DNA of 64,000 nt from contig CAWFOU010000001.1 of assembly GCA_963817525.1 (NCBI GenBank), positions 672,001 through 736,000 on the forward strand. The letters run 5' to 3'. The DNA is from an uncultured archaeon (GTDB lineage: Archaea > Thermoproteota > Nitrososphaeria > Nitrososphaerales > Gagatemarchaeaceae). Both the position numbers and the translations under genes were made by a program. Shown piece by piece: positions 1 through 64,000 of this stretch; positions within the stretch are counted from its first letter, which is position 1, and each line of letters begins with the position of its first letter. The notes beneath the pieces were generated by a model. That model did not search any database and was not told where the DNA came from. It saw only the letters and a program-made list of their open reading frames with translations.

Positions 1-556
1 GGAGATCCTCGCGACGAAGCAGAAGAAGAAGATACGCATGATACAGGCAGAGCAGAGGCCCGACTACGTCTACGACCTGAAGGAGCTCGAGGGGGCGCTG
101 CTCCTACAGGAGGCGGTGGACTACCGGAAGAAGCTCGAGAGGAGCAAGCTCACCTTCCCGACGGAGGTCAAGCCCGACGCGGCCACCGTGGACAAGCTGC
201 TCGCCACTTGGGAGGTGGTGAGGAGGGTCCAGTCGAACGGGATAGTCATCGCGAACGGGTCCCACGACGGGAGCGGGCGCCTCGGCGAGTTCTGGACCCT
301 CGGGGTGGCGAGCTTCAGGAAGCGGAGCGGGGCGGTCAAGATAGCGCTCGACAACGCGGGGGCGAGGGCTAAGGGCGCCGTCTGCGCCTCCGACGGGTTC
401 TTCCCGTTCAGGGACAACGTCGACCTGCTCGGCAGGGCGGGCGTCGCAGCCGCGGTCCAGCCGGGGGGCTCGATAAGCGACCACGAGGTGGTCAAGGCCG
501 CCGACGAGTACGGGATGGCGATGGCCATGACCCACACGAGGGCCTTCAAGCACTAG
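1..556 (+). CDS. purH: AICAR transformylase/IMP cyclohydrolase, C-terminal part (5' end outside window)
   Basis: Motifs VQSNGIV, ASDGFFPFRD, QPGGSISD and terminal RAFKH match the PurH C-terminus. Confidence 0.88.
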   Translation, partial: EILATKQKKKIRMIQAEQRPDYVYDLKELEGALLLQEAVDYRKKLERSKLTFPTEVKPDAATVDKLLATWEVVRRVQSNGIVIANGSHDGSGRLGEFWTLGVASFRKRSGAVKIALDNAGARAKGAVCASDGFFPFRDNVDLLGRAGVAAAVQPGGSISDHEVVKAADEYGMAMAMTHTRAFKH

Positions 557-610
557 AAACGGCGTCATCTCTTAAATTCCGGAGCGCGCCACCAGGCGGC
601 CGGAAAGCGC

Positions 611-1288
611 ATGCCCTCCTTAGCCCCGGCCATTCGACTATCGGGCCTTCTGGCCCTGGTCTTGATCCTGTCGCAGGTATCTGTACCTGCGCTGGCGCAG
701 ACCTACGCTGTCACCCTCCAGACCAACTCGCCCTCCTATTCCGGGGTCGGGCCGATCAAGATAACAGGTCAGGTCTCGCCCGCACCTGGGCCCGACACCG
801 CTGTCGTGATAACGATAGACAATCCGGCGCGGAGCGTGGCGGAGATCACCGAGGTTGTGCCGAACCCGACAACTGGGAGCTTCAGCTACACCGCCCATCC
901 GGGCGGAAACGCGGCGTGGACGACCGGGACTTTCACGGTCAACGCCACTTGGGGCGGCGCCGGCGAGACCGCGACGCAGGTGGCGACCTTTGCGTACACC
1001 GCGAGCACGGCGAGCACGGCGAGCACGAGCAGCAGCTCGAGCTCCACCTCGACCACGAGCACGACCAGCAGCGCTCCCAGGAGCTCCAGCATCTCCAGCT
1101 CGTCCAGCACAAGCACGACCTCGAAAGCAACGCCCGCGCCCGAGTTCCCGGCGAGCGCCCTCGCGCTGGTGGCCCTGGTCGGAGTGGCGGTGGTGGCGGC
1201 GCTCTCGAGAAGGATCGCAGCCCAGTCACCAAGCGGTTCAGGTCGCTCCGGCCGCTCGCGCGGTGCAAATACCGTGAAGACGGATTAA
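611..1288 (+). CDS. Secreted Ser/Thr-rich surface protein with PEF-CTERM-like sorting signal
   Basis: Signal peptide ending in ALA; Ig-like segment; S/T linker; PEFP + hydrophobic helix + RR. Confidence 0.75.
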   Translation: MPSLAPAIRLSGLLALVLILSQVSVPALAQTYAVTLQTNSPSYSGVGPIKITGQVSPAPGPDTAVVITIDNPARSVAEITEVVPNPTTGSFSYTAHPGGNAAWTTGTFTVNATWGGAGETATQVATFAYTASTASTASTSSSSSSTSTTSTTSSAPRSSSISSSSSTSTTSKATPAPEFPASALALVALVGVAVVAALSRRIAAQSPSGSGRSGRSRGANTVKTD

Positions 1289-1331
1289 ATAGGACTCGGC
1301 TTCGGGCGAGCCCTGCAACAGCGATTTCACA

Positions 1332-2486
1332 ATGAAACCAGAACAATTGATGCGGATGCCGGTGACCGAGCTTCTATCCGACGTAGAGATATTCCCGTCG
1401 ACCGCGAGCGTCTCGAAGGTGATCGGCTACCTCAACGAGTCGCCGCTGAGAGAGGCCTTCGTGGACGGGGGCGACGCTGCCACCTACATAGTCGGGGTCT
1501 GGGACCTCTTGAACGTTAACACCCTCGAGACCAAGCTCTCGACGCTGATGCGCCAGGTGCACCGCCTCGGCCCTAACAACACGGTGAGCGACGCGGCCTC
1601 GCTGATGCGCGAGCTGAGGACGCGCTCGATGCCGATCTACAAGGAGAGGAAGCTCATCGGCCAGATCACCTCCCCCTCCATAGTCGGCAAGCTGCTGGAC
1701 TCCGACACCCCCGGGAAGATCTCGTCGATAATGACCCCGAACCCCGTCTCCATGGACGTCTCGGACCCCGTCTCCAAGGGGAGGGAGGCCATGCAAAAGA
1801 AGAAGGTCGACCAGCTGCCGGTCAGCAAGAAGGGAGCGCTCTACGGGATACTCACCGCCGAGGAGGTGGTCTTCAACCTGATGCCCAAGGCCATCAAGGA
1901 CACGAAGGGTGCCGGCGAGACCGGAAGATACGGCGAGCCGCTCGGCACCTTCGCGAACACGGACGCCGTGACGAACGAGATCACCAGCTCGCTCCGAGAC
2001 GTGTATCAGAACATGTCCAAGAAGGGCTCGAACTACTCGGTCATATTGAGCATGGGCGAGATCCAGGGGATAGTCACGTACCGAGACTTCCTGACGGTGC
2101 TCGAGAGGAAGGGCGCAGCGAGTTCGATCCCCATGTACATCGTCGGGCTCCCGGACGACCCCTTCGAGGCCGAGACCGCCAGGAAGAAGTTCCAGGGTGC
2201 GGTCGAGCTCCTCCGCAGGAGCGTCCCCGACATATCGGAGGCGAGGGCGGTCATCAAGATGGGCGAGACAAAGTCTCCGAAGAAGAAGTACGAGGTGAAG
2301 GTCTTCCTCGTCCACCCCAGGGAGCACTACTCCTACAGCGTGCGCTCGTTCGAGCTAGCCGACGCCTTCGACGAGGTGAACAACTGGGTCAAGGAGATCG
2401 TGCAGCGCTCCAGGCCTAGGAAGCAGAGGACGCCCAACGCACGCTCCTATCCGGACGACTGGCGGCCCGAGACCGCCCCCGGCTAG
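1332..2486 (+). CDS. Tandem CBS-domain protein with C-terminal HPF/RaiA-like domain (candidate ribosome hibernation factor)
   Basis: CBS repeats (IMTPNPVS, GIVTYRDF). C-terminal ~95 aa (MYIVGL...YEVKVFL...ELADAFDEV) resembles the HPF pattern. Confidence 0.65.
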   Translation: MKPEQLMRMPVTELLSDVEIFPSTASVSKVIGYLNESPLREAFVDGGDAATYIVGVWDLLNVNTLETKLSTLMRQVHRLGPNNTVSDAASLMRELRTRSMPIYKERKLIGQITSPSIVGKLLDSDTPGKISSIMTPNPVSMDVSDPVSKGREAMQKKKVDQLPVSKKGALYGILTAEEVVFNLMPKAIKDTKGAGETGRYGEPLGTFANTDAVTNEITSSLRDVYQNMSKKGSNYSVILSMGEIQGIVTYRDFLTVLERKGAASSIPMYIVGLPDDPFEAETARKKFQGAVELLRRSVPDISEARAVIKMGETKSPKKKYEVKVFLVHPREHYSYSVRSFELADAFDEVNNWVKEIVQRSRPRKQRTPNARSYPDDWRPETAPG

Positions 2487-2543
2487 AAGCCACGGGGGAC
2501 CGAGTACCCGTCCAAGGCGCACTACGGAAATATAAGATGTTAC

Positions 2544-3512
2544 ATGGTCAGCGCGGGCAAAGTGACTCGAACGTCTGCCAAGGCGGGGATGGCGGGGCGG
2601 TCCCTGCTGTCGGTCTCAGACCTCTCCGCGCGCGAGCTGTCGGCCATGCTGGACCGGATGAAGTCCCTGAAGCCGGCGATCAAGAGGCGAGAGCCGCTGT
2701 CGGACCTCCGCGGCAAGGCCGTAGGGATGCTCTTTGAGAAGCCCTCCACCAGGACAAGGACGAGCTTCGAGGTGGCGACGGTGAGGTTGGGCGGGTTCCC
2801 CGTCTATCTGGCGTCCGAGGAGCTGCAGACGAGCCGAGGGGAGCCCGTCAAGGACACGGCGAGGGTGCTCGGTAGCTACCTCGACGTCATAGTGGGCAGG
2901 GTGTTCTCGCACGAGACCCTTGCCACGATGGCCGAGTTCTCGGGCGTGCCGGTCCTCAACGGCCTCAGCGACCTAGAGCACCCCACGCAGGTGATCTCCG
3001 ACCTCTTCACCATCAGCGAGAGCAAGGGGAAGCTGAAGGGGCTGACCCTCTCCTTCATCGGGGACGGCGACAACGTCTGCAACTCCCTGCTGCTGGGGGC
3101 GTCCCTCATGGGGATGAACGCGGTAGCGGCGTGTCCCAACGGCTACTCGCCGAACCCTGACATACTCCGCAGGGCAGAGGAGAACGCCAAGGAGTCTGGG
3201 TCGACCGTGAGGGTGGTCGACGACCCCAAGGAGGCGGCGGTAGACTCGGACGTGCTCTACACCGACGTCTGGGTGAGCATGGGGGAGGAGAACGAGAGGG
3301 CCAGGCGCATGCGCGCCTTCCGCGGGTTCCAGATAAACTCGGAGATCCTGAAGCTCGCCTCCAGGAACGCGATAGTTATGCACTGCCTGCCCGCGCACCG
3401 GGGGCTGGAGATAACCGACGAGGTCATCGAGGGGAAGCAGTCCGTCGTGTGGAGGCAGGCCGAGAACAAGCTCTACGGCGCGGCAGCGGCCCTTGACTTT
3501 GTGACCGGGTGA
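2544..3512 (+). CDS. argF: Ornithine carbamoyltransferase
   Basis: STRTR, HPTQ, DVWVSMG and HCLP motifs. Confidence 0.96.
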   Translation: MVSAGKVTRTSAKAGMAGRSLLSVSDLSARELSAMLDRMKSLKPAIKRREPLSDLRGKAVGMLFEKPSTRTRTSFEVATVRLGGFPVYLASEELQTSRGEPVKDTARVLGSYLDVIVGRVFSHETLATMAEFSGVPVLNGLSDLEHPTQVISDLFTISESKGKLKGLTLSFIGDGDNVCNSLLLGASLMGMNAVAACPNGYSPNPDILRRAEENAKESGSTVRVVDDPKEAAVDSDVLYTDVWVSMGEENERARRMRAFRGFQINSEILKLASRNAIVMHCLPAHRGLEITDEVIEGKQSVVWRQAENKLYGAAAALDFVTG

Positions 3513-3581
3513 GAGCGCCCGCCATCCCGCGGGTCCGGTGAGAAAGCATATCTATCGTTCGCGATTGGCGGGACTCAATCG

Positions 3582-4391
3582 TTGAAAATCAGGGACGCCC
3601 TGCCCCACGTCTTCAACAGGGCCTATCCGGTCCTGGACCCGAAGATGCCCATGCTGCCCGCCGTCTCCATGCTGCGCTTCCAGGTGATTGACGGCCTCCC
3701 CCTCGTCATCGACGTCACCACCTCGAGGCCGCGGGCCCTCCACGGGTACTCGCTGCTCAAGAGGCTGCTCGCGATCGGCCAGGGGGGGTTCTGGAAGTTC
3801 ATTGAGAGGCCATGCGAGGACGCGGCGCAGAGCATAGGCGTCGTAGGCGCGGACGAGAACCTGGAGCGACTGTTCGAGGTCTTCCTCAAGGAGCGGTTCG
3901 GGTTCGCATGGATAAGCGACACGGAGCGGACGGGGGTCCCCGTCAGCCTCGCGGACGTCCTCGAGCTCTACAAGAACGGGACGCTGGAGAGCGACCTCCA
4001 GGTCAAGGACGTGGCGTCGCCCATCTTCGCCCTCCCCGGGATGACGCCCCTCAGGAAGGCCCTGCTCTTCATGTTCAGCCACAGGTTCAGGCGGGTCTTC
4101 CTCTCGGCGGGGGGTGCGTTCATATCCGACCGCAGCATCATCAGCCACATTTTCAGCCCTGCGGTGCTGCACGACCTCGCCGCCAACCCGGACAACCTGC
4201 TGGAGCTTCCCATCGCTGAGATAGAGAAGAGCAGGCCGCGGAGGGTCCCCGGACGCACAACGCTCAAGGCGGCGGCCAACACCCTCGGAGGGGACATCGG
4301 GCAGTGCCTCACGTCTAGGGGGTCTGTCATCACCCCGTGGGACATCATCATGAAGCCGTGGGTGGCCAAGAAGCTCAGGATAAACAACTGA
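3582..4391 (+). CDS. CBS-domain protein
   Basis: CBS-like repeats (VKDVASP, FRRVFL, VITPWDI); TTG start. Confidence 0.6.
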   Translation: MKIRDALPHVFNRAYPVLDPKMPMLPAVSMLRFQVIDGLPLVIDVTTSRPRALHGYSLLKRLLAIGQGGFWKFIERPCEDAAQSIGVVGADENLERLFEVFLKERFGFAWISDTERTGVPVSLADVLELYKNGTLESDLQVKDVASPIFALPGMTPLRKALLFMFSHRFRRVFLSAGGAFISDRSIISHIFSPAVLHDLAANPDNLLELPIAEIEKSRPRRVPGRTTLKAAANTLGGDIGQCLTSRGSVITPWDIIMKPWVAKKLRINN

Positions 4392-4464
4392 GCGCGGCTT
4401 CGGCTGTGGGGGATTGGAGTCGGCTGGCCCAGATTTGAACCGGAACCGGGGAAGCGAAGAAAGA

Positions 4465-4538
4465 TGGGTCAGGGGAGGTTTGAACTCCCGATTTCCGCCG
4501 TGTGAGAGCGGCGTCCTACCAGGCTAGACCACTGACCC
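4465..4538 (-). tRNA. tRNA-Val(CAC)
   Basis: Minus strand GGGTCAG-TG-GTCTAGCCTGGTAGGAC-G-CCGCT-CTCACAC-GGCGG-AAATC-GGGAG-TTCAAAC-CTCCC-CTGACCC-A folds as a full cloverleaf; TTAAAA box at 4561-4566. Confidence 0.95.
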
Positions 4539-4629
4539 GGCGGCACCGCATGGGCAGCGCTTTTAAGACGAACGGTCGCTGAACTCTTCGATTTCACGCC
4601 AATTTCCTTCGTGGGCATTTTATCCCGGC

Positions 4630-5358
4630 TTGAGTCGGATGGGCGAAGATAAAGCTCCACGAGCTCCACTTATCGTGGCGATTCAGGAGTCAGATGATTT
4701 CGGCCACTACACGGACTGGCCTCAGCTCGCCGGCTACTTTGATGGTGACGGTAGCATAAGCATTCGGAGGACATCTCGAGGAAGACCGTTCACTCTCCTT
4801 CCGGCCTTAGAGTTTACCGACATGTCAAGACGACAAATAAGGATGGTGAAGGAATTCCTGCTTTCACGCGGGATTCGTACCGGTGCCATGACTAATCGAA
4901 CTGGCGCTTGGAGGGTAGAGGTGGGCACAATCGAGGGTGTGACGAGGGCCCTAACTGCCATGGTGCCTTTTCTTTTCAAGAAGAAGACAGAAGCAGGAGC
5001 GACGCTGGATTATCTGGCTGACAAGATAAGCGGCAATGAGTTCCAGAGAATCCTTAGGGCTGCCGTGCGCAGAGGAGATAGGGAGAGAGTCGCACCATTC
5101 ATCGACCTCCCGTGGACGAGAAGTGCGGGCGCCAAGAAGGCCATGGAGCTATCTTGGAAATTCGCCGGAGGTAAGCCCTTGCTCGGGCCGGAAGGCCAAC
5201 TCGAAATCATTCGTCGCTTCGGGGCGGGGCAGAGCCAACGGGGGATTGCAAGGTGTATGGGAATTTCCCGCGGCATGGTACGCCGGACGGTATCCCGACA
5301 TACGGCTCGCAAACCCCCCTCGCCCCGCCGAGTGAGAGCGGCGTCCAAACCAGGCTAG
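4630..5358 (+). CDS. Free-standing single-motif LAGLIDADG endonuclease-like protein with C-terminal HTH
   Basis: LAGYFDGDGSI motif, PFLFKKK segment, HTH-like SQRGIARCMGISRGMVRR; lower GC than flanks. Confidence 0.8.
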   Translation: MSRMGEDKAPRAPLIVAIQESDDFGHYTDWPQLAGYFDGDGSISIRRTSRGRPFTLLPALEFTDMSRRQIRMVKEFLLSRGIRTGAMTNRTGAWRVEVGTIEGVTRALTAMVPFLFKKKTEAGATLDYLADKISGNEFQRILRAAVRRGDRERVAPFIDLPWTRSAGAKKAMELSWKFAGGKPLLGPEGQLEIIRRFGAGQSQRGIARCMGISRGMVRRTVSRHTARKPPSPRRVRAASKPG

Positions 5359-5369
5359 ACGATCGGCCC
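5325..5369 (-). pseudogene. Degenerate 5' fragment of tRNA-Val(CAC), from acceptor 5' strand through anticodon arm
   Basis: GGGCCGATCGTCTAGCCTGGTTTGGACGCCGCTCTCACTCGGCGG aligns with the intact tRNA at 4465-4538; no T arm follows; TTAAAT box at 5396-5401. Confidence 0.8.
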
Positions 5370-5418
5370 AGGGACAGTGCGCGCCTTTCGAGCCGATTTA
5401 AGCTCTGGGTTCACTATT

Positions 5419-5586
5419 TTACTTCTTGAGCCCGACCGACCTGTTCTTCAGCCTCAGGACCGAGGCGTGGCACTTCCGGCACCTCGTTGCCGAGAGCGCG
5501 TTCCTCGCCCCGCAGCGCAGGCAGACCTTGAGGAAGAGCCGCCTCTTCTGGGCGATCTGCTTCTTTGTGACGTCGGCGATCGGCAT
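5419..5586 (-). CDS. rpl40e: 50S ribosomal protein L40e
   Basis: KVCLRCGARN...RCRKC..LRLK zinc-binding motif; start taken at MPIAD. Confidence 0.93.
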   Translation of the reverse strand: MPIADVTKKQIAQKRRLFLKVCLRCGARNALSATRCRKCHASVLRLKNRSVGLKK

Positions 5587-5661
5587 CTCGTGGATTCGTT
5601 CCCAAGCCGTCAAGGACCCGCTTAAGGACTTTTCGAGCCGCGAAGCCCGGACGAGGTCTAC

Positions 5662-6537
5662 TCAGCGCCCCGCGCCCACCAGCACGGGTATCTCCGATGT
5701 CGTCCGGGCGACCCTCGCGCCGGCCCTGCTGAGCGAGGCGACCTTCGACTCGGCGGTCCCATAGTCGCCGTAGATTATCGCCCCTGCGTGGCCCATGTGC
5801 TTCTCCCTGGGAGCCGACCTTCCCGCGATGTAGGCGACCACGGGCTTTGCGAACCCGCTGTCGAGGATGTGCTCCGCCAACCTCTCCTCGGCGTCCCCGC
5901 CTATCTCCCCGACCACGACCACCGACCTCACCTCGTCCATTGTCGCGGCCCAGTCGAGGCACTCCGGTAAGGTCGTACAGTTCACAGGGTCTCCCCCCAC
6001 GCCCAGCGCCACGTGCTGTCCGAGGCCGCTCCTCGAGAGGGCGTCGGCCACCTCGTACATCAGCGTCCCGCTCCGGGAGAAGAGGGCGACCCCGCCCTCC
6101 CGAAAGGAGGGGGCGGGCATTATCCCGAGCTTCAGCTGCTTCGAAGGGACTATCACGCCAGGGGTGTTCGGACCTATCACCCGCGCTCCAGTCTCCTGGC
6201 AGAGGCGAATCATCTTCAAGGTGTCTCGGATGGGGACATGCTCCGTTATCGCGACGAGGAGCCGTACCCCCGCCCCCACCGCTTCCTCGGCGGCCGAAAG
6301 GAGAGTGGGAGCGGGCACGAAGAGCACCGAGGCCCTCGCGCCAGTCCTCTCGACGGCCTCCTTCACCGTGTCGAAGACGGGCACCCCCTCGACGACCATC
6401 CCGCCCTTGCCCGGCGTGACGCCCGCGGCCACCCTTGTGCCGTACTCGCGCATCAGCCCCGCGTGTAGGCTGCCGTACCTGCCGGTGAGACCCTGGACGA
6501 GGACCGGGTCGCCCTCCCCCGGCAGCGCGAAGCTCAA
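5662..6537 (-). CDS. sucD: Succinyl-CoA synthetase alpha subunit
   Basis: QGLTG, GVTPGKGG, GPNTPG, SRSGTL, MGHAGA (phospho-His). Confidence 0.95.
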   Translation of the reverse strand: MSFALPGEGDPVLVQGLTGRYGSLHAGLMREYGTRVAAGVTPGKGGMVVEGVPVFDTVKEAVERTGARASVLFVPAPTLLSAAEEAVGAGVRLLVAITEHVPIRDTLKMIRLCQETGARVIGPNTPGVIVPSKQLKLGIMPAPSFREGGVALFSRSGTLMYEVADALSRSGLGQHVALGVGGDPVNCTTLPECLDWAATMDEVRSVVVVGEIGGDAEERLAEHILDSGFAKPVVAYIAGRSAPREKHMGHAGAIIYGDYGTAESKVASLSRAGARVARTTSEIPVLVGAGR

Positions 6538-7643
6538 ACTGGCGCCCCCTCCACCGCAGCGACCACGGCCTCTTGGGCCGTCCGGAAGACCTTGATCCCG
6601 GACCCCTCGAGCAGCGCGTGGGCTTCGGCCTCCTCCGCGCCGCTTATCCTGGCGAAGACGGGCGCCATGAGCCGCTCGGAGACGACCTCCTTCAGCCCCT
6701 CGGCGACGTCGGTGGTGCGTGTTATCCCCCCGAATATGTTGACAAGGATGGCGCTGGCCGTCGGGAGCCCGCGCACCAGCCTCAGGGCCGCCTCCACCCT
6801 CTCGCGCTGCGCGCCTCCCCCCAGGTCTAGGAAGCAGGCGGCCCTCCCGCCGGCGTCAGCCACTAGGTCGAGGGTCGAGAGCACGAGCCCAGCCCCGTTC
6901 CCCACGACCGCGACATTCCCGTCGAGCTTGACAAAGGCGAATCCCATCTTGGCGGCCTCCCCCTCGAGGGGGTCCTCCGGGGGGAGCTGAGAGAACTCCG
7001 GGTGGCGGAAGAGCGCATTGTCGTCGAGGACGACCTTCGAGTCCAGCGCGATGAGGCTTCCGTCGGCGTGCACGGCGAGGGGGTTGATCTCAGCGAGCTC
7101 GCACTCCTCCTCGCGGGACAGCCTCTCGAGCTTGAGGAGTATAGAGCGGAACTCCAAAGAGGTCCTGCCTTGGAGGCCGAGCTTAGCGCCCAGAGCCGAG
7201 GCCCCGTCCTCCGTGAGGCCTTCGAGGGGGATGGGCACCTCAACCGTCGCCCCCCTGGACTGGGCTTCAACCTCGGTCCCGCCGGCCTTCGACCCGAGGG
7301 CGACGAACTCGCGGCGGCCCCGATTCAGGGAGACGGAGAGATACATCTCCTCCACGTGGTCCGAGGGCTCCTCCACAAGGAGTGCCCCCGTGGGCTCGCC
7401 GCCGATATTCAACCCGAGGATCCGCTTCGCTTCGCTCCTCGCCTCGTCCAGCGTCCTGACGATGACGACGCCGCCGGCCTTGCCCCTCCCCCCTGAGAGG
7501 ACTTGCGCCTTGATGACGGTCGGGAGCCCCAGCTCCGCCGCGGCCGACGCCGCCCCAGACTCATCGTGGACGAGCTTGGAGCGGGGGACGGGGATGCCGT
7601 ACTTCGAGAAGAGTTCCTTGCCCTCGTACTCGAAGAGCCTCAT
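6534..7643 (-). CDS. sucC: Succinyl-CoA synthetase beta subunit
   Basis: LFEYEGK, KAQV..GGRGKAGGV, EINPL, GNGAGL, NIFGGI. Confidence 0.95.
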   Translation of the reverse strand: MRLFEYEGKELFSKYGIPVPRSKLVHDESGAASAAAELGLPTVIKAQVLSGGRGKAGGVVIVRTLDEARSEAKRILGLNIGGEPTGALLVEEPSDHVEEMYLSVSLNRGRREFVALGSKAGGTEVEAQSRGATVEVPIPLEGLTEDGASALGAKLGLQGRTSLEFRSILLKLERLSREEECELAEINPLAVHADGSLIALDSKVVLDDNALFRHPEFSQLPPEDPLEGEAAKMGFAFVKLDGNVAVVGNGAGLVLSTLDLVADAGGRAACFLDLGGGAQRERVEAALRLVRGLPTASAILVNIFGGITRTTDVAEGLKEVVSERLMAPVFARISGAEEAEAHALLEGSGIKVFRTAQEAVVAAVEGAPV

Positions 7644-7819
7644 GACCGGTCCGGCACGAAGGAGCGATCTCGGATAAACCTAGCCCCGACTCACCTCTTC
7701 AGCTCCGACCACCCGCATGCCGTTTTCGACGCGTTTAGTATTTCTGCGCCCATCTACTATAGAGACGACAATACCGACATTTTTATATCAGCGAGAAGAG
7801 TGGTTTTCTGAAGCTGGTC

Positions 7820-8350
7820 TTGCCACTCAGGATACCGATATGCGCCTTCGATGCGAAGACGGGTATCCTCTGCGCCAAATGTCAGGCGAAGCTCAGCTCG
7901 GGCCAGATATCGAACTCCGACATCGTCGTCTCAAAGGCGCTGGTCAAGCTCGCAGAGTCGACCTCTGAGCTGAACAAGGCGGGCCTCCTGAGGTCCTACG
8001 AGGTCGAGGGTAACTACGTCCTTGAGATGGAGCAGGCGGACGCGGCATTGGTGAGGTCCAAGCCCGAGATAAAGCAGAAGCTCGAGGACATGCTAAAGGG
8101 CAAGGTCTGGGTGATTGGGACGTCCAACTCCGACAGGCGCTTTCTCGAGGAGCTGTTCTACCCCATCCGGATCCTTACGGTGAACACGGTCTGGCTGCCC
8201 GACGGGAGCAAGCTCACGAAGGTGATAATCCCGGGAAGGAGGCCGGAGAGGCTCCGCGGGGAGATAGAGGTCCTCAAGAAGATAGTGAAGCAAGTGAAGG
8301 GCATAGAGCTCCTCGTCGAGTCCGAGCGAGAAGCCACGCTCAGGATGTAG
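7820..8350 (+). CDS. Archaeal NusA-like transcription factor (Zn-binding N-terminus, KH-like)
   Basis: PICAFDAKTGILCAKC N-terminus and VNTVWLPDGS motif typical of the archaeal NusA paralogue. Confidence 0.75.
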   Translation: MPLRIPICAFDAKTGILCAKCQAKLSSGQISNSDIVVSKALVKLAESTSELNKAGLLRSYEVEGNYVLEMEQADAALVRSKPEIKQKLEDMLKGKVWVIGTSNSDRRFLEELFYPIRILTVNTVWLPDGSKLTKVIIPGRRPERLRGEIEVLKKIVKQVKGIELLVESEREATLRM

Positions 8351-8425
8351 GCGGGACTCTCCGGGAATCGAGCACACGCGACGCCGGCAGAGAGCGGGCC
8401 AAGATTTAGAAACCGCGCCAGTCTG

Positions 8426-8785
8426 ATGCAGGTTGTGGAGTTCAGGCGAGACGAGGGGGATGGCGGCGCCGCGCAGCGGTGGATCGATGACAACCTGCCG
8501 AGGTGCCCGTTGTGCAAGACGCAGTCACTATGGGAGTTTGCAGAGGAGGTGGACCAGCAGGCCCTGACGAGGTGGGTGTTCAGGTGCCCCAACTGCAAGG
8601 GGGTGCTGTCCGTCATCCCCGACTCGAACGCTTCGGCGCGTTCCTTCCCGGTCCCCGCCGTGAAGGTGGCAGTCACCAAGGACGTCCGCATCGAGAGCGT
8701 CGAGAGGAAGGAGGACGAAGACTTCGTGGGGCAGGAGTTCCCGCTGGCCGAGCTGCAGGAGTGGGCCAGCGAGGACGAGAGCTAG
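8426..8785 (+). CDS. Hypothetical zinc-ribbon protein
   Basis: CPLC...CPNC pairs; upstream TTTAGAAA box. Confidence 0.6.
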   Translation: MQVVEFRRDEGDGGAAQRWIDDNLPRCPLCKTQSLWEFAEEVDQQALTRWVFRCPNCKGVLSVIPDSNASARSFPVPAVKVAVTKDVRIESVERKEDEDFVGQEFPLAELQEWASEDES

Positions 8786-8826
8786 GACAGACCCGTCTAG
8801 CCTGCCAGAATCGCTCATGGTCGCGG

Positions 8827-10140
8827 CTACGGCTGCAGCCGCTCGGGGTCCCTGGGGAAGAGCGCGGCCTCCTTGACGTTCTCGATGCCGAGTAGGGTGG
8901 CGGTTAGCCTCTCGATGCCCATCGAGAACCCGCCGTGGGGTGGGACCCCGAACCTGAACGGCTCTGAGAACCACATCAAGCCTTCGTGGTCCAGGCCCTT
9001 CTCTGAGATCTGAGCGACAAGCCGGTCGTGCCTGTTCTCCCTCTGGCCGCCCGAGGAGAGCTCGAGCCCCCTGAACACCATGTCCACCGAGCGCGCGAAC
9101 TCTGGCTCCGAGTCGACCCGCATCACGTAGAACGGCTTGACGGAGGAGGGGAAGCGGTTGACGAAGAAGTAGTCGGAGCCGAACTCGCTCTTGACGTACT
9201 CGGTGAGGAGCTTCTCCGACTCGCGGTCGAGGTCCCTCTCCCTCGGGAGCGGGTGACCGAGCTTCTCCAGCGTGTCGTAGACCTCGGGGAAGGCGAGCTC
9301 GGGGAACGGGGTGCGCGGCTGCTCGAGCGAGACCTTGCGCAGGTCCAGCTCCTTCTGGCACTTTTCGTTGGCGCGCCTTATCCCGCTTACCAGCATGGCC
9401 TCCTCCACCCTCATGGTGTCCCTCTCGTCCCCGATGAACGAGAGCTCCGGCGCTATGGTCCTGTGCTCGCTCATGTGCCGCGGCGTGTGGGAGAGCTCGG
9501 CCCTCCAGCTTGGCCCGAGGTCATAGACATTCCCGAGCCCCCCGGCGATCGCAAGCTGGCGGTGGAGCTGCGGGTCCTGCCTCAGGAAGGCGGGCTTGCC
9601 GTAGTAGTCCGTCTTGAATACCTCGGAGCCGCCCTCGGAGACGCCCCCGAGTATGCTTGGGGTGAAGATGCGCAGGAACCCCCTCGAGCGGAGGTACGTC
9701 TCCATCCCCTCCACAAGCGCGTCCTGGACGCGGAAGATGGCCTGCACCTCCGGCCTTCTCAGGTCCAGGGTCCTCCAGTTCAGCCGGGTGTCGATGTTGG
9801 CGTCGGTAACTCCCCTCGGGTCGAGGGGGAGGGGCGTCGCCGAGGCGCTCAGGACCTCTATCTTCTCAGGGATGATCTCGAAGCCGTTCCTCGCGACCTT
9901 GGCCTCCTTGACAGTGCCCGTGACGCGGACGACGTCCTCGGGGTGGAGTGCCGCGACCTGGCGTGCGACCTCCTCGGGGACAGCCTTCTTGGGGGCGGTC
10001 ACCTGGATGATCCCCTCGCTGCTCCTGACCAGGATGAAGCTGATGCCGCCTAGGAGCCTGACGTCGTGCACCCAGCCGCTGACGACGATCTTCTCGCCCA
10101 CCTTCTTCGCTATGGCCTCCGGCGGGAGGGTCTCTTCCAA
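8827..10140 (-). CDS. aspS: Aspartyl-tRNA synthetase (archaeal, probably non-discriminating)
   Basis: OB-fold GWVH, class IIb motifs LRQDPQL, WRAE..HTPRH, GGQRE, PPHGGF.MGIERL, FPRD. Confidence 0.93.
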   Translation of the reverse strand: MEETLPPEAIAKKVGEKIVVSGWVHDVRLLGGISFILVRSSEGIIQVTAPKKAVPEEVARQVAALHPEDVVRVTGTVKEAKVARNGFEIIPEKIEVLSASATPLPLDPRGVTDANIDTRLNWRTLDLRRPEVQAIFRVQDALVEGMETYLRSRGFLRIFTPSILGGVSEGGSEVFKTDYYGKPAFLRQDPQLHRQLAIAGGLGNVYDLGPSWRAELSHTPRHMSEHRTIAPELSFIGDERDTMRVEEAMLVSGIRRANEKCQKELDLRKVSLEQPRTPFPELAFPEVYDTLEKLGHPLPRERDLDRESEKLLTEYVKSEFGSDYFFVNRFPSSVKPFYVMRVDSEPEFARSVDMVFRGLELSSGGQRENRHDRLVAQISEKGLDHEGLMWFSEPFRFGVPPHGGFSMGIERLTATLLGIENVKEAALFPRDPERLQP

Positions 10141-10238
10141 GGCGTGTCGGTCCCCCTTTCAGCGCCTTAAGAATTTCGAGGATGAGGCCAATCGGCGGGA
10201 ATTCGCCGTTGGAACCCCTCGGCATGTTTGATAGGATG

Positions 10239-12620
10239 TCACAGCGCTTTGTATTGTTCTGCCCAGTTCGAGTAGGCGCGCAGCATGTCGGGGGAGACGC
10301 TCGGCTTGCGGGACTTCATTATCTCCTTAAAGTCCGTCATCACGATGGGCCTCGGCTGGACGCTCTTGTCCAGGGCCTTGCCCGTCTCGAAGAGCTCCCG
10401 GACGACGCGGAGCTGGCCGCCCTGGCAGATGTCCCTGATGTCTGAGCCCGAGTACCCTTCGGAGATCCTCGAGAGGTCCTCGAGGCTGATGCCCTGGTCC
10501 ACGTTGATCGGCGCGGTGTAGTTCTTGAACATGGACATCCTGCCGTCGAAGTTCGGGAGGGGGATGTAAATCCTCTTCTGGAACCTGCGAAGGAAGGGCC
10601 AGTCGAGCGACCACGGCTTGTTCGTCGCCCCCACGGTGTAGAGGTGGACGTCGTTCCCCTTGTCCTGGATCCCGTCCATCTCCTTGAGGAACTGGTTCCT
10701 CACCCTGGTCTCCCCGCCGACCTCGTTCGTCCGGCTGCCCAGGATCGAGTCGAGCTCGTCGATGAAGATTATCACGGGGCTCCCCTTGTCCAGGAGCTTC
10801 CTCGCCTCCGTGAACAGCTTCGAGACGTTCTTCTCGGCCTCCCCCAGCCACTTGCTCATTATCGAGGCGGCGTCGATCGAGATGAAGTACCCGTCAATCT
10901 CCGCGGCGGTGGCGGCGGCGAGCATGGTCTTCCCGCAGTTGCCACACCATACAGCCTTTCCGTTGCGTCGCACGTACACGATGTGGTTCTGGACAGTGAC
11001 GCACCATACCGTCCCTGAGTAGTCTTCCCAGTTCTCTATGTTTGGCTTGTCGACTCTTGTTTCCCCTCTACGATAGAGAATGCTCAGCCTGTAGTTCGTT
11101 GCTGTTCGAGTTATCGTCCGTTCGTGCCCGTCATTATCGATTATCACAGCCGTGGAACCTGGTTCCACGTGTACGACGTAGTTGCACTCGAGACCTGCCT
11201 TCAGCGACATCTCCATCAGATCGTCCCTGAGTCGTGGGGAAGACGTCTGGCACCGTACCCGGGTAGAACCCACTTCGGCGTCTTCGACCTCATGCGTCCC
11301 GTCACCCCTCGCATAATATTCCAGAATGTTCCGCAGAAGGGAGGGAGGTAGATCTTTGATTTCGTCTGGGACGAATTTTGTGTACTTGTCGCCAATCGGG
11401 CGGAGGAGCTCATAAAGCTGCTTGTTTAGGACAGTTACGCGTCCGTCTGACGAGTAGTGCGGATTCAGCCCCCACCTCTTGAAGCTGTCGTACGCAAACT
11501 GGAGAAGTGTCTGGTCCAGGTTCCTGATTCCGACGTGGTAGTTCCCCTCGCTAAATGCCGTGTAACCCTCCGCCAGCCAGAGCCCAAAGAACGGGGCCCA
11601 TTCTGACATGGGAATCCTGATTTCTTGATGCATTGGCCCGCTCCCCGATAGCCGCTGAGGCAGAACGATATACTCCCTATCAACGCCGTGCCAGATTGCG
11701 TCTTTCTTGTAGTAGGGGTAGGTCGTCTTATTGTGCTGCCCATACACCTCACGCGGAAGCGCGAAGCCGTATTTCACTTTCCCTTGCTGTATCTTTTTCC
11801 CGACCCAGAGATTATGGTCAGGAGTAACCATCAGGCTAACCTGAGTCGAAGCAAGCCGATACATTTTCCCATCGTAGTGATACTGGATTTTTCTTTCGAT
11901 TGGGTGATACTCGAGCTCATTCGTATCTGGGTTGAGCGTTGCCACTACCTCGTCATCGGCTAGCTCGGTGTATTTCTTCCACCCCTTTTTGGTCAGAATC
12001 TCTGTCTGCTCGTCGTAGCATCCAGGCGGCCCATAGAGGAGGATCCCGCGGGCCCACCCGAGGGGGAACAGGTCGGGCCTCTCGAACGGGAAGACGATCG
12101 ACTCCCTTATCGCCCTCTTGGCGTCGTCGAGCCCGATCACGTCGTCCCACTTCACGTTGGGCTTTTCCCTGATGACGAGCTCGTTGAACGAGGCCTTTAG
12201 CTGCGGGACCATCTGCGGGCCCCTCCCCGCGGCGTTCGCGTTGGGCCTGTCGCCATGGCCTCCGAGCACCGTGCCGGTGGGGGACTCGGCCTCGGCGCGG
12301 GCGCTACCGTTCCCGTTGCCGTTGCCCCCGCCGGGTCCGATTATCGAGAAGTTCGAGCTCTCCTGAGGGGCGTCCTGGGGGACGAGGCCGTGCGCCTGCT
12401 GGATGGCCTTCACGCGCTCCTGGTAGATGGCGGCCTTGTCCATGTAGTGCCTGTTGAGCTTGTAGTCGGGGTAGAGCCTCACGAGCTTGATCAGCGTGGA
12501 GATTGCCTTCTGGTAGCTCTGGATGGCCATGCCGTGGGCCCCCTGGGAGTCGAGGCGTATCGCCTCGCCGGCGTATTTTCTGGCGTCTTCCTCAAGCTCT
12601 CTAGCGGCCACGACGCTCAT
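10239..12620 (-). CDS. cdvC: Vps4/CdvC AAA ATPase with N-terminal MIT domain, interrupted by an intein
   Basis: MIT helices, Walker [18 protein letters not shown] pore loop, IFIDELD, ATNKPW, RRFQKR; follows two ESCRT-III genes. Confidence 0.93.
10938..12020 (-). mobile_element. 361-aa intein with LAGLIDADG homing endonuclease, in the CdvC Walker A
   Basis: Starts [10 protein letters not shown], block B VTPDHNL, endonuclease motifs FFGLWLAEG and YYARGDG, ends [13 protein letters not shown] followed by extein Cys; lower GC. Confidence 0.93.
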
Positions 12621-13540
12621 CTCGACTCACCACTCCTACCTGGCCCCGGTTTAACTTTACCCTGCGCGACCAAGTGTATCATGGACTGCTCGACCTGGTC
12701 CTGGGGGATCCCGAGCTGCTGGGCGGTCCTCGTGACGTCCATCACGCCCTCGTGGGACGCCGCGTACCTGAGCACCTCATAGTCGATCTTCTCGTCGCTG
12801 GGCGAGGAATATATCGTCCCCAGCACCGAGTTCTCCTCCGCCTCGTCGCCCGTCGCCAGGAGGGGGGTATGGTCTTCGGCGCCCCGGAGGACCTCCTCCT
12901 CGAACTTGCCCGGCATCACGTTGAGGCTGTCCCTCATGCGGGCGGACTCTTGCTCCGCGAACTTCCTCGCCTGCTCCACGAGCTCCTCCGAGTTCTCCGT
13001 CCTTATGTCGATGTTGATGTTAGGGGAGATCTGCCCCATCTGCGCCATGGTCTCCACGAGCGTGCTGTTGATTCCGGTCGAGGCCGCGTCGAGGGCGGGG
13101 ATGACGCCCTGCATCTCCTTGCTGACCAGCTTCAGCGACCTGAACGCCGTGTCCATGTGGAACATCGCGTCCCCGATCTCGGTGATGCTCTGCAGTCGAA
13201 GCGTTACCTGAGTGAGAGCGAGCTCGCTCGCCTCTACGACCCTGGAGACCTTGCGCACCTCCGCGTGCTCGGTTGCATAGACCGCCGCCCTCGCCTGGTT
13301 CCTCTCCTTGAGTGCCTGGACCGTCGTCTCGAAGAGCTTCTGCCTCCTCTGGGCCAGGCGCGCCTTTAGCGCGTCGAGCTCTTTGCGCTGCGCCTCGATG
13401 TCGCGGAGCGCGACGGCGATCCTCCCCTTGTAGTCGCCGCCCTTCCCCCGCCTGAATATCCGCAGGGACTCGGAGGCCATCACCAGGTGGGCACCGCCCG
13501 GTCCATTGCCCCCGCTAACAAAGGCGCTAGCATGCTCCAT
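12617..13540 (-). CDS. cdvB: ESCRT-III/Snf7 protein CdvB with C-terminal winged-helix extension
   Basis: Snf7 core ([13 protein letters not shown]...[16 protein letters not shown]), C-terminal wH-like ([24 protein letters not shown]); overlaps cdvC start. Confidence 0.85.
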
Positions 13541-13675
13541 GCTCGCGAGCGGGATGCGAAGTAATCATGCCTTTGGTCAACAAAAGGAAACAAACCGCTG
13601 AACAAGCGGCGAATCTTCTCTCTGGTTGTCGTCAATTGGTCGGGCCACTTCTAGAGTTTCGAGCTGAGGTCCACC

Positions 13676-13726
13676 AAAAAAGAGGAGATGAGGGGATGCG
13701 CCCGCTTGCGCGGGTGGGCACCCCTC
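13676..13726 (-). terminator. GC hairpin followed by a U-run downstream of the CdvB paralogue
   Basis: GAGGGG-atgcgcccgc-ttgc-gcgggtgggca-CCCCTC stem, then TTTTTT on the minus strand. Confidence 0.45.
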
Positions 13727-13748
13727 TCGGTTTCCATTCCTGAGTCCT

Positions 13749-14396
13749 TTACGATGTGCTTTCCGTCGAGCCTTCCATCGAGGGGAGCCCAGAGGGAATC
13801 TCTGGGAACTTCTCCTTCATCCTGCTTTCGGCGACCGCTGCGGCCTCTGCAAGGACCTTCTCGGCGTCCTCGTTGGCAGCCTCGAAGTTCAGCGAGTACC
13901 CGCCCACCGTGCCCGCATCCACCAGGATGCTGCTCAGCAGGCCTGATATCTCTCCGATCTCGCCTTCTGCCTCCGGAAGGACGCTTACGAGCCCTTGCCT
14001 GACGCTGCGAATCACTGACATTGCAGGGGTGAGGGTCACCACGATGTCGCCTAGCTCGGTCACGGTGTTGAGCCTCAGGGTTATCTGCTCGAGAGCCAGT
14101 TTGGCCTGTGTGACCATCCTGTTCATCTTCCTGATCTCTGCGAGTTCGTTCGCATAGACCGAAGCATGCTGCGAGTCATGCTTCTGGATGGATGACACGA
14201 TCTTGTTGAAGATCGAGGCGTCTCTTTCCCTGAGCTTTGCTGACGTTGCATCGAGTTTCGCGACTTGCACCTGAATCTGCCGTACTGCCAGGTCTAGCCT
14301 CGGCTTGAGGGGACCAGGGTTCCGAACAGAATCACGTACTCGTGACGTGACTCCGGCATTGTTTGACTTCTCCCACTTGCTTGCGAATTGGGACAT
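13749..14396 (-). CDS. ESCRT-III/Snf7 paralogue (CdvB1/B2-like)
   Basis: ASVYANELAEIRKM...LEQITLRLNTVTELGD; EDAEKVLAEAAAVAE..MKEKFP. Confidence 0.9.
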   Translation of the reverse strand: MSQFASKWEKSNNAGVTSRVRDSVRNPGPLKPRLDLAVRQIQVQVAKLDATSAKLRERDASIFNKIVSSIQKHDSQHASVYANELAEIRKMNRMVTQAKLALEQITLRLNTVTELGDIVVTLTPAMSVIRSVRQGLVSVLPEAEGEIGEISGLLSSILVDAGTVGGYSLNFEAANEDAEKVLAEAAAVAESRMKEKFPEIPSGLPSMEGSTESTS

Positions 14397-14503
14397 ATTG
14401 ACTCGCTGGTTAGAGGTTGATGACCAGTCTTCTTATGCCGGATGTCACCGAGAAAGTTGTCACCGCGGTGAATAGCATGTCAGTTAATCAGAGAGCCAGG
14501 GGC

Positions 14504-15712
14504 ATGAGCCTCGCGGACGACTCAAGCGAGCTCGTGGCGGGGCTGCAGGGGTTCGGGCTGACGGAGTACGAGTCAAGGGTCTACTACGCGCTCCTCTCCA
14601 ACGGAGCTTGCACGGTCAACCAGATCCAGTACGCATCGGGCGTCCCGAGGACGAAGGTCTATCAGGTCTCCCAGCAGCTCACGCGCAAGGGCCTGCTCAG
14701 GGAGGTCGAGGGCGGGAAGCCCTCGAAGTTCGAGGCCCAGCACCCGGAGGTCCTCCAGTCCATCCTCGTCGAGAAGGAGCGCAAGGTCAGGTCCCTGAGG
14801 AAGTCGATGTCCGCCCTCAGGAAGGTGAGGGAGAAGAACGTCAACCCGGGCGACGTGACCGAGGAGAGGTACCTCTCCCTGGGCTCGCAGAGCCTCCTCA
14901 TGAAGCTCAAGGAGTCGATACTCAAGGCGGAGAAGGAGGTGAAGTGCATCGTGGACAACTGGGGGCTCCACCTCATCCAGGAGTGCATGGAGGAGGTCGA
15001 GAGCGCGTGCAGGCACGACGCGGAGGTGAGGATCGTCTCCTCGCTCACCGAGACCGTCCCCGAGTTCCCGTTCGCGTCCCCGAAGCTCAGGCTGAGGTTC
15101 GGGAGGCACTTCGTCGCGAAGAGCATCTTCGTCATCGACAACTCGGAGCTGATCATCGTGAACAGCCAGACGGGGAGGGGGTACCAGATACTCCTGAGCG
15201 AGCTGAGGAGCGCCATCGGGGAGGAGTTCTTCGAGGGCATCTGGAAGAGCTCTACCAGCAGCAGGGCGGTCTCTTCGCTCCAGCTCGTCGACGGGATCCC
15301 GTTCTTCGTCGACCCCCTGCTCGTGAAGGACCTCTTCATCGAGGCGGTCGCGCGCTCGCTGAAAGACGAGACGACGATAGAGAGCGTGGGAGAGGCCCTC
15401 GTCAGCCTCCTGGAGATGAGGGTCTCGTCGAAGCTGACGCGGCAGCCCCTCGACACCACGGTCAAGTACATGCTGGCCATGATGAGGGAGGAGCTGGGGG
15501 AGGAGGTCACCTCGACCGAGTACGACCCCCTCACCAAGATAGCGAGGATAGAGATGCCGGACAGCCAGGGCGCCGTCCCCGCCTCGGCGTGGTACTTCGC
15601 TCTCACGGGGATGCTCAAGAGGTCAGGGACGGCCAACGAGCTCCTCCAAGTCGCGGCGTTCCCTGAGACGAGGAGCCGCATAGTCCAGAGGCGGTTCGCC
15701 GGCGCGCGGTGA
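14504..15712 (+). CDS. TrmB-family transcriptional regulator
   Basis: GLTEYESRVYYALL...SGVPRTKVY HTH; effector-domain KSIFVID; start uncertain (14417-14504). Confidence 0.85.
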   Translation: MSLADDSSELVAGLQGFGLTEYESRVYYALLSNGACTVNQIQYASGVPRTKVYQVSQQLTRKGLLREVEGGKPSKFEAQHPEVLQSILVEKERKVRSLRKSMSALRKVREKNVNPGDVTEERYLSLGSQSLLMKLKESILKAEKEVKCIVDNWGLHLIQECMEEVESACRHDAEVRIVSSLTETVPEFPFASPKLRLRFGRHFVAKSIFVIDNSELIIVNSQTGRGYQILLSELRSAIGEEFFEGIWKSSTSSRAVSSLQLVDGIPFFVDPLLVKDLFIEAVARSLKDETTIESVGEALVSLLEMRVSSKLTRQPLDTTVKYMLAMMREELGEEVTSTEYDPLTKIARIEMPDSQGAVPASAWYFALTGMLKRSGTANELLQVAAFPETRSRIVQRRFAGAR

Positions 15713-15765
15713 CTTCGGGCAAGAGAACTCTTAGATAGGGAAGAGCGGCAAAGCCGCCGAGCAAA

Positions 15766-16473
15766 GTGACGAGCAGGGACACCGTGCGCGTCGCGTTCAT
15801 CTCTGACGTCCACTCGAACCTCGAGGCTCTCGAGGCCGTCCTCGACGACGTCGGGAATCTCAAGGTCTTCTGCGCAGGGGACATCGTGGGGTACGGGGCA
15901 TCCCCCAACGAGGTCGTGCGCATCCTGCGGGGCGTCGGCGCCACATGTGTGCTGGGCAACCATGACCGCGCCGCTCTCGATGGGGACGCCGGAGAATTCA
16001 ACCCCAGGGCGGCGGTAGCGGCGATGTGGACCTCGCGGCAGCTCACCGACGAGAGCAGGGAGTTCCTCGGCGCGCTCCCCACCCGTGTCACCACGCTGGT
16101 CGGGGGGAAGACGGTCTACATGACCCACGGCTCGCCCGACGACCCGATGTGGGAGTACGTCCGCCCGTCGACCCACTCTGATCTGTTCGACTACTACCTC
16201 GAGAAGGTCCACGCCGACGTGATGGCGCTCGGACACACCCACCTCGCGTTCCAATGGAGGAGCGAGTCGGGCGGGGTGGTGTTCAACCCGGGCTCGGTGG
16301 GACAGCCCCGCAACGGGGACAGGAGGGCGGCCTTCGCGATCCTGAGCGTCGAAGGAGAGGATGTGTTGGTCGAGCCCAGGCTAGTAGAGTACGATGTCGA
16401 GAGGGCCGCGAAGAAGATAATAGAGTCAGGCCTTCCGTCGTCGCTTGCGACCCAGCTTTCCTCCGGCGAGTAG
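15766..16473 (+). CDS. Calcineurin-like metallophosphoesterase (YfcE/MJ0936-like)
   Basis: SDVHSN, GDIVG, GNHD, HGSP, GHTH, NPGSVGQPR. Confidence 0.92.
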   Translation: MTSRDTVRVAFISDVHSNLEALEAVLDDVGNLKVFCAGDIVGYGASPNEVVRILRGVGATCVLGNHDRAALDGDAGEFNPRAAVAAMWTSRQLTDESREFLGALPTRVTTLVGGKTVYMTHGSPDDPMWEYVRPSTHSDLFDYYLEKVHADVMALGHTHLAFQWRSESGGVVFNPGSVGQPRNGDRRAAFAILSVEGEDVLVEPRLVEYDVERAAKKIIESGLPSSLATQLSSGE

Positions 16474-19400
16474 GCCGCGGGACACGTCGATGTAGATCGG
16501 GTTCCCGTCGAGCTCGTCCTCCTCCCACTCGCCGTCGGCGGTCTTGTCGGGGAGGACCTCGACCTCCTTCACGCGGACGAGGAAGGCGAGGTGCTTCCTC
16601 AGCGGAGCCAGCATCGACACGGTCTCGCCGTCCAGGCCCGCCACCCGCGCCATTGCGAGGACGGCCGCGGGCGGGTAGCCCCGCTTCTTCCTTAGGGCCT
16701 GGAGCCTCCTCGCGACGTCCCTCTCCACCCCCTCGGCCATCAGCTTGTCGTCCCTGACCTTCTCGATCGCGACGATGGTCTCCCCCCTCGCTGCGGCCTC
16801 CCAGTCCCCGGTCCCCCGGAAGTTGAACTCCATCGCTGAGACCGGGACATCGACCTTGTCCCCCTTCGAGGTGGTGAGCTTGATGGGAGAGCCGCTGCGG
16901 TAGGTCTCCCACGCCGCGTCCCCCTCGAGCACCTTGAGGCTCGTGAGGACGTCGTTGGTCTTCTCCTTGAAGTGGGCGCCGATCTTCGACCTGTTCGGGG
17001 TGAGCGTCACCGAGACCGGGAGCGTGGACACCTTCGTCGCGAACGAGACCTTCTTCACGTTGCAAAGGAGTGAGATGAGCTTCTGGGCCCGCTTCATCTT
17101 CGCCGCCTTCTCCGGGGGGACATAGACCGCCATGCTCCGGAGCGGCCACCGCCTCTTCAGCTTGGCCTTCTCCCTCGCGGAGTTGCAGGCGCCCTCCACC
17201 ATCAGCGCGAACTCCACTGCCTCGCTCTCGGCCTTCGCCGACTTTTTGAGCGCGAGCTTGGGCATGTCCTGGAGCAGGAGGGGCTGCTCCCATGGGCCTG
17301 CCGCGAGCACCTCCTGGTGGAGGTACTCTGTGAGGTAGGGAGAGACCGGGTGGAGGAGCATGTCCAGCGTGGAAAGGGAGTGGCCGAGGACGGCGAATAT
17401 CGCGAGCCTCCTCTCCTTCTCCTTGGGGGTGTCGTTCCAGAGCTCGTTCCTCACCATCCGCACGTATCCCTGGCTCAGGACCTCGACTATCTGGTGCTCG
17501 AGCTCCCTGCACGCCTCGTTGTACCTCCCCGTCCCGTACGCCTTCCGGACGGAGTCGACGGCCTGCTGGAGGTTGTAGAGCATCCAGAGGTCCACCTGCG
17601 CGAGGAGCTTCCTGGACGCGGCACGCTTCACGGTGTGCTTGACCGGGTCGAACCCGTCCTGTTCCCCGTTCTGCTTGAGGTAGACGTGCAGGTGGTAGAG
17701 GGTGTTCAGGACCTGGTAGGGCCTCCCCGTCATCTCCTTCAAGTCCATGCTGAGCGCGTCGATCGGCGAGCTCTTCCACATGAGGTAGTACCTGAGGAGG
17801 TCTACGGAGCTCCCGTTGAGTATCTCGAGCGCGTCGAGCACGTTCCCCAGGCTCTTGCTCATCTTGCGCCCCTTCTCGTCGAGGACGTGGCCCTGGAAGA
17901 GGAACGCCTTGTAGGGGGCGACGGGCTTCCCCTGGTAGACGACGTTCAGGACCAGGAGGGTGTAGGCCCAGCCCCGGGTCTGGTCGATCCCCTCGGTCAG
18001 GTGCTGGACGGGGACGAGGGCGTTCCTCTCCGCGTCGGTGAAGGCTGCCAGCGGGGCGGATCCGCTGTTGTGCCAGGTGTCCAGCACGAAGGGCTCCCTC
18101 CTACAGTCCCCGCCGCACTTCGGGCACCTTAGGACTACCCTGTCTATCCACGGTCTGTGAAGCTCGAAATCCTTCCCGTCGGGGAGCTCCTTCGCCTTTT
18201 CCACGATGCTCCGGCGGGAGAAAGCCGGGACCTTCTCCTTGCAGTCGGCGCAGACCCAGATAGGAAGGGGCGTCCCCCAGACCCTCTCCCTCGAGATGCA
18301 CCAGGGGGGCGACTGCTTGAGGAACTCGAGGAACCTGTTCCTAGGCTGTTCGAAGTAGTACTCCACCTTCTCGGCTGCCTCCACGAGCCTGTCCTTCACC
18401 CGGTCGATCCAATAGAAGTATTCGCGCCGTGCCACCCAGACCAGGCGGTGGCCCGAGCGCCAGCAGGTCGGGTATTCGTGCTCGATCCTCCCCTCGTTCA
18501 CGAGGTTGCCCGTCTCGGTGAGGAGCTTCGAGACGAGGCTGTCCGCGTCCCGGACGAAGAGGCCCACGAACCTCCCCGAGTCCTCCGTGAAGCGCACCCT
18601 GTCGTCGATCGGCGCGAAGACTGGCACCTTCCTCCTCGTCGCCACCTGGAAGTCCTCCTCTCCGTTCGCCGGCGATAGGTGGACCAGGCCCGTCCCGGTC
18701 CCCGTGTCCACGAAGTCCTCGGCGACGACTTTGTGGATGCTCCCCTGGGCCTGGAGCCTCTCGAGGCCGGGTATCATCTTGAGGAGGGGGTGCTCGTAGG
18801 TTAGGCCATCGAGGTCCCTCCCCTTGACCACCTTGGTCGTCTCTCCGAACTCCAGGCCGAGCTCCTTGGCCAGGGCGAACTTCCTTTCCTCCCCGACGAC
18901 CCACGTCTCTCCCCCGACCTTCACGTAGGCGTAGCTGGCGTCAGGCTTGACCCCCACGAGCTCGTCGGTCACGACGGTGAAGGGCATAGTGGTCCATATC
19001 ACGAGGAAGCTGCCATCCGAGGCCTTGACCTTGTAGTATAGGCTGGGGTCTTCGAGGGTCTCGTAGCCGAGGACAGCCTCGGCGTGGCTCAGCGAGGTCA
19101 TGCAGCTAGGGCAGTAGGGCACCACCTTGTACCCCTCGCCCAGTATCCCCTTCTCCCAGGCCCGCTCGAGGAACTTCCACTCGCGCTCGATGTAGCCGTC
19201 TCGGTAGGTCATGTAGGCCCTGGAGTGGTCGAGGAGGAGGCCCAGGAGGTCGTCGGACTCCTCCCAGGACTGGAGGTACTTGCTAAGGAGGCGCTTGCAC
19301 GCCTCGACCAGCTTCTCCTCGCCGATCTGCTTGAGGTCCTCCCACTTGTTGCCCGAGAGCCCCAGCTCCTTCTCGGCCTGAAGCTCGACCGGTAGTCCCT

Positions 19401-19701
19401 GGCAGTCCCAGCCCGCCCGGAAGACCACGTTCTCCTTGAGGAGGAGGGTGCTGTATCGATACCAGAGGTCCTTCATTATCCTGCCGCGTATGTGCCCGAT
19501 GTGGGGGACGCCGTTGAGGGTGGGCGGGCCTTCCACATACCCGACCGCCTTGGTCTTGCCCATCGACTTTGAGACCAGGTTGGGGAGGTCGGCCTTCTTC
19601 GTGAATCGCCTGACCCTTGGCTCTACCACCTTCCAGTCGTAGACGGTGGAAAACTGTTGATCGCTAGGCGTTGGCTCACTGGGCACGGATTTGATATTCA
19701 C
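16426..19701 (-). CDS. ileS: Isoleucyl-tRNA synthetase
   Basis: GPP...HIGH, WTTMP, GTGLVH, WCISRER.WGTP, DQTRGW, KMSKS. Confidence 0.95.
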   Translation of the reverse strand: MNIKSVPSEPTPSDQQFSTVYDWKVVEPRVRRFTKKADLPNLVSKSMGKTKAVGYVEGPPTLNGVPHIGHIRGRIMKDLWYRYSTLLLKENVVFRAGWDCQGLPVELQAEKELGLSGNKWEDLKQIGEEKLVEACKRLLSKYLQSWEESDDLLGLLLDHSRAYMTYRDGYIEREWKFLERAWEKGILGEGYKVVPYCPSCMTSLSHAEAVLGYETLEDPSLYYKVKASDGSFLVIWTTMPFTVVTDELVGVKPDASYAYVKVGGETWVVGEERKFALAKELGLEFGETTKVVKGRDLDGLTYEHPLLKMIPGLERLQAQGSIHKVVAEDFVDTGTGTGLVHLSPANGEEDFQVATRRKVPVFAPIDDRVRFTEDSGRFVGLFVRDADSLVSKLLTETGNLVNEGRIEHEYPTCWRSGHRLVWVARREYFYWIDRVKDRLVEAAEKVEYYFEQPRNRFLEFLKQSPPWCISRERVWGTPLPIWVCADCKEKVPAFSRRSIVEKAKELPDGKDFELHRPWIDRVVLRCPKCGGDCRREPFVLDTWHNSGSAPLAAFTDAERNALVPVQHLTEGIDQTRGWAYTLLVLNVVYQGKPVAPYKAFLFQGHVLDEKGRKMSKSLGNVLDALEILNGSSVDLLRYYLMWKSSPIDALSMDLKEMTGRPYQVLNTLYHLHVYLKQNGEQDGFDPVKHTVKRAASRKLLAQVDLWMLYNLQQAVDSVRKAYGTGRYNEACRELEHQIVEVLSQGYVRMVRNELWNDTPKEKERRLAIFAVLGHSLSTLDMLLHPVSPYLTEYLHQEVLAAGPWEQPLLLQDMPKLALKKSAKAESEAVEFALMVEGACNSAREKAKLKRRWPLRSMAVYVPPEKAAKMKRAQKLISLLCNVKKVSFATKVSTLPVSVTLTPNRSKIGAHFKEKTNDVLTSLKVLEGDAAWETYRSGSPIKLTTSKGDKVDVPVSAMEFNFRGTGDWEAAARGETIVAIEKVRDDKLMAEGVERDVARRLQALRKKRGYPPAAVLAMARVAGLDGETVSMLAPLRKHLAFLVRVKEVEVLPDKTADGEWEEDELDGNPIYIDVSRGLLAGGKLGRKRRRKA

Positions 19702-19743
19702 TCATGCGCTTGCCGCACTTGCCACGGACGAAATCGATTTTAA

Positions 19744-20143
19744 CATTTCCGAGCGTGAAATCCCAGGTGCTTCAGCCCCGGGATGAGAGAACCATGGGGG
19801 CTCTTATACAATCCACTCATCAGTGTCTCTGACCTATGGTAGGGCATACCAAAAGGAACACGCTTCCTCGCGAGAGCGAGCCTGTGGTGGGCGCGACGCC
19901 GCAGGGCGACGCCCGACAGGCAGACACGACGGCCTCTTCAGCCGCGCCAAAAGGAGCAGCGGTGGAAAGCCGCATTGATGAAGGAAGAACTTCAGCCCCT
20001 GACAACGGAGCAGCTTCCATACAAAACGCCCAGAGGGTCGCGCGCACGCGCGCGCCTCGGCTAAAAATCGCTACGACCACGAGACCTGTAGCGGGAGAAG
20101 AAGAGCATGGAAGCCCACGGCTTCAGCCGTGGGATGATGTCAC
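19744..20143 (+). mobile_element. Non-autonomous IS200/IS605-family element (PATE-like) without tnpA/tnpB
   Basis: TTTAA just 5' of the element; left-end AAAT + hairpin CCCAGGTGC-TTCA-GCCCCGGG; right-end GAAG + CCCACGGC-TTCA-GCCGTGGG + ATGATGTCAC. Confidence 0.8.
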
Positions 20144-20163
20144 AATCCTTCGCCCCGCCTAGG
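19830..20163 (+). ncRNA. Putative omegaRNA/reRNA-like scaffold plus flanking guide
   Basis: TTATA box at 19804-19808; TGGTA-GGGCA-TACCA hairpin and ACGC...GCCTGTGG resemble the tnpB 3'-overlapping RNA start; ends at the IS right end. Confidence 0.5.
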
Positions 20164-21157
20164 TGTCGCCCCGGTAGTCGGAGAGCTCCGCCTGGTACCC
20201 GTCGAGCGGCTTGGCGTCGAACCCCTCTCCCCGGAGGGTCCTCGCGAACTCGCTGGTGAAGCCGTGGGTGGTGTAGACCATCTCCGGCGAGACCTCCTTC
20301 ACCAGCCGGAGGAGCTCAAGGTAGTCGCAGTGGTCGCTGAGAGGGAAGGAGTAGTCTGCCCCGAGGAAGCTCCCGTACCCCCGCTCGATCGCCCACCCGC
20401 TGAAGGCCGCGAGCACCGCACCGTACTCCTTCTTGAGCCTGGCTGCGAGCTTGTTCCTCGAGCTCATCATCGGGGTGACCATCACCCACGGGCCCTGGGG
20501 GAGACCCTCGAGAGTCCGGGCGATGGTCTTGGCCTCCCTGAGAGGGACGCCGGACGCCCTGTAGATCTCGTTCATCTGCCCGACCGATTCGTGGACGAAG
20601 AACGGGTTCCACGAGGAGAAGAGGTATGAGAGGACCTGCGACTTGCCAAGCGGATATCCCATGAGCACCACAGGCCTCCCCTTGTCGAAGGTGTGTGAGA
20701 TCATCTCGTTCACGAGCTTGACCGTCTGGTCGAGAGGCGGGAAGACGTAGCGCGGGTCGCCGAAGGTCGTCTCCGTTATCAGTATCCTCGCCTTCTTCGT
20801 CCTGCACCTGCTCATGAAGGCCCTGTCCCTCCCCGCCGCGTCTCCGGTGTAGAGCAGCTCGTCGTGGATGTGCAGCGCCCTCGCGCCCAGGATGTGCCCC
20901 GAGTCGAGCAGCGAGACGCCCTCCGGCGGGTCGTGCACGTTCGAGCCCAGCTCCACACCCCTGGCGCGGGCGAGGACGGCGGTCTCCTTGGACGCGAGGA
21001 CCTTGGACTTTGGGTGCGGCTTCTCCACGTGGTCCATGTGGGCGTGGGAGACGAAGGTGTAGTCTGACTTGACCGACGCCTTGGGGTCGAGCGCGTACCT
21101 CGTGGCGCCCTGCTCCACTATGATGCCCGCCCCGAGTGATACGCGTGTCTTGCTCAA
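20159..21157 (-). CDS. MBL-fold metallohydrolase/exonuclease (beta-CASP-like)
   Basis: SHAHMDH, GHILGA, YTGD, ETTFG, GKSQ, LSDHCD. Confidence 0.88.
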   Translation of the reverse strand: MSKTRVSLGAGIIVEQGATRYALDPKASVKSDYTFVSHAHMDHVEKPHPKSKVLASKETAVLARARGVELGSNVHDPPEGVSLLDSGHILGARALHIHDELLYTGDAAGRDRAFMSRCRTKKARILITETTFGDPRYVFPPLDQTVKLVNEMISHTFDKGRPVVLMGYPLGKSQVLSYLFSSWNPFFVHESVGQMNEIYRASGVPLREAKTIARTLEGLPQGPWVMVTPMMSSRNKLAARLKKEYGAVLAAFSGWAIERGYGSFLGADYSFPLSDHCDYLELLRLVKEVSPEMVYTTHGFTSEFARTLRGEGFDAKPLDGYQAELSDYRGDT

Positions 21158-21375
21158 ATCTACGGACGGTCTTCCTTCACGTCGTGCCTCGACGGGAGAA
21201 GTTTATGACGTTTACCCCGGCTCGTCGTCGTCAGGGCCTGGCCCAACTAGGGTCATGCAAAGAACCGCAGAAGCGACCCCGGTCGTTCACTCCGACCAGA
21301 GCGACGAAGGCTGTCGGCGGCATTGAAACGCTCTGCTGAGGATGTGAGATCCGACCTGGCCACGGTCGAGCCCGG

Positions 21376-22200
21376 TCAACGAGTCTTGCGAATTATAGTC
21401 GTGACCTGCGACAGGGTATCCGCGATGTTCTTGTCCATCAGCTTCTTTCCGAGGCCGCAGTCGGCGACGACTCGCCGGTCCCTGAGGAGCCTCCGGGCGG
21501 TCCGTACCAGCTCCTTGTGCCGCGCCCGCAGGTCCTCGTATCTGCCTCCCGAGAGCTCTGGCAGGACGTAGTAGCCGAGCCCCATCAAGGCAGGGTTCTC
21601 CCTGAGGGCCTTCTTGGGGTCCCTCCTCGCCGTGGCGTTTATCTTCCTGAGCTTCGCCCTGTCGAGAAGGCCCAGGTAGAGGCCTACGGAGTGCTCTCCG
21701 TCGTCGGCGTGGGTGATCTCCACCCGGCGGTGCTTCCACCTCACCGTGGACCCCCTGGGGAAGGGACGGATGTAGCGGAAGGGGACGCCCGACGCTTCAG
21801 AGATGGCCGCCTCCTCCTCTTCCAGGAGGTTGTTCCCGCCGTGCCCGCTGACGACGACCACGAGCGAGACTTCGTTTCGTTGGAGTTCTCTTTGGAGCCC
21901 GACGACCCTTCTGACGTCCTGGACCACCCTCGCCCTCAGCTCGTCCCGTGGCAGGTAGCCCGGGTTCCAGTCCCTTGCCAGTTCGCCGGCCCTGTCGCCG
22001 GAGTACGGGAGGTGCCCGACATAGGTCAGGCCGAGCCGCAGGGAGACGGTCGTTGCCGTCATGATCGCGGCGCAGTCGTCGATGTTCGAGGCCAGGGCCG
22101 CGCCGTGGCTCTCGTTGGCCGCTCCGATTGAGAAGACCAGCACCCTCCTGTTCCTGCTCTCGAAGGGGCCGTTCTCCCTCTGGCTCTCGGCGCTCAGCAC
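21376..22200 (-). CDS. Creatininase/ArfB-like amidohydrolase
   Basis: ESHGAAL..NIDD, SGHGGN, HADDGE metal-binding motifs. Confidence 0.75.
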   Translation of the reverse strand: MLSAESQRENGPFESRNRRVLVFSIGAANESHGAALASNIDDCAAIMTATTVSLRLGLTYVGHLPYSGDRAGELARDWNPGYLPRDELRARVVQDVRRVVGLQRELQRNEVSLVVVVSGHGGNNLLEEEEAAISEASGVPFRYIRPFPRGSTVRWKHRRVEITHADDGEHSVGLYLGLLDRAKLRKINATARRDPKKALRENPALMGLGYYVLPELSGGRYEDLRARHKELVRTARRLLRDRRVVADCGLGKKLMDKNIADTLSQVTTIIRKTR

Positions 22201-22310
22201 GAGGTGCCGGACTCACCGCGGCGCTTTTATCCTGTTCTCCGGTGCTTCAGGGCGTTTTTGCCCGTTCGGGATCGGAAGCTCCGCGTTCCTCATGAGGATG
22301 ACGTCTGAGC

Positions 22311-22715
22311 TTAGCCGAGCTCGGAGGGGATGGACCGCAAGACAGCAGCCAAGCCGTCTCGCTCCCCCGACCCCGGGCCGGTCGTGATGCCGAACTCGCG
22401 TCTGACATCCCTGACGAGCATGTGCTCAAAGACGTCGGCTCCCGCCGACCCTATGAGAGCCCGCAACCCGTCCATGAACTCGGCAGGCTTGTCCGCCACC
22501 TCGTCGAGACCCACCTTCTTGGTGACGGAAAGGTTCCAAAGGATGACCTGCTGCATCGTAGCGCTCGTGCCGATCACGCTGAACGCGCGAATGACGCAAT
22601 CCCTGATCTTCGTCGCGAAGGTCGTGTGTCTATCAACATAGTCGAACGAGGCGATCTGATTCGAGTGAAAGAGAGAGCCGGGAAATTGGCCTTTGCTTGC
22701 TGTCGTGGATTCCAT
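22311..22715 (-). CDS. Hypothetical protein
   Basis: ATG ORF with helical pattern (PAEFMDGLRALIGSAGA..FE); AT-rich box upstream near 22740. Confidence 0.6.
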   Translation of the reverse strand: MESTTASKGQFPGSLFHSNQIASFDYVDRHTTFATKIRDCVIRAFSVIGTSATMQQVILWNLSVTKKVGLDEVADKPAEFMDGLRALIGSAGADVFEHMLVRDVRREFGITTGPGSGERDGLAAVLRSIPSELG

Positions 22716-22887
22716 GGCTCGTGTTGGGTCTCGTCCGAATATAATGCGACCGCAGCGAGGACATGTGGCCTAGCTCTATGTTTGAACTAGAGTTCTTCTC
22801 TTCTTGCTGGTTTTACAAGCTTTCAATGGGCAAAAGTGCGATTCTCGCACGTTTCTTGGCTTCGCCCGGAGCAGCGAGCTTTCCAGG

Positions 22888-23395
22888 TCACTTGAACTTG
22901 CCGAAGAGCCGCTTGAAGAACCCGCCTGTCTTCTGGGGTTCTGGGGCTGAGACGCCCTCGCTCGCCTCGGGGGTGACGGGCGCCTGTTCTTGGGCGGGAG
23001 CTGCCGGGGCGGCGTTCACCTTCGCGACGACATCTTCGACTATCGTGACCTGGGGAGCCGCGGAGACCTCTGGTTCGGGGCTCGGCGCGTGGCCGGCATC
23101 CAACCATCCCTGGCTCGCCGCGACGGCTGTCGCCTCCCGGATCTCCGGGATCTCGGAGATCTCGCTGATCTCTGGGGCCCTCGGGGGCGGAGTCCGCTAC
23201 CGGCAGTGCGGGCGCGCCGGACTCCCTCCTCTGGAAGAAGACGTCGTTGTATGAAGCTCTAGCCGAAGGCTTGACCTCCACCACTGCCTTCGCTTGACCG
23301 GCGCCCTCGGACGCGACGGGCGCTGCCGCCTGGGCGGCCTTTGCTCGCTCGCTCCTCGCCCTGTTGAGGGGGTCGTCCCCTAGACGTCTGGACAA
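22888..23395 (-). CDS. ParA partner protein with apparent 1-nt frameshift and C-terminal amphipathic helix
   Basis: Overlaps parA stop; N-term MSRRLGDDPL. Removing one G near 23180 gives ...EAPEISEISEIPEIRE...GGFFKRLFGKFK*. Confidence 0.6.
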
Positions 23396-24282
23396 TTCAG
23401 TATCTCCTTGGCGAGCTCGCGGTAGGCCTTGGCTCCAGAAGAATCCGAGTCGTACTCGAAGATCGACTTGTGGTGGCTCGGGGCCTCCGCCAGCCGCACG
23501 TTGATCGGGATGACGGTCGTGAAGACGCGCTCGTTGAACTCGTCCCTCACCTTCTCCGCCACTTCCCTGGATATCAGAGTCCTCCTGTCGTACATGGTCA
23601 GGACGACCCCGATGACCTTCAGGGCGGGGTTGATGTCCTCCCTCACCTTCTGGACGGTCTCCTGGAGGTGGACGACGCCGTCCATCGCGAAGTAGTGGGT
23701 CTGGACAGGGATTATCACGCCGCTAGAAGCGGTGAGTGTGTTCACCATGAGGAGGCCTAGGGACGGTGGCGTGTCGATGAAGACAAAGTCGTAGCCGCGC
23801 GAGCCGTCGGTGACCGTCTTGAGCTTCTTCTTGAGCTTGAACTGCATGTTGATGTCGTTCGCCAGCCTGATCTGGCAGGAGCTCAGGTCCTGGTGAGACG
23901 GGACGATGTCGAGGTTCTCCCTGATCCCCTGCATCACGACGTCGTCGAGGGATACGGAGTCGTCAAGGAGCAGGTCAGCGGCGGTCTTTCCCGCCGGGCT
24001 CCCGGGCGCGACGAGGTAGTCGGTCGCGTTGGCCTGCGGGTCTAGGTCGATGATGAGCACCCTGTTCCCCAGCGACGCGAGCTGGCACGAGAGGTTCACG
24101 GTCAGGTCGGTCTTCCCCACCCCTCCCTTTTGGTTAGCGACCGCGATGATACGGGCCGACCCCTGCTTGGTCGCGAGCGTCGTCTTCGATCCTGACGAAG
24201 AAGCCTTGCTGAGGGTTCCCATTTGGTTCGTCTCGTCTCTCATGTGGGGGCGTTCCGGATAATAATCCCGAGGTGATTTCAT
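23380..24282 (-). CDS. parA: ParA/Soj-family ATPase
   Basis: NQKGGVGKT, IDLDPQAN, IDTPPSLG, IPVQ, VRLAEAPS; true start probably downstream of 24282. Confidence 0.93.
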   Translation of the reverse strand: MKSPRDYYPERPHMRDETNQMGTLSKASSSGSKTTLATKQGSARIIAVANQKGGVGKTDLTVNLSCQLASLGNRVLIIDLDPQANATDYLVAPGSPAGKTAADLLLDDSVSLDDVVMQGIRENLDIVPSHQDLSSCQIRLANDINMQFKLKKKLKTVTDGSRGYDFVFIDTPPSLGLLMVNTLTASSGVIIPVQTHYFAMDGVVHLQETVQKVREDINPALKVIGVVLTMYDRRTLISREVAEKVRDEFNERVFTTVIPINVRLAEAPSHHKSIFEYDSDSSGAKAYRELAKEILNCPDV

Positions 24283-24336
24283 TTACATCTCGAGGCCAAC
24301 TCATCTTTACCTCATCGCCCGCTGAGGCAGTTCGGA

Positions 24337-24495
24337 CTACTTGTCCTTCCGGTGGAAAAAGTCGAACTTCTTGACTGGCCCCTTGTAGTGCTCGTTCCTG
24401 GGACAGTGAGGCCCGCACTTCTCCTTGATGGGGTGGTTGTGCCCCTGCCCTTTCTTCTCCTCTTTCACTTCCGTCCTCTTGCGGTAGGAAGCCAT
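24337..24495 (-). CDS. Small basic 52-aa protein with a His/Cys cluster (not in ORF track)
   Basis: MASYRKRTEVKEEKKGQGHNHPIKEKCGPHCPRNEHYKGPVKKFDFFHRKDK*; host-like codon use; TTAATA box ~35 nt upstream. Confidence 0.6.
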   Translation of the reverse strand: MASYRKRTEVKEEKKGQGHNHPIKEKCGPHCPRNEHYKGPVKKFDFFHRKDK

Positions 24496-24582
24496 CTTAG
24501 CGAGCTGAGAGCTAATTCGCCTCGCGCCTATTAAGTGCTGTCGGTCGCCCGACTCTGGTTCCCAGCCCAGCCGAGTATGCCG

Positions 24583-26952
24583 CTAGGCGGCCCGGGATAG
24601 CCTGATCACCTTCCAGGAGTTCGGCCTGAGCTCGACCTTCGCCTCGAACCTGCTGAGGAGCTTGACCCGCTCCGTTGCGCTCCAGAGGCCCGTCTCCTGC
24701 TGGAGCTCTTCGACCTGCCCGAAGAGGGCGGTCGAGAAGGCCTTGGACTTTAGCGTCGCGGAGACAGTCCCGGAGAAGGCCGCGCCCGTCGGATTGCCCA
24801 GGCAGAGGAGCGAAGAGTTGTTGTCCCAGAAGAGGAGCCCCTCGAGTCCAGCCTGAGTGCCCATCCTTTCGCACTCGGGGAAGCGGGAGACCGTGGGCTT
24901 CCTTCCCGTCTTGAAGGCGTCGTCGACGGCGTCCTGGTCGAAGCTGGAGACGACGAAGGTACGGCCGGCCGACCTGCCCACGAACATCGAGCCCAGCCGC
25001 CCCAGGTCGAGGCCGTGGAGGAAGAGCCACCTCAACTGCGAAGCCTCTGGGACCTTGAACCTTGCCCCCTGGGAGCTCAAGGAGAGGCCCGCCTCACCGA
25101 ACGCAACCGCCTCCACCAGCCTGGCGGCCGCCACCGGGTCGGAGCCGTGAGCCATGACCTGCCTTCGCGCGGGGTCGATCCAGTATGGGATCTCTCCGGG
25201 CACGCCACCGAGGCGCTCCGAGTCCATGTGGACTAGCCTGGCGACCTTCTCGAGCTGCGAGCTCCCCAGGCTCGGGTACCCGGTGAGGAAGGCCAGGGTC
25301 GCGTGCGAAAGGGCGGCCCGCGTCCAATAGCCGCCGAGCTGTCCCTCCGCGTAGTTCGGGCTGTAGTAGAGGTTGTTGGAGGCCGCCACGGTGCGCGGGC
25401 CGTATCCCGTCTCGAAGTCCTTCTCCAGCAGCCTGTGCACGACGGAGGAAGCGAGGTTCTGGTCGGGGGAGCAGTACGAGAGCCCCACCGCCTGGTCCAC
25501 TGTGATCTCCTTGTGCACGACGCCGCGGCCGTCGACGTTGAGCGCCAGCGCGCCGCTCTCCGAGTCCCTCAGCCGCTCGCTGAGGGCGTTGAGGAGCCTC
25601 GCGCTGAGCTCGCGGAACTTTGCCGAGTCGCTCCCCTTCCCAGCCAGGTAGGCGATGCTCGACGCGTCCCTCAGCGCCCTCGTGGCCAGGAGGTTCACCT
25701 CGGCGGTGCGGCCCGTGGGGAACCCCGCACCCAGGCGGCGGCGCCAGCCGTCCGGGGACTCGGAAGAGGACGGGACGAGCCCCTCGGAGATGAGGCCCGC
25801 GAGGCCGTCGGCGACCTTTTTCGCGTGCGGATACCACTTCTTAGCGAGCTTCTTGTCGCGCGCCCTCGCGCTGAGGTAGGCGCAGACCGCGATGACGTAG
25901 AGAGAGGACTCCACCGGCCCCGCCCTGTCTGCGCGCTCGCTCCAAGGCGCGCTCTCCGAGTAGCGCAGGGTGCCGTCCTTCCTGGTGGCTCGCCTCGAGG
26001 ACTCTGCGAGCCTCTCGAAGTAGCCGGGCCTGACCAGCGACAGCGCCACGCTCGACCACAGCCTCTCGGCGAGGTTGCCCTCCCCCTCGATGGCGAAGAG
26101 CGCCGCGCTGGCCCAGTCGAAGGCGAAGTTCAGGGAGGAGCTGGACGAGGCGAACCCCGGTCTCGCCTCGAGGGCGTCGCCCTCGCGCTCCGCTTGGCTC
26201 GGGGCCGCCGCGTTGAGGGCTGATTCGAGCGAGGACGGGTGGTAGACCGAGACGCTCCGCACCTCGGCTGTCGCGCCGGGCGGGAGGTCGAGGTCATGCT
26301 GGGTGAGCAGTATGACCGAACCGGACATCCCGAGCGAGCTCTCTGGGAGCTCTCCCAGGGAAAGGAGCTCCGCGGCCCGGTTCCTGTCCTTTGTCATGTA
26401 GATGATCGAGGGCCGCGGGGAGAAGCCGACGACGCGAACGCCCGTCGTGTCCCCGACGTCGTCCATGACGACCTGGTCGTGGCGGTTGAAGGCATTGACG
26501 CCTATCTCGCCCGGAGGGTCGCGCTCCCTCCGGTAGTTCAGGGAAGTGGGGTCGTGGAGGGTGAGAACCCTCACCTTTGCCACCCCTTCGCCTCTGTTCG
26601 TGAGCCTCACCGACCTCACAGAGCCGCTGCAGTCCCCCGCAACGAGCCGGAAGGAGCTCGCCGCCTGGACCTTGTCCTGGCCGCGGGGGGAGAAGGAGAC
26701 CGCCGTGGGGGTCGCCATCAAGGCGACGTCCTGGGACTTTACAGAGATCTTGACCCCGCTCTGGATCTTGAACACCTCGACCGCCTCCCTCCCGAAGATG
26801 ATCCTCTTCGCCGCCGCGCTGCTGACCCACGAGGAGGACCCGTCGGGCTCCACCCTGGCCTTCAGGTCGCGCCTGAAGAGGTACACGCTGCGCTTCAGCT
26901 GGGAGGCGGTAAGCTCGCGCGCGTGTGAGAACTGTGAAAGCTCGCGCTGCAT
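24583..26952 (-). CDS. Glycogen-debranching/amylo-alpha-1,6-glucosidase-like (alpha/alpha)6-barrel protein
   Basis: TAEVNLL, FETGYGPRT..Y.PNY..G...GGYW segments resemble GDE C-terminal families; start set at MQREL. Confidence 0.55.
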   Translation of the reverse strand: MQRELSQFSHARELTASQLKRSVYLFRRDLKARVEPDGSSSWVSSAAAKRIIFGREAVEVFKIQSGVKISVKSQDVALMATPTAVSFSPRGQDKVQAASSFRLVAGDCSGSVRSVRLTNRGEGVAKVRVLTLHDPTSLNYRRERDPPGEIGVNAFNRHDQVVMDDVGDTTGVRVVGFSPRPSIIYMTKDRNRAAELLSLGELPESSLGMSGSVILLTQHDLDLPPGATAEVRSVSVYHPSSLESALNAAAPSQAEREGDALEARPGFASSSSSLNFAFDWASAALFAIEGEGNLAERLWSSVALSLVRPGYFERLAESSRRATRKDGTLRYSESAPWSERADRAGPVESSLYVIAVCAYLSARARDKKLAKKWYPHAKKVADGLAGLISEGLVPSSSESPDGWRRRLGAGFPTGRTAEVNLLATRALRDASSIAYLAGKGSDSAKFRELSARLLNALSERLRDSESGALALNVDGRGVVHKEITVDQAVGLSYCSPDQNLASSVVHRLLEKDFETGYGPRTVAASNNLYYSPNYAEGQLGGYWTRAALSHATLAFLTGYPSLGSSQLEKVARLVHMDSERLGGVPGEIPYWIDPARRQVMAHGSDPVAAARLVEAVAFGEAGLSLSSQGARFKVPEASQLRWLFLHGLDLGRLGSMFVGRSAGRTFVVSSFDQDAVDDAFKTGRKPTVSRFPECERMGTQAGLEGLLFWDNNSSLLCLGNPTGAAFSGTVSATLKSKAFSTALFGQVEELQQETGLWSATERVKLLSRFEAKVELRPNSWKVIRLSRAA

Positions 26953-27013
26953 CTGCGTGGGAGGTCGCGGACGGTGAACTAATGCACGGGGATTGAACCT
27001 ACTTGAGCATGTG

Positions 27014-28450
27014 TTAAGTCGCCGTTGACAAGACCCGCCACACAGGCCCGGCTGGGGTGTCCTGGACAACCACCCCCCTCTCCTTGAGCTTCTCGCGCAG
27101 GAGGTCGGCCCTCGCGTAGTCCTTAGCCTTCCTCGCCCCCTCCCGCTCGTCCACCAAGGCCTGTATCTCCGCGTCCTGGGACCCTGGCGCCAGGCCTTGC
27201 TTTCTTGAGAGCTGCAACACCCCGAGGACCTCGTCCACCTCCGCCAGGGCGTCGACGAGGAGCCGATAGTCGCCCCGCGACATACCCTTGGAGTCGATCA
27301 GCGCGTTGACCTGGCGCTGGAAGCCGAAGAGCGCGGCCAGCGCCTTTGGGGTGTTCAGGTCGTCGTCCATCGCCCGGCCGAAGCTCTGGAGGAGCGACTT
27401 TACCGGCTTGACCGCGCGGGAAGCCTTCCCCCTGGGGGCGGAGTCTAGGCCCTGTTGGAGCCTCTCGTCGAACTGCTCGACCTTCTTCATCGTGGCGTCG
27501 GCCTGCGCCAAGGAGGTGTCCGTGAGGTTGAGCTCGTCCCGGTAGTGTCCGCTGATCAGGAAGAGCCTGATGGCCTGCGGGCTCCACCCCTGCTTGAGCA
27601 GGTCCCTGAGTGTGACGAAGTTCCCGAGCGACTTGCTCATCTTCTCCCCGTCGATGTTGAGGAACTCGGAGTGCATCCAGACCTTTACGAAGGGCTTCCC
27701 TGTGAGCGCCTCGGACTGGGCTATCTCGTTCTCGTGGTGCGGGAACCTAAGGTCCTTCCCTCCCGTGTGGATGTCGAGGCTGGGGCCCAGGTACTTCATC
27801 GACATCACGGAGCACTCTATGTGCCAGCCCGGCCTCCCCTTGCCCAGCCGCGTCTCCCAGAAGACCGCGCCGTCGTCGGGGTCCCACGCCTTCCAGAGCG
27901 CAAAGTCGTTGGCGCCCATCTTCTCGTAGTGGTCCGCAGCCACCCTTGTGCCGGACTTGACCTCCGCCTGCTTGATACCCGAGAGCCTGCCGTAGCGGGG
28001 GAACTTTTGTATCGAGTAGTAGACTGAGCCGTCGGCCTCCTGGTAGGCGTAGCCCTTCTTGATGAGCGACTCGACCGCCGCCACGATCTCCTCGATGAAC
28101 TCCGTCGCCCGGGGGTAGTGCTCCGCCCTCTGGACGTCGAGGGTCTGGAGGTCCTCCATGAAGGCGGCCGTGTAATAGTCGGTGAGCTCCTTCAGGCTCT
28201 TGCCGGTCCTCTTGATGCCCTCGATTATCTTGTCCTCCACGTCGGTGATGTTCTTGACCTGAGTCACGCGGTACCCCCTGTAGATGAGGTGCCTCCTCAG
28301 GACGTCCTCGAAGACGAAGGTCCGGAAGTTGCCGATGTGCGCGTAGTTGTACACGGTCGGCCCGCACGTGTACATCCTGACCCTCTTCCCGGAGCGGGGC
28401 TTGAACCTAGCGGGCCTCCTCCCGAGCGTGTTGTAGAGGACTAGCGCCAT
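27014..28450 (-). CDS. cysS: Cysteinyl-tRNA synthetase
   Basis: CGPTVY..HIGN, DFALWK, GRPGWHIECS, FPHHENE, KMSKS. Confidence 0.97.
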   Translation of the reverse strand: MALVLYNTLGRRPARFKPRSGKRVRMYTCGPTVYNYAHIGNFRTFVFEDVLRRHLIYRGYRVTQVKNITDVEDKIIEGIKRTGKSLKELTDYYTAAFMEDLQTLDVQRAEHYPRATEFIEEIVAAVESLIKKGYAYQEADGSVYYSIQKFPRYGRLSGIKQAEVKSGTRVAADHYEKMGANDFALWKAWDPDDGAVFWETRLGKGRPGWHIECSVMSMKYLGPSLDIHTGGKDLRFPHHENEIAQSEALTGKPFVKVWMHSEFLNIDGEKMSKSLGNFVTLRDLLKQGWSPQAIRLFLISGHYRDELNLTDTSLAQADATMKKVEQFDERLQQGLDSAPRGKASRAVKPVKSLLQSFGRAMDDDLNTPKALAALFGFQRQVNALIDSKGMSRGDYRLLVDALAEVDEVLGVLQLSRKQGLAPGSQDAEIQALVDEREGARKAKDYARADLLREKLKERGVVVQDTPAGPVWRVLSTAT

Positions 28451-28538
28451 CCGGACACCCCGCTCCCGCCGAGTGCGTCATAAGGTCTTCTTCGGGGCGC
28501 AAAATAAAAAGGAGGGGAGAGTCCCGCTGGTCGACTGA

Positions 28539-28688
28539 TTACTTCAGTTTCCCTATGCGGAAGATCGGCTTCCCGCAGGATCCGCAAGTTCCCCGGACGG
28601 CGAATCTGCCGTTCTTCAGCTTGATTTGCTTGGGGTTCTTGATCTCCCTGTTCTTCTTCTTCTCGTAGACACAGTAGCCCGTGACCAC
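28539..28688 (-). CDS. Small basic DUF5679/Cren7-like protein, 49 aa (not in ORF track)
   Basis: MVTGYCVYEKKKNREIKNPKQIKLKNGRFAVRGTCGSCGKPIFRIGKLK*; TTAAAT box near 28720. Confidence 0.75.
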   Translation of the reverse strand: MVTGYCVYEKKKNREIKNPKQIKLKNGRFAVRGTCGSCGKPIFRIGKLK

Positions 28689-29039
28689 GCTTGCTCGCGT
28701 CCAACCACGCAAGTTCGATATTTAAGCTCTCGGTAACGGAGCAAAATTCACGGTATTTTGGTAAAACGAAGACTCAGGACGGGCGGAAGACGATTTTAGG
28801 GCAAGGCTTCCTTCACACATGAGCTTTCAATTCTCCTAATCAAACCGTAAGTGCGGAAAAAGTCTGTGGCCCTTGATGGACCATCTTGAAAGCGGCGCAA
28901 AATGCGCCGGTTAGTCTCCGGTGTAGAATGGGAAATCGGACAAAACGTCGTTAAGAGTCTAAAAAAAGCTCGGAGAACTTTTGGATTGCTGGTGCGGCGC
29001 GAAGGCCAAAAGTGACTGGCGACTCTCGTATGGTGTCTG

Positions 29040-30551
29040 CTAACCTTGTACGACGGTTATCGTACCCGTCATCCAAGGATGGTAGAGGCAGTCGTATTGG
29101 TACACCCCCGGCACGGTGAAGGTGTAAGTGAAGGTCGCCCCCGCGGCCATGTCTCCAGAGTTGAACGCCGCCACTCCGGAGGGCGTGCTCGTCGCCGTGA
29201 CTGTGTGGTGGACCGTGTCGTTGTTGGTCCAGGTCACGGTGTTGTTCACGCCGATCACCAGGGTAATCATGTCAGGGCTGTAGCCGGGGGCCCCGCTTGG
29301 CAGCCCGGAGCCGGCGGGAATCGATATCATGAGGGCGTTGGCCGGCGCGCTGGAGCTCGAGCTGGAGCTCGACGTGGAGGTGGTGCTGGAGCTCGAGCTT
29401 GAACTGGACGTTGAGGAAGAAGAGCCTTGTCCCGCGAGGACCCTTACCGACCCTGTCATCCAGGGATGGTACGAGCAAGTGTAGGGATAGTACCCTGGCG
29501 CCTTGAAGGTGTAGTTGTAGACCGCCCCGACGGGCATGTTCCCCGAGTTGAAGATGGGGTTGCCTCCCGTCGTGTTCACCGCGGTGACAGTGTGGGCGAC
29601 CACGTCGTTGTTCGTCCAAATCACCGTGTTGTTGATGCCAATCACCACCGTGATGTTGTCGGGAGCGAACCCTGGGGCCCCGCTAGGGTTCCCGGCTCCT
29701 TTGGGCATCGACACCGCGACCGGGCTGACCGGCGGGGGTGAGCTTGAGCTATGGCCGGCCAGGACCCTGACCGAACCGGTCATCCACGGGTGGTACGCGC
29801 AGACGTAGGGGTAGTAGCCGGGCGTTGTGAAAGTGTAGTTGTACATCGACCCTACAGGCATGTTCCCGGAGTTGAAGAGCGGGTTCCCGCCGGTGGTGTT
29901 AGAGGATGTCACGGTGTGAGCGACCACGTCGTTGTTCGTCCAGTTGACTGTGTTGTTGACCCCGATGACCACGGTGATGTTGTCCGGAGCAAAGCCCGGG
30001 GCCCCGCTGGGGTTGCCCGCGCCCTTGGGCATGGACACCTGGATGATCGTTATGGGCGTTGTCGTGCTCGACTTGACGGTGACGGAGCCCTTCATCCAGG
30101 GGTGGTAGGCGCAGATGTATGGGTAATAGCCCGGCGCCGTGAAGGTGTAGTTGTAGACCGCCCCGACGGGCATGTTCCCCGAGTTGAAGATCGGGTTGCC
30201 TCCGGTCGTGTTCACCGCGGTGACAGTGTGGGCGACCACGTCGTTGTTCGTCCAGTTCACGGTGTTGTTGATCCCAATTATCACGGTGATGTTGTCCGGG
30301 GCGTAGCCGGGCGCGCCGCTGGGGTTGCCCGCGCCCTTGGGCATCGACACTTGCACCATGACCGTGGGCGCGGTCGAGGTCGAGTTGGTCGTCGTGGTGA
30401 TCGCACCGCTGGGAATGTTGGGGAACGTGTACGACGTGTTGTTCGCCAACCCGCTGATCAGGAAGTAGCCGAGGAGGATGGGGATGAGGATTGCGATGAC
30501 CCCCACGACCCCTAGCGTCAGCCTTGGAGCTTGATACTCTTGGAATTTCAT
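29040..30551 (-). CDS. Membrane-anchored protein with four tandem plastocyanin-like (type 1 Cu) cupredoxin domains
   Basis: N-terminal TM helix; four copies of W.NND...HTVT...FNSG...Y.C.YHPWM.G. Confidence 0.92.
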   Translation of the reverse strand: MKFQEYQAPRLTLGVVGVIAILIPILLGYFLISGLANNTSYTFPNIPSGAITTTTNSTSTAPTVMVQVSMPKGAGNPSGAPGYAPDNITVIIGINNTVNWTNNDVVAHTVTAVNTTGGNPIFNSGNMPVGAVYNYTFTAPGYYPYICAYHPWMKGSVTVKSSTTTPITIIQVSMPKGAGNPSGAPGFAPDNITVVIGVNNTVNWTNNDVVAHTVTSSNTTGGNPLFNSGNMPVGSMYNYTFTTPGYYPYVCAYHPWMTGSVRVLAGHSSSSPPPVSPVAVSMPKGAGNPSGAPGFAPDNITVVIGINNTVIWTNNDVVAHTVTAVNTTGGNPIFNSGNMPVGAVYNYTFKAPGYYPYTCSYHPWMTGSVRVLAGQGSSSSTSSSSSSSSTTSTSSSSSSSSAPANALMISIPAGSGLPSGAPGYSPDMITLVIGVNNTVTWTNNDTVHHTVTATSTPSGVAAFNSGDMAAGATFTYTFTVPGVYQYDCLYHPWMTGTITVVQG

Positions 30552-30561
30552 CTGTTTTCAC

Positions 30562-30825
30562 TCACTGGGCGAGGGCGAACAGCAAGGTCAGGATCAAGAC
30601 CATCACGAGCGCGAGTGGGGCGAGGATCATGTACTGTATGACCGGAGGCTCCTTCCGGATGTTCATGAGGAAGATCGCCGCGATGACGGCGTTCACCATC
30701 GCAACCGCGCCTATCCCTATCGTCACCGAGAAGGTGTCGGGCTTGGCAGAGTAGAAGAGGAAGACCTCTCCCACCGTGGTCACGATCATGTAGAGCCATA
30801 CCAGGACGGGGGTCTTGTAGTCCAT
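30562..30825 (-). CDS. Heme-copper oxidase subunit IV-like protein
   Basis: Three TM helices, T..E and FLMNIRKE pattern, position in cox operon. Confidence 0.7.
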   Translation of the reverse strand: MDYKTPVLVWLYMIVTTVGEVFLFYSAKPDTFSVTIGIGAVAMVNAVIAAIFLMNIRKEPPVIQYMILAPLALVMVLILTLLFALAQ

Positions 30826-30840
30826 TTCGCTATCTCCATC

Positions 30841-33228
30841 TTAGAGCAGGTAGAACAGCGGGAAGACGAATATCCAGATGATGTCGACGAAGGCCCAGTA
30901 GAGGGCGAAGTTCTCGATGCCCGCGTGGTTCTCCTTTGTGAATCCGCCCGCCATCCCCTTCCTGATCAGGTACCCCATGATCACCAGGCCCACGGTGACG
31001 TGAGCTGCGTGGAGCCCGACCGTGAAGTAGTAGGTGCTACCTGCCAGGCTGCTGGACCACGTGAAGCCCTTGACAAAGTAGAGGTTGTACCACTCCGCCC
31101 CCTTGATCCCGATGAAGGTCGCACCAAGGACGAACGTGGCGCAGAGCCAGGCGACCATGTTCTTCTGTTTGCCCTCCTTGATGGACTCCAGGGCCAGGAA
31201 CGCGGTCAGCCCGCTCGTGAGGAGGACTATGGTGTTCGTGAGGCCAAGTGGGATCTCGTGTATCGACCCTGGAACGGGCCAGTTCGGGGTGTAAGAGCGG
31301 ATGTAGAGGTAGGAGCCGAGAATAGCTCCGAAGACGACGACGTCGGTGGCGAGGAAGATCCACATCCCCAGCCTCAGCTTGGGGATCTTGTCGAAGGGCC
31401 ACCTCTCCGTGATCTCGTCTGGCATGTGGAACCCATCGTGGAAGTCCTCGTACATCCATCCGATCACCGCGAAGCCAACAGTGCCGAGGCCCAGGATGAA
31501 TATGGCGATGCCCCAGTTGTAGACCAGCAGGCAGAGGCCGACGAAGGTTATCGCGACGCCGGTGGCGAGCCATATGGGCCTGATGCTCTGGTGGTGCGCG
31601 TGGGATTCCACCGCACCCTTTTCTGCGATAGAGCCCATCGCGCCGGTGGCCCCGTGCGAGGCGCCCGTTATCCTCGGGAGCCACTCGGGGGTCGTCGCGC
31701 CCCACGGGTTGAGCGGGGCTATCTTCCCGCCCCTCATCACGTAGACGAGGTTGATCAGCAGAAGGATCTGGGCGCCCGCGAAGATGAAGGCGCCGACGGT
31801 CGAGATGAAGTTGAGGGTGTTCCAGCTAGGCAGGGACTGGTAGGTGTAGATCCTCCTGGGCATGTCGTAGAGGAAGAACATCGGGAAGTAGAGGATGTTG
31901 AACCCGATGAAGGAGACGATGAAGTGCCACTTGGCGAGGCCCTCGTGGTACATCCTCTTCGACATGAGCGGGATGTAGTAGTACAGCCCCGCTATCAGTC
32001 CGAAGATGGCGGCCCCCACCATCACGTAGTGGAAGTGCCCCACGACGAAGTACGTGTTGTTGTAGACCACGTCAAGGACGAAGGACGAGAGGAACACCCC
32101 AGTGATACCTCCGATGATGAACAGGAAGACCGAACCGATGCAGAAGAGCATCGGCGTCGTGAGCCTGATGGAGGATTTGGTCAGGGTCTTGATGAACGCG
32201 AGCGTGATCACGTCGAAGGGGAGCGATATCAGGATGGTGGCCACGCTGAAGGCCTCGTCCTCGCTGAGGGTCACCCCCGTGAGGAACATGTGGTGCGACC
32301 ACACCATGTAGCTCAGCGGGATTATGATCGCGCCGGTGCAGATGAGTATGACGTTCTTCTCGGCGAGCGGCCTCCCCGAGAAGACGGGGAAGATCTCGGC
32401 GATGAGGCCGAAGGCGGGGAGGAGCACCACGTACACCTCCGGGTGCCCGAAGAACCAGAACAGGTCGTCCCAGAGTATCGAGCCTCCCGCCGAGGCGGTG
32501 AAGTACATCGTCCCCAGCACTCGGTCGGATACGAGGAGGAGCAGCGCCGCGAGGAGGGCTGGGAACGAGAAGAGCATCGCGAGTATCGTGAAGAGTATGA
32601 ACCAGCTGAACATGGGGATCTTGCGCCAGGTCATGCCGGGGCCGCGGTTCGTGGCCACCGTGAGCACGATGTTGATGCTGCCGATGGTGATCGAGGTGGC
32701 GAGCATTATCAGACCGACGAAGGCCATCGTCGGTCCTGGGCCAGGCGTGAACTGCGACCCGGACAGTGGGGCGTACACGGTCCAACCTCCGTCCGCATTT
32801 CCGCCGGGTAGGAAGAACCCGAGCGTTGCGATGACCCCTCCGAAGAGCCACAGCCAGTAGCCGAGCGCGTTGACCCTGGGGAGCGCGAGGTCGGTCGCGC
32901 CTATCTGCAGCGGCATGAAGTAGTTGGCAAAGCCGATCGCCAGTGGCGACAGGAACCAGAGTATCATGATGAGGCCGTGGAGAGTGACGGCCTGGTCGAA
33001 CGCCGCGGCGCTCAAGAAGGTCGACGACGAGCTCGAGTAGCACAGGCCGAGGAACGCGCCGGGCGCGCTCGTCGTCCCAGGGGCGCAGGTCGGGATCGCG
33101 AGCTGGACGCGGACCAGGAGGATCAGGATCGACCCGATGAAGCCGAAGTACATCGAGCCGACGATGTAGAGGATCCCGATGTCCTTGTGGTTGGTGGTGT
33201 AGAGCCACCGCTTTAGCCAATCGTTCAT
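30841..33228 (-). CDS. A-type heme-copper oxidase subunit I fused to subunit III (SoxM-like)
   Basis: TTNHKDIG, GWTVYAPL, WFFGHPEVY, WSHHMF, GHFHYV; C-terminal subunit III motifs GLHAAHV and YWAFVDIIW. Confidence 0.95.
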   Translation of the reverse strand: MNDWLKRWLYTTNHKDIGILYIVGSMYFGFIGSILILLVRVQLAIPTCAPGTTSAPGAFLGLCYSSSSSTFLSAAAFDQAVTLHGLIMILWFLSPLAIGFANYFMPLQIGATDLALPRVNALGYWLWLFGGVIATLGFFLPGGNADGGWTVYAPLSGSQFTPGPGPTMAFVGLIMLATSITIGSINIVLTVATNRGPGMTWRKIPMFSWFILFTILAMLFSFPALLAALLLLVSDRVLGTMYFTASAGGSILWDDLFWFFGHPEVYVVLLPAFGLIAEIFPVFSGRPLAEKNVILICTGAIIIPLSYMVWSHHMFLTGVTLSEDEAFSVATILISLPFDVITLAFIKTLTKSSIRLTTPMLFCIGSVFLFIIGGITGVFLSSFVLDVVYNNTYFVVGHFHYVMVGAAIFGLIAGLYYYIPLMSKRMYHEGLAKWHFIVSFIGFNILYFPMFFLYDMPRRIYTYQSLPSWNTLNFISTVGAFIFAGAQILLLINLVYVMRGGKIAPLNPWGATTPEWLPRITGASHGATGAMGSIAEKGAVESHAHHQSIRPIWLATGVAITFVGLCLLVYNWGIAIFILGLGTVGFAVIGWMYEDFHDGFHMPDEITERWPFDKIPKLRLGMWIFLATDVVVFGAILGSYLYIRSYTPNWPVPGSIHEIPLGLTNTIVLLTSGLTAFLALESIKEGKQKNMVAWLCATFVLGATFIGIKGAEWYNLYFVKGFTWSSSLAGSTYYFTVGLHAAHVTVGLVIMGYLIRKGMAGGFTKENHAGIENFALYWAFVDIIWIFVFPLFYLL

Positions 33229-33234
33229 GCTGCC

Positions 33235-33951
33235 CTAGTTACCTCCGCTCGTCGACGTGCTGGTCGTCGTGATGGAGGAGGAGGTCGCGAAAAGCGCCGG
33301 CGGAGTCTGCGACGGGAGCTTGGAGTACCAGGTCTGGTACTGCTGGTCTGGCAGGACCACGAGCTTCGATATCATGAGCGCGTGCCCGACTCCGCAGAGC
33401 TGCCTGCACTGGATCGTGTAGACCCCGGTCTGGGTCGCGTTGAACCACACCTGGTTGTAGATCCCCGGCTGAGCGTCTTTCCCGACATCAAGGGCGGGGA
33501 TGAAGAACCCGTGCGTGACGTCTGCGGAGGTTATGTTCAGGATGATTATCTGGTTCTGGGGCACGGTGAGGTTCTGGAAGTCGGTGTACCCGTTGGGATA
33601 CACGTAGCTCCAGGAGAACTGCCGGCCGAGGACGCCCACGTTCACCCCGGGGTCGCTGGGCAGGGCGACGAGGTTCGCGGAGGCGAAGGTCTCGTACTCG
33701 ACGAAGGTGAGCACCGTGCCCGTCACGCAGAGGAGCATCAGGATGCCCTTCCAGTTCCCCCATTCTCCCTTCTCCTCGTGGAACGCGGGAACCGCGCGCC
33801 CCGGCCTCTCGCGGTTCTTCACGATCATGGCGACCATGTAGCCGATCGCGATGATCGCTGCGGCGCCGCCGAGGATGAGATAGTAGTTCTGGAGCGTGGT
33901 AAAGATTTGAACTGTAGGAGGTGTCGCGACTACGTCTGGCGAGACAAACAT
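33235..33951 (-). CDS. Heme-copper oxidase subunit II (CuA)
   Basis: Two TM helices, QFSWSYVY, DVTHGF, CRQLCGVGHALM; start set at MFVSPD below a TTATAT box. Confidence 0.92.
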   Translation of the reverse strand: MFVSPDVVATPPTVQIFTTLQNYYLILGGAAAIIAIGYMVAMIVKNRERPGRAVPAFHEEKGEWGNWKGILMLLCVTGTVLTFVEYETFASANLVALPSDPGVNVGVLGRQFSWSYVYPNGYTDFQNLTVPQNQIIILNITSADVTHGFFIPALDVGKDAQPGIYNQVWFNATQTGVYTIQCRQLCGVGHALMISKLVVLPDQQYQTWYSKLPSQTPPALFATSSSITTTSTSTSGGN

Positions 33952-34070
33952 GCAGCATGCAGGCCCCGTGAATATTTCATATAAGTCTTGTTCGCGTCGA
34001 GGGTCGGTGTCGTCGACCCTCGCCAACGCATATCTACTCGTCGGCGGGACAGACCTGTGCAAGAGAAAGT

Positions 34071-34159
34071 GGTGGGGTGGCGGAGCGGTTACGCGTGCGC
34101 CTGCAGTTGTCGGCGAGGCCGGGAGCGCATTCACGTGGGTTCGAGTCCCACCCCCACCT
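34071..34159 (+). tRNA. tRNA-Cys(GCA) with 17-nt intron at 37/38 (34107-34123)
   Basis: GGTGGGG/CCCCACC acceptor, U73 discriminator, TGCGC/GCGCA anticodon stem around CT-GCA-G[intron]A, GTGGG-TTCGAGT-CCCAC T arm. Confidence 0.9.
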
Positions 34160-34232
34160 GACCCTGTACTCCTATCTTTTGCCCGCTTATGGGCATATCG
34201 TCTGGATTGCGCTCATTTCGGCGTTTACTAGC

Positions 34233-35065
34233 TCAATCCCGACTATTTCTTCTCGAAGAGTCTCCGATGAGACCCTCCAAATCTTTCTTCTTCCTTGCGA
34301 TAGAAAACCCTATCAAGTCTTGATAGCCGCGACGTGAACCAGCTCTCACGTAGATGTAGTACTGGTCTTTGTTCACTCGATATTCATGGCCCTTGATTAT
34401 GACCGTACCTCCTTTTTCCTTCGCCAGATGAGGACCGGTAACTTCAATAGCAAAACTCTCCAGTACCTCTGTCACGAGTGCCAGCTTCTCAAGGTCACCG
34501 TTCGAAGCGGCAAGTTTTCCACGCGCTGATCCTTCAGAATCAAAGAAGCCCCGAACGAAGGCACTCATGCAAGCTTTGCAATGGAAAATTGAACTTCGCA
34601 ACTCACTAATTGGTTGAAGAAGGAATCGTTGAAGGAGCAGGCTCGATGCCTGAACATGCCAAGCGCGAGTCTTGTCGTGCCATTTTACCTTCGGCGGACT
34701 TCTTTGCAGAATCTTCGAGAGGCATTTCGAGAATTCCTCCGCGAAGTCCTTGTCTGTCACCCTCAGTTTGATCATGTAATTGTAATGGCTGACGCTAGTA
34801 GAGGCATCTCCATCTTTACGCCTATGACATAGGCGAGGTCGGGCCTTGGAGCCGCGTCAAACCTTGACACATATCCGAACGGATTGTGTTTGCCGTTTAT
34901 CCATCCGGAGATGTGCGACTTTCTGAGAGTGACTCCATGCTCAGCCTCTATCTTCTTGATGATCTTGTTGTAGCTGAGCCCTTCCTTTCTCAGCTGGAGG
35001 ACAAGGCGGTAGAGCTTCTCCCTCTCGACCGTCGGCCTCAGCTTGACGCCAGCCCTGCTCGGCAC
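34233..35065 (-). pseudogene. Frameshifted HTH + double-motif LAGLIDADG endonuclease-like gene
   Basis: ORFs 34772-35065 and 34233-34775 join if one G is restored near 34810 (LAYVIGVKM-GDAS); second motif FVRGFFDSEGS; low GC. Confidence 0.8.
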
Positions 35066-35146
35066 AATCCCTTATGCGACTATTCCTAATAACGACCCAT
35101 TTCGCGCTGGAAAAGATAAAAACGCGACCGACGGCCCGCCTCCATC

Positions 35147-35521
35147 TTGAAGACCGTAAAGTCGAAGAAAGCGCCCGAGCCCATCGGGCCGTACTCTCAG
35201 GCAGTCGTCGTGAAGAACCTCGTCTTCGTATCGGGGATGATAGCCATCGACCCGGCGACGGGCAAGATGGTGAGCGGCGGGGTCAAGGAGCAGACCGAGC
35301 GCGCGCTTGTGAGCCTCAAGGCGGTCTTGAAGGCGGCAGGCACATCCGAAGAGAAGGTTGCGAAGACCACCGTCTTCATCAAGGAGGCATCGATGTTCAA
35401 GGAGATGAACGAGGCCTACGCGAAGTTCTTCGGCAAGCACAAGCCCGCTAGGGCCACCCTGGTGACCGGGTTCCCGAGGGACGACGTCCTCGTAGAGATA
35501 GAAGCGGTCGCCACGAGATAG
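35147..35521 (+). CDS. ridA: RidA-family reactive intermediate deaminase
   Basis: PIGPYSQAV, VSG.I, MNEAY..FF..KPAR, VEIEAVA. Confidence 0.93.
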   Translation: MKTVKSKKAPEPIGPYSQAVVVKNLVFVSGMIAIDPATGKMVSGGVKEQTERALVSLKAVLKAAGTSEEKVAKTTVFIKEASMFKEMNEAYAKFFGKHKPARATLVTGFPRDDVLVEIEAVATR

Positions 35522-35542
35522 AAGACGGAGTCGCCGGGGTCG

Positions 35543-35659
35543 GTGACGTTGGATCGCTGCCCTTGCTGCGGGACTCCGATGGAAGTGGTCTCCGAGACGC
35601 AGACCAAGTTCACCCTGAGGTGCCCGAACTGCCTGACGACAGACCTCAGGATAAAGTAG
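35543..35659 (+). CDS. 38-aa zinc-finger microprotein (not in ORF track)
   Basis: MTLDRCPCCGTPMEVVSETQTKFTLRCPNCLTTDLRIK*. Confidence 0.6.
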   Translation: MTLDRCPCCGTPMEVVSETQTKFTLRCPNCLTTDLRIK

Positions 35660-35705
35660 GAAGAGCCCAGGCCGCCTTTCCGCGTGAGACCTCTGTAGGC
35701 GTCGC

Positions 35706-37850
35706 TCAGACGAAGAGCGCGTAGATCACGATGGCGGAGACGAAGACGATGGATATCGTGTTGAGGACCTTGATCAGCGAGTTGATCGCGGGCCCCGCTG
35801 TGTCCTTGAACGGGTCGCCCACGGTGTCGCCCATCACGGCCGCGGCGTGCGTAGGCGTCCCCTTGCCTCCGTACGCGCCCGTCTCGATGTACTTCTTCGC
35901 GTTGTCCCAAGCGGCGCCGCCGTTGGTCATCGTAAAGGCCAGATATACTCCCGCGACCACGCTCCCTATCAGCACCCCTCCAAGAGAGAGAGGGCCGAGG
36001 ACGAAGCCGACCACTAGCGGCGTGAGCACGGCGAGCGTCGCCGGGGCAGCGAGCTCCTTGATGGCCGCGGCCGTGCTGATGTCCACGCACTTTGCATAGT
36101 CGGGCTTCCCCGTCCCTTCCATTATCCCGGGGATCTCCTTGAACTGCCGCCTGACTTCGTTGACCATCTTCATGGCGGCGCGGCCGACGGCCTGAATGAG
36201 GAAGCTGGAGAAGTAGAACGGGAGGAGGCTGCCTATGAAGAGGCCGATTATCACGTGGGGGTCGCTGAGCGTGAACGAGAGCGTCCCGCCCGGCGCGAGC
36301 CCGTACTTTGAGAAGAGGTTGTGAAGCGCGATCTGCCTGTTCACCTCGTACTGGAAGGCCTCGAAGATCGAGACCGCCGCCAGCGCGGCCGACATCACGG
36401 CGAACGCCTTGGTGGTGGCCTTGGTCGTGTTCCCGATGGCGTCGAGCTCGTCGGTGACGGTCCGCACGTTCCCCTCGAGCCCTGCCATCTCGGCGATCCC
36501 GTTGGCGTTGTCTGTGATAGGCCCGAAGGAGTCTATCGACATGATCACCCCGGTCAGGGAGAGCATCGACATCGTCGTGATGGCAGTGCTGTACACGCCC
36601 ATCAGGGTGTTGGAGCCGGAGCCGTAGAAGCCCAGGTAGTACGAGACGAGGAGTGCCACGACCAGGACGACGGCCGAGGGCGCGGTGCTCTGCAGGCCCG
36701 TCGAGAAGCCGGCCAAGAAGTTGGTCGCCGCCCCTGTCTGGCTCGCCTCTGCGATGTGCCTGACGGGCGGGTAGAGATACGACGTGAAGTAGTCCGCGAC
36801 CCTCTCTATCACCACCACGACGACGACGCCGACGATCGCGCTTCCGAAGAGATAGTATGAGATCGAGTTGCCGCCGAAGAGAGATTGCCCGAGGAAGTAG
36901 TCTATGGCGACGGTGATAACGGCGGCGATCATCAGGGCGACGTTGAGCGCGGCGAGGGGCCCGGATTTTATCGAGCGGCGAATGTAGAGCCCGCCTATTA
37001 TCGAGCCGATGATCCCGGCGACCCCCAGGGTGAGAGGATAGAGTATCAGGTCATTGGCGCTGATTATGGAGAGGAGGGAAGCTGGCTTGGCCAGCTGGAC
37101 GAGGCCTCCGAGTATCACCGCCGCTATTGCCGTGACCACGAACGACTCGTACACGTCCGCGCCCATCCCCGCGCAGTCGCCCACGTTGTCGCCGACGTTG
37201 TCCGCGATCACGGCGGGGTTGCGCGGGTCGTCCTCGGGGATGTTCGCCTCGACCTTGCCCACCAGGTCAGCGCCCACGTCAGCGGCCTTGGTGTAGATGC
37301 CACCTGAGACTCTCATGAACATGGCGATGAGCGACGCGCCGAAGCCCAGCCCCGCCATGGTGGCGGGGTTCGCCGTTATCGTCCCCTGATAGGCGATGTA
37401 GAACAGAGAGAGCCCCAAGAGCCCAAAGCCGACCACGGCCATGCCCATCACGCTTCCTCCCCTGAAGGAGACGGTGAGGGCTGGGCCCAGCCCGCTCTTC
37501 GCAGCCTCCGCGGTCCTCGAGCTCGTCCTAACGGTTATCGCCATCCCGACGTAGCCCGCGAAGGCCGAGAGTGCGGCGCCCACCACGAACCCGACTGCGA
37601 TTGCTCCGCCCGTACCGAGGGGGATGTCGATGAAGACGTAGATCGCGATGGCGACGATGACCGCGACCGGCGCGATCACGCGGTACTCCCTCGAGAGGAA
37701 CGCGTTCGCGCCCTCCTTGACCGCCCCCGCTATCTCCTGCATCTTTGGGGTGCCCGGGTTCTGCGACCTTACGTTGAAGATCAGGACGACCGCGTAGAGG
37801 AGCGCGATCAGCGCTCCCACCACGGCCAGAAGGCTATAGTCCATCGCCAT
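35706..37850 (-). CDS. hppA: Membrane H+-translocating pyrophosphatase, likely K+-independent
   Basis: DVGADLVGKVE, DNVGDNVGD, GNTTK (Lys at the K+-dependence determinant), GDTVGDPFKDT. Confidence 0.95.
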   Translation of the reverse strand: MAMDYSLLAVVGALIALLYAVVLIFNVRSQNPGTPKMQEIAGAVKEGANAFLSREYRVIAPVAVIVAIAIYVFIDIPLGTGGAIAVGFVVGAALSAFAGYVGMAITVRTSSRTAEAAKSGLGPALTVSFRGGSVMGMAVVGFGLLGLSLFYIAYQGTITANPATMAGLGFGASLIAMFMRVSGGIYTKAADVGADLVGKVEANIPEDDPRNPAVIADNVGDNVGDCAGMGADVYESFVVTAIAAVILGGLVQLAKPASLLSIISANDLILYPLTLGVAGIIGSIIGGLYIRRSIKSGPLAALNVALMIAAVITVAIDYFLGQSLFGGNSISYYLFGSAIVGVVVVVVIERVADYFTSYLYPPVRHIAEASQTGAATNFLAGFSTGLQSTAPSAVVLVVALLVSYYLGFYGSGSNTLMGVYSTAITTMSMLSLTGVIMSIDSFGPITDNANGIAEMAGLEGNVRTVTDELDAIGNTTKATTKAFAVMSAALAAVSIFEAFQYEVNRQIALHNLFSKYGLAPGGTLSFTLSDPHVIIGLFIGSLLPFYFSSFLIQAVGRAAMKMVNEVRRQFKEIPGIMEGTGKPDYAKCVDISTAAAIKELAAPATLAVLTPLVVGFVLGPLSLGGVLIGSVVAGVYLAFTMTNGGAAWDNAKKYIETGAYGGKGTPTHAAAVMGDTVGDPFKDTAGPAINSLIKVLNTISIVFVSAIVIYALFV

Positions 37851-37896
37851 GTTATGGGAAACTGAGCGCTCTGGGCTTCGCGAACTGGTTATAAGT

Positions 37897-38898
37897 CTAC
37901 AGGCGATGTTTCCTTCTGGTCATCGCGTAGCACGCGATGAGAGGCAGTGAGGTCGTGGCGTCGGCGATGAGGGTGACCTTCTTCGCCGAAGGCCTCACCT
38001 TGCCCCAGGAAACGGCCTCCTTGACCTGGGCGCCGCTGAGGCTGCCGTCGTATTCAGTCGCTGTCGTGATATAGCAGGCGTAGTCAAGGCCTCCCTTGAA
38101 TTGGGACCACCACAACAGATGATGCTTCGATATCCCGCCGCCTATCACCAGCGCGCCGCTCTTCTTCGAGTCGAAGGTGATGTCCGCGAGCCTCTTCTCG
38201 TCCCCTATGACGTCGACCCGAAAGTCGCTCCGCCTGTTCGCGAATAGCCAGATCTGCGAGCCCACCGCGCCGTCCATCGGGCCGGGGACGAAGATCGGCA
38301 CCTTCTTCTTTCTCGCCCAGTAGAGTATCGAGTGCTCGTCCCCCAGCTCCCCGAGCTCGAAGCAGAGCTGCTCTGTGGTCATGCTCCTCGTCCCCTCCTG
38401 ATACTTGCGCTCCAGCCAGGGCTGGAGGCGCTTCTCGATGGCGGGGCCATAGGTCTCGAGGGGGACGAGGACGTTCCCCAGCCTGTGGTAGCCCATCTTC
38501 TTCACCTTCAAGTCGTCTAGGTCGAAGCTCCCGTGGTAGTAGTCCCCCCAGCTCCGCGCGAGGTCGTGGTCGAGGGTCCCCGAGGCCGTGATTATCACGT
38601 CCACCATCCCTTCGCGTATCATGTCGACGATCACCCCCCTCGTCCCCGTGGCCACCAGGGCGGCCGGGAAGGAGAGGAACTTCGTGCACTTTGTGTCGTC
38701 GAGCATCGCGGTGTAGACCTTCGCCGCCTCGGCGAGGTGCCTCCCCATGAAGCCCCCGGCTGCGTCCATCTGGTCGACGAGCGAGGCGACCTCCTTGGAG
38801 GGCTCGAGGCGGATGTCCCTGACCTTCTCTGGCAACTGGATTTCGGGCCAGGCCTTTCGTCCTTTAAAGTCGTTCGCGGCCGGAGCAGTTTCAGGCAT
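37897..38898 (-). CDS. dys: Deoxyhypusine synthase
   Basis: HRLGNV, DGAVG, GGGISKH, DGSLSGA...EAVSWGK; start reset to MPETA. Confidence 0.93.
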   Translation of the reverse strand: MPETAPAANDFKGRKAWPEIQLPEKVRDIRLEPSKEVASLVDQMDAAGGFMGRHLAEAAKVYTAMLDDTKCTKFLSFPAALVATGTRGVIVDMIREGMVDVIITASGTLDHDLARSWGDYYHGSFDLDDLKVKKMGYHRLGNVLVPLETYGPAIEKRLQPWLERKYQEGTRSMTTEQLCFELGELGDEHSILYWARKKKVPIFVPGPMDGAVGSQIWLFANRRSDFRVDVIGDEKRLADITFDSKKSGALVIGGGISKHHLLWWSQFKGGLDYACYITTATEYDGSLSGAQVKEAVSWGKVRPSAKKVTLIADATTSLPLIACYAMTRRKHRL

Positions 38899-39006
38899 CC
38901 CGCCCCCCTCCGCAACGGGCCGACACCATGGAGGGCGATGAGGCCGAGCGCGACGGCTTCCCGGTAGCCGGCCCAGGAGATTACTCCGGGGCGCCTGGCT
39001 CCCCTC

Positions 39007-40038
39007 ATGCTTACTTCGGCTTACTCTGTGGACGACGTCAGGTGCGCGAACTGCTCGGGGAGGATGGTCGACATCGACGAGGAGATAGTCTGCTCGTCGT
39101 GCGGGAGCGTCAGGCCAAAGGAGGTCGTGGCCGGCGCGGGGGGCGGCCCGGCCGCCGCGAGGAGGGCGCACGCGGTGGACTACACCAACCACTCGCTCGG
39201 GAGCTTCCTCGGGCCCATCGAGCACGACCGAGACGAGCCGCCCTCCAAGGGGCTCTCCGGCTCCTCCTCGACGTTCAGGTACCTCAAGACCATCTCCGAC
39301 TACTCGCAGGTGGACGAGGCGGGGGTCTACCCCTGCGCGAAGCTCATCGAGAGGATATGCGAGAAGCTCTCGCTGCCCCCGGGGGTGACAGGCCAGGCCA
39401 TAGCCGTGTCCAAGGGGCTGCTCGTCATCAGGAAGCAGCGGACGGGGTACACGATAGCGGCGATCGCAGCGTTCTCGATTATCAGCGCCTGCAGGATCTG
39501 CGGCGTCCCGAGCGTCGGCGTGAAGGAGGTGGTCGCAGCTCACAGGGCGCTCGGGCACAACGTGAGGCCGTCCACGCTCATCAGGATGGGGTTCGACTCC
39601 CCGGTGAAGGCGAGCGCGATGAGGGCGGAGGAGCACCTGGGGAGGGTGGCGGCCCGCCTCTCGGAGACCCTGCCCGGGCTCGGCGCGCCCCCAGGCTACC
39701 AGTACAGGCTGCTCCATCTGGCGAGGAGGGCGCTCGCGACGCTGGACTCCTCGGTGAGGGGCGGGCACAGCCCCTGCGCCCTCGCCGCGACGAGCTTCTA
39801 CGCGGCGGAGATCGCAGTCTCGCAGAGCGAGTCCAGGAAGAGGTTCTTCACCCAGAGGGACGCCGCCAACTGCGTCAACGTGGCGGAGTACACGGTCAGG
39901 GAGCAGTTCTGCGAGCTCTTCAGGCCGAGGTGGGACGAGATCTACGACGAGCTCAGGCCTATGCTGTGGTCCCAGAGCCAAGGACCCTCCAGTCAAAGCT
40001 CCCTGTCGCCCCCTCGACTCCAGGCTCGACGAGCGTGA
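39007..40038 (+). CDS. Divergent transcription initiation factor IIB (TFB) paralogue
   Basis: CANC...VCSSCG zinc ribbon, LGSFLG, two cyclin-like repeats ending TQRDAANCVNVAEYTVRE. Confidence 0.8.
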   Translation: MLTSAYSVDDVRCANCSGRMVDIDEEIVCSSCGSVRPKEVVAGAGGGPAAARRAHAVDYTNHSLGSFLGPIEHDRDEPPSKGLSGSSSTFRYLKTISDYSQVDEAGVYPCAKLIERICEKLSLPPGVTGQAIAVSKGLLVIRKQRTGYTIAAIAAFSIISACRICGVPSVGVKEVVAAHRALGHNVRPSTLIRMGFDSPVKASAMRAEEHLGRVAARLSETLPGLGAPPGYQYRLLHLARRALATLDSSVRGGHSPCALAATSFYAAEIAVSQSESRKRFFTQRDAANCVNVAEYTVREQFCELFRPRWDEIYDELRPMLWSQSQGPSSQSSLSPPRLQARRA

Positions 40039-40735
40039 ACCAGTAGGCCGCCGAGCACGAGGCGGCGTAGCTCCAGCCCGCGGACAAATCGAACCCTAGG
40101 CCGGACGCTACGTCCACCAGCCCCGGCAGAGCTGCATCGAACGCCTCCTCCTCCACTGTGGCATTGCAAGGCGAGGCCGAGAGCGCCGCGGCGAGGGCGC
40201 CCGCCGTAGAGGCGCAGAGCGAGGAGGCAGCGCTCACCCGAATCGGGAGGTTCAGGGCGTGGGTCTCTTGTCTCACGAGCGAGACGGAGCCGCCTCCCCC
40301 GACCTCCCTCACGCTCAGGACCTCACGCAGGCCCAGCGTCCCGGGGACGTACCCCGCGAAGGGCGCCACCAGCGTCAGGTTGTCCTCCACTGCTGTTGTG
40401 GTCGGCCACTCGTTGGCGGTCGCGTTCGCCTGGTAGGAGATCCCAGAGTCCTCTCCGGAGGTCGAGCTCGACGCGGCAAGCGAGCCCAGGTACTGCGGCA
40501 GATCAGCGCAATCGGCTGGGGTCGACGAGAGGTACCCCTGCGCCTGGGCGAGGACGTCGAGCGAGAGGCTCCCCGAGAGAGACCGCTCCAGCAGCAGCTC
40601 CCGGGACTCCGTGCCCGAGGCCTGGGCGCTCGCGGCGAGGTTGTCCTGGGCCGTCATCACGGTCGCGTCGGCCACCACCAAGACCGTGAGGAGGACGACC
40701 GAGGCGAGGGTCGCGGCTACCGCCTTACGAGCCAT
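39959..40735 (-). CDS. Pilin-like secreted protein
   Basis: MARKA|VAATLASVVLL class III-like signal peptide; Cys pairs; last gene of an overlapping operon. Confidence 0.6.
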   Translation of the reverse strand: MARKAVAATLASVVLLTVLVVADATVMTAQDNLAASAQASGTESRELLLERSLSGSLSLDVLAQAQGYLSSTPADCADLPQYLGSLAASSSTSGEDSGISYQANATANEWPTTTAVEDNLTLVAPFAGYVPGTLGLREVLSVREVGGGGSVSLVRQETHALNLPIRVSAASSLCASTAGALAAALSASPCNATVEEEAFDAALPGLVDVASGLGFDLSAGWSYAASCSAAYWFTLVEPGVEGATGSFDWRVLGSGTTA

Positions 40736-41082
40736 GCCTCTAACACCACGGTGCGGGATGGGAGGGTGAGGGTGAGCGAGGAGGACGCGAGGGGCGAGGA
40801 GGGCCCGGCCTGCGGGGAGCACGGCGAGCCTTGGATCAGGACGCCGATCTCCAGGGTGGAGTTGCTCGCCTCCGCGACTGAGGCGCAGACGGCCGATGTG
40901 GGCGAGGTCGCGAGGAAGGGCAGACCGACGTGTCCCATGTACGCCAGCATCGCGGAGTCGAGCGACGACTGAGCCCCTGCCTCCGCGGCTGTTTCTTGCG
41001 GGGCGACCGGGTTCATGAGGACGATGAGCGAGAGGCACAGCGCGGCGTAGCCGGACGCCACCGCGATGTCGATGATCTGCAA
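40717..41082 (-). CDS. Minor pilin-like membrane protein
   Basis: N-terminal hydrophobic helix (QIIDIAVA...), small Cys-containing ectodomain. Confidence 0.5.
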   Translation of the reverse strand: MQIIDIAVASGYAALCLSLIVLMNPVAPQETAAEAGAQSSLDSAMLAYMGHVGLPFLATSPTSAVCASVAEASNSTLEIGVLIQGSPCSPQAGPSSPLASSSLTLTLPSRTVVLEAWLVRR

Positions 41083-41086
41083 AGGC

Positions 41087-41191
41087 CTAGCCCCCCAGCC
41101 CGAGGTGCGACAAGACCACCGAGAGCCCGAGGAGGGTCGCGCTCGTCAGCATCGCCAGGGCGATGCAGACCTCCACATAGTCCTCAATCAT
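41087..41191 (-). CDS. 34-aa single-TM pilin-like peptide (not in ORF track)
   Basis: MIEDYVEVCIALAMLTSATLLGLSVVLSHLGLGG* fills the operon gap with a coupled start. Confidence 0.5.
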   Translation of the reverse strand: MIEDYVEVCIALAMLTSATLLGLSVVLSHLGLGG

Positions 41192-41570
41192 CCCGCGCCT
41201 GCGCAACCACCACTTCGCCTCCGCTCAGCGTAAAGTCGTAGGTCTCCCCCGGGTGAAGAGTCGTTTGGGGCAGCTCCCACCGCACCTGTGCCGTCGCCGT
41301 CGAGCTCCCGAAGGACGCGGCTATTGTCGTGCCCCCGAGCGCGACAGAGAGCTGCACGCCCGGGTAGCTCTCGAGGCCAGAGACCACCGTGGTCCCCGAC
41401 GACATCGAATCGATCATCGCCTGCAGGCCCGAGGCGACAGCCTGGGCTGACCTCTCCTGCGAGGCGGAGTAGACGAGATAGACCGGCCTGGCGAGCAGCA
41501 CCGCGAGCCCGATGATGGAGGCGAAGTAGATGGCTTGGGAGAGCTGAGAGGTGACGGCGACTGTGGGCAA
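41184..41570 (-). CDS. Minor pilin-like membrane protein
   Basis: N-terminal TM helix, then helix and beta-rich domain. Confidence 0.5.
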   Translation of the reverse strand: MPTVAVTSQLSQAIYFASIIGLAVLLARPVYLVYSASQERSAQAVASGLQAMIDSMSSGTTVVSGLESYPGVQLSVALGGTTIAASFGSSTATAQVRWELPQTTLHPGETYDFTLSGGEVVVAQARDD

Positions 41571-41571
41571 C

Positions 41572-41937
41572 TCAGCAGGACACCCCGAGGCTGAGCGAGT
41601 CGCCGGGCGCAGAAAATGCGAGAGTGCACGCCCCGGTCAAGCCCCGATAGTCGAAGGAGCACGGGAAGCCCACCTCGTAACCTCTGGACTGGTCGTCTAT
41701 GGTGACGGAGAGAGAGCCCGCGGAGCACGAGAGGGAGGCGCTCTGGAGCGGGAGGAGGAGGGTCACGTTCCTCCCCTCGACCGCAGCGATCCGCGCGGCG
41801 CCGGCAATCTGGTCCGAGGCGGAGGCAGAGGCGACGTCGTTGAGCCCAGGCATCGCCCCGCTCACGACCGCTATACTGGCCGCGGCCAGGCCCGCGGTGA
41901 TTCCCAACACGAGGACGTACTCTATGATCTCTACCAT
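41572..41937 (-). CDS. Pilin-like protein
   Basis: MVEIIEYVLVLGITAGLAAA (Glu early in hydrophobic helix, EY as in Flp/TadE-like pilins). Confidence 0.55.
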   Translation of the reverse strand: MVEIIEYVLVLGITAGLAAASIAVVSGAMPGLNDVASASASDQIAGAARIAAVEGRNVTLLLPLQSASLSCSAGSLSVTIDDQSRGYEVGFPCSFDYRGLTGACTLAFSAPGDSLSLGVSC

Positions 41938-42018
41938 CCGATTCCGACAGAGAAGGCTCCACGGAGATTTAAGCGGCCACGCGTTGGCGCTTTATTACCC
42001 GGCGACCCTCTTTCAGGG

Positions 42019-43491
42019 ATGATCGGCCGGGTCGAGAGGGCGCTCCTGCTCTTCGCCAGGAAGAAGAAAGGAAAGGGCGCCTCGAGCGGACCGCTCCTGA
42101 TAGAGCTGCTCCAGCCCTCCGACGGCGAGCTGACAGAGTCGTACCCGGTCGGGCTCTTCAGGTGCGAGGTCAGGAAGGGGGAGGAGGGGAACCTCTACGA
42201 CATCGTGCCCGTGCTCGGTGCGGAGAACCTCGCGATGCTGCGCGCAGCCGTCGGGCGGATAAGCGAGAGGCTCCGCGTCGAGCAGGTGGAGCCCCTGAGC
42301 TTCACGAGGCTCATCGAAGTCCTAGGCCAGATGGCGGCCCACGAGCTCTCGAAGGTCCGCGACCTCGGGATGGTGAGGGAGCTCTCGCGCCTCGCGGCCT
42401 TCGAGGCCGTGGGGCTCCCGACTGTCTTCGCGCTCTCCAGGGACAAGAACGTCCAAGAGTTCTTCCTCGACTCCCCGAACTCGCCCGTGTACCTCGACCA
42501 CGCGAAGTACGGCAGGTGCGAGAGCAGGATCTTCCTGACCGAGAGGGAGAGGCGGGCTCTCGAGACTCACATGGACACGTTCAAAGGCTACACTCTCGAC
42601 TACGCCAACCCGTCCCTCAAGAACGAGTTCGACGTCTTCGGGACGAGGCTCCGGGTATCGCTCGACCTCGACCCCCTCGCCGTGAGCGGGTTCTCCCTCG
42701 ACGTGCGCAAGCTCACCTCCAACGTCCTGACCCTCCGCGACCTCGTGGGGATGGACGTCCTCTCCGTTGAGGCCGCAGCGTTCCTTCTCGCCTCCCTTGA
42801 GGCCGGGGTGAACGTGACGATTGTGGGAGAGACGGGGACTGGCAAGACCACGCTCCTGAACTCGCTGGACGAGGCGCTCGACCCGAGGCTCAGGAGGATA
42901 TACATCGAGGACGCGGTCGAGACGAAGGACCTCCTGGAGAGGGGCTACCACCAGATGAAGCTGAGGGTGGACCCGTTCGAGAGGGGGGGCGAGGCGCAGC
43001 GGACCAAGTCAGAGGAGATAACGAAGATACTTCACAGGTCGCCCGACCTGGTGATCCTCGGCGAGATCCAGTCGGAGGAGCACAGCAGGGCGTTCTTCCA
43101 GGCCCTCTCCGCTGGAATAAGGGGGCTCCAGACCTTCCACTCGTCCTCGCCAGAGCAGGCGATCCGGAGGTGGCGGGAGCTCCACGGCATCTCGAAGGTC
43201 AACCTCCTCGACCTCGGAATAATCGTCCAGATGCTCAGGCCCCAGAGGCTCTCCCCGAGGAGGTGCGTCCAGGGCATCTCGGTCGTCACAGGCGGCCTGG
43301 AGGGGGAAGCCGAGCCTCGGCTCCTCAGGCTGTACTCGCGCGGGCCGGAGGGCCCGCTCCGGAGGAGCGCCCCCTGGGGCGAGATAGAGCTCCCGCTGCA
43401 GGCGACGGCGAGGGAGGCGTTCCTCTCGAGCCTGGAGAGGCAGATCGAGAGGATCGGGCAAGCCCAGGGCGCGAGGGCCTCGACGGGTTGA
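42019..43491 (+). CDS. Type II/IV secretion ATPase (VirB11/TadA/ArlI-like)
   Basis: GETGTGKTT, IEDAVE, RSPDLVILGEI, TFHSSS; start reset to MIGRV. Confidence 0.92.
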   Translation: MIGRVERALLLFARKKKGKGASSGPLLIELLQPSDGELTESYPVGLFRCEVRKGEEGNLYDIVPVLGAENLAMLRAAVGRISERLRVEQVEPLSFTRLIEVLGQMAAHELSKVRDLGMVRELSRLAAFEAVGLPTVFALSRDKNVQEFFLDSPNSPVYLDHAKYGRCESRIFLTERERRALETHMDTFKGYTLDYANPSLKNEFDVFGTRLRVSLDLDPLAVSGFSLDVRKLTSNVLTLRDLVGMDVLSVEAAAFLLASLEAGVNVTIVGETGTGKTTLLNSLDEALDPRLRRIYIEDAVETKDLLERGYHQMKLRVDPFERGGEAQRTKSEEITKILHRSPDLVILGEIQSEEHSRAFFQALSAGIRGLQTFHSSSPEQAIRRWRELHGISKVNLLDLGIIVQMLRPQRLSPRRCVQGISVVTGGLEGEAEPRLLRLYSRGPEGPLRRSAPWGEIELPLQATAREAFLSSLERQIERIGQAQGARASTG

Positions 43492-44207
43492 GGATCCAGT
43501 CCTGGGAGCAGGTGGGCCTCGACCAGGCCAGGGCGGCGGCGTTCACGCTCTGCTCGGCGGCGGCCCTCTTCGCCGTCGTGGCCGTGGTGGGAGGGGTGCT
43601 GCGCCTAGGCTCTGTCTCGCTCGTGCTGGGGGCGATGGCCGGCGCGGGCGCGGGGTACCTGATCTCCACAGGCCCGAGGCGGACGTTGCGCGTCGCGGCC
43701 TTCCGGCAGACGGTGGAGGCCCCGCCGTTCGCCGCTTCCTCAAACATCTACCTAAAGTCGACTGGCTCGCGCAGCAAGACCTTCCTGATGCTGCGGGCGG
43801 AGGAGCCCCTCCTGGGCTCTTTCCTGGCGGAGGTCCGGAGGAGGGTGCTTCTGGGCTACGATGCGTCCTCGGCGACAGCGGGCGCCCGGCCTGAGAGCCA
43901 CGTCTTCTCCGAGTCGGTGAAGACGGTCATCAACTCCGTGGTGGGGGTCGACGGGGAGAGGATAGACCAGGGTGGAGACGAGCTCGACGGCATCCTGAAC
44001 TCGGGCGGGCTCGACGAAGAGACGAAGATGCCCCTATTCATCGCGGTCTCGTTCTTCCTCCCGATAATGCTGATGCTGTTCGCGGCGATCACCAAGGGGA
44101 CGGGTCCGGAAGCGATGGCCGCGCTGGTCGTGCTAGAGGTGATCCTCCTCGACCTTACCCTCGCCGTCTCGGGGAGCTCCGTGAGCTGGGGGAAGGAGAA
44201 GGCGTGA
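43488..44207 (+). CDS. TadC/ArlJ-like membrane platform protein
   Basis: TM pairs flanking a helical domain with VRRRVLLGYD; coupled to the ATPase stop. Confidence 0.6.
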   Translation: MRIQSWEQVGLDQARAAAFTLCSAAALFAVVAVVGGVLRLGSVSLVLGAMAGAGAGYLISTGPRRTLRVAAFRQTVEAPPFAASSNIYLKSTGSRSKTFLMLRAEEPLLGSFLAEVRRRVLLGYDASSATAGARPESHVFSESVKTVINSVVGVDGERIDQGGDELDGILNSGGLDEETKMPLFIAVSFFLPIMLMLFAAITKGTGPEAMAALVVLEVILLDLTLAVSGSSVSWGKEKA

Positions 44208-44842
44208 GCGCCCGCACGGCGGCCGAGCTTGAGGTGATGAGGAGGCTCCGGACGGTCCTCAAGCGCTCGTCGAGGGGCCTCGGGCTCGCGGCCGCGTTCG
44301 TCGGCGTCTTCTCCAGGTCGAAGGACGGTGCGGAGAGGGACGCGGTGAGGAGGATTCTTCTCGGGACGCCCGTGGACAGGGCGCTGGCCGGCCTCATGAA
44401 AGAGGCCGGGTCCTCGGGGGAGCTCCTCAGGTTCGTCGCCACCCTCGCCAGGATAAGCTCGCTAGAGGCGAGCAGGGGAGCGGAGAGGCTCTCCTCCCTC
44501 TTCGACAGGTGGACGCTCCTCAAGGAGAAGCGGGCGATGGAGCAGAAGGTGATGGCGTTCAGGGGGATGATCGTGTCGGTCGTCGCGGGTGTGGTCGTGG
44601 GGATGCTGGCGACGCTAGCCCCTGTCATCTCCGGGTTCCAGATAGCGCTGGGGACGACGCCTCAGGCGACGTCCAGCTTCCCGCCTTACGAAGGGGCGCT
44701 CTTCCTCCTCCCCAGCGCGCTCTGCCTCGGGCTCTTCCTTTCGCCCAAGAGGCCCTACGTCAACCTCGCGGTCTCCCTGCTGGCCTTCGCTGGGGTGGTC
44801 TACTTCCTGGGCCCCCTCGCGGACTTTAGCCTGGGGCCGTGA
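44204..44842 (+). CDS. Second TadB/C-like membrane protein
   Basis: VRRILLGTPVDRAL, followed by TM helices. Confidence 0.65.
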   Translation: MSARTAAELEVMRRLRTVLKRSSRGLGLAAAFVGVFSRSKDGAERDAVRRILLGTPVDRALAGLMKEAGSSGELLRFVATLARISSLEASRGAERLSSLFDRWTLLKEKRAMEQKVMAFRGMIVSVVAGVVVGMLATLAPVISGFQIALGTTPQATSSFPPYEGALFLLPSALCLGLFLSPKRPYVNLAVSLLAFAGVVYFLGPLADFSLGP

Positions 44843-44882
44843 GCCCGTGGGAGGTTAAATAACGCAAGGCACTATCTAAGGG

Positions 44883-45101
44883 ATGATCGTCGAAAGGTTA
44901 GTTCCAAGACTGAAGAAGAACAGGAGGGCGGCGCAGCTCATCGAGGAGGCGCTGCTCCTGTCCGTGGCGCTGGTCGCGCTGTCCCTGCTCGTGGGCGGGG
45001 TGGACTCGATTCTGAAGCAGGCGAGCAGCCTCACTTCGAACATCTGGACGTCCATCGACTCGAGCCTCAACGACCTATTCAGCACCGCGTTCCACTGGTG
45101 A
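44883..45101 (+). CDS. Small class III signal peptide pilin (Flp-like)
   Basis: KKNRRA|AQLIEEALLL: basic leader, Q+2, E+5, hydrophobic helix; GTTAAATA box upstream. Confidence 0.75.
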   Translation: MIVERLVPRLKKNRRAAQLIEEALLLSVALVALSLLVGGVDSILKQASSLTSNIWTSIDSSLNDLFSTAFHW

Positions 45102-46897
45102 GGGTCGGGACCATGGTCGCGGAGGAGGACTCGGTCTCGGCGGTGGGCAGGGGCGCGGGGAACCTCTTCTCGCGCTTCAAGTGGAGGTTGGCGAGCAGCG
45201 TCCCCATCAGGGTCGACTCCGTCTCCGTGGTCGATGGCAGGTACCTCGCGACGACGCGGTCCAACAACGTCCGGCTCTTCTCGCTCCTCAGGGTCCACCT
45301 CTCCGACTCGGTCGAGGAGCCCAAGCTCGACTACTCGGCCGCCGTCAGGATCACGCTGCAGCACCAGCGGATGAAGGGCCTTCTGGACGGCCTCCACAGG
45401 GCGAAGATACCCTTCCTCTACACGATGATGGTAAAGCCGTCAAACCAGGACGAGGACGAGGAGAACCAGATCTTCGAGTTCGACCTTGTCGTCGGGACGT
45501 GGGTCGACGCAAGAGGGAAGGAGCTGAAGGACGCGAGGTCCGAGTGCGAGCAGAATGCCGCCACCCTCGCGGCCACGCTCTCGGTCGGCCTTCCCAACTC
45601 GTCCGTGAGGCGCCTCACCCGGAGCGAGCTGGCAGGCTTCGCGAAGGCGCTGCTCCTCCCCGAGGAGCCGAAGCTCCGGCAGGTGGCGGACTCGGCCACG
45701 CTGAGCACGCTAGAGTCGTTCGAGGGGCACGGTCCCAGCGTCGCGCCCGCGAGCGTGTCTCCCGACTTTTACCTCCCCAACTCGAAGGAGTCCGGGGAGC
45801 GCGGGGAGGGGATAGTGCTGGGGCGCGTAAAGGCGAGGTCGGGGAGCGCGCACGAGTTCAGGCTCCAGCTGGAAGACCTCAGGCGCCACGTGACGCTCAT
45901 GGGGATGACGGGCTCGGGCAAGTCCACCACGGCGGGGGTGATAGTCCGGCAGGTCGCCGCGATGGGCCTCCCGGTGATGATCCTCGACTGGCACACAGAA
46001 CACGCCGAACTCGTGAAGTCGGTCGGCGGCCAAGTCCTCTCACCCGGGAAGGACGATTTCGCGATAAACCCGCTCGACGTCGGCCCTGCAACGGAGCCAT
46101 CCGAACACATCGAAATGATCACCGACATCTTCTCCGACACGTATCACTTCACCCATCCGCAGGCGTACATGTTCAGGAACGCGCTCCAGCGGTGCCTCGG
46201 AGAATCGTCCGAGCGCGAGGTCCCGACCCTGGCCTCGCTTGTCAGCACCATCGAGAGCTACCCTCTCAGGTCGGCATACGATAACGAGACCAAGGTCGCC
46301 CTCCTGAGGCGGCTGGTGCCGCTGACTCAGGGGAGCGTTGGGAGAGCATTCAACTCTCCTTCTAGCCACACCGTTGATGAGCTCCTGGACAAGGTCCTCT
46401 GCGTCGAACTCGGGCAAATTAGAGACATCCAGTCCAGGAGCATCTTCGCAGACATCCTGATGAAGCTCATCTACGAGACCAGACTCTCGAGGAAGGCGAG
46501 GATGGAGCACCTCATGATGATCGAGGAGGCGCGCAACATCGCGCCGGTCAGGAGGGACGAGGACCCTCCGAGCGTTGGAGAGAGGATGATATCGGAGTTG
46601 AGGAAGTTCGGGGAATCGATGCTCTTCATCGCACAGTTCCCCAGCCAGGTGGCGCCGGAGGTAGTGAAGAACTCCGGCGTGAGGATAATCCACAGGGTGG
46701 CATGGGCGGAGGACCTCCGGCTGGTGCGCGACTCGCTAAACCTCACCCCGGAGCAGCTGGCGTACGTCTCGACCTTGGGCGTGGGCGAGGCTGTCGTGAG
46801 CCTCACCAGGCTCCAGAAGCCGCTCTTGGTTCAGGTCGAGGCGGGAAGCTCTGTCCTGCCCGTGAGGAGAGACATCAGCCTGGCAGAGGAATCGTAG
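45098..46897 (+). CDS. HerA/FtsK/VirB4-like ATPase
   Basis: RHVTLMGMTGSGKST, ILDWHTEH, INPL, IEEARNI, ELRKFG, IAQFPS, LGVGEAVV. Confidence 0.88.
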   Translation: MRVGTMVAEEDSVSAVGRGAGNLFSRFKWRLASSVPIRVDSVSVVDGRYLATTRSNNVRLFSLLRVHLSDSVEEPKLDYSAAVRITLQHQRMKGLLDGLHRAKIPFLYTMMVKPSNQDEDEENQIFEFDLVVGTWVDARGKELKDARSECEQNAATLAATLSVGLPNSSVRRLTRSELAGFAKALLLPEEPKLRQVADSATLSTLESFEGHGPSVAPASVSPDFYLPNSKESGERGEGIVLGRVKARSGSAHEFRLQLEDLRRHVTLMGMTGSGKSTTAGVIVRQVAAMGLPVMILDWHTEHAELVKSVGGQVLSPGKDDFAINPLDVGPATEPSEHIEMITDIFSDTYHFTHPQAYMFRNALQRCLGESSEREVPTLASLVSTIESYPLRSAYDNETKVALLRRLVPLTQGSVGRAFNSPSSHTVDELLDKVLCVELGQIRDIQSRSIFADILMKLIYETRLSRKARMEHLMMIEEARNIAPVRRDEDPPSVGERMISELRKFGESMLFIAQFPSQVAPEVVKNSGVRIIHRVAWAEDLRLVRDSLNLTPEQLAYVSTLGVGEAVVSLTRLQKPLLVQVEAGSSVLPVRRDISLAEES

Positions 46898-47063
46898 CCC
46901 TCGGTCCGGTAGATCTATCTCGTGGGTCGGCGCTTCCTCCCTATCGGCAACACTGCCCGGGCCGCCATCTTGGCGGAAATGGACGTGCTTCCAGCGGCAG
47001 AGGCACTCGCGAAATTCGAGGCCTTTGACAGGCACCTCCGTTCGCAGGTAGGTCCTTGACTCG

Positions 47064-47561
47064 CTAGCTGCTGAACGCAGAGACCACATTCTTCAGTTCG
47101 GCTGATTCCATCGGCGTCGCCAGTGCGTCGACGACGTCCCAGCGTATGGCCGTCCCCAGTCGCCGGCAGAGCGTTTGGACATCCTCGATATCCTGAGGAC
47201 GTGATGCGCGCATCTTTGCTATCAGCAAGGCCTCCAGACACATGACCCGTATCTCGCCCGATCCCACTCGTTTCATGACTGCTGTCGAGAACACCTCAGA
47301 GACCGGAATCCCGCTGACGTCTCTGGTGTACACGTCCAGCTTCACCCCTTCCGGCGTTCTGATCACCTTCTTCCCGCTTTCATGAAAGATGCGGTACCCC
47401 AGCCCTTCGAACTCTTCGTCGCTCAGTGGGGTGGCGAGGGCCAGGTCGATGTCCCGCGTGCGGCGGTACGGGCCGACGTGGCAGATGACAGCGAAGGCGC
47501 CGACGAAGACCACCTCTTTCAGGTCCCGCGAGACCCTCACGGCTATGCTCTCGAGGCTCAC
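47064..47561 (-). CDS. Nucleotidyltransferase, AbiEii/MenT-like putative toxin
   Basis: VFVGAFAV...R.TRDIDL, LIAKMRASRPQDIED. Confidence 0.75.
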   Translation of the reverse strand: MSLESIAVRVSRDLKEVVFVGAFAVICHVGPYRRTRDIDLALATPLSDEEFEGLGYRIFHESGKKVIRTPEGVKLDVYTRDVSGIPVSEVFSTAVMKRVGSGEIRVMCLEALLIAKMRASRPQDIEDVQTLCRRLGTAIRWDVVDALATPMESAELKNVVSAFSS

Positions 47562-48199
47562 GCGGGAAGGTCCTCCCTCACCTTCAGGACAAGGTCGGTC
47601 GGGAACTCGCCTCTGACGGAGAGCCGGTCGCCATATAGGAGCTCGATGGCGATGGCGTCGAGCGTGCTCCTCCCGCCGAACGCCAGGCAGTCCAGGTAGA
47701 CCCTCTGGATCTCGTTCTCGAAACCGCCGTCCTCCTTCGGCAGAATCGCCACCCTCCCTTTGCTGCCCTCGGAGAATCCTGCGGACCTAAGGGACTTGGC
47801 CTGCTTGTCGGGGTCTTCAGCATAGACGAAGAAGGTGTGCGGCGTTTGAAATCGGGTGAGTTCGTAGGCACGGTAGTCCAGCGTGACCATCCCCCTCAGG
47901 GACCTCCTGGCGTAGTTGACGTCGCTTTCGTCGTACGCCCGCCCGAAGTACCTGGCCTGCTTCAGCGCCCGGAGAGAGGGCAGCAGGTGGAGCAGCGTCT
48001 GGTAGGGTTGGAACGCAGACGACCTCACCGTGAAGTGACCCCTCCTCTGCGTCTCGGCGGCAAGCCCGAGCTCCTGGAGACGGCGTATGAATCTGTACGC
48101 CGTCGCCCTCGACCCTGCAGGCCCGAAGAGCTCGCTAGCGCGATAGACGGGCTTCTGCCCCAATGCTTGCACTACCGCCAGCGACGGCTCCATTTTCAC
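47558..48199 (-). CDS. HTH-containing AbiEi-like putative antitoxin
   Basis: N-terminal wHTH (SRATAYRFIRRLQELGL), C-terminal RVYLDCL..GGRS; 4-nt overlap with the NTase gene. Confidence 0.6.
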   Translation of the reverse strand: MKMEPSLAVVQALGQKPVYRASELFGPAGSRATAYRFIRRLQELGLAAETQRRGHFTVRSSAFQPYQTLLHLLPSLRALKQARYFGRAYDESDVNYARRSLRGMVTLDYRAYELTRFQTPHTFFVYAEDPDKQAKSLRSAGFSEGSKGRVAILPKEDGGFENEIQRVYLDCLAFGGRSTLDAIAIELLYGDRLSVRGEFPTDLVLKVREDLPA

Positions 48200-48297
48200 G
48201 AGGAAGCTGGTCTCCTGGCAGCTATATAAGAATGTCTCAATTATGAGACTATAAACGGAGAAACCAGCCTATGAGCGCTGCCGCGAGCAAGATGCGA

Positions 48298-49647
48298 TCA
48301 AACGCTTGTTCGCGGTCTCCTAGCGAACATGACTAACAGGATTGCGAAGAGAGCGACCAGTGTTACCCCCGTGCCTATCTCGAACAGAGTGAAGGACCCC
48401 GACTGGCTGTAGTTGGTCAACTTATCTTGGATGCCCAGCATCAAGCTCCCGTTTCCCGTTGTGCTGAAGAAGTAGAGCGTGCTGGGATGACCCGTTCCTC
48501 CCTGGCCGCTGAGACCTGAGGCCGCTGCCGCAAAAGAGCCGTCGCTGGAGACACCCTCTGTAAGGGCTGAGTAAAGTGGATCGCTCCAAATCAGCCTGCC
48601 CGCGGAGTTGATGAGCTCCATGCCGTTGCCGCCCGCTCCCCCGAGCAGGAACAGCCCGTTCGACGTGCGAAGCAGGTTCGATTCCCCGTAGGTGTAGTTG
48701 GCGAGCAGCTTTCCGCCGCCGTCGTAGAAGAGGGCGTTAGAGTCGGTGACGTAGGCGGCGGCCGTGCCGTTCGGAAGCAGGGCCTCGGAGAGCACTCCGC
48801 TGTCGACGTGATGCCCCCACAGCAAGCCGCCCTGTCCCGTTAGCAAGAACACCGTGCCGTTGGTGTCCGAGCTGAAGTTGCCGGCTGCGATCAAAGTTCC
48901 GTTCGGGGTGACAGCGATCGAACTCTCGGGGATCGGAGAGGGCGCTTCGTTAACCAAGATACTGTTCTCGCCGGTACCGAGCGTTGTTATCCCGTTCGTG
49001 CCGACCGGCACGCGGGTTCCGTTCTGCGACACGAAGAAGGTGGGAGGACCCTCCTGAGCGGAGTTGTTCCCGGTGGGATAACCTCCGGCGGTGTAGGTCC
49101 ACACGACCTGGCCTTGCCAGGTGAGCAGGGTGAGCGAGTCTGAGCTAGCGACCGCTATCCTGGACCCGTCAGCTGACATGGTGGCAGACCATGGGGAGCT
49201 GGCGGTCCGGTTCCAAAGCATGTTCCCGTTAGAGTCGAACGCGTACACCTCGGCGTTTGCGTAGACTCCGGCAGGTCCGGTGAGTATCTGATATCCGTTC
49301 GCCTCGATGCGGGAGCCGTTTCCAGATATGGCGACCTCGCCTATTATCCTGCTCGTCTGATGCTCCCACAGAAGGTTGCCGGCGCTGTCGAACAGGAGCA
49401 CCGCTCCGCTGGTCAGGTTGAAACCGACCCCGACGGCGACATAGCTCCCGTTGTCGGTGATCGCCACAGAGTTGACCGTCCCGCTCGTATGGTAAACCCA
49501 AAGCGGGGTCTTTGCCGTGACAAGAGGATTGCCCGCCGTCACGATGAAGAGCGACAAGATCACGAGCGCGGCCAGGGCTACGGCCAGGGTAATTCTGCGC
49601 CGTGTGGGGCCTCTACGGCTCTCGTAGCCTGCCGAGAGGTCAGTCAT
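48298..49647 (-). CDS. Secreted beta-propeller (WD40/PQQ-like) protein with C-terminal TM anchor
   Basis: Repeated G.LLW and VAIS.NGS blades; N-terminal signal anchor; C-terminal TM + RRPR. Confidence 0.8.
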   Translation of the reverse strand: MTDLSAGYESRRGPTRRRITLAVALAALVILSLFIVTAGNPLVTAKTPLWVYHTSGTVNSVAITDNGSYVAVGVGFNLTSGAVLLFDSAGNLLWEHQTSRIIGEVAISGNGSRIEANGYQILTGPAGVYANAEVYAFDSNGNMLWNRTASSPWSATMSADGSRIAVASSDSLTLLTWQGQVVWTYTAGGYPTGNNSAQEGPPTFFVSQNGTRVPVGTNGITTLGTGENSILVNEAPSPIPESSIAVTPNGTLIAAGNFSSDTNGTVFLLTGQGGLLWGHHVDSGVLSEALLPNGTAAAYVTDSNALFYDGGGKLLANYTYGESNLLRTSNGLFLLGGAGGNGMELINSAGRLIWSDPLYSALTEGVSSDGSFAAAASGLSGQGGTGHPSTLYFFSTTGNGSLMLGIQDKLTNYSQSGSFTLFEIGTGVTLVALFAILLVMFARRPRTSV

Positions 49648-49897
49648 GATGAGATTCCCCCTTGTTGGCCATGTGGAGGAACCGCTTGAAGCCAATTCCA
49701 TAGGCGATGCCACCGAAAATCAAGACATCGACAACCAATAGGCACCACGCAAAGATATCTCCGAGATATCCAGTGGGGAACCAAGGGTCGAGTGCGTAGG
49801 CTTCGAGTGCGATTGCCTCCGGGACGAAAAGAGCGATTCCGCCTACTATCGCTATCAACGTAAGAACGTAGAAGTATCTGTTGAATCTAGTCATCAT
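49640..49897 (-). CDS. Small two-TM membrane protein
   Basis: Two hydrophobic helices; coupled to the propeller gene. Confidence 0.5.
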   Translation of the reverse strand: MMTRFNRYFYVLTLIAIVGGIALFVPEAIALEAYALDPWFPTGYLGDIFAWCLLVVDVLIFGGIAYGIGFKRFLHMANKGESHHD

Positions 49898-50109
49898 TCT
49901 TTCTTCCCGATCTTACAATCTGTCTTCATACGAAGAGCCTTCTCATTAACCATGCCCTGAATGCTGTGTTAGCCCGTTGGCGACGCAAACAGTGGGGTCA
50001 GGAACTCTAGGCAAGTCACCAGAGCCCCCTCTCCTCGGAAGAGAGTTCTTCGCAGCTCGAGTCAGTCCTGAGTGTGACGAGTCTGCAAAGGGAACGCGCG
50101 CTTCGGTTC

Positions 50110-51285
50110 TCACCCTATCTCATTATTCTGGCATGGCCCGGAGATGGTTTGGAGCTGTCCGGAGATGCTCACGGGGAAATACGCGGCGATGGCATAAAGA
50201 CCCTGCTGGCTTCCGGAGACCTCAGCGTAGAGGGTCGGGTCGATTGCCGTGAAGCTTGCGATGGGACCCGAAATCAGCATCGAGAAGCTGTACGTGGCGT
50301 TCGAGTAGGTGCCCAGCTGAATCGCCGGGGCGTCGACCTGCATGAAATTGCTGGGCAGCTTCTGGAACGTCGTGGTTGTCATGTCGTTCACTGCGGCCTG
50401 ATTATTGGGATACCAGGAGCAGGAGTCGTTCGCGGGGAGGGTGGTCAGGTCGGGATTGGCATCGAAGGCCCTCACGATGCTCTCGTTCAACGACAACCCC
50501 GCAGTGAGGGGATGGCTGAAGCTCTGGAGGCTCATCCTGAAAGTGACGTTCTCGGCTCCCTGGGAGGTTGGGAAAGCAGATACGGATACGCCCGTGATGT
50601 TGATCGTCGGGTTGAAGCTCGACTCGGTCTCGAGGTACGTGATGCTCGCTCCCGTATATCCGACGATCTGGGCATCAAGGGAATTGGCGGGACAGCCAAA
50701 GCGCACGCCGAATAGTCCCGGGAAGTCCGTGGAGTTGACCTGGGAAGTCCCGTAGCCGACCGCTAGCGGGACCGGGATGCACATCTGCAGTAGGGAAAGC
50801 CCGTAGAACCCTACCGAGTCCTGTCCAGCCGCAACCGTGTATTCCACCACTGCACGCTGTCCGTTGGCTATCGAGACGCTCGCGGGCAAGGCGTTGATAT
50901 TGACGTTCTGAGTCGGCTGCATTTGCCCGTTGGATTCCCAGGCATTGATAGAGTTGTAGACTGACCCCGAGTAGCTTGATCCCCCGTAGCTGACGCAAAG
51001 AGCCATCGAAGAGTTGGGGCTCATTACGAGCGCCGGGAACGCGACATCCGTGATTTCGGTCCCGTTCGAGAGAGTCGTTCGGTTCGTAATTTGAGAAGGA
51101 TAGGCCTGCGCGCAGGGCGTTGGCGAAGTCGTGGTGGACTGACTCGCCGAAACGGAGGTGCTCGTCCTCGGCGACGCTGAATTCGTCCTTAGGTATTGAG
51201 CCCCGACGAGGCTTGCTCCTATCACCACCAGGAGAACTATGGAAGCCGCGAGCTTGGCATGACTGTGCGACTCTTGGTTCTCCAT
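50110..51285 (-). CDS. Secreted/anchored S/T- and Cys-rich surface protein
   Basis: SHAKLAASIVLLVVIG anchor, S/T linker, many N-x-S/T sequons. Confidence 0.75.
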   Translation of the reverse strand: MENQESHSHAKLAASIVLLVVIGASLVGAQYLRTNSASPRTSTSVSASQSTTTSPTPCAQAYPSQITNRTTLSNGTEITDVAFPALVMSPNSSMALCVSYGGSSYSGSVYNSINAWESNGQMQPTQNVNINALPASVSIANGQRAVVEYTVAAGQDSVGFYGLSLLQMCIPVPLAVGYGTSQVNSTDFPGLFGVRFGCPANSLDAQIVGYTGASITYLETESSFNPTINITGVSVSAFPTSQGAENVTFRMSLQSFSHPLTAGLSLNESIVRAFDANPDLTTLPANDSCSWYPNNQAAVNDMTTTTFQKLPSNFMQVDAPAIQLGTYSNATYSFSMLISGPIASFTAIDPTLYAEVSGSQQGLYAIAAYFPVSISGQLQTISGPCQNNEIG

Positions 51286-51323
51286 GCTGGCAAGACTTCC
51301 TTGCTGATTCGCTCGGGTTTCTG

Positions 51324-51343
51324 ATTAATAGTTTTGTCCGAAC
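51324..51343 (-). promoter_or_regulatory. Extended promoter motif GTTCGGACAAAACTATTAAT (copy 1)
   Basis: Identical 20-mer also at 57706-57725 and 57868-57887; TATA part ~40 nt upstream of ATG 51285. Confidence 0.75.
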
Positions 51344-51348
51344 GGCCT

Positions 51349-51825
51349 TCAAAACCTGCCGTAGTCAGCCGATGTTACATTGGCGAAAGAAAGGTATTGT
51401 ATCGTTCCGTTCCCAACATAGACGTCTGCCTCGATTTGGCCGCTTCCGTTCGGAGAGAAGAATATGATGCGCTCGGTCGGAGCGATGTTGGCGCCCCATG
51501 TATACCCGAAGCTCCTGCTTTGGTCCACGTGATAAGTCAGTCCATCAGCCAACTCTTGGAATTGCGCCGAGCTCTCGACCGCCTGAACCATCGAGTTGCC
51601 GATGCTGGCTACCTGAGAACCTCCGGGGAACCCGGGAGGAGCGGGAGGTGGGGCATCTGAGGAGACTTGACCCGTCTGAGAGGACTCGTTCGCACCGGCA
51701 TGCGTCGATGAGGCAGACTGAGTGGCTCCTGCCGCGGTTCCAATCGATGTCAGACTCGACAGCATGAGCGCGAGCACGACCGACGCGATCGTACCGCTGG
51801 TTCCTACAGGCCTGCCGCGTCTCAT
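51349..51825 (-). CDS. Secreted protein divergent from a membrane wHTH regulator
   Basis: Signal peptide; ESSAQFQELA segment resembles ETSSQYQAFA of 60127-60942. Confidence 0.65.
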   Translation of the reverse strand: MRRGRPVGTSGTIASVVLALMLSSLTSIGTAAGATQSASSTHAGANESSQTGQVSSDAPPPAPPGFPGGSQVASIGNSMVQAVESSAQFQELADGLTYHVDQSRSFGYTWGANIAPTERIIFFSPNGSGQIEADVYVGNGTIQYLSFANVTSADYGRF

Positions 51826-51870
51826 AGTGGCGAACCGGCACGAATTCTATTTGAAGGATTGCCATAGCAA

Positions 51871-51888
51871 TCGGACAAAAGTATTTAA
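51871..51888 (+). promoter_or_regulatory. Variant of the extended promoter motif (TCGGACAAAAGTATTTAA)
   Basis: TATA part ~25 nt before the TTG of the wHTH gene; preceded by palindrome ATTGC-CATA-GCAAT. Confidence 0.65.
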
Positions 51889-51912
51889 CAGAAATCGCGG
51901 CTTTAGGAAAGG

Positions 51913-52596
51913 TTGTCCAAGTTCGCGGTCATATTCGCAGTGGCGCTGGGCTTGGCGATTGTGAGCACGGCGTTCGCCGGAGTGCAACTTACCTCCTCTC
52001 CCAATCCGACAGTGCAATCCAGTCTCACTACGACATCCACCACGGCCTCCAACGGAAGCGCGCTGACCGAGGCGGGGGGCGTCACCTTCGGCTTCGGGGC
52101 GAGCTCGAGTTACAATCTGCCCTCGGGGAACTCGGGGCATCCAAGCTCGGTTTTGGGGGTGGTCGTTCAGTTCTTCCAAGACCGTTCTCTGGCTCTCGCC
52201 CCGGGCGGCTGGATTTTCGTAGGAGGTCTGTGGATCTGGCGGGGCAGGATGAAGTCAAGGTGGGAGGCACTCGGCTTCGACTCGGAAGTATTCGAGCTCT
52301 TCGTGAGGATGAGGGGCGGGAAGACGAGGGTGAAGCTCCTCAACTCACTGCTGATACCGAAGGACAGGTTCCAGCTCGCGCAGGAGCTCGGGCTGGACTG
52401 GAAGGCCGTCGACAGGCACATCATGATGCTGGACAAGTTCGGGTTCGTGCGCGAGCAGACTGCGTACGGGCGAGTTAGGATCTACGAACTGACCTCGTCC
52501 GGGAAGATGCTTTTGCAGCTCTTCCAGAGCCTCAACGACGAGGAGAGCGCCGAGAATATTGTTAGAGTTGCCGAGCTTCATCATTCAGAGGCTTAG
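51913..52596 (+). CDS. Membrane-tethered winged-helix (ArsR-like) regulator
   Basis: Signal/TM, S/T/G-rich linker, second TM, then MRGGKTRVKLL...LAQELGLDWKAVDRH..ML...YELT..GK. Confidence 0.82.
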   Translation: MSKFAVIFAVALGLAIVSTAFAGVQLTSSPNPTVQSSLTTTSTTASNGSALTEAGGVTFGFGASSSYNLPSGNSGHPSSVLGVVVQFFQDRSLALAPGGWIFVGGLWIWRGRMKSRWEALGFDSEVFELFVRMRGGKTRVKLLNSLLIPKDRFQLAQELGLDWKAVDRHIMMLDKFGFVREQTAYGRVRIYELTSSGKMLLQLFQSLNDEESAENIVRVAELHHSEA

Positions 52597-52675
52597 AAAT
52601 GCTGGTCCAGGACTAGCTCGCGAGCTCGGAGCTGTGGCTGTTGCGGTGCTACCATCCTGAAATCTTGGGACGAAG

Positions 52676-52963
52676 TTGAAATCGCGCAAACATGAGATGA
52701 TAGTTTGGGATTCAAAAGGGCCAGTCCCGATAGCCAAGATAGTGGCGGCGATCAACAGGCTGGAGACACAGGTAGACCTCTACGAGATTGTTGGCGCGAA
52801 ATCGAGCGCGTTGGCTGTCATTCTCGTCCGGCACGGTCTGCTGAAGTCTGAAGAGAAGAGAAGGGCAGAAGCGTTGTCAATAGCGCGGAGGAAATTCCCA
52901 GCCGCGAAGGACGTAATTCTCCATCGTAACGATGACTGGAGTGTCTCGAAATCACAGTCTTAG
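52676..52963 (+). CDS. Hypothetical protein
   Basis: Only plausible ORF in the gap; no motif recognised. Confidence 0.4.
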   Translation: MKSRKHEMIVWDSKGPVPIAKIVAAINRLETQVDLYEIVGAKSSALAVILVRHGLLKSEEKRRAEALSIARRKFPAAKDVILHRNDDWSVSKSQS

Positions 52964-52980
52964 GTTGATGCGGTGATTGA

Positions 52981-53394
52981 CTACACCGTGAATGGTGCAG
53001 CTGTGGTCGATGAGATTGCGTAACCCCCAGTGCTGACTACAAAGAAAGTCGCCGAATACTCTCCAGATGCCAGACCGAAAGCTATCGTGTAGGCTGTCCC
53101 ATTCGCACCTGCCGCGAGCTGGAGGACGCAAGTCGAGATCTGAACCGTTTGGCCCAGGGAATTGTGGACGACCATGAACACCACTCCGGTGACGGTCGCG
53201 TTGATCCCGTTGGCATACGTGGTCCCGAAAGAGGTATAGGGACCAAGCGGAGCATAGACCGGATCGCCCGTCTCGAACCAACAACCCGTGCTGCTGCACG
53301 CGCTGGTCGCGGCTGCCATCGTAGCTTGGAAAGGAATCGCAAGGAGAAATGCGAATAGGAATGCGATTGGAAGCGCTCCGACTCCTCTCTTCAA
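52981..53394 (-). CDS. Small secreted Ig-like protein
   Basis: Signal peptide; beta-rich domain (GVVFMVVHNSLGQTV...LASGEYSATFFV). Confidence 0.7.
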   Translation of the reverse strand: MKRGVGALPIAFLFAFLLAIPFQATMAAATSACSSTGCWFETGDPVYAPLGPYTSFGTTYANGINATVTGVVFMVVHNSLGQTVQISTCVLQLAAGANGTAYTIAFGLASGEYSATFFVVSTGGYAISSTTAAPFTV

Positions 53395-53530
53395 AGAAAT
53401 TAGACTCTTCCTAGAAATGCCGGTGGGTTTCGGACTCTTAAGATTTCTGGAACATTGGTCTCCTTTCCTCTCGTCCGGCGGAAGCGTTCCGGTGGGCGGC
53501 GCGAGGGGGGCCCGCGGTACGGCGAAGTGT

Positions 53531-54535
53531 TTAGTCCTTCAGTGGCTCGAGCGCGGCCATCGCGACGGGCGGCATCTTCTTGAACTCGTCCCACCGCTCC
53601 TGGGGCAGATTGAACAAGTCTGCGCCGAAGGCGAGGATTAGGTTCTGCCCGACGTCCGCGTGCCCCTTCGGGAAGTCCACTACGACGTGGAAGCTCAGCC
53701 CCGGGTCCTCGTGGAAGACGGTGACTGCGCTGAGCTCGCCTATCAGCTTTTCGGCCGAGTAGGGGGACCTTTTCATCTCCTCCTCGAGGGTCTCGACCAT
53801 CACCTTGTGGCCTCCTCTCGCGGAGTGGGTGGTGGCTCGGCCGGTCACACCCAGAGGCGGCAGGTCGTAGGACACGCCGTACGACTTCGCCAGCAGGTCG
53901 AGCTCCGGGCTCTTGAGGAAGCCGACGAGGTCTGGCAGCTCGGCGGCCGCCAACTGGGGGACCATGTAGTGCTCGGTCCTGTGGTACCTCGCAGAGACCG
54001 CGAGCCTCTTGTCGATGAGCGGCGGCGTCAGCGTCTCGCCGTACATCGCGTGGTGGCGGACGTGCTCCGGGAAGTAGCCGAGGGTGACCTCCCACCCGTC
54101 GTATTCCCTCCTGTAGACCTGGTCGCGGCCCGTCCACTCGGCGCTCGTCGCGGGACGGAGCCTGGCGTTGTCGGCTGCCCCGGCCACCAGCCGTTCCAGC
54201 CTGTCCAAGAGTATCATCCTCCTCATCATGGTGTCGACCTCGGCTTTGTTCGTCTCCAAGACGCCGAGCAGTACGTCCCTCACCTGCGCCTGCGAGAGGG
54301 ACTTCTCCTCCCCCGCCTCGGGGAATATCACCTCTATCAGCTTCTCCGTGATCACCGCGCGCCCCCTGGCGGGGTCCATGTACTCCTTCGAGCGGGCGAC
54401 CGCGGCGAGAGCCCTCCTCCTCGCCTCGTCCGTCTCCTCGCCCGCGGTAGGGCCGTAGAACGGGTCGAAGCCGTCCATGATCCCCCGCAGCGCCTCGACT
54501 ACGTTCACGTTTTCTCCCGCGCCTATCTTGAACAA
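53531..54535 (-). CDS. Hypothetical cytoplasmic protein
   Basis: 334-aa ORF with strong host codon bias; no motif recognised. Confidence 0.7.
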   Translation of the reverse strand: MFKIGAGENVNVVEALRGIMDGFDPFYGPTAGEETDEARRRALAAVARSKEYMDPARGRAVITEKLIEVIFPEAGEEKSLSQAQVRDVLLGVLETNKAEVDTMMRRMILLDRLERLVAGAADNARLRPATSAEWTGRDQVYRREYDGWEVTLGYFPEHVRHHAMYGETLTPPLIDKRLAVSARYHRTEHYMVPQLAAAELPDLVGFLKSPELDLLAKSYGVSYDLPPLGVTGRATTHSARGGHKVMVETLEEEMKRSPYSAEKLIGELSAVTVFHEDPGLSFHVVVDFPKGHADVGQNLILAFGADLFNLPQERWDEFKKMPPVAMAALEPLKD

Positions 54536-54722
54536 TTTATCTTTTGGAGCAAGTCTCTATTGGTCAGCCTTCCAATCCGTGACCCGGGCCCGGGTTTGCG
54601 GTCGGGGACGGAGCAACTAGTCGCTAGAGAGCGATGTAGGTCGCGTTCATGCCGTTCACGCTCACCGACGAGGCGACGTATCGGAAGAAGGAAGGTGGTC
54701 ATTCGGAAGCTCCACCATCAAG

Positions 54723-55949
54723 TCAGGCGGTAGCGACCACGACCGCGCTCGCTATTGCGGAGGACCCGTCATGGAAGGTGGCCACGAAGGTGACCACGTA
54801 CCTGTCCCCGACCACCGCGGGGATGAACGCATTTGGAATCGAACCCTTGTACATGTCCGCGAAGGTCGACAGGGTAGAAGCCGTCGCGACCGACCCGGTG
54901 CTGCAGGTCGTCTGGGTCCCGTTCAAGAAGCATCCTGGAGGGAGAGTGGTCGGGTTCAGGACCGTGCTTCCGTCGAAGGTCCCGTTGACGTACACGTCTA
55001 TCGTCACTGGGGTCGGGCCGTTTATGTTAAGCTGCCCGCTCAGGTAAGGGGACGGATAGACGCAGTTGGCGGCGCAGAGCGAGAGGCCGGACACGGAGAT
55101 TCCCGCGCTCGATGTGGCGCAAGCGATCCCTTCGGTCGCAGTCTGGGTCGTCGTGACGTTCACGAAGGTGGTCGTAATGGTCACCATGCACGCGGTCTCC
55201 GTGGCCCCTTGGGAGGTCGAGGTCGATTGAGAAGAAGCGCTCCCGGCCTGGAAGTGTTGGATCACCAGGTCGCCCCACTCGTCGCCGCTGACAACGGTGA
55301 ATACTCCGGAGGAGTTTGAGAACAGGGAGGGTTTGAGAAGCGCGGTCTCGCTCATGATTGCTTCCTGATTGGCGGTTTGGAAACCGGTGGCTATCCACTG
55401 CGCCCGGTCGCTCGTGGGGCTGAAGATGTAGTTGTTTGTGGAGTAAGTATAGAAGAGAGGCGGCGCGGTATTATTCGCGGCTATGATGTAGAGGAGGCAC
55501 TGGTTGAAGCCGAGGGGAGGTTGGAACACGGTGAAGACCAGGGGCGCTCCTTTCGAGAAGTTGCCCAGGTCGTAATAGCCCGCGAGCACCTCGGTCCTAA
55601 AGGGGTCATTCTGGGCGCAATTCATGCTGGGACCGGACTCGGACTCGTTGGTAAGCCGCCAGTCGTCGGCACCCGATACGTTATTGATCCTACCGAGGGT
55701 GTTATACAGATTCAAAGAAACCGTCAGGTTGCTCCCTCGCTCCAGGGTCGACGAGTTAAGGGACATCGTGAACTCGAGGCCGTTGCTGTTCAAGAGGCTC
55801 GCGGTCTGACTCGTGGATGTGCTCGAAGCCGCCTGACTTGGGCTGGTCGTGGGCTTTGTGCCCACCGGCGAGACTAGCAAAGCGTAACCGACGGCGGTCC
55901 CTATCACCACAACAAGGATAATCGAAGCCACAAGCCTGGCGTGACTCAC
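54723..55949 (-). CDS. Secreted/anchored modular surface protein
   Basis: SHARLVASIILVVVIG anchor; domain GSNLTVS..LYNTL...DEWG...HF shared with 55974-57674. Confidence 0.75.
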   Translation of the reverse strand: MSHARLVASIILVVVIGTAVGYALLVSPVGTKPTTSPSQAASSTSTSQTASLLNSNGLEFTMSLNSSTLERGSNLTVSLNLYNTLGRINNVSGADDWRLTNESESGPSMNCAQNDPFRTEVLAGYYDLGNFSKGAPLVFTVFQPPLGFNQCLLYIIAANNTAPPLFYTYSTNNYIFSPTSDRAQWIATGFQTANQEAIMSETALLKPSLFSNSSGVFTVVSGDEWGDLVIQHFQAGSASSQSTSTSQGATETACMVTITTTFVNVTTTQTATEGIACATSSAGISVSGLSLCAANCVYPSPYLSGQLNINGPTPVTIDVYVNGTFDGSTVLNPTTLPPGCFLNGTQTTCSTGSVATASTLSTFADMYKGSIPNAFIPAVVGDRYVVTFVATFHDGSSAIASAVVVATA

Positions 55950-55973
55950 CGGAGATTGCTCGGTCGTTCGCCA

Positions 55974-57674
55974 TCACCCTATGGAGCTGGCTACGCCGAC
56001 TATCCGGAAGTAGAGGTCGCCGCGGATCAATTGATACGGTATCCCAGGGATTGTTGGGGCGCTTGAGCTGGTGGTGGCCGAGGAACTTGACTCGTTAGTC
56101 GTCGTGTAGGTTATGCAGCCGGTGGGCTGGACGTAGTTCGGCTGCCCGTCCCCTGAGACGAGCTGGCCGTAGTACCCGCACTGCTCGGGCTCTTGGGCGC
56201 CGAGCATCCATGTGTCAAGGCTACTCGAGGGAAGGAAGCCGAGCTGGTACGTGCCGCTCGCGCCCGCCTTGGCCGCCACCGCGTAGGCAACGACCGTCCC
56301 CTCGTTCTCGTCGTTCGGTCCTCCAATCGTCAACTGAGACTGGCTCACCGACACGGTGAAGTTGGACGCGCCGCTGAACGACCGGGGCGTGCCGACGCTG
56401 CCGTTGAAGACGTATTGGAGTGCCTGAATCGAGAGCGCTGCGGTGAGGTTGACGGTGAGCGGAGTAGCCGAATAGTAGTAGAGCTGGACGCAGATCAGGG
56501 CGGGCGAGCCCGTCCCGGCGATCACCGTCCCGAAGCCGGAGCCAGGGCTCGTGTCGGGGCACTGCTCTACGAGGGCGGAGTCGGTTGTGGACGCTCCCGA
56601 AGACGTATTCGACGTCGTGCCGTCTCGGAGATCGACGGCAAAGTGACCGACCGCGGTCTGCCCCCACGCGTCGAACACGACAAGCGTGTAGTTCCCCACC
56701 GGGAAGGTGTAGTTCTGGCCGGAGCCCGTCCAATAGCCGGCGAGCGTCGACATCTCGCTCACCGGCCCTGTCGTGGTCTGCCCGCCTGGAATCTGTTCGA
56801 CGGTCGCGTTGTCGCTGTTTGGGGCGAAAGAATACTGGAACGTGAAGACTTCTGGGCAGGTGTATATCAGGACGGGGTTGTAGAGCAGCAGCTCTGTCCC
56901 CTGCGTCAGGTTCGCCGCGGAATAGTCTCCCTGATAGACGTCGACTCCCGTCGCGAATCTCTGCTGGCAGGGGCCGTAGGCAGGGTTGGCCATCGACGTG
57001 GCGTTCACCTCGACCTCCGTCGGCAGCGTGTTGTAGACCTGTGCCGACACCGTGACGTTGCTGCCTTGGGCGACCACGGGACTGAAGGCGGCGGTCAGCT
57101 GCAGGCCGTCGATGTTGGTCCCTGTTACGACCCCTGGCTGGGCATCTACCTCGAAGAATATCGCAGTACAGGTAGCGACCCACTGCATGTGAACGTTGCC
57201 ATCAAACGCCGTTGCCGTTGACGGTGAGGGGACGCCCGGTGGATAAGGAGCAGGCGGCGCTGATCCGAACATGACCGTCTGGGTTTCGCTTCCCTGGGTG
57301 ATGTTGAAGACCAGATTATAGCCGAGATTCACCATAGGCGAGCCATTGGAAGTGTAGCCATATCCCGTGCCGTTGTACACCATCACGAACCGGTAGTCGC
57401 CTACTGTGAAGTTCGAAGGCATGGTCTGCAGGTTGAAGACTGCTGATTCGTTCGTTGAGGTTGTCGCAACCAGGGAATATGAAGCGCATGTGCTGGAGGC
57501 AGGACTTGGCGAGGAGCTTGAGGATGATACTGACGAGGTGTCCAATGACGTACCATGGGGCGGCGTGCTCGTTTGTAAGCTAAGGACCACGAACGCCATC
57601 GTAGCTACCACAAGGACGACGATGACGGCCACGACCACTATGGTCGTCCCGATTCCCCTCCGTGGCTGTGTCAT
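55974..57674 (-). CDS. Secreted modular surface protein with class III-like signal peptide
   Basis: MTQPRRG|IGTTIVVVAVIVVLVV; three Cys-paired domains separated by S/T linkers; start reset below the promoter motif. Confidence 0.75.
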   Translation of the reverse strand: MTQPRRGIGTTIVVVAVIVVLVVATMAFVVLSLQTSTPPHGTSLDTSSVSSSSSSPSPASSTCASYSLVATTSTNESAVFNLQTMPSNFTVGDYRFVMVYNGTGYGYTSNGSPMVNLGYNLVFNITQGSETQTVMFGSAPPAPYPPGVPSPSTATAFDGNVHMQWVATCTAIFFEVDAQPGVVTGTNIDGLQLTAAFSPVVAQGSNVTVSAQVYNTLPTEVEVNATSMANPAYGPCQQRFATGVDVYQGDYSAANLTQGTELLLYNPVLIYTCPEVFTFQYSFAPNSDNATVEQIPGGQTTTGPVSEMSTLAGYWTGSGQNYTFPVGNYTLVVFDAWGQTAVGHFAVDLRDGTTSNTSSGASTTDSALVEQCPDTSPGSGFGTVIAGTGSPALICVQLYYYSATPLTVNLTAALSIQALQYVFNGSVGTPRSFSGASNFTVSVSQSQLTIGGPNDENEGTVVAYAVAAKAGASGTYQLGFLPSSSLDTWMLGAQEPEQCGYYGQLVSGDGQPNYVQPTGCITYTTTNESSSSATTSSSAPTIPGIPYQLIRGDLYFRIVGVASSIG

Positions 57675-57705
57675 CCCAACTCGAAGCTTGCGACTGTGAT
57701 TCTTG

Positions 57706-57725
57706 ATTAATAGTTTTGTCCGAAC
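57706..57725 (-). promoter_or_regulatory. Extended promoter motif (copy 2)
   Basis: 24 bp (57704-57727) identical to 51322-51345; ~32 nt upstream of ATG 57674. Confidence 0.75.
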
Positions 57726-57748
57726 GGGTGATGTCCTACTGGCGTTCT

Positions 57749-57820
57749 CTAGCCCTTCAGGGTTTCGAGCGCGGCCATGGCGACGGGTGGCACCTTCTTG
57801 GACTCGGGACACCTCTCCTT
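57749..57820 (-). pseudogene. Relic of the 3' end of a paralogue of 53531-54535
   Basis: Reads KERCPESKKVPPVAMAALETLKG*, versus QERWDEFKKMPPVAMAALEPLKD*. Confidence 0.75.
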
Positions 57821-57867
57821 CGAGTGACCACTATTGCGATTCAGCGAACGCTGCGCGCTCGTTTTCA

Positions 57868-57887
57868 ATTAATAGTTTTGTCCGAAC
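57868..57887 (-). promoter_or_regulatory. Extended promoter motif (copy 3)
   Basis: Exact ATTAATAGTTTTGTCCGAAC on the + strand. Confidence 0.7.
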
Positions 57888-58004
57888 CGTTCGTGATGGC
57901 GGCCGAGGCAAGATGAACCCCTATGCACGGCCAGTCTTCGATACGATTTCCGCCGCCTTCCGAACCCGCTCTCACGGACTCGGCGAACGCAGAATCATGG
58001 AAGC

Positions 58005-58442
58005 CTACAACCGCTTCAATGTCTTACTCGCTTCATACATCGAGACTCCAATTGCAGCGACATTTACGATGATCGCAAAGAAGTAGAGCGAGTTTACGGT
58101 CGCGGGCCTCAGAAATACCAACAGGATGATGAGTGTAACTCCAAAAAAGGCCACATAGGCCATATGCACAGGGATCGAGATTCTCCTTATCCTGACGACG
58201 TTCTCGAGCGTAACTTTGTCGACCACGTAACCTCCCTGCTCTTCTTTGACGAGCCCGAGAAGCACCAGCTTTCTAAGATGATACTGGGCAACAGAGGGAG
58301 AGCTGAGAGTCACTCCCTTCTGAACTTCGCGGATGCCTACGGGGCCCCTTTGTTTCAGCATGTAGCGATAGACCTTGTACGACGTGCCAGATAGGCGAGT
58401 GTCGGAGCGTTCGTCGGCGTCGTTCGGTCCCTCGTCTGCCAA
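58005..58442 (-). CDS. N-terminal wHTH protein with two C-terminal TM helices
   Basis: GIREVQKGVTLSSPSVAQYHLRKLVLLGLV, then two hydrophobic helices. Confidence 0.8.
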   Translation of the reverse strand: MADEGPNDADERSDTRLSGTSYKVYRYMLKQRGPVGIREVQKGVTLSSPSVAQYHLRKLVLLGLVKEEQGGYVVDKVTLENVVRIRRISIPVHMAYVAFFGVTLIILLVFLRPATVNSLYFFAIIVNVAAIGVSMYEASKTLKRL

Positions 58443-58571
58443 GCTGAACTCCTAACCGTCCGCAAGTCTATTGAAGATATAATACTACATGTTAGTACGG
58501 TCGCGAACTCACGTCCTAAAGCGTAGTAATGTATAGCCTGCCAAGCGTGCATAGAGATAAGGTAAGTCGAA

Positions 58572-59234
58572 TTGGCGGAATACAAGAAGGAAATCACCGC
58601 TGCGGTGGCTGTGGCGGTGCTAGCAGCCCTTACGGTGGGCATACTGGCAATCACAGTGTTCCCGAATGGACTTGGTACGACCAGTACCAGTGCCACCACC
58701 CCTGGTGGCTTTGGCGCCCTCGGTATCTCGCCGTTGGCGGGGGAACTATCCGGGCGTGATGTCTCTTGCTCCCTCGCCGGCGGCGTCTGCACCCTGACGA
58801 TAGTGAATAACAGCACAACGCCTCTGGAGCTTGAGACATGTTATGTCCAAGGAATAACAAGTGTCAACGTGATTACTACCACGTACGCCGCAAGTACCGA
58901 ATCGACCACTACGACCTACATCGCTCTTCCAAACGGGACGACAGTAACCGTGACCTCCGTCCCGAGTAGCTCTGTCGCTGCAGCTTCGACGGTCACCGAG
59001 ACTGTTCCGCAATCCAACATTGTCAACGGGACGGTGGGCGGCCCGGCCACGGCGGGCATCCAAGCCAATTCCCAAGTCACCGCGACCTGCACGGTGCCTA
59101 CCACGCAGTTCGCACCTCAGACAGTTGGTTCCGTCGCCAGTGGGGGCTTCAGGGTGAAGCTCGTCAATTCCGCTGATGGCTCCCCTGCTGGCGCGACGAC
59201 CGTGGCTGGGTTCGAAGGCACATGGGGCCCGTAG
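58572..59234 (+). CDS. Membrane-anchored Thr-rich secreted protein
   Basis: N-terminal TM, Cys pairs, Thr-rich. Confidence 0.65.
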   Translation: MAEYKKEITAAVAVAVLAALTVGILAITVFPNGLGTTSTSATTPGGFGALGISPLAGELSGRDVSCSLAGGVCTLTIVNNSTTPLELETCYVQGITSVNVITTTYAASTESTTTTYIALPNGTTVTVTSVPSSSVAAASTVTETVPQSNIVNGTVGGPATAGIQANSQVTATCTVPTTQFAPQTVGSVASGGFRVKLVNSADGSPAGATTVAGFEGTWGP

Positions 59235-59440
59235 TAGACGCCCGATGAAAAGCCGTTCATACTATGCCTCCACGAAGTAGGAATCAGAAAGAAGACAGGG
59301 TTCTGCTCAACGGGCGGCTCACCCTTCTCAACTTGCCTCTGTTGGGGTAAGCGCATAGGTGAGCAGGGCAAGCCATTTCTGCTCTCCCCGGGCACCGATT
59401 CCCGCCATCACCCGCCGACGCAACAGCACCGTCAGAACGA

Positions 59441-60022
59441 CTACGGACTGGAATTGAGTTGCGGATTCTCAATTTCGCTCGGTATCCTTTCTCGAAGTTC
59501 TGTTATGAGTTTTAGCATTAGCCTGCCTTGCTCACTTAGCTTGTAGAGCTTCACAGACCCTGATTCCGCATAGAGCGTAATCAAACCAAAGCGCTTGAGC
59601 AAGTCAATTTCTCTGTCTACCTCTTTCCAGTCCAGGCCTGAAAGTTTAGAAAGTTCTGCCCTTTGTCTGGGCTCACCCAGATAGTTTAGAAGCGTCAACC
59701 TCGATTTCGCTCCTCTCATGTTGATCATCAGCTGGAACACATCTTTGTCAAAGCCCAGTTCTCTCCATTTGCGGCTGATGCCTTTCCTGAAGAAAGTCAC
59801 GCCGAAGATAGCCCAGCTGGACGCAGACAATGACAGGGAGTTTCTCCAAAAGGGGAGGAAGACGTTCTGCAGAAGGGTCGGTTGCTGAGGGTTGAATGCT
59901 CCCCAGGTCACGCCTAAAGGACCGCTGCCGGCCGTGGAAAACAGAGAGTAATCGAACGCAAGGATGGTCTCTAATGAAGCGAATGCGAAAAGAATCCAGA
60001 GAGCCAGGCGAAGCTTCTTCAA
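59441..60022 (-). CDS. Membrane-tethered winged-helix regulator, paralogue of 51913-52596
   Basis: W.ELGFDKDVFQL..NMRGAKSR...LDWKEVDR aligns with the paralogue; TTG start ~25 nt below a TATAATAAA box. Confidence 0.8.
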   Translation of the reverse strand: MKKLRLALWILFAFASLETILAFDYSLFSTAGSGPLGVTWGAFNPQQPTLLQNVFLPFWRNSLSLSASSWAIFGVTFFRKGISRKWRELGFDKDVFQLMINMRGAKSRLTLLNYLGEPRQRAELSKLSGLDWKEVDREIDLLKRFGLITLYAESGSVKLYKLSEQGRLMLKLITELRERIPSEIENPQLNSSP

Positions 60023-60126
60023 AAGAGCTGACTTTTGGACTCGTTTATTATATTTGAGCGTTTCCCAGATCTTTCTGGCAAACCAATACGTATTTTCGAG
60101 TTCCTCTGTAATAGACGACTCTCGCG

Positions 60127-60942
60127 ATGAGCAAACTCGCATGCAAAGGCCGGATTTGGCCATTGGCCGCCATCATAACGCTGATGATGCTCTCGTTGGT
60201 AGCGGCGGCAGCCCTTGCCGCCCCAAGCCCGACGGCATTATCTCTCACACCCGCGTCGGACTCCCAAACCTGCTTTCAAAATATCAACGGCGCCCTAGCA
60301 CAACAAACTGCGTTGAGTCCTGGTACGGCTACCCAACTACTGAAAGTTGCTGAGACCTCCAGCCAGTATCAGGCTTTCGCTCAAGCTGGAGAAACAGTAT
60401 CATTGGTCTCAGCAAGCCCTGCAATTGAGTATGGCATGGCAACGGGATGCGCCGGAATCACAGTAGAAGCCTATACTTTCAGCTTCATATCTGGGGGGAA
60501 GGAGCTCTCAATCGGGGTTGACCCTAGCACAATGAGTGTGGTTAGGACACTTATAGTTCCGGCAGTCAGTTGGGGCGGCGCGCTCAACTCCTCATCGTAT
60601 CTGGGCGATGCAAGCAAAGGGGTTGGCTCCGGGACGGCATCCCTCACGGTCCTCCTCGTCCAAAGCACCTCCACGACATCCACATCCACAGCCTCAGCTT
60701 CTTCGTCGGCGACGATTTCCATCACGGTGAGTAATGGGACGACCACGGTGTATAACGACACTTCACCGTTCGGGGCAGCCACCCCGCCCAAGCCCACCGA
60801 GGTTCAGGCGTCAACTGCCTACCTGATCCTGGCAGCAGTCGCTGTCATCGTGGTCCTGTTCGGTGTGGTGATGTGGCGGAGGAAGGTCGCGTGCAATCAA
60901 AGAAGTCAGCTTAGGCGACCATCAGCGCCCAGCACCCGATGA
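60127..60942 (+). CDS. Secreted protein with C-terminal TM anchor, divergent from the wHTH gene
   Basis: Signal peptide, Cys pair, S/T linker, TM + WRRK. Confidence 0.72.
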   Translation: MSKLACKGRIWPLAAIITLMMLSLVAAAALAAPSPTALSLTPASDSQTCFQNINGALAQQTALSPGTATQLLKVAETSSQYQAFAQAGETVSLVSASPAIEYGMATGCAGITVEAYTFSFISGGKELSIGVDPSTMSVVRTLIVPAVSWGGALNSSSYLGDASKGVGSGTASLTVLLVQSTSTTSTSTASASSSATISITVSNGTTTVYNDTSPFGAATPPKPTEVQASTAYLILAAVAVIVVLFGVVMWRRKVACNQRSQLRRPSAPSTR

Positions 60943-61329
60943 AGGCTTGGTCGTTTGCCATCTGCCGACAATGATCATGGCCAACCCCGCAACGGCTGCC
61001 AAGAACCCCCCGTAGAAGAATTCGTAGTATCCTGCTAGACTGCAGACTCCCATGCACACCGTCTGGTTCAGCAGGAGGAACGCGCCCAAGGCGACTAGCA
61101 ATCCAACCGAGATGACCTTCCATCCCGCACCGATGAGAGCATTGGTTCTCTGACCTGGAGTCGTCCGCCTTCGAAGGAAACCAAGGCAAATGAAGAGCGC
61201 GCCCCCCAGGATGCTCAGCAGCCCCAAGTCTGCGAGAGCGGTGCTAGGATTGATCGGGCCGGCAAAAAAAAGGACCTGCGAGATCAGTCCAAGCGCAATG
61301 AGGAGCAGACCCAATCGGAGAAAGTTCAT
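60922..61329 (-). CDS. Four-TM membrane protein
   Basis: Four hydrophobic helices; motif variant GTTCGGACAAAGCCATTTAG at 61367-61386 upstream. Confidence 0.6.
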   Translation of the reverse strand: MNFLRLGLLLIALGLISQVLFFAGPINPSTALADLGLLSILGGALFICLGFLRRRTTPGQRTNALIGAGWKVISVGLLVALGAFLLLNQTVCMGVCSLAGYYEFFYGGFLAAVAGLAMIIVGRWQTTKPSSGAGR

Positions 61330-61505
61330 CCTTCCACCTCGTGTGCGATTGTGTATCATGTCATCCCTAAATGGCTTTGTCCGAACCTTTCTGGGGTTGT
61401 GTTAACTCTTCGCGACATCGGCCTCTCCTGAGCAGCCGTTAATTGTCAGGACATGATCGGTTGTGGTAACCTAAAGGGTCACGTCTGAACGTTATAACTG
61501 CCGGG

Positions 61506-61757
61506 TCATTTAGCCGGAAGGCATCCGGTCTGACCTTGTATGAACGAATCCCTCGATACATTTGTCAATCCATCTGACAGGAAGAATACAGCGCAATGAT
61601 GAGATGGAACGTAACCGAGTCCAATACCCAACATCAGCCCCGTTGTGGAGACGTAAACTTCAGTCCCCTGCTGATTGTCAAAGAAGAGAGGAAAAATGGG
61701 AAATAGCGTTAGCAGGAGCCCAATAATGACGACGGCCACTGCGATTTTGCGACCCAT
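61506..61757 (-). CDS. Small membrane-anchored protein
   Basis: N-terminal TM; S...G.G..PS pattern resembles 63078-63317. Confidence 0.5.
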   Translation of the reverse strand: MGRKIAVAVVIIGLLLTLFPIFPLFFDNQQGTEVYVSTTGLMLGIGLGYVPSHHCAVFFLSDGLTNVSRDSFIQGQTGCLPAK

Positions 61758-61928
61758 TTCCTCAATGGTAGCTCAGAGTTCCAAAGCAGAGGTTCACCAT
61801 TAGTCTTTCTTTGAGGCGCCACAGGTTTTATGTCCAGAGGAGTTAGGAGAACCCTTTCTGGTGCGCCTTCAAGCGAGCGTATCTGCTTCAGTTCGGTATT
61901 GCCGCGCGGATTGTTCTGAGCGATTGAC

Positions 61929-62489
61929 CTATTGAACAGTCACGCTGACTATCGCCTGCGGAAGATTCTCGTAACCTACCACGACCTGGTAGATTCCGGG
62001 CGCTGACGCACCGAACAGGAAGCTGAACTGCAATGGTCCGTCGTAGGTCACGTTTGAGGAATAGAGGGCGTACGTGTCGTTAATGGCCTGGGCGTGGTAC
62101 TCCGGAGGAAGGTCTGCGAGCAGGAAGCTGCTCGGGGCCTCCAGGGTGAAGTTCGAGATCCCAGACCCCGCGATGTTGAGCTTTACGCAGACCCCGCCTC
62201 CCTGGCTGACCGTCATCTTGAGTGGAGGGGGAGAGAACTCCGAGCTCGAGGATGAGAAGGACCTGCTCGATGTAGTTAGGTCAGGCGTGGCAAAACTCGT
62301 AAGATTGAATGATGCACATGTGATCTGCCCGGTCACAGTGTAAGCTGTCTGGGTGTAGAGGCTTTGAGAGCTCGTGATGGTGCTCTGGCTCGATTTGGAT
62401 GGGCTGAAAGCGAGCAGGAGAGCGATGCCACCGACCAATATGACGAGAACGACGACGCCTAGCACGGCGTAGCGGTTCCTGCTCGGCAA
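61929..62489 (-). CDS. Membrane-anchored secreted protein
   Basis: Basic N-terminus + TM, S-rich linker, Ig-like end (APGIYQVVVG). Confidence 0.65.
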   Translation of the reverse strand: MPSRNRYAVLGVVVLVILVGGIALLLAFSPSKSSQSTITSSQSLYTQTAYTVTGQITCASFNLTSFATPDLTTSSRSFSSSSSEFSPPPLKMTVSQGGGVCVKLNIAGSGISNFTLEAPSSFLLADLPPEYHAQAINDTYALYSSNVTYDGPLQFSFLFGASAPGIYQVVVGYENLPQAIVSVTVQ

Positions 62490-62523
62490 CCCGATTGACT
62501 AGATGCGGAAATCCCTTATCAAT

Positions 62524-62805
62524 CTAGCGGGCAGGAGATTCTGTGAGATCTCCTGCGTGGAGCAGTTCTGTCGGTGACGAATGGCCTCTGTGCAATCCAT
62601 CGACTAGCAAAGCAATTCCGGCAAGGGAGGTAGCCCATACGGTTACGATGGATTCTTCCAGGGCCCGCAAAGAGATGATGGGGGCGAGGCCAACGATAAG
62701 CAAATTCCCGGACCCCAGACTACTGAGAGCCAACAGCAGCACCACAAGTCTCCATACGCCATACCCCAAAAGGGCGAACCCCGCCACAACCTCTAATCGA
62801 TTCAT
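62524..62805 (-). CDS. Small membrane protein
   Basis: Hydrophobic helices, ATG start. Confidence 0.45.
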   Translation of the reverse strand: MNRLEVVAGFALLGYGVWRLVVLLLALSSLGSGNLLIVGLAPIISLRALEESIVTVWATSLAGIALLVDGLHRGHSSPTELLHAGDLTESPAR

Positions 62806-62937
62806 CCCCTCACCTGCGGGTTCTGGCGCGTCTTATGGACTTCCCGCCTTTTTGGGTTCCGCTCCGAAAGCGGGGGGATAGGCAAGGGTGCTCCGATTGG
62901 GGGATGGTTGCCAAAATCGCGGGCGCGGACCAGCGGA

Positions 62938-63074
62938 CATGGTCAAACTCAAAGCCACATGCGGCTTTGGAAGGCCAGACTCCGGCACAGAGGGCGGGCG
63001 TGGGCGTCCAAGGGAAGAACAAGTGGTTAGCCATCCTGACTGAGGCCGTAAATAGAGCGGAGCTCACAACTTGA
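62938..63074 (+). pseudogene. C-terminal relic of an archaeal IS6-like DDE transposase
   Basis: N.KPHAALEGQTPAQRAGVGVQGKNKWLAILTEA resembles the RPH..L.G.TPA..AG......W tail. Confidence 0.65.
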
Positions 63075-63077
63075 GCC

Positions 63078-63317
63078 ATGCGAAGAATAGTGGTCTTGTT
63101 CGTGCTGGTCGTCGCACTCGGCGTCTTCTTCTTCCTTCCTTTCTATTCCCCACCCGGTCCCTGCAACCGGCCCGGCGTGATATGCGCGGAGCAAGTTAGA
63201 CCAATTGAATCAGCTAGCTGCGCGGTCACGGGGGTCGGGACCTACATCCCCAGCAATCTCTACGCCCAGCCCGTAATTGTCCACTACCGTCTTGGCTGCA
63301 TCAACTATGCAAAGTGA
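63078..63317 (+). CDS. Small secreted Cys-rich protein (possible IS cargo)
   Basis: Signal anchor, four Cys; starts 3 nt after the transposase-relic stop. Confidence 0.55.
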   Translation: MRRIVVLFVLVVALGVFFFLPFYSPPGPCNRPGVICAEQVRPIESASCAVTGVGTYIPSNLYAQPVIVHYRLGCINYAK

Positions 63318-63436
63318 AGCGCTAGGGGCTCGCCCCGCTGTGAGCGTCACTTATCCCCCCAAGCGGAGCGGCGAATTGAATCCCCCACTCTACGGAGCGG
63401 AACCCCTTTTTGTCGTGAGGTGGTGCAACTCGGGAC

Positions 63437-63634
63437 TCATGGCCCGTGCCAAATAGCGAAAGTGGCTTTACAATCGTTGCATTCCAATCCATGCCCGCAG
63501 AAGCGACTGGTTCCCCAATGAACTTTTCCTTCGACTCCGACTCCCGAATGGAAGACGAGGTTGGGTTTCCCGCATTTGGGACAGATGGCGTGAATTGTCG
63601 TGCCACACTCAGGACAAGTTAGACTCGCGCTCAA
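63437..63634 (-). CDS. Multi-CxxC zinc-finger microprotein (possible IS cargo)
   Basis: CPEC, CPKC, CGH, CNDC. Confidence 0.5.
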   Translation of the reverse strand: MSASLTCPECGTTIHAICPKCGKPNLVFHSGVGVEGKVHWGTSRFCGHGLECNDCKATFAIWHGP

Positions 63635-63770
63635 CTTGTTTTTCCGTCGCCGACTCCGTTGCCCGCCTGATAAGTTCCTTCCACTTTATTTCCTCAAGGT
63701 CAAGGTCTAACCCCGCGACCTGAGTGGGAGTCTTTCCATCCAGGCCGAGCGTACAAATCCACTGGGACAG
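63609..63770 (-). pseudogene. Second IS6-like transposase C-terminal relic
   Basis: GLDGKTPTQVAGLDLDLEEIKWKELIRRA. Confidence 0.6.
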
Positions 63771-64000
63771 GGCCCGAACCCGGTCAGCAGCCACAATTCA
63801 CTTTGTCAATCGGTCTTCACGCCGGGTGATTTTCGGACCGTTAGTTAGACATCCACGATGAAATCAGAGGACATGGCGAGAAGGGGCTTCGTGCGGGTCG
63901 AGGTGTCTGGATATCCCGGGCGGTCCTCTTTGCGCTTGAGCGGATCTCCAGAGAGCCCCAACCTCAGCTAGAACCATCCTAGGTGGCACCTGGCGCCCGA

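Follow-up and report, generated by a model that had tools for sequence, protein, structure and literature searches.

Introduction

Homing endonucleases of the I-CreI group (I-CreI, I-CvuI, I-MsoI and the archaeal I-Vdi141I) carry one LAGLIDADG motif with a catalytic Asp, fold into an alpha-beta-beta-alpha-beta-beta-alpha core and form a symmetric dimer via the motif helix; their genes are borne by group I or archaeal rRNA introns, are read in the same direction as the host gene, and depend on splicing. Free-standing endonuclease genes are found in mitochondria, where they insert into protein genes together with a duplicated gene end, as in Allomyces atp6: the insertion is in frame within a protein-coding target, the replacement is partial (3'), and the replacement piece travels with the endonuclease while the displaced native piece is a pseudogene.

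Phage T4 SegB, a GIY-YIG endonuclease, is reported to recognise a conserved T-psi-C stem-loop motif in tRNA genes and to spread the tRNA genes that flank it (PMC2330249). In archaea, Sugahara et al. 2012 report a tRNA-Thr(GGU) locus of Caldiarchaeum subterraneum that is heterogeneous in the population, and attribute it to the integration of a plasmid that was itself unseen (PMC3293823). A 2026 preprint on Asgard tRNA introns concludes that their route of arrival is still open.

Here we describe a locus in the window (the whole 64,000-nucleotide stretch analysed, from an uncultured soil archaeon of the Gagatemarchaeaceae) where a LAGLIDADG gene and a complete tRNA-Val(CAC) lie inside a broken tRNA-Val(CAC) gene. 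The endonuclease shares with the I-CreI group the single motif with its catalytic Asp and, in our predictions, the core fold and the symmetric dimer, whereas its gene is free-standing and antisense to the target, encodes an extra C-terminal helix-turn-helix (HTH), and its product is about 20% identical in sequence. Compared with Allomyces atp6, the target is an RNA gene and, in most alleles, the cassette brings a whole substitute that has a promoter of its own. T4 SegB is similar in being encoded by a free-standing gene among tRNA genes, and in a homing that takes neighbouring tRNA genes along and displaces the tRNA region of the recipient (PMC2330249); SegB is, however, a GIY-YIG enzyme of a phage genome encoded between genes, whereas here a LAGLIDADG gene of an archaeal chromosome sits within a cassette inside the target tRNA, both halves of which are left as stubs beside a substitute with the same anticodon. 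At the Caldiarchaeum locus, too, a 5' fragment of a tRNA and a complete tRNA enclose an insert that has a single DNA-binding ORF, and this locus is likewise polymorphic with tRNA introns, there at 45/46 (PMC3293823). Its insert measures 1.9 kb, with a repeated 545-bp region and an 813-bp ORF, and there is no 3' stub; the ORF, 'b', has the same orientation as the tRNA there and is classed as a recombinase by SVMProt only (PMC3293823). Literature searches turned up no account of a LAGLIDADG gene that carries or replaces a tRNA gene in an archaeon.

An interrupted tRNA-Val(CAC) gene in the window

Read on the minus strand, the locus consists of rpl40e, a TATA-like box, a 5' tRNA stub, the antisense LAGLIDADG and HTH ORF, a second TATA-like box, a complete tRNA-Val(CAC) and a decayed T-arm and acceptor stub; this order had been claimed in the initial annotation, and every part lay where it had been placed. 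The upstream host flank, rpl40e (ribosomal protein L40e; 5419-5586, minus strand), encodes a 55-aa protein that is 98-100% conserved among congeners; the listed ORF extends to 5613, the conserved start is the ATG at 5586, and its match to Pfam Ribosomal_L40e is under the cut-off (E 3.5e-4). A TTAAAT box (5396-5401, minus strand) lies 26 nt upstream of the 5' stub, and since the same box stands with identical spacing ahead of the single tRNA in alleles devoid of the cassette, it is presumably the promoter of the resident tRNA-Val gene. The 45-nt 5' stub (5325-5369, minus strand) covers tRNA positions 1-43, that is the acceptor 5' strand GGGCCGA, the D arm and a complete anticodon arm bearing the anticodon CAC, and matches the 5' part of the single tRNA present in the congeners G014 and G009.

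The free-standing endonuclease ORF (4630-5358, plus strand; 242 aa) runs into this stub: its stop codon TAG (5356-5358) is the antisense of CTA in the D loop, and its last 11 codons plus the stop are antisense of stub sequence. A divergent spacer of 91 bp separates the ORF from the complete tRNA, hereafter the cargo, and holds a candidate TATA-like box for the ORF (TTTTAT, 4619-4624, plus strand). The putative box of the cargo tRNA (TTAAAA, 4561-4566, minus strand) stands 22 nt upstream of the first tRNA base; a TATA-like hexamer occurs at this same distance in G022, G019, G006, G012 and L077, and at 24 nt in G021. The cargo itself (4465-4538, minus strand) was found by ARAGORN, with 61.5 bits for the Rfam tRNA model. 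A linker (4451-4464, minus strand) joins it to the 3' stub, and its T/C-rich ...TTCGCTTC-like sequence is common to the window genome, G022, G006 and G017, being alike in cassettes with either of the two cargo types described below. The decayed 3' stub (4420-4450, minus strand) comprises a T-arm-like remnant (4450-4428), with the T loop TTCAAAT and a 6-nt duplication in the T arm, and a 7-nt acceptor-like 3' strand, CCAGCCG, plus an A ending at 4420. The cassette thus delimited is 874 bp long (4451-5324) and lies between the variable loop and the T stem of the former resident tRNA-Val(CAC). Downstream, the host flank is a conserved 269-aa ORF (3582-4391, plus strand), whose orthologues in 10 congeners (84-94% identity) anchored the comparison of orthologous loci. 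It matched no Pfam or NCBIfam family at default thresholds, and the name 'CBS' given to it earlier was not borne out (CBS match with E 0.11 and 13.3 bits, against a cut-off of 24).

The 5' stub is identical to the complete tRNA at 33 of 36 bases (blastn-short against the whole genome, E 0.002), and 23 of 25 bases of the 3' remnant agree with the 3' terminus of the genome's own tRNA-Val(TAC) (blastn-short, E 0.14 alone); judged from these alignments, the likeness of the stubs to tRNA-Val exceeds chance. Searched as a truncated tRNA, the stub gave no Rfam report even at E 10. Pairing between the acceptor strands of the two stubs is reduced to 4/7 in the window genome, while in G022, G006, G019 and G012 the 3' stub is intact and forms 7/7 pairs with its own 5' stub. 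The absence of a purine at position 37, to which attention had been drawn earlier, is real here, where the base is T, but it is a late decay confined to this genome, since the same stub in G022 keeps A37.

All junctions were bridged without mismatch by Logan contigs from three soil runs, which may include the source sample of the assembled genome, and the arrangement is not an assembly artefact. A contig skipping the cassette was not seen in four soil runs of one study, whose short, low-depth contigs drop minor variants. A second strain is represented by a soil-run contig that leaves the window sequence 4 nt after the 269-aa ORF, and a second variant of the endonuclease ORF is present in soil run X4.

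A predicted I-CreI-like endonuclease

The ORF passes the cut-off of Pfam LAGLIDADG_3 (24.9 bits against 22.5), which the paralogues L001, L043 and L034 score under; the C-terminal HTH is recognised by HTH_23 and Sigma70_r4 matches, both under their Pfam cut-offs. Translation probably starts at the GTG at 4675 rather than at the TTG at 4630, because in G022 the long form would meet a TAG at its codon 8 and because homologues begin at the position of this GTG. The motif, LAGYFDGDG, occupies residues 33-41, and a weak sequence match to I-CreI aligns D40 with D20 of that enzyme, which we take to be its catalytic residue; G39, D40 and G41 are invariant across 28 sequences.

An AlphaFold2 model (pLDDT 86) placed helices at residues 30-40, 67-79 and 101-114 and strands at 41-46, 57-64 and 88-98, and the predicted structure has the alpha-beta-beta-alpha-beta-beta-alpha core. 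Foldseek retrieved 88 PDB chains at E <=0.001, led by I-CreI, with I-CreI, I-CvuI, I-MsoI and I-Vdi141I as the best matches (E from 2.6e-7, TM about 0.6 on the target). Modelled as a homodimer, the protein scored 0.82 against 0.52 for the best control, passing a mark attained by 20 of 30 homodimers with solved structures and by 1 of 23 monomers; three runs had at least 95% of contacts in common, with a partner pLDDT of 90 and a predicted interface formed by residues 24-40, 64-72 and 114-119. The protein thus models as an I-CreI-like homodimer held by the motif helices, although this pass may reflect likeness to solved I-CreI dimers.

Comparison with G022 (dN/dS 0.145) indicates that the ORF is under purifying selection. 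Between hosts it is far more diverged than the flanking genes: against G006, dS was 2.5 (dN 0.275) for the ORF and 0.73 (dN 0.047) for the flank, and against G019, dS was saturated for the ORF and 0.85 for the flank. With the two cargo types described below, these comparisons are read as signs of a living, mobile ORF.

The cargo tRNA

Cargo tRNAs are of two types. Type A, found in the window, has the acceptor GGGTCAG/CTGACCC and the T stem GGGAG/CTCCC and recurs with 89-96% identity in G022, G017, G019 and G008; type B has an intron at 28/29. Cargo tRNAs score 61.5-63 bits with the Rfam tRNA model, the G019 and G008 copies differ from that of the window by paired changes in the anticodon stem that preserve pairing, and the window cargo holds the sole intact CAC anticodon arm of its genome (one paired CAC arm in a whole-genome pattern scan). 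On these sequence features the cargo tRNA is judged functional. Its variable loop and T stem differ in sequence from those of the resident tRNA. Since tRNA-Val(UAC) could read GUG by wobble, the substitute may be less absolutely needed than the model proposed below implies.

Several other interpretations of the fragments were tried and rejected. For a split, trans-spliced tRNA, a pattern search of the genome found no 3' half in which a T arm is followed by a strand complementary to the stub acceptor, its 11 matches falling in coding sequence or in complete tRNAs of other kinds. A group I intron was rejected because neither group I nor group II intron models gave a match in 4000-6000 at E <=10, and a giant bulge-helix-bulge (BHB) intron because no consistent motif spans the insert. 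ARAGORN with introns allowed returned false long-intron tRNAs, such as a 'tRNA-Lys' with a 1020-nt intron at locus L047, which is actually a distinct tRNA with several introns that follows the ORF.

Empty, filled and loss alleles among congeners

We compared the rpl40e locus in 11 genomes of the genus, the window genome included. Four carry an empty allele with one resident-type tRNA-Val and no endonuclease ORF (G018, G020, G014 and G009); four are filled, holding the ORF and a complete tRNA between a 5' and a 3' stub of the resident type (the window genome, G022, G006 and G019); and three have lost the ORF and kept the incoming tRNA (G012, G017 and G008). An empty allele with one tRNA-Val akin to the GGGCCGA fragment had been predicted, and G014 and G009 have a single gene of the GGGCCGA type between rpl40e and the 269-aa ORF, while G018 and G020 have a single GGGCCGG-type gene at the locus. 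It had also been argued that relatives lacking the ORF and carrying the same tRNA plus fragment would speak against an invasion. The three ORF-less genomes do show this combination to varying extents, G012 keeping both stubs, G017 the 3' stub only and G008 neither, but they are explained as loss derivatives because G012 aligns with G006 on both sides of a gap in which 735 bp including the ORF are reduced to 89 bp.

The right-hand junction is identical, just 5' of the T stem, in the window genome, G022, G006, G019 and G017. The left junction varies, falling after tRNA position 43 in the window genome and G022, 38 in G006 and 34 in G019, and this inconstancy requires either later erosion or separate events. 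Two arrangements fit less simply. The stub-like gene of G018 stays uninterrupted although it is apparently susceptible to the enzyme, which counts against the homing reading, and in G017 the cargo tRNA lies directly behind the resident promoter, an arrangement that is not a product of simple recombination between repeats. A host tree built from the 269-aa gene had no branch reaching the support mark, with or without an outgroup, so that gains and losses are not countable on it.

A 22-nt intron of strict hBHBh' form lies at 44/45 in the single tRNA-Val of G014, and a relaxed one at the same position in that of G009. The cassette might accordingly have landed in a pre-existing BHB intron of the resident tRNA-Val at 44/45, the outer gene being spliced and functional to begin with, as with archaeal rRNA introns that bear endonucleases, and decaying later; alternatively, the short introns of relatives might be leftovers of such an insert. 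Besides these two introns and a similar insert in the inner tRNA of G021, this account draws on the position of the cassette, within a few nucleotides of 44/45, on the outer exons of G022, which are otherwise intact with 7/7 acceptor pairs, and on the outer copy of G021, which retains an intron 3' end ahead of the ORF. Splicing across the insert is, however, poorly accommodated by the alleles. BHB candidates numbered none in G006, one weak in G019 and five weak in G022, with no consistent motif across the insert and no candidate restoring the variable loop, and the many matches in the window genome are G runs pairing with C/T runs. Moreover, in the 5' stub of G006 the anticodon stem is missing its 3' strand and in that of G019 the anticodon itself is absent, the window genome retains just 4/7 acceptor pairs, the ORF lies on the plus strand and both tRNA copies and the stubs on the minus strand, contrary to the sense orientation of an intron-borne gene, and reading the short introns against the cassette ends revealed no convincing similarity. 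We consider an origin within a BHB intron improbable.

A related insertion in G021 lies in a different genomic context. Its ORF, a member of the same clade with 49% identity, is placed between a 5' tRNA copy (42 of 43 bases identical) and a complete tRNA-Val(CAC), the ORF side abutting variable-loop position 47, and there is no 3' stub. The recurrence of this arrangement elsewhere marks the tRNA itself, rather than its neighbourhood, as the target in the sequence comparison. A 5' duplication alone, as in G021, is also what would be expected if the stubs were att-type duplications left by an integrase-driven virus or plasmid in a tRNA gene, with the LAGLIDADG gene as passenger or leftover: the 5' stub of the window repeats the first part of the complete tRNA in direct orientation, and the same outline at the Caldiarchaeum tRNA-Thr locus was read as a pNOB8-type integration (PMC3293823). 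The content of the cassette argues otherwise: apart from a tRNA, its 874 bp hold just the LAGLIDADG ORF, in which Pfam and NCBIfam scans gave LAGLIDADG and HTH matches and neither an integrase nor a transposase domain, the lone transposase-family match (NCBIfam IS21, 21.5 bits, cut-off 160) falling in the C-terminal HTH region. A 3' stub beyond the complete tRNA is not made by att recombination, the small cassette unit recurs in five genomes and in metagenome contigs, and the ORF combines purifying selection with a conserved catalytic motif. An integrase-driven origin is in our estimate very improbable.

Homologues and their linkage to RNA genes

Linkage of homologues to tRNA genes, which had been put forward as a check, holds for all five close homologues (at least 49% identity, G021 included), each lying head-to-head with a tRNA-Val(CAC); these five Val-linked ORFs form one clade (SH-aLRT 100). 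Sixteen environmental homologues were found among 5.8 billion proteins, and 7 of the 13 that were aligned end in ...VRAAS, ...VRATS or ...ARATS, the antisense of a tRNA-Val stub. More widely, a structural RNA gene (tRNA, SRP RNA or RNase P RNA) lies within 1.5 kb at 19 of 33 loci of relatives and within about 220 bp at 13 of them, and within about 200 bp at 6 of 25 independent metagenome loci. In G020, a copy is inserted 38 bp from the RNase P RNA gene, where the window genome has 137 bp. The linkage is partly conserved synteny, as one group near RNase P RNA has a gene in between and in the window genome lies 5.8 kb away. In the SRP, RNase P and other-tRNA subfamilies the association is adjacency only, the stub-plus-copy architecture being absent; no partial duplicates of RNase P, SRP, 5S or other tRNA genes were found beside other members, nor any degenerate endonuclease relic at the SRP and RNase P loci of the window genome. 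The space at its SRP locus appears to encode a small hydrophobic protein.

Recurrent head-to-head placement with RNA genes, with a promoter region in common, would also suit an immobile, domesticated LAGLIDADG/HTH regulator of neighbouring RNA genes, for which the broken tRNA would be an unrelated duplication scar; the C-terminal HTH and the purifying selection on the ORF fit such a role. A settled regulator is nevertheless hard to reconcile with presence and absence differing among close congeners at one locus, with an insert inside a gene whose two stubs remain, with an invariant catalytic Asp and with synonymous divergence far above that of the flanks. Broken copies exist (L003 is frameshifted, L002 and L052 are truncated), and the relatives are almost confined to one archaeal family, the family of genes being found in just 1 of 24 genomes of the order and 5 of 301 of the class. 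We regard domestication as extremely improbable.

Discussion

The claim that a free-standing endonuclease invaded the resident tRNA gene together with a replacement tRNA finds support in the empty, filled and loss alleles, in the presence and absence of the cassette at one locus among close relatives, and in the substitute tRNA that accompanies the ORF in all five close homologues. We put at roughly 0.7 the probability that this is a free-standing homing endonuclease cassette that offsets the destruction of a tRNA gene by means of a carried substitute; within this reading, we infer the cleavage, its site, the immunity of the cargo and the copying by repair. Read in this way, the cassette is a new form of intron-less homing, with phage T4 SegB as its nearest functional analogue.

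In the proposed mechanism, the enzyme would cut the intact resident tRNA-Val near positions 44-49 in a cassette-free genome, and repair from a cassette-bearing allele would copy both the endonuclease gene and the substitute tRNA, with homology provided by the tRNA stubs, rpl40e and the downstream flanks. The substitute would then supply the tRNA function destroyed by the insertion, playing the role that self-splicing has for intron- or intein-borne endonucleases. It is presumed uncuttable because its variable loop and T stem differ, and since it would restore tRNA function, the invasion would be nearly neutral. The outer stubs would decay afterwards, as in the window genome, and later the endonuclease gene would disappear, so that the incoming tRNA takes over as resident gene.

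For the question of how archaeal tRNA genes come to be split, interrupted or replaced, one genus preserves all stages of such a process: an unbroken target, an invaded gene of which both halves persist, the loss of the endonuclease gene and the replacement of a tRNA gene by a foreign allele. The archaeal chromosome here carries a free-standing LAGLIDADG gene that appears to neutralise its own damage via a substitute gene, which widens the range of habits known for homing endonucleases, and the locus makes testable both the role of an intron at the cut site as protection of a tRNA gene and the targeting of T-arm DNA, as in SegB. It also points to compact meganucleases, apparently homodimers, whose natural targets lie in highly conserved RNA genes. 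A broader proposal, which we offer tentatively and hold to be rather unlikely in its full form, is that a substitute copy, in this case with a promoter of its own, represents a third way for a homing endonuclease to reside in an essential gene, beside self-splicing introns and inteins, and that the whole archaeal family of these LAGLIDADG-HTH genes is specialised on structural RNA genes (tRNA, SRP RNA and RNase P RNA). If so, RNA stem-loops would be conserved, near-palindromic DNA sites fit for homodimeric enzymes, and endonuclease activity would make tRNA alleles turn over and leave tRNA halves orphaned, while non-canonical tRNA introns, like those at 44/45 right at the insertion site, would be favoured by selection or created by it. 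This would provide a concrete route to archaeal tRNA introns and split tRNA genes.

A split tRNA-Val(CAC) gene encloses an antisense LAGLIDADG gene and a second, complete tRNA

Read along the minus strand, rpl40e (ending at 5419) is followed by a TATA-like box, TTAAAT (5401-5396), placed 26 nt before a 45-nt 5' piece of the resident tRNA-Val(CAC) gene (5' stub, 5369-5325), which has all the features of tRNA positions 1-43: an acceptor strand starting GGGCCGA, the D arm and the entire anticodon arm. Then come a 242-codon LAGLIDADG ORF on the plus strand (4630-5358), antisense to the tRNA pieces, and, back on the minus strand, a second TATA-like box, TTAAAA (4566-4561), 22 nt before a complete tRNA-Val(CAC) (4538-4465; called by ARAGORN, Rfam 61.5 bits). 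A 14-nt linker leads to a decayed 3' stub (4450-4420), consisting of a T arm (T loop TTCAAAT), a 7-nt acceptor-like strand and an A; a convergent plus-strand 269-aa ORF has its stop at 4391, 28 nt beyond. We refer to the LAGLIDADG ORF and the complete tRNA as the cassette, and to this tRNA as its cargo. The ORF stop TAG (5356-5358) reads CTA on the other strand, within the D loop of the 5' stub, the final eleven ORF codons are an antisense reading of that stub, and the stub matches the cargo at 33/36 bases (E 0.002, whole-genome search). All junctions were bridged without mismatch by Logan contigs from three soil runs, among which may be the source sample of the genome, so the arrangement is no assembly artefact.

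Sequence reading, ARAGORN and Rfam confirmed the parts of the locus described by the initial annotation. Its statement that the 5' stub lacks purine 37 holds for this genome, which has T there, but not for that of the congener G022, whose stub has A; T37 is thus particular to the present genome. A pattern scan of this 95%-complete genome, which introns within the arm would escape, found a single properly paired CAC anticodon arm, that of the cargo. A tRNA-Val(TAC) gene (C7:856711-856817), interrupted by two short introns (one near 28/29, the other within the variable region), was reported neither by ARAGORN nor by the Rfam tRNA model. Only 27 tRNA genes in the 2.8-Mb genome passed the Rfam cut-off, so many of its tRNAs are probably hidden by multiple introns. 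At 34071-34159 of the window, ARAGORN called Leu(cag) without introns and Arg(gcg) when a 17-nt intron was allowed.

Congeners carry empty, filled and ORF-less alleles

Using the 269-aa ORF as an anchor across 60 relatives and the genome itself, we read the interval to rpl40e in each holder; orthologues (84-94% identity) were present in ten congeners. The initial annotation had predicted an empty allele with one tRNA-Val resembling the GGGCCGA fragment, and four such alleles were found, each with a single uninterrupted tRNA-Val(CAC) of the stub type behind the same TTAAAT box (acceptor GGGCCGG in G018 and G020, GGGCCGA in G014 and G009). Four alleles, those of this genome, G022, G006 and G019, were filled, in the order resident promoter, 5' stub, antisense LAGLIDADG ORF, second TATA-like box, complete tRNA-Val(CAC), linker and 3' stub; a further filled allele, on a metagenome contig (L077), adjoins the same 269-aa gene. 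The 3' stubs of G022, G006 and G019 retain an intact T arm and an acceptor strand that pairs 7/7 with the 5' stub, decay among the filled alleles being limited to this genome (6-nt duplication, 4/7 pairs). An integrase-type integration, as proposed for the Caldiarchaeum tRNA-Thr locus (PMC3293823), would leave this 3' stub unexplained, and with an integrase absent here we consider it very improbable.

Three alleles (G012, G017 and G008) have no ORF and keep the incoming tRNA. G012 aligns with G006 over rpl40e and the initial 21 nt of the stub (90% identity), over the cargo promoter and tRNA (94%) and over the 3' stub (29/29), and has 89 bp in place of the 735 bp of G006 that contain the ORF. 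In G017 the resident promoter directly precedes the incoming tRNA, with linker and 3' stub after it, and in G008 sucD, rpl40e, a cargo-type promoter and the incoming tRNA follow one another with stubs absent. This comparison, suggested by the initial annotation itself, supported its interpretation of a free-standing endonuclease gene that invaded the resident tRNA gene and carries or created a diverged replacement tRNA: a small unit of endonuclease gene and tRNA gene interrupts a tRNA gene with the same anticodon, with untouched and post-loss alleles in sister genomes. The same intergenic space shows a second indel polymorphism, since in G018 and G022 only, an extra gene of ~1.1 kb for an apparent membrane protein separates the tRNA-Val locus from the 269-aa ORF.

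The empty-allele tRNAs of G014 and G009 bear inserts at position 44/45 (22 and 19 nt), a strict bulge-helix-bulge (BHB) intron in the former and a relaxed one in the latter, within a few nt of the cassette position elsewhere. These introns could be either a protection of the site or a scar. A giant spliced intron spanning the whole cassette found no support: no BHB motif spans it consistently, the ORF runs antisense, no variable loop is left and G006 and G019 have truncated stubs. The coincidence of the cassette with a real intron position leaves a low probability to an origin inside an intron.

The cargo occurs in two types and at a second genomic location

Type A cargo (acceptor GGGTCAG; 89-96% identity) was found in this genome, G022, G019, G017 and G008, and type B (acceptor GGGCCGG, with a 19-20-nt intron at 28/29) in G006, G012 and L077. 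All complete copies passed the Rfam tRNA cut-off, and the G019 and G008 cargo differ from that of this genome by paired changes that preserve anticodon stem pairing. The G012 cargo (L073, ~2905-2999), miscalled tRNA-Arg(tct) by ARAGORN, has lost one base relative to G006, which leaves a 6-nt anticodon loop; the gene is either dying or misassembled.

The G021 member of the ORF clade (49% identity) has other genomic surroundings. On one side of it stands a 5' copy of tRNA-Val(CAC) that reaches variable-loop position 47 and matches the inner gene at 42/43 bases, on the other the complete inner gene, which bears a 44/45-type insert; no 3' stub was found at this locus. Since this member is again at tRNA-Val(CAC), the element tracks the tRNA gene rather than the rpl40e neighbourhood. 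Two architectures therefore exist, one with a whole substitute gene and one in which a substitute 5' part is joined to the 3' part of the resident gene, and in both the ORF-side junction is at the boundary of variable loop and T stem.

The ORF evolves under purifying selection and argues for repeated invasion

Compared with G022, the ORF gave dN 0.034 and dS 0.235 (dN/dS 0.145), indicating purifying selection. Against G006 its dS was 2.5 and dN 0.275, versus 0.73 and 0.047 for the flanking 269-aa gene, and against G019 its dS was saturated, versus 0.85 for the flank. The left junction falls after tRNA position 43, 43, 38 and 34 in this genome, G022, G006 and G019. Like this divergence, the differences in cargo type and left junction suggest that diverged cassettes invaded more than once; in the single-gene host tree that a count of events would need, no branch reached the support threshold. 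None of the contigs from four low-depth soil runs skipped the cassette. Over window positions 5000-5120, run X4 contained an ORF version identical to the window alongside a second that differs at 13 of 121 nt, which means that two or more cassette-bearing strains coexist there.

The encoded protein resembles homodimeric I-CreI-type endonucleases

The probable start is GTG 4675: in G022 the long form is interrupted by a TAG at its codon 8, the first residue of the homologues lies 17-19 residues ahead of the motif, and a TTTTAT box stands at 4619-4624. The protein passed the Pfam LAGLIDADG_3 cut-off (24.9 versus 22.5 bits), with C-terminal HTH matches below threshold, and its closest solved structures by sequence were I-CreI variants (E 0.008-0.2), D40 aligning to I-CreI D20. 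G39, D40, G41 and the KK pair 117-118 are invariant in the 28-member family alignment, from which AlphaFold2 predicted (pLDDT 86) an alpha-beta-beta-alpha-beta-beta-alpha order and a C-terminal three-helix bundle; the top Foldseek matches were I-CreI, I-CvuI, I-MsoI and the archaeal intron enzyme I-Vdi141I (from E 2.6e-7). A two-copy model of residues 24-165 scored 0.82 versus 0.52 for the best control, a mark reached by 20/30 solved homodimers and 1/23 monomers, with at least 95% of contacts common to three runs, partner pLDDT 90 and a predicted interface through the motif helix; as I-CreI dimers have been solved, this pass may stem only from likeness to them.

The family is lineage-restricted and often lies near structural RNA genes

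Family members were present in 27/36 other genomes of the taxonomic family, in 1/24 genomes from the other families of the order and in 5/301 sampled across the class. Among 5.8 billion proteins, a word-indexed search recovered 16 matches; 13 of these were aligned, and 7 of the 13 end in the antisense-tRNA-Val tail. This genome has four more matches, one of them (on C8) at E 0.066 and three that are family copies (E 1e-10 or better): an intact paralogue (L001), a truncated one (L002; C7:1043500-1047500, ORF 1722-2234, minus) and a frameshifted one (L003; C7:877500-882000, ORF 1999-2523 and a fragment at ~1925-1972). L002, with neither a usable start codon ahead of the LAGLIDADG motif nor the C-terminal HTH, lies between tRNA-Ala(TGC) (41 bp, same strand) and tRNA-Ile(GAT) (~110 bp, head-to-head), and no tRNA fragments were seen there. 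L003 lies in a 2-oxoacid (pyruvate) dehydrogenase operon, between the dihydrolipoamide acyltransferase (E2) and E1-beta genes, without an adjacent RNA gene. Such broken copies, the patchy distribution and the invariant catalytic residue make it unlikely that the ORF encodes a domesticated regulator.

We examined 33 loci, 30 from the survey of relatives and the three paralogues, loci within one clade not being independent. A structural RNA gene lay within 1.5 kb at 19 loci and within ~220 bp of the ORF at 13, namely five tRNA-Val, three SRP RNA (head-to-head, 101-130 bp), two RNase P RNA (38 and 215 bp) and three other tRNAs. All five close homologues lie head-to-head with tRNA-Val(CAC), in line with the tRNA adjacency that the initial annotation had proposed to survey. 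By arithmetic, 36 detectable RNA genes in 2.8 Mb would place one in ~5% of 3.6-kb windows, and a crude tRNA detector was positive in 16/300 random windows. Twenty-five independent metagenome loci added RNase P RNA 188-202 bp upstream at three, SRP RNA ~180-190 bp head-to-head at two and type B tRNA-Val at one. Val-linked ORFs form one clade (SH-aLRT 100) and SRP-linked ORFs another (99), and only the Val clade yielded a stub-plus-copy architecture. G020 has a copy 38 bp upstream of RNase P RNA (L043, C12) where this genome has a 137-bp spacer (L060, C7:770008-773295), which makes this a second essential RNA gene with a clean difference in presence between genomes. In one other group near RNase P a gene intervenes, and in this genome the distance is 5.8 kb, which cautions against over-reading the RNA linkage. 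The SRP-side clade (L045, L048, L049, L079 and L081, from three genomes and two metagenome contigs) lies head-to-head with 7S RNA at 100-190 bp; the SRP locus of this genome holds no family copy and has instead a 619-bp stretch that by eye resembles a small membrane-protein gene.

Proposed mechanism and significance

By analogy with homing endonucleases generally, and particularly with T4 SegB, whose site includes the T-psi-C stem-loop motif of tRNA genes (PMC2330249), a dimeric enzyme would cleave the resident tRNA gene near positions 44-49 and repair would copy the cassette into the cut gene; the cargo would be immune through its different variable loop and T stem, and would render the insertion harmless. 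SegB also spreads neighbouring tRNA genes. DNA coding for stem-loops may offer near-palindromic sites suited to a homodimer, and in G014 and G009 the target may be shielded by the intron at 44/45. At the junction or next to it, two empty alleles have an intron and a third has a T-stem variant, but a set of four alleles is too small to judge.

A literature search found no description of an archaeal LAGLIDADG gene carrying or replacing a tRNA gene. We favour, with a probability of about 0.7, a variant of intron-less homing in which an archaeal LAGLIDADG gene, itself free-standing, brings along a replacement for the tRNA gene that it disrupts, cleavage and immunity being assigned by analogy. The family of the cassette ORF is restricted in lineage and linked to structural RNA genes, and the entire life cycle of the cassette is preserved within one genus.
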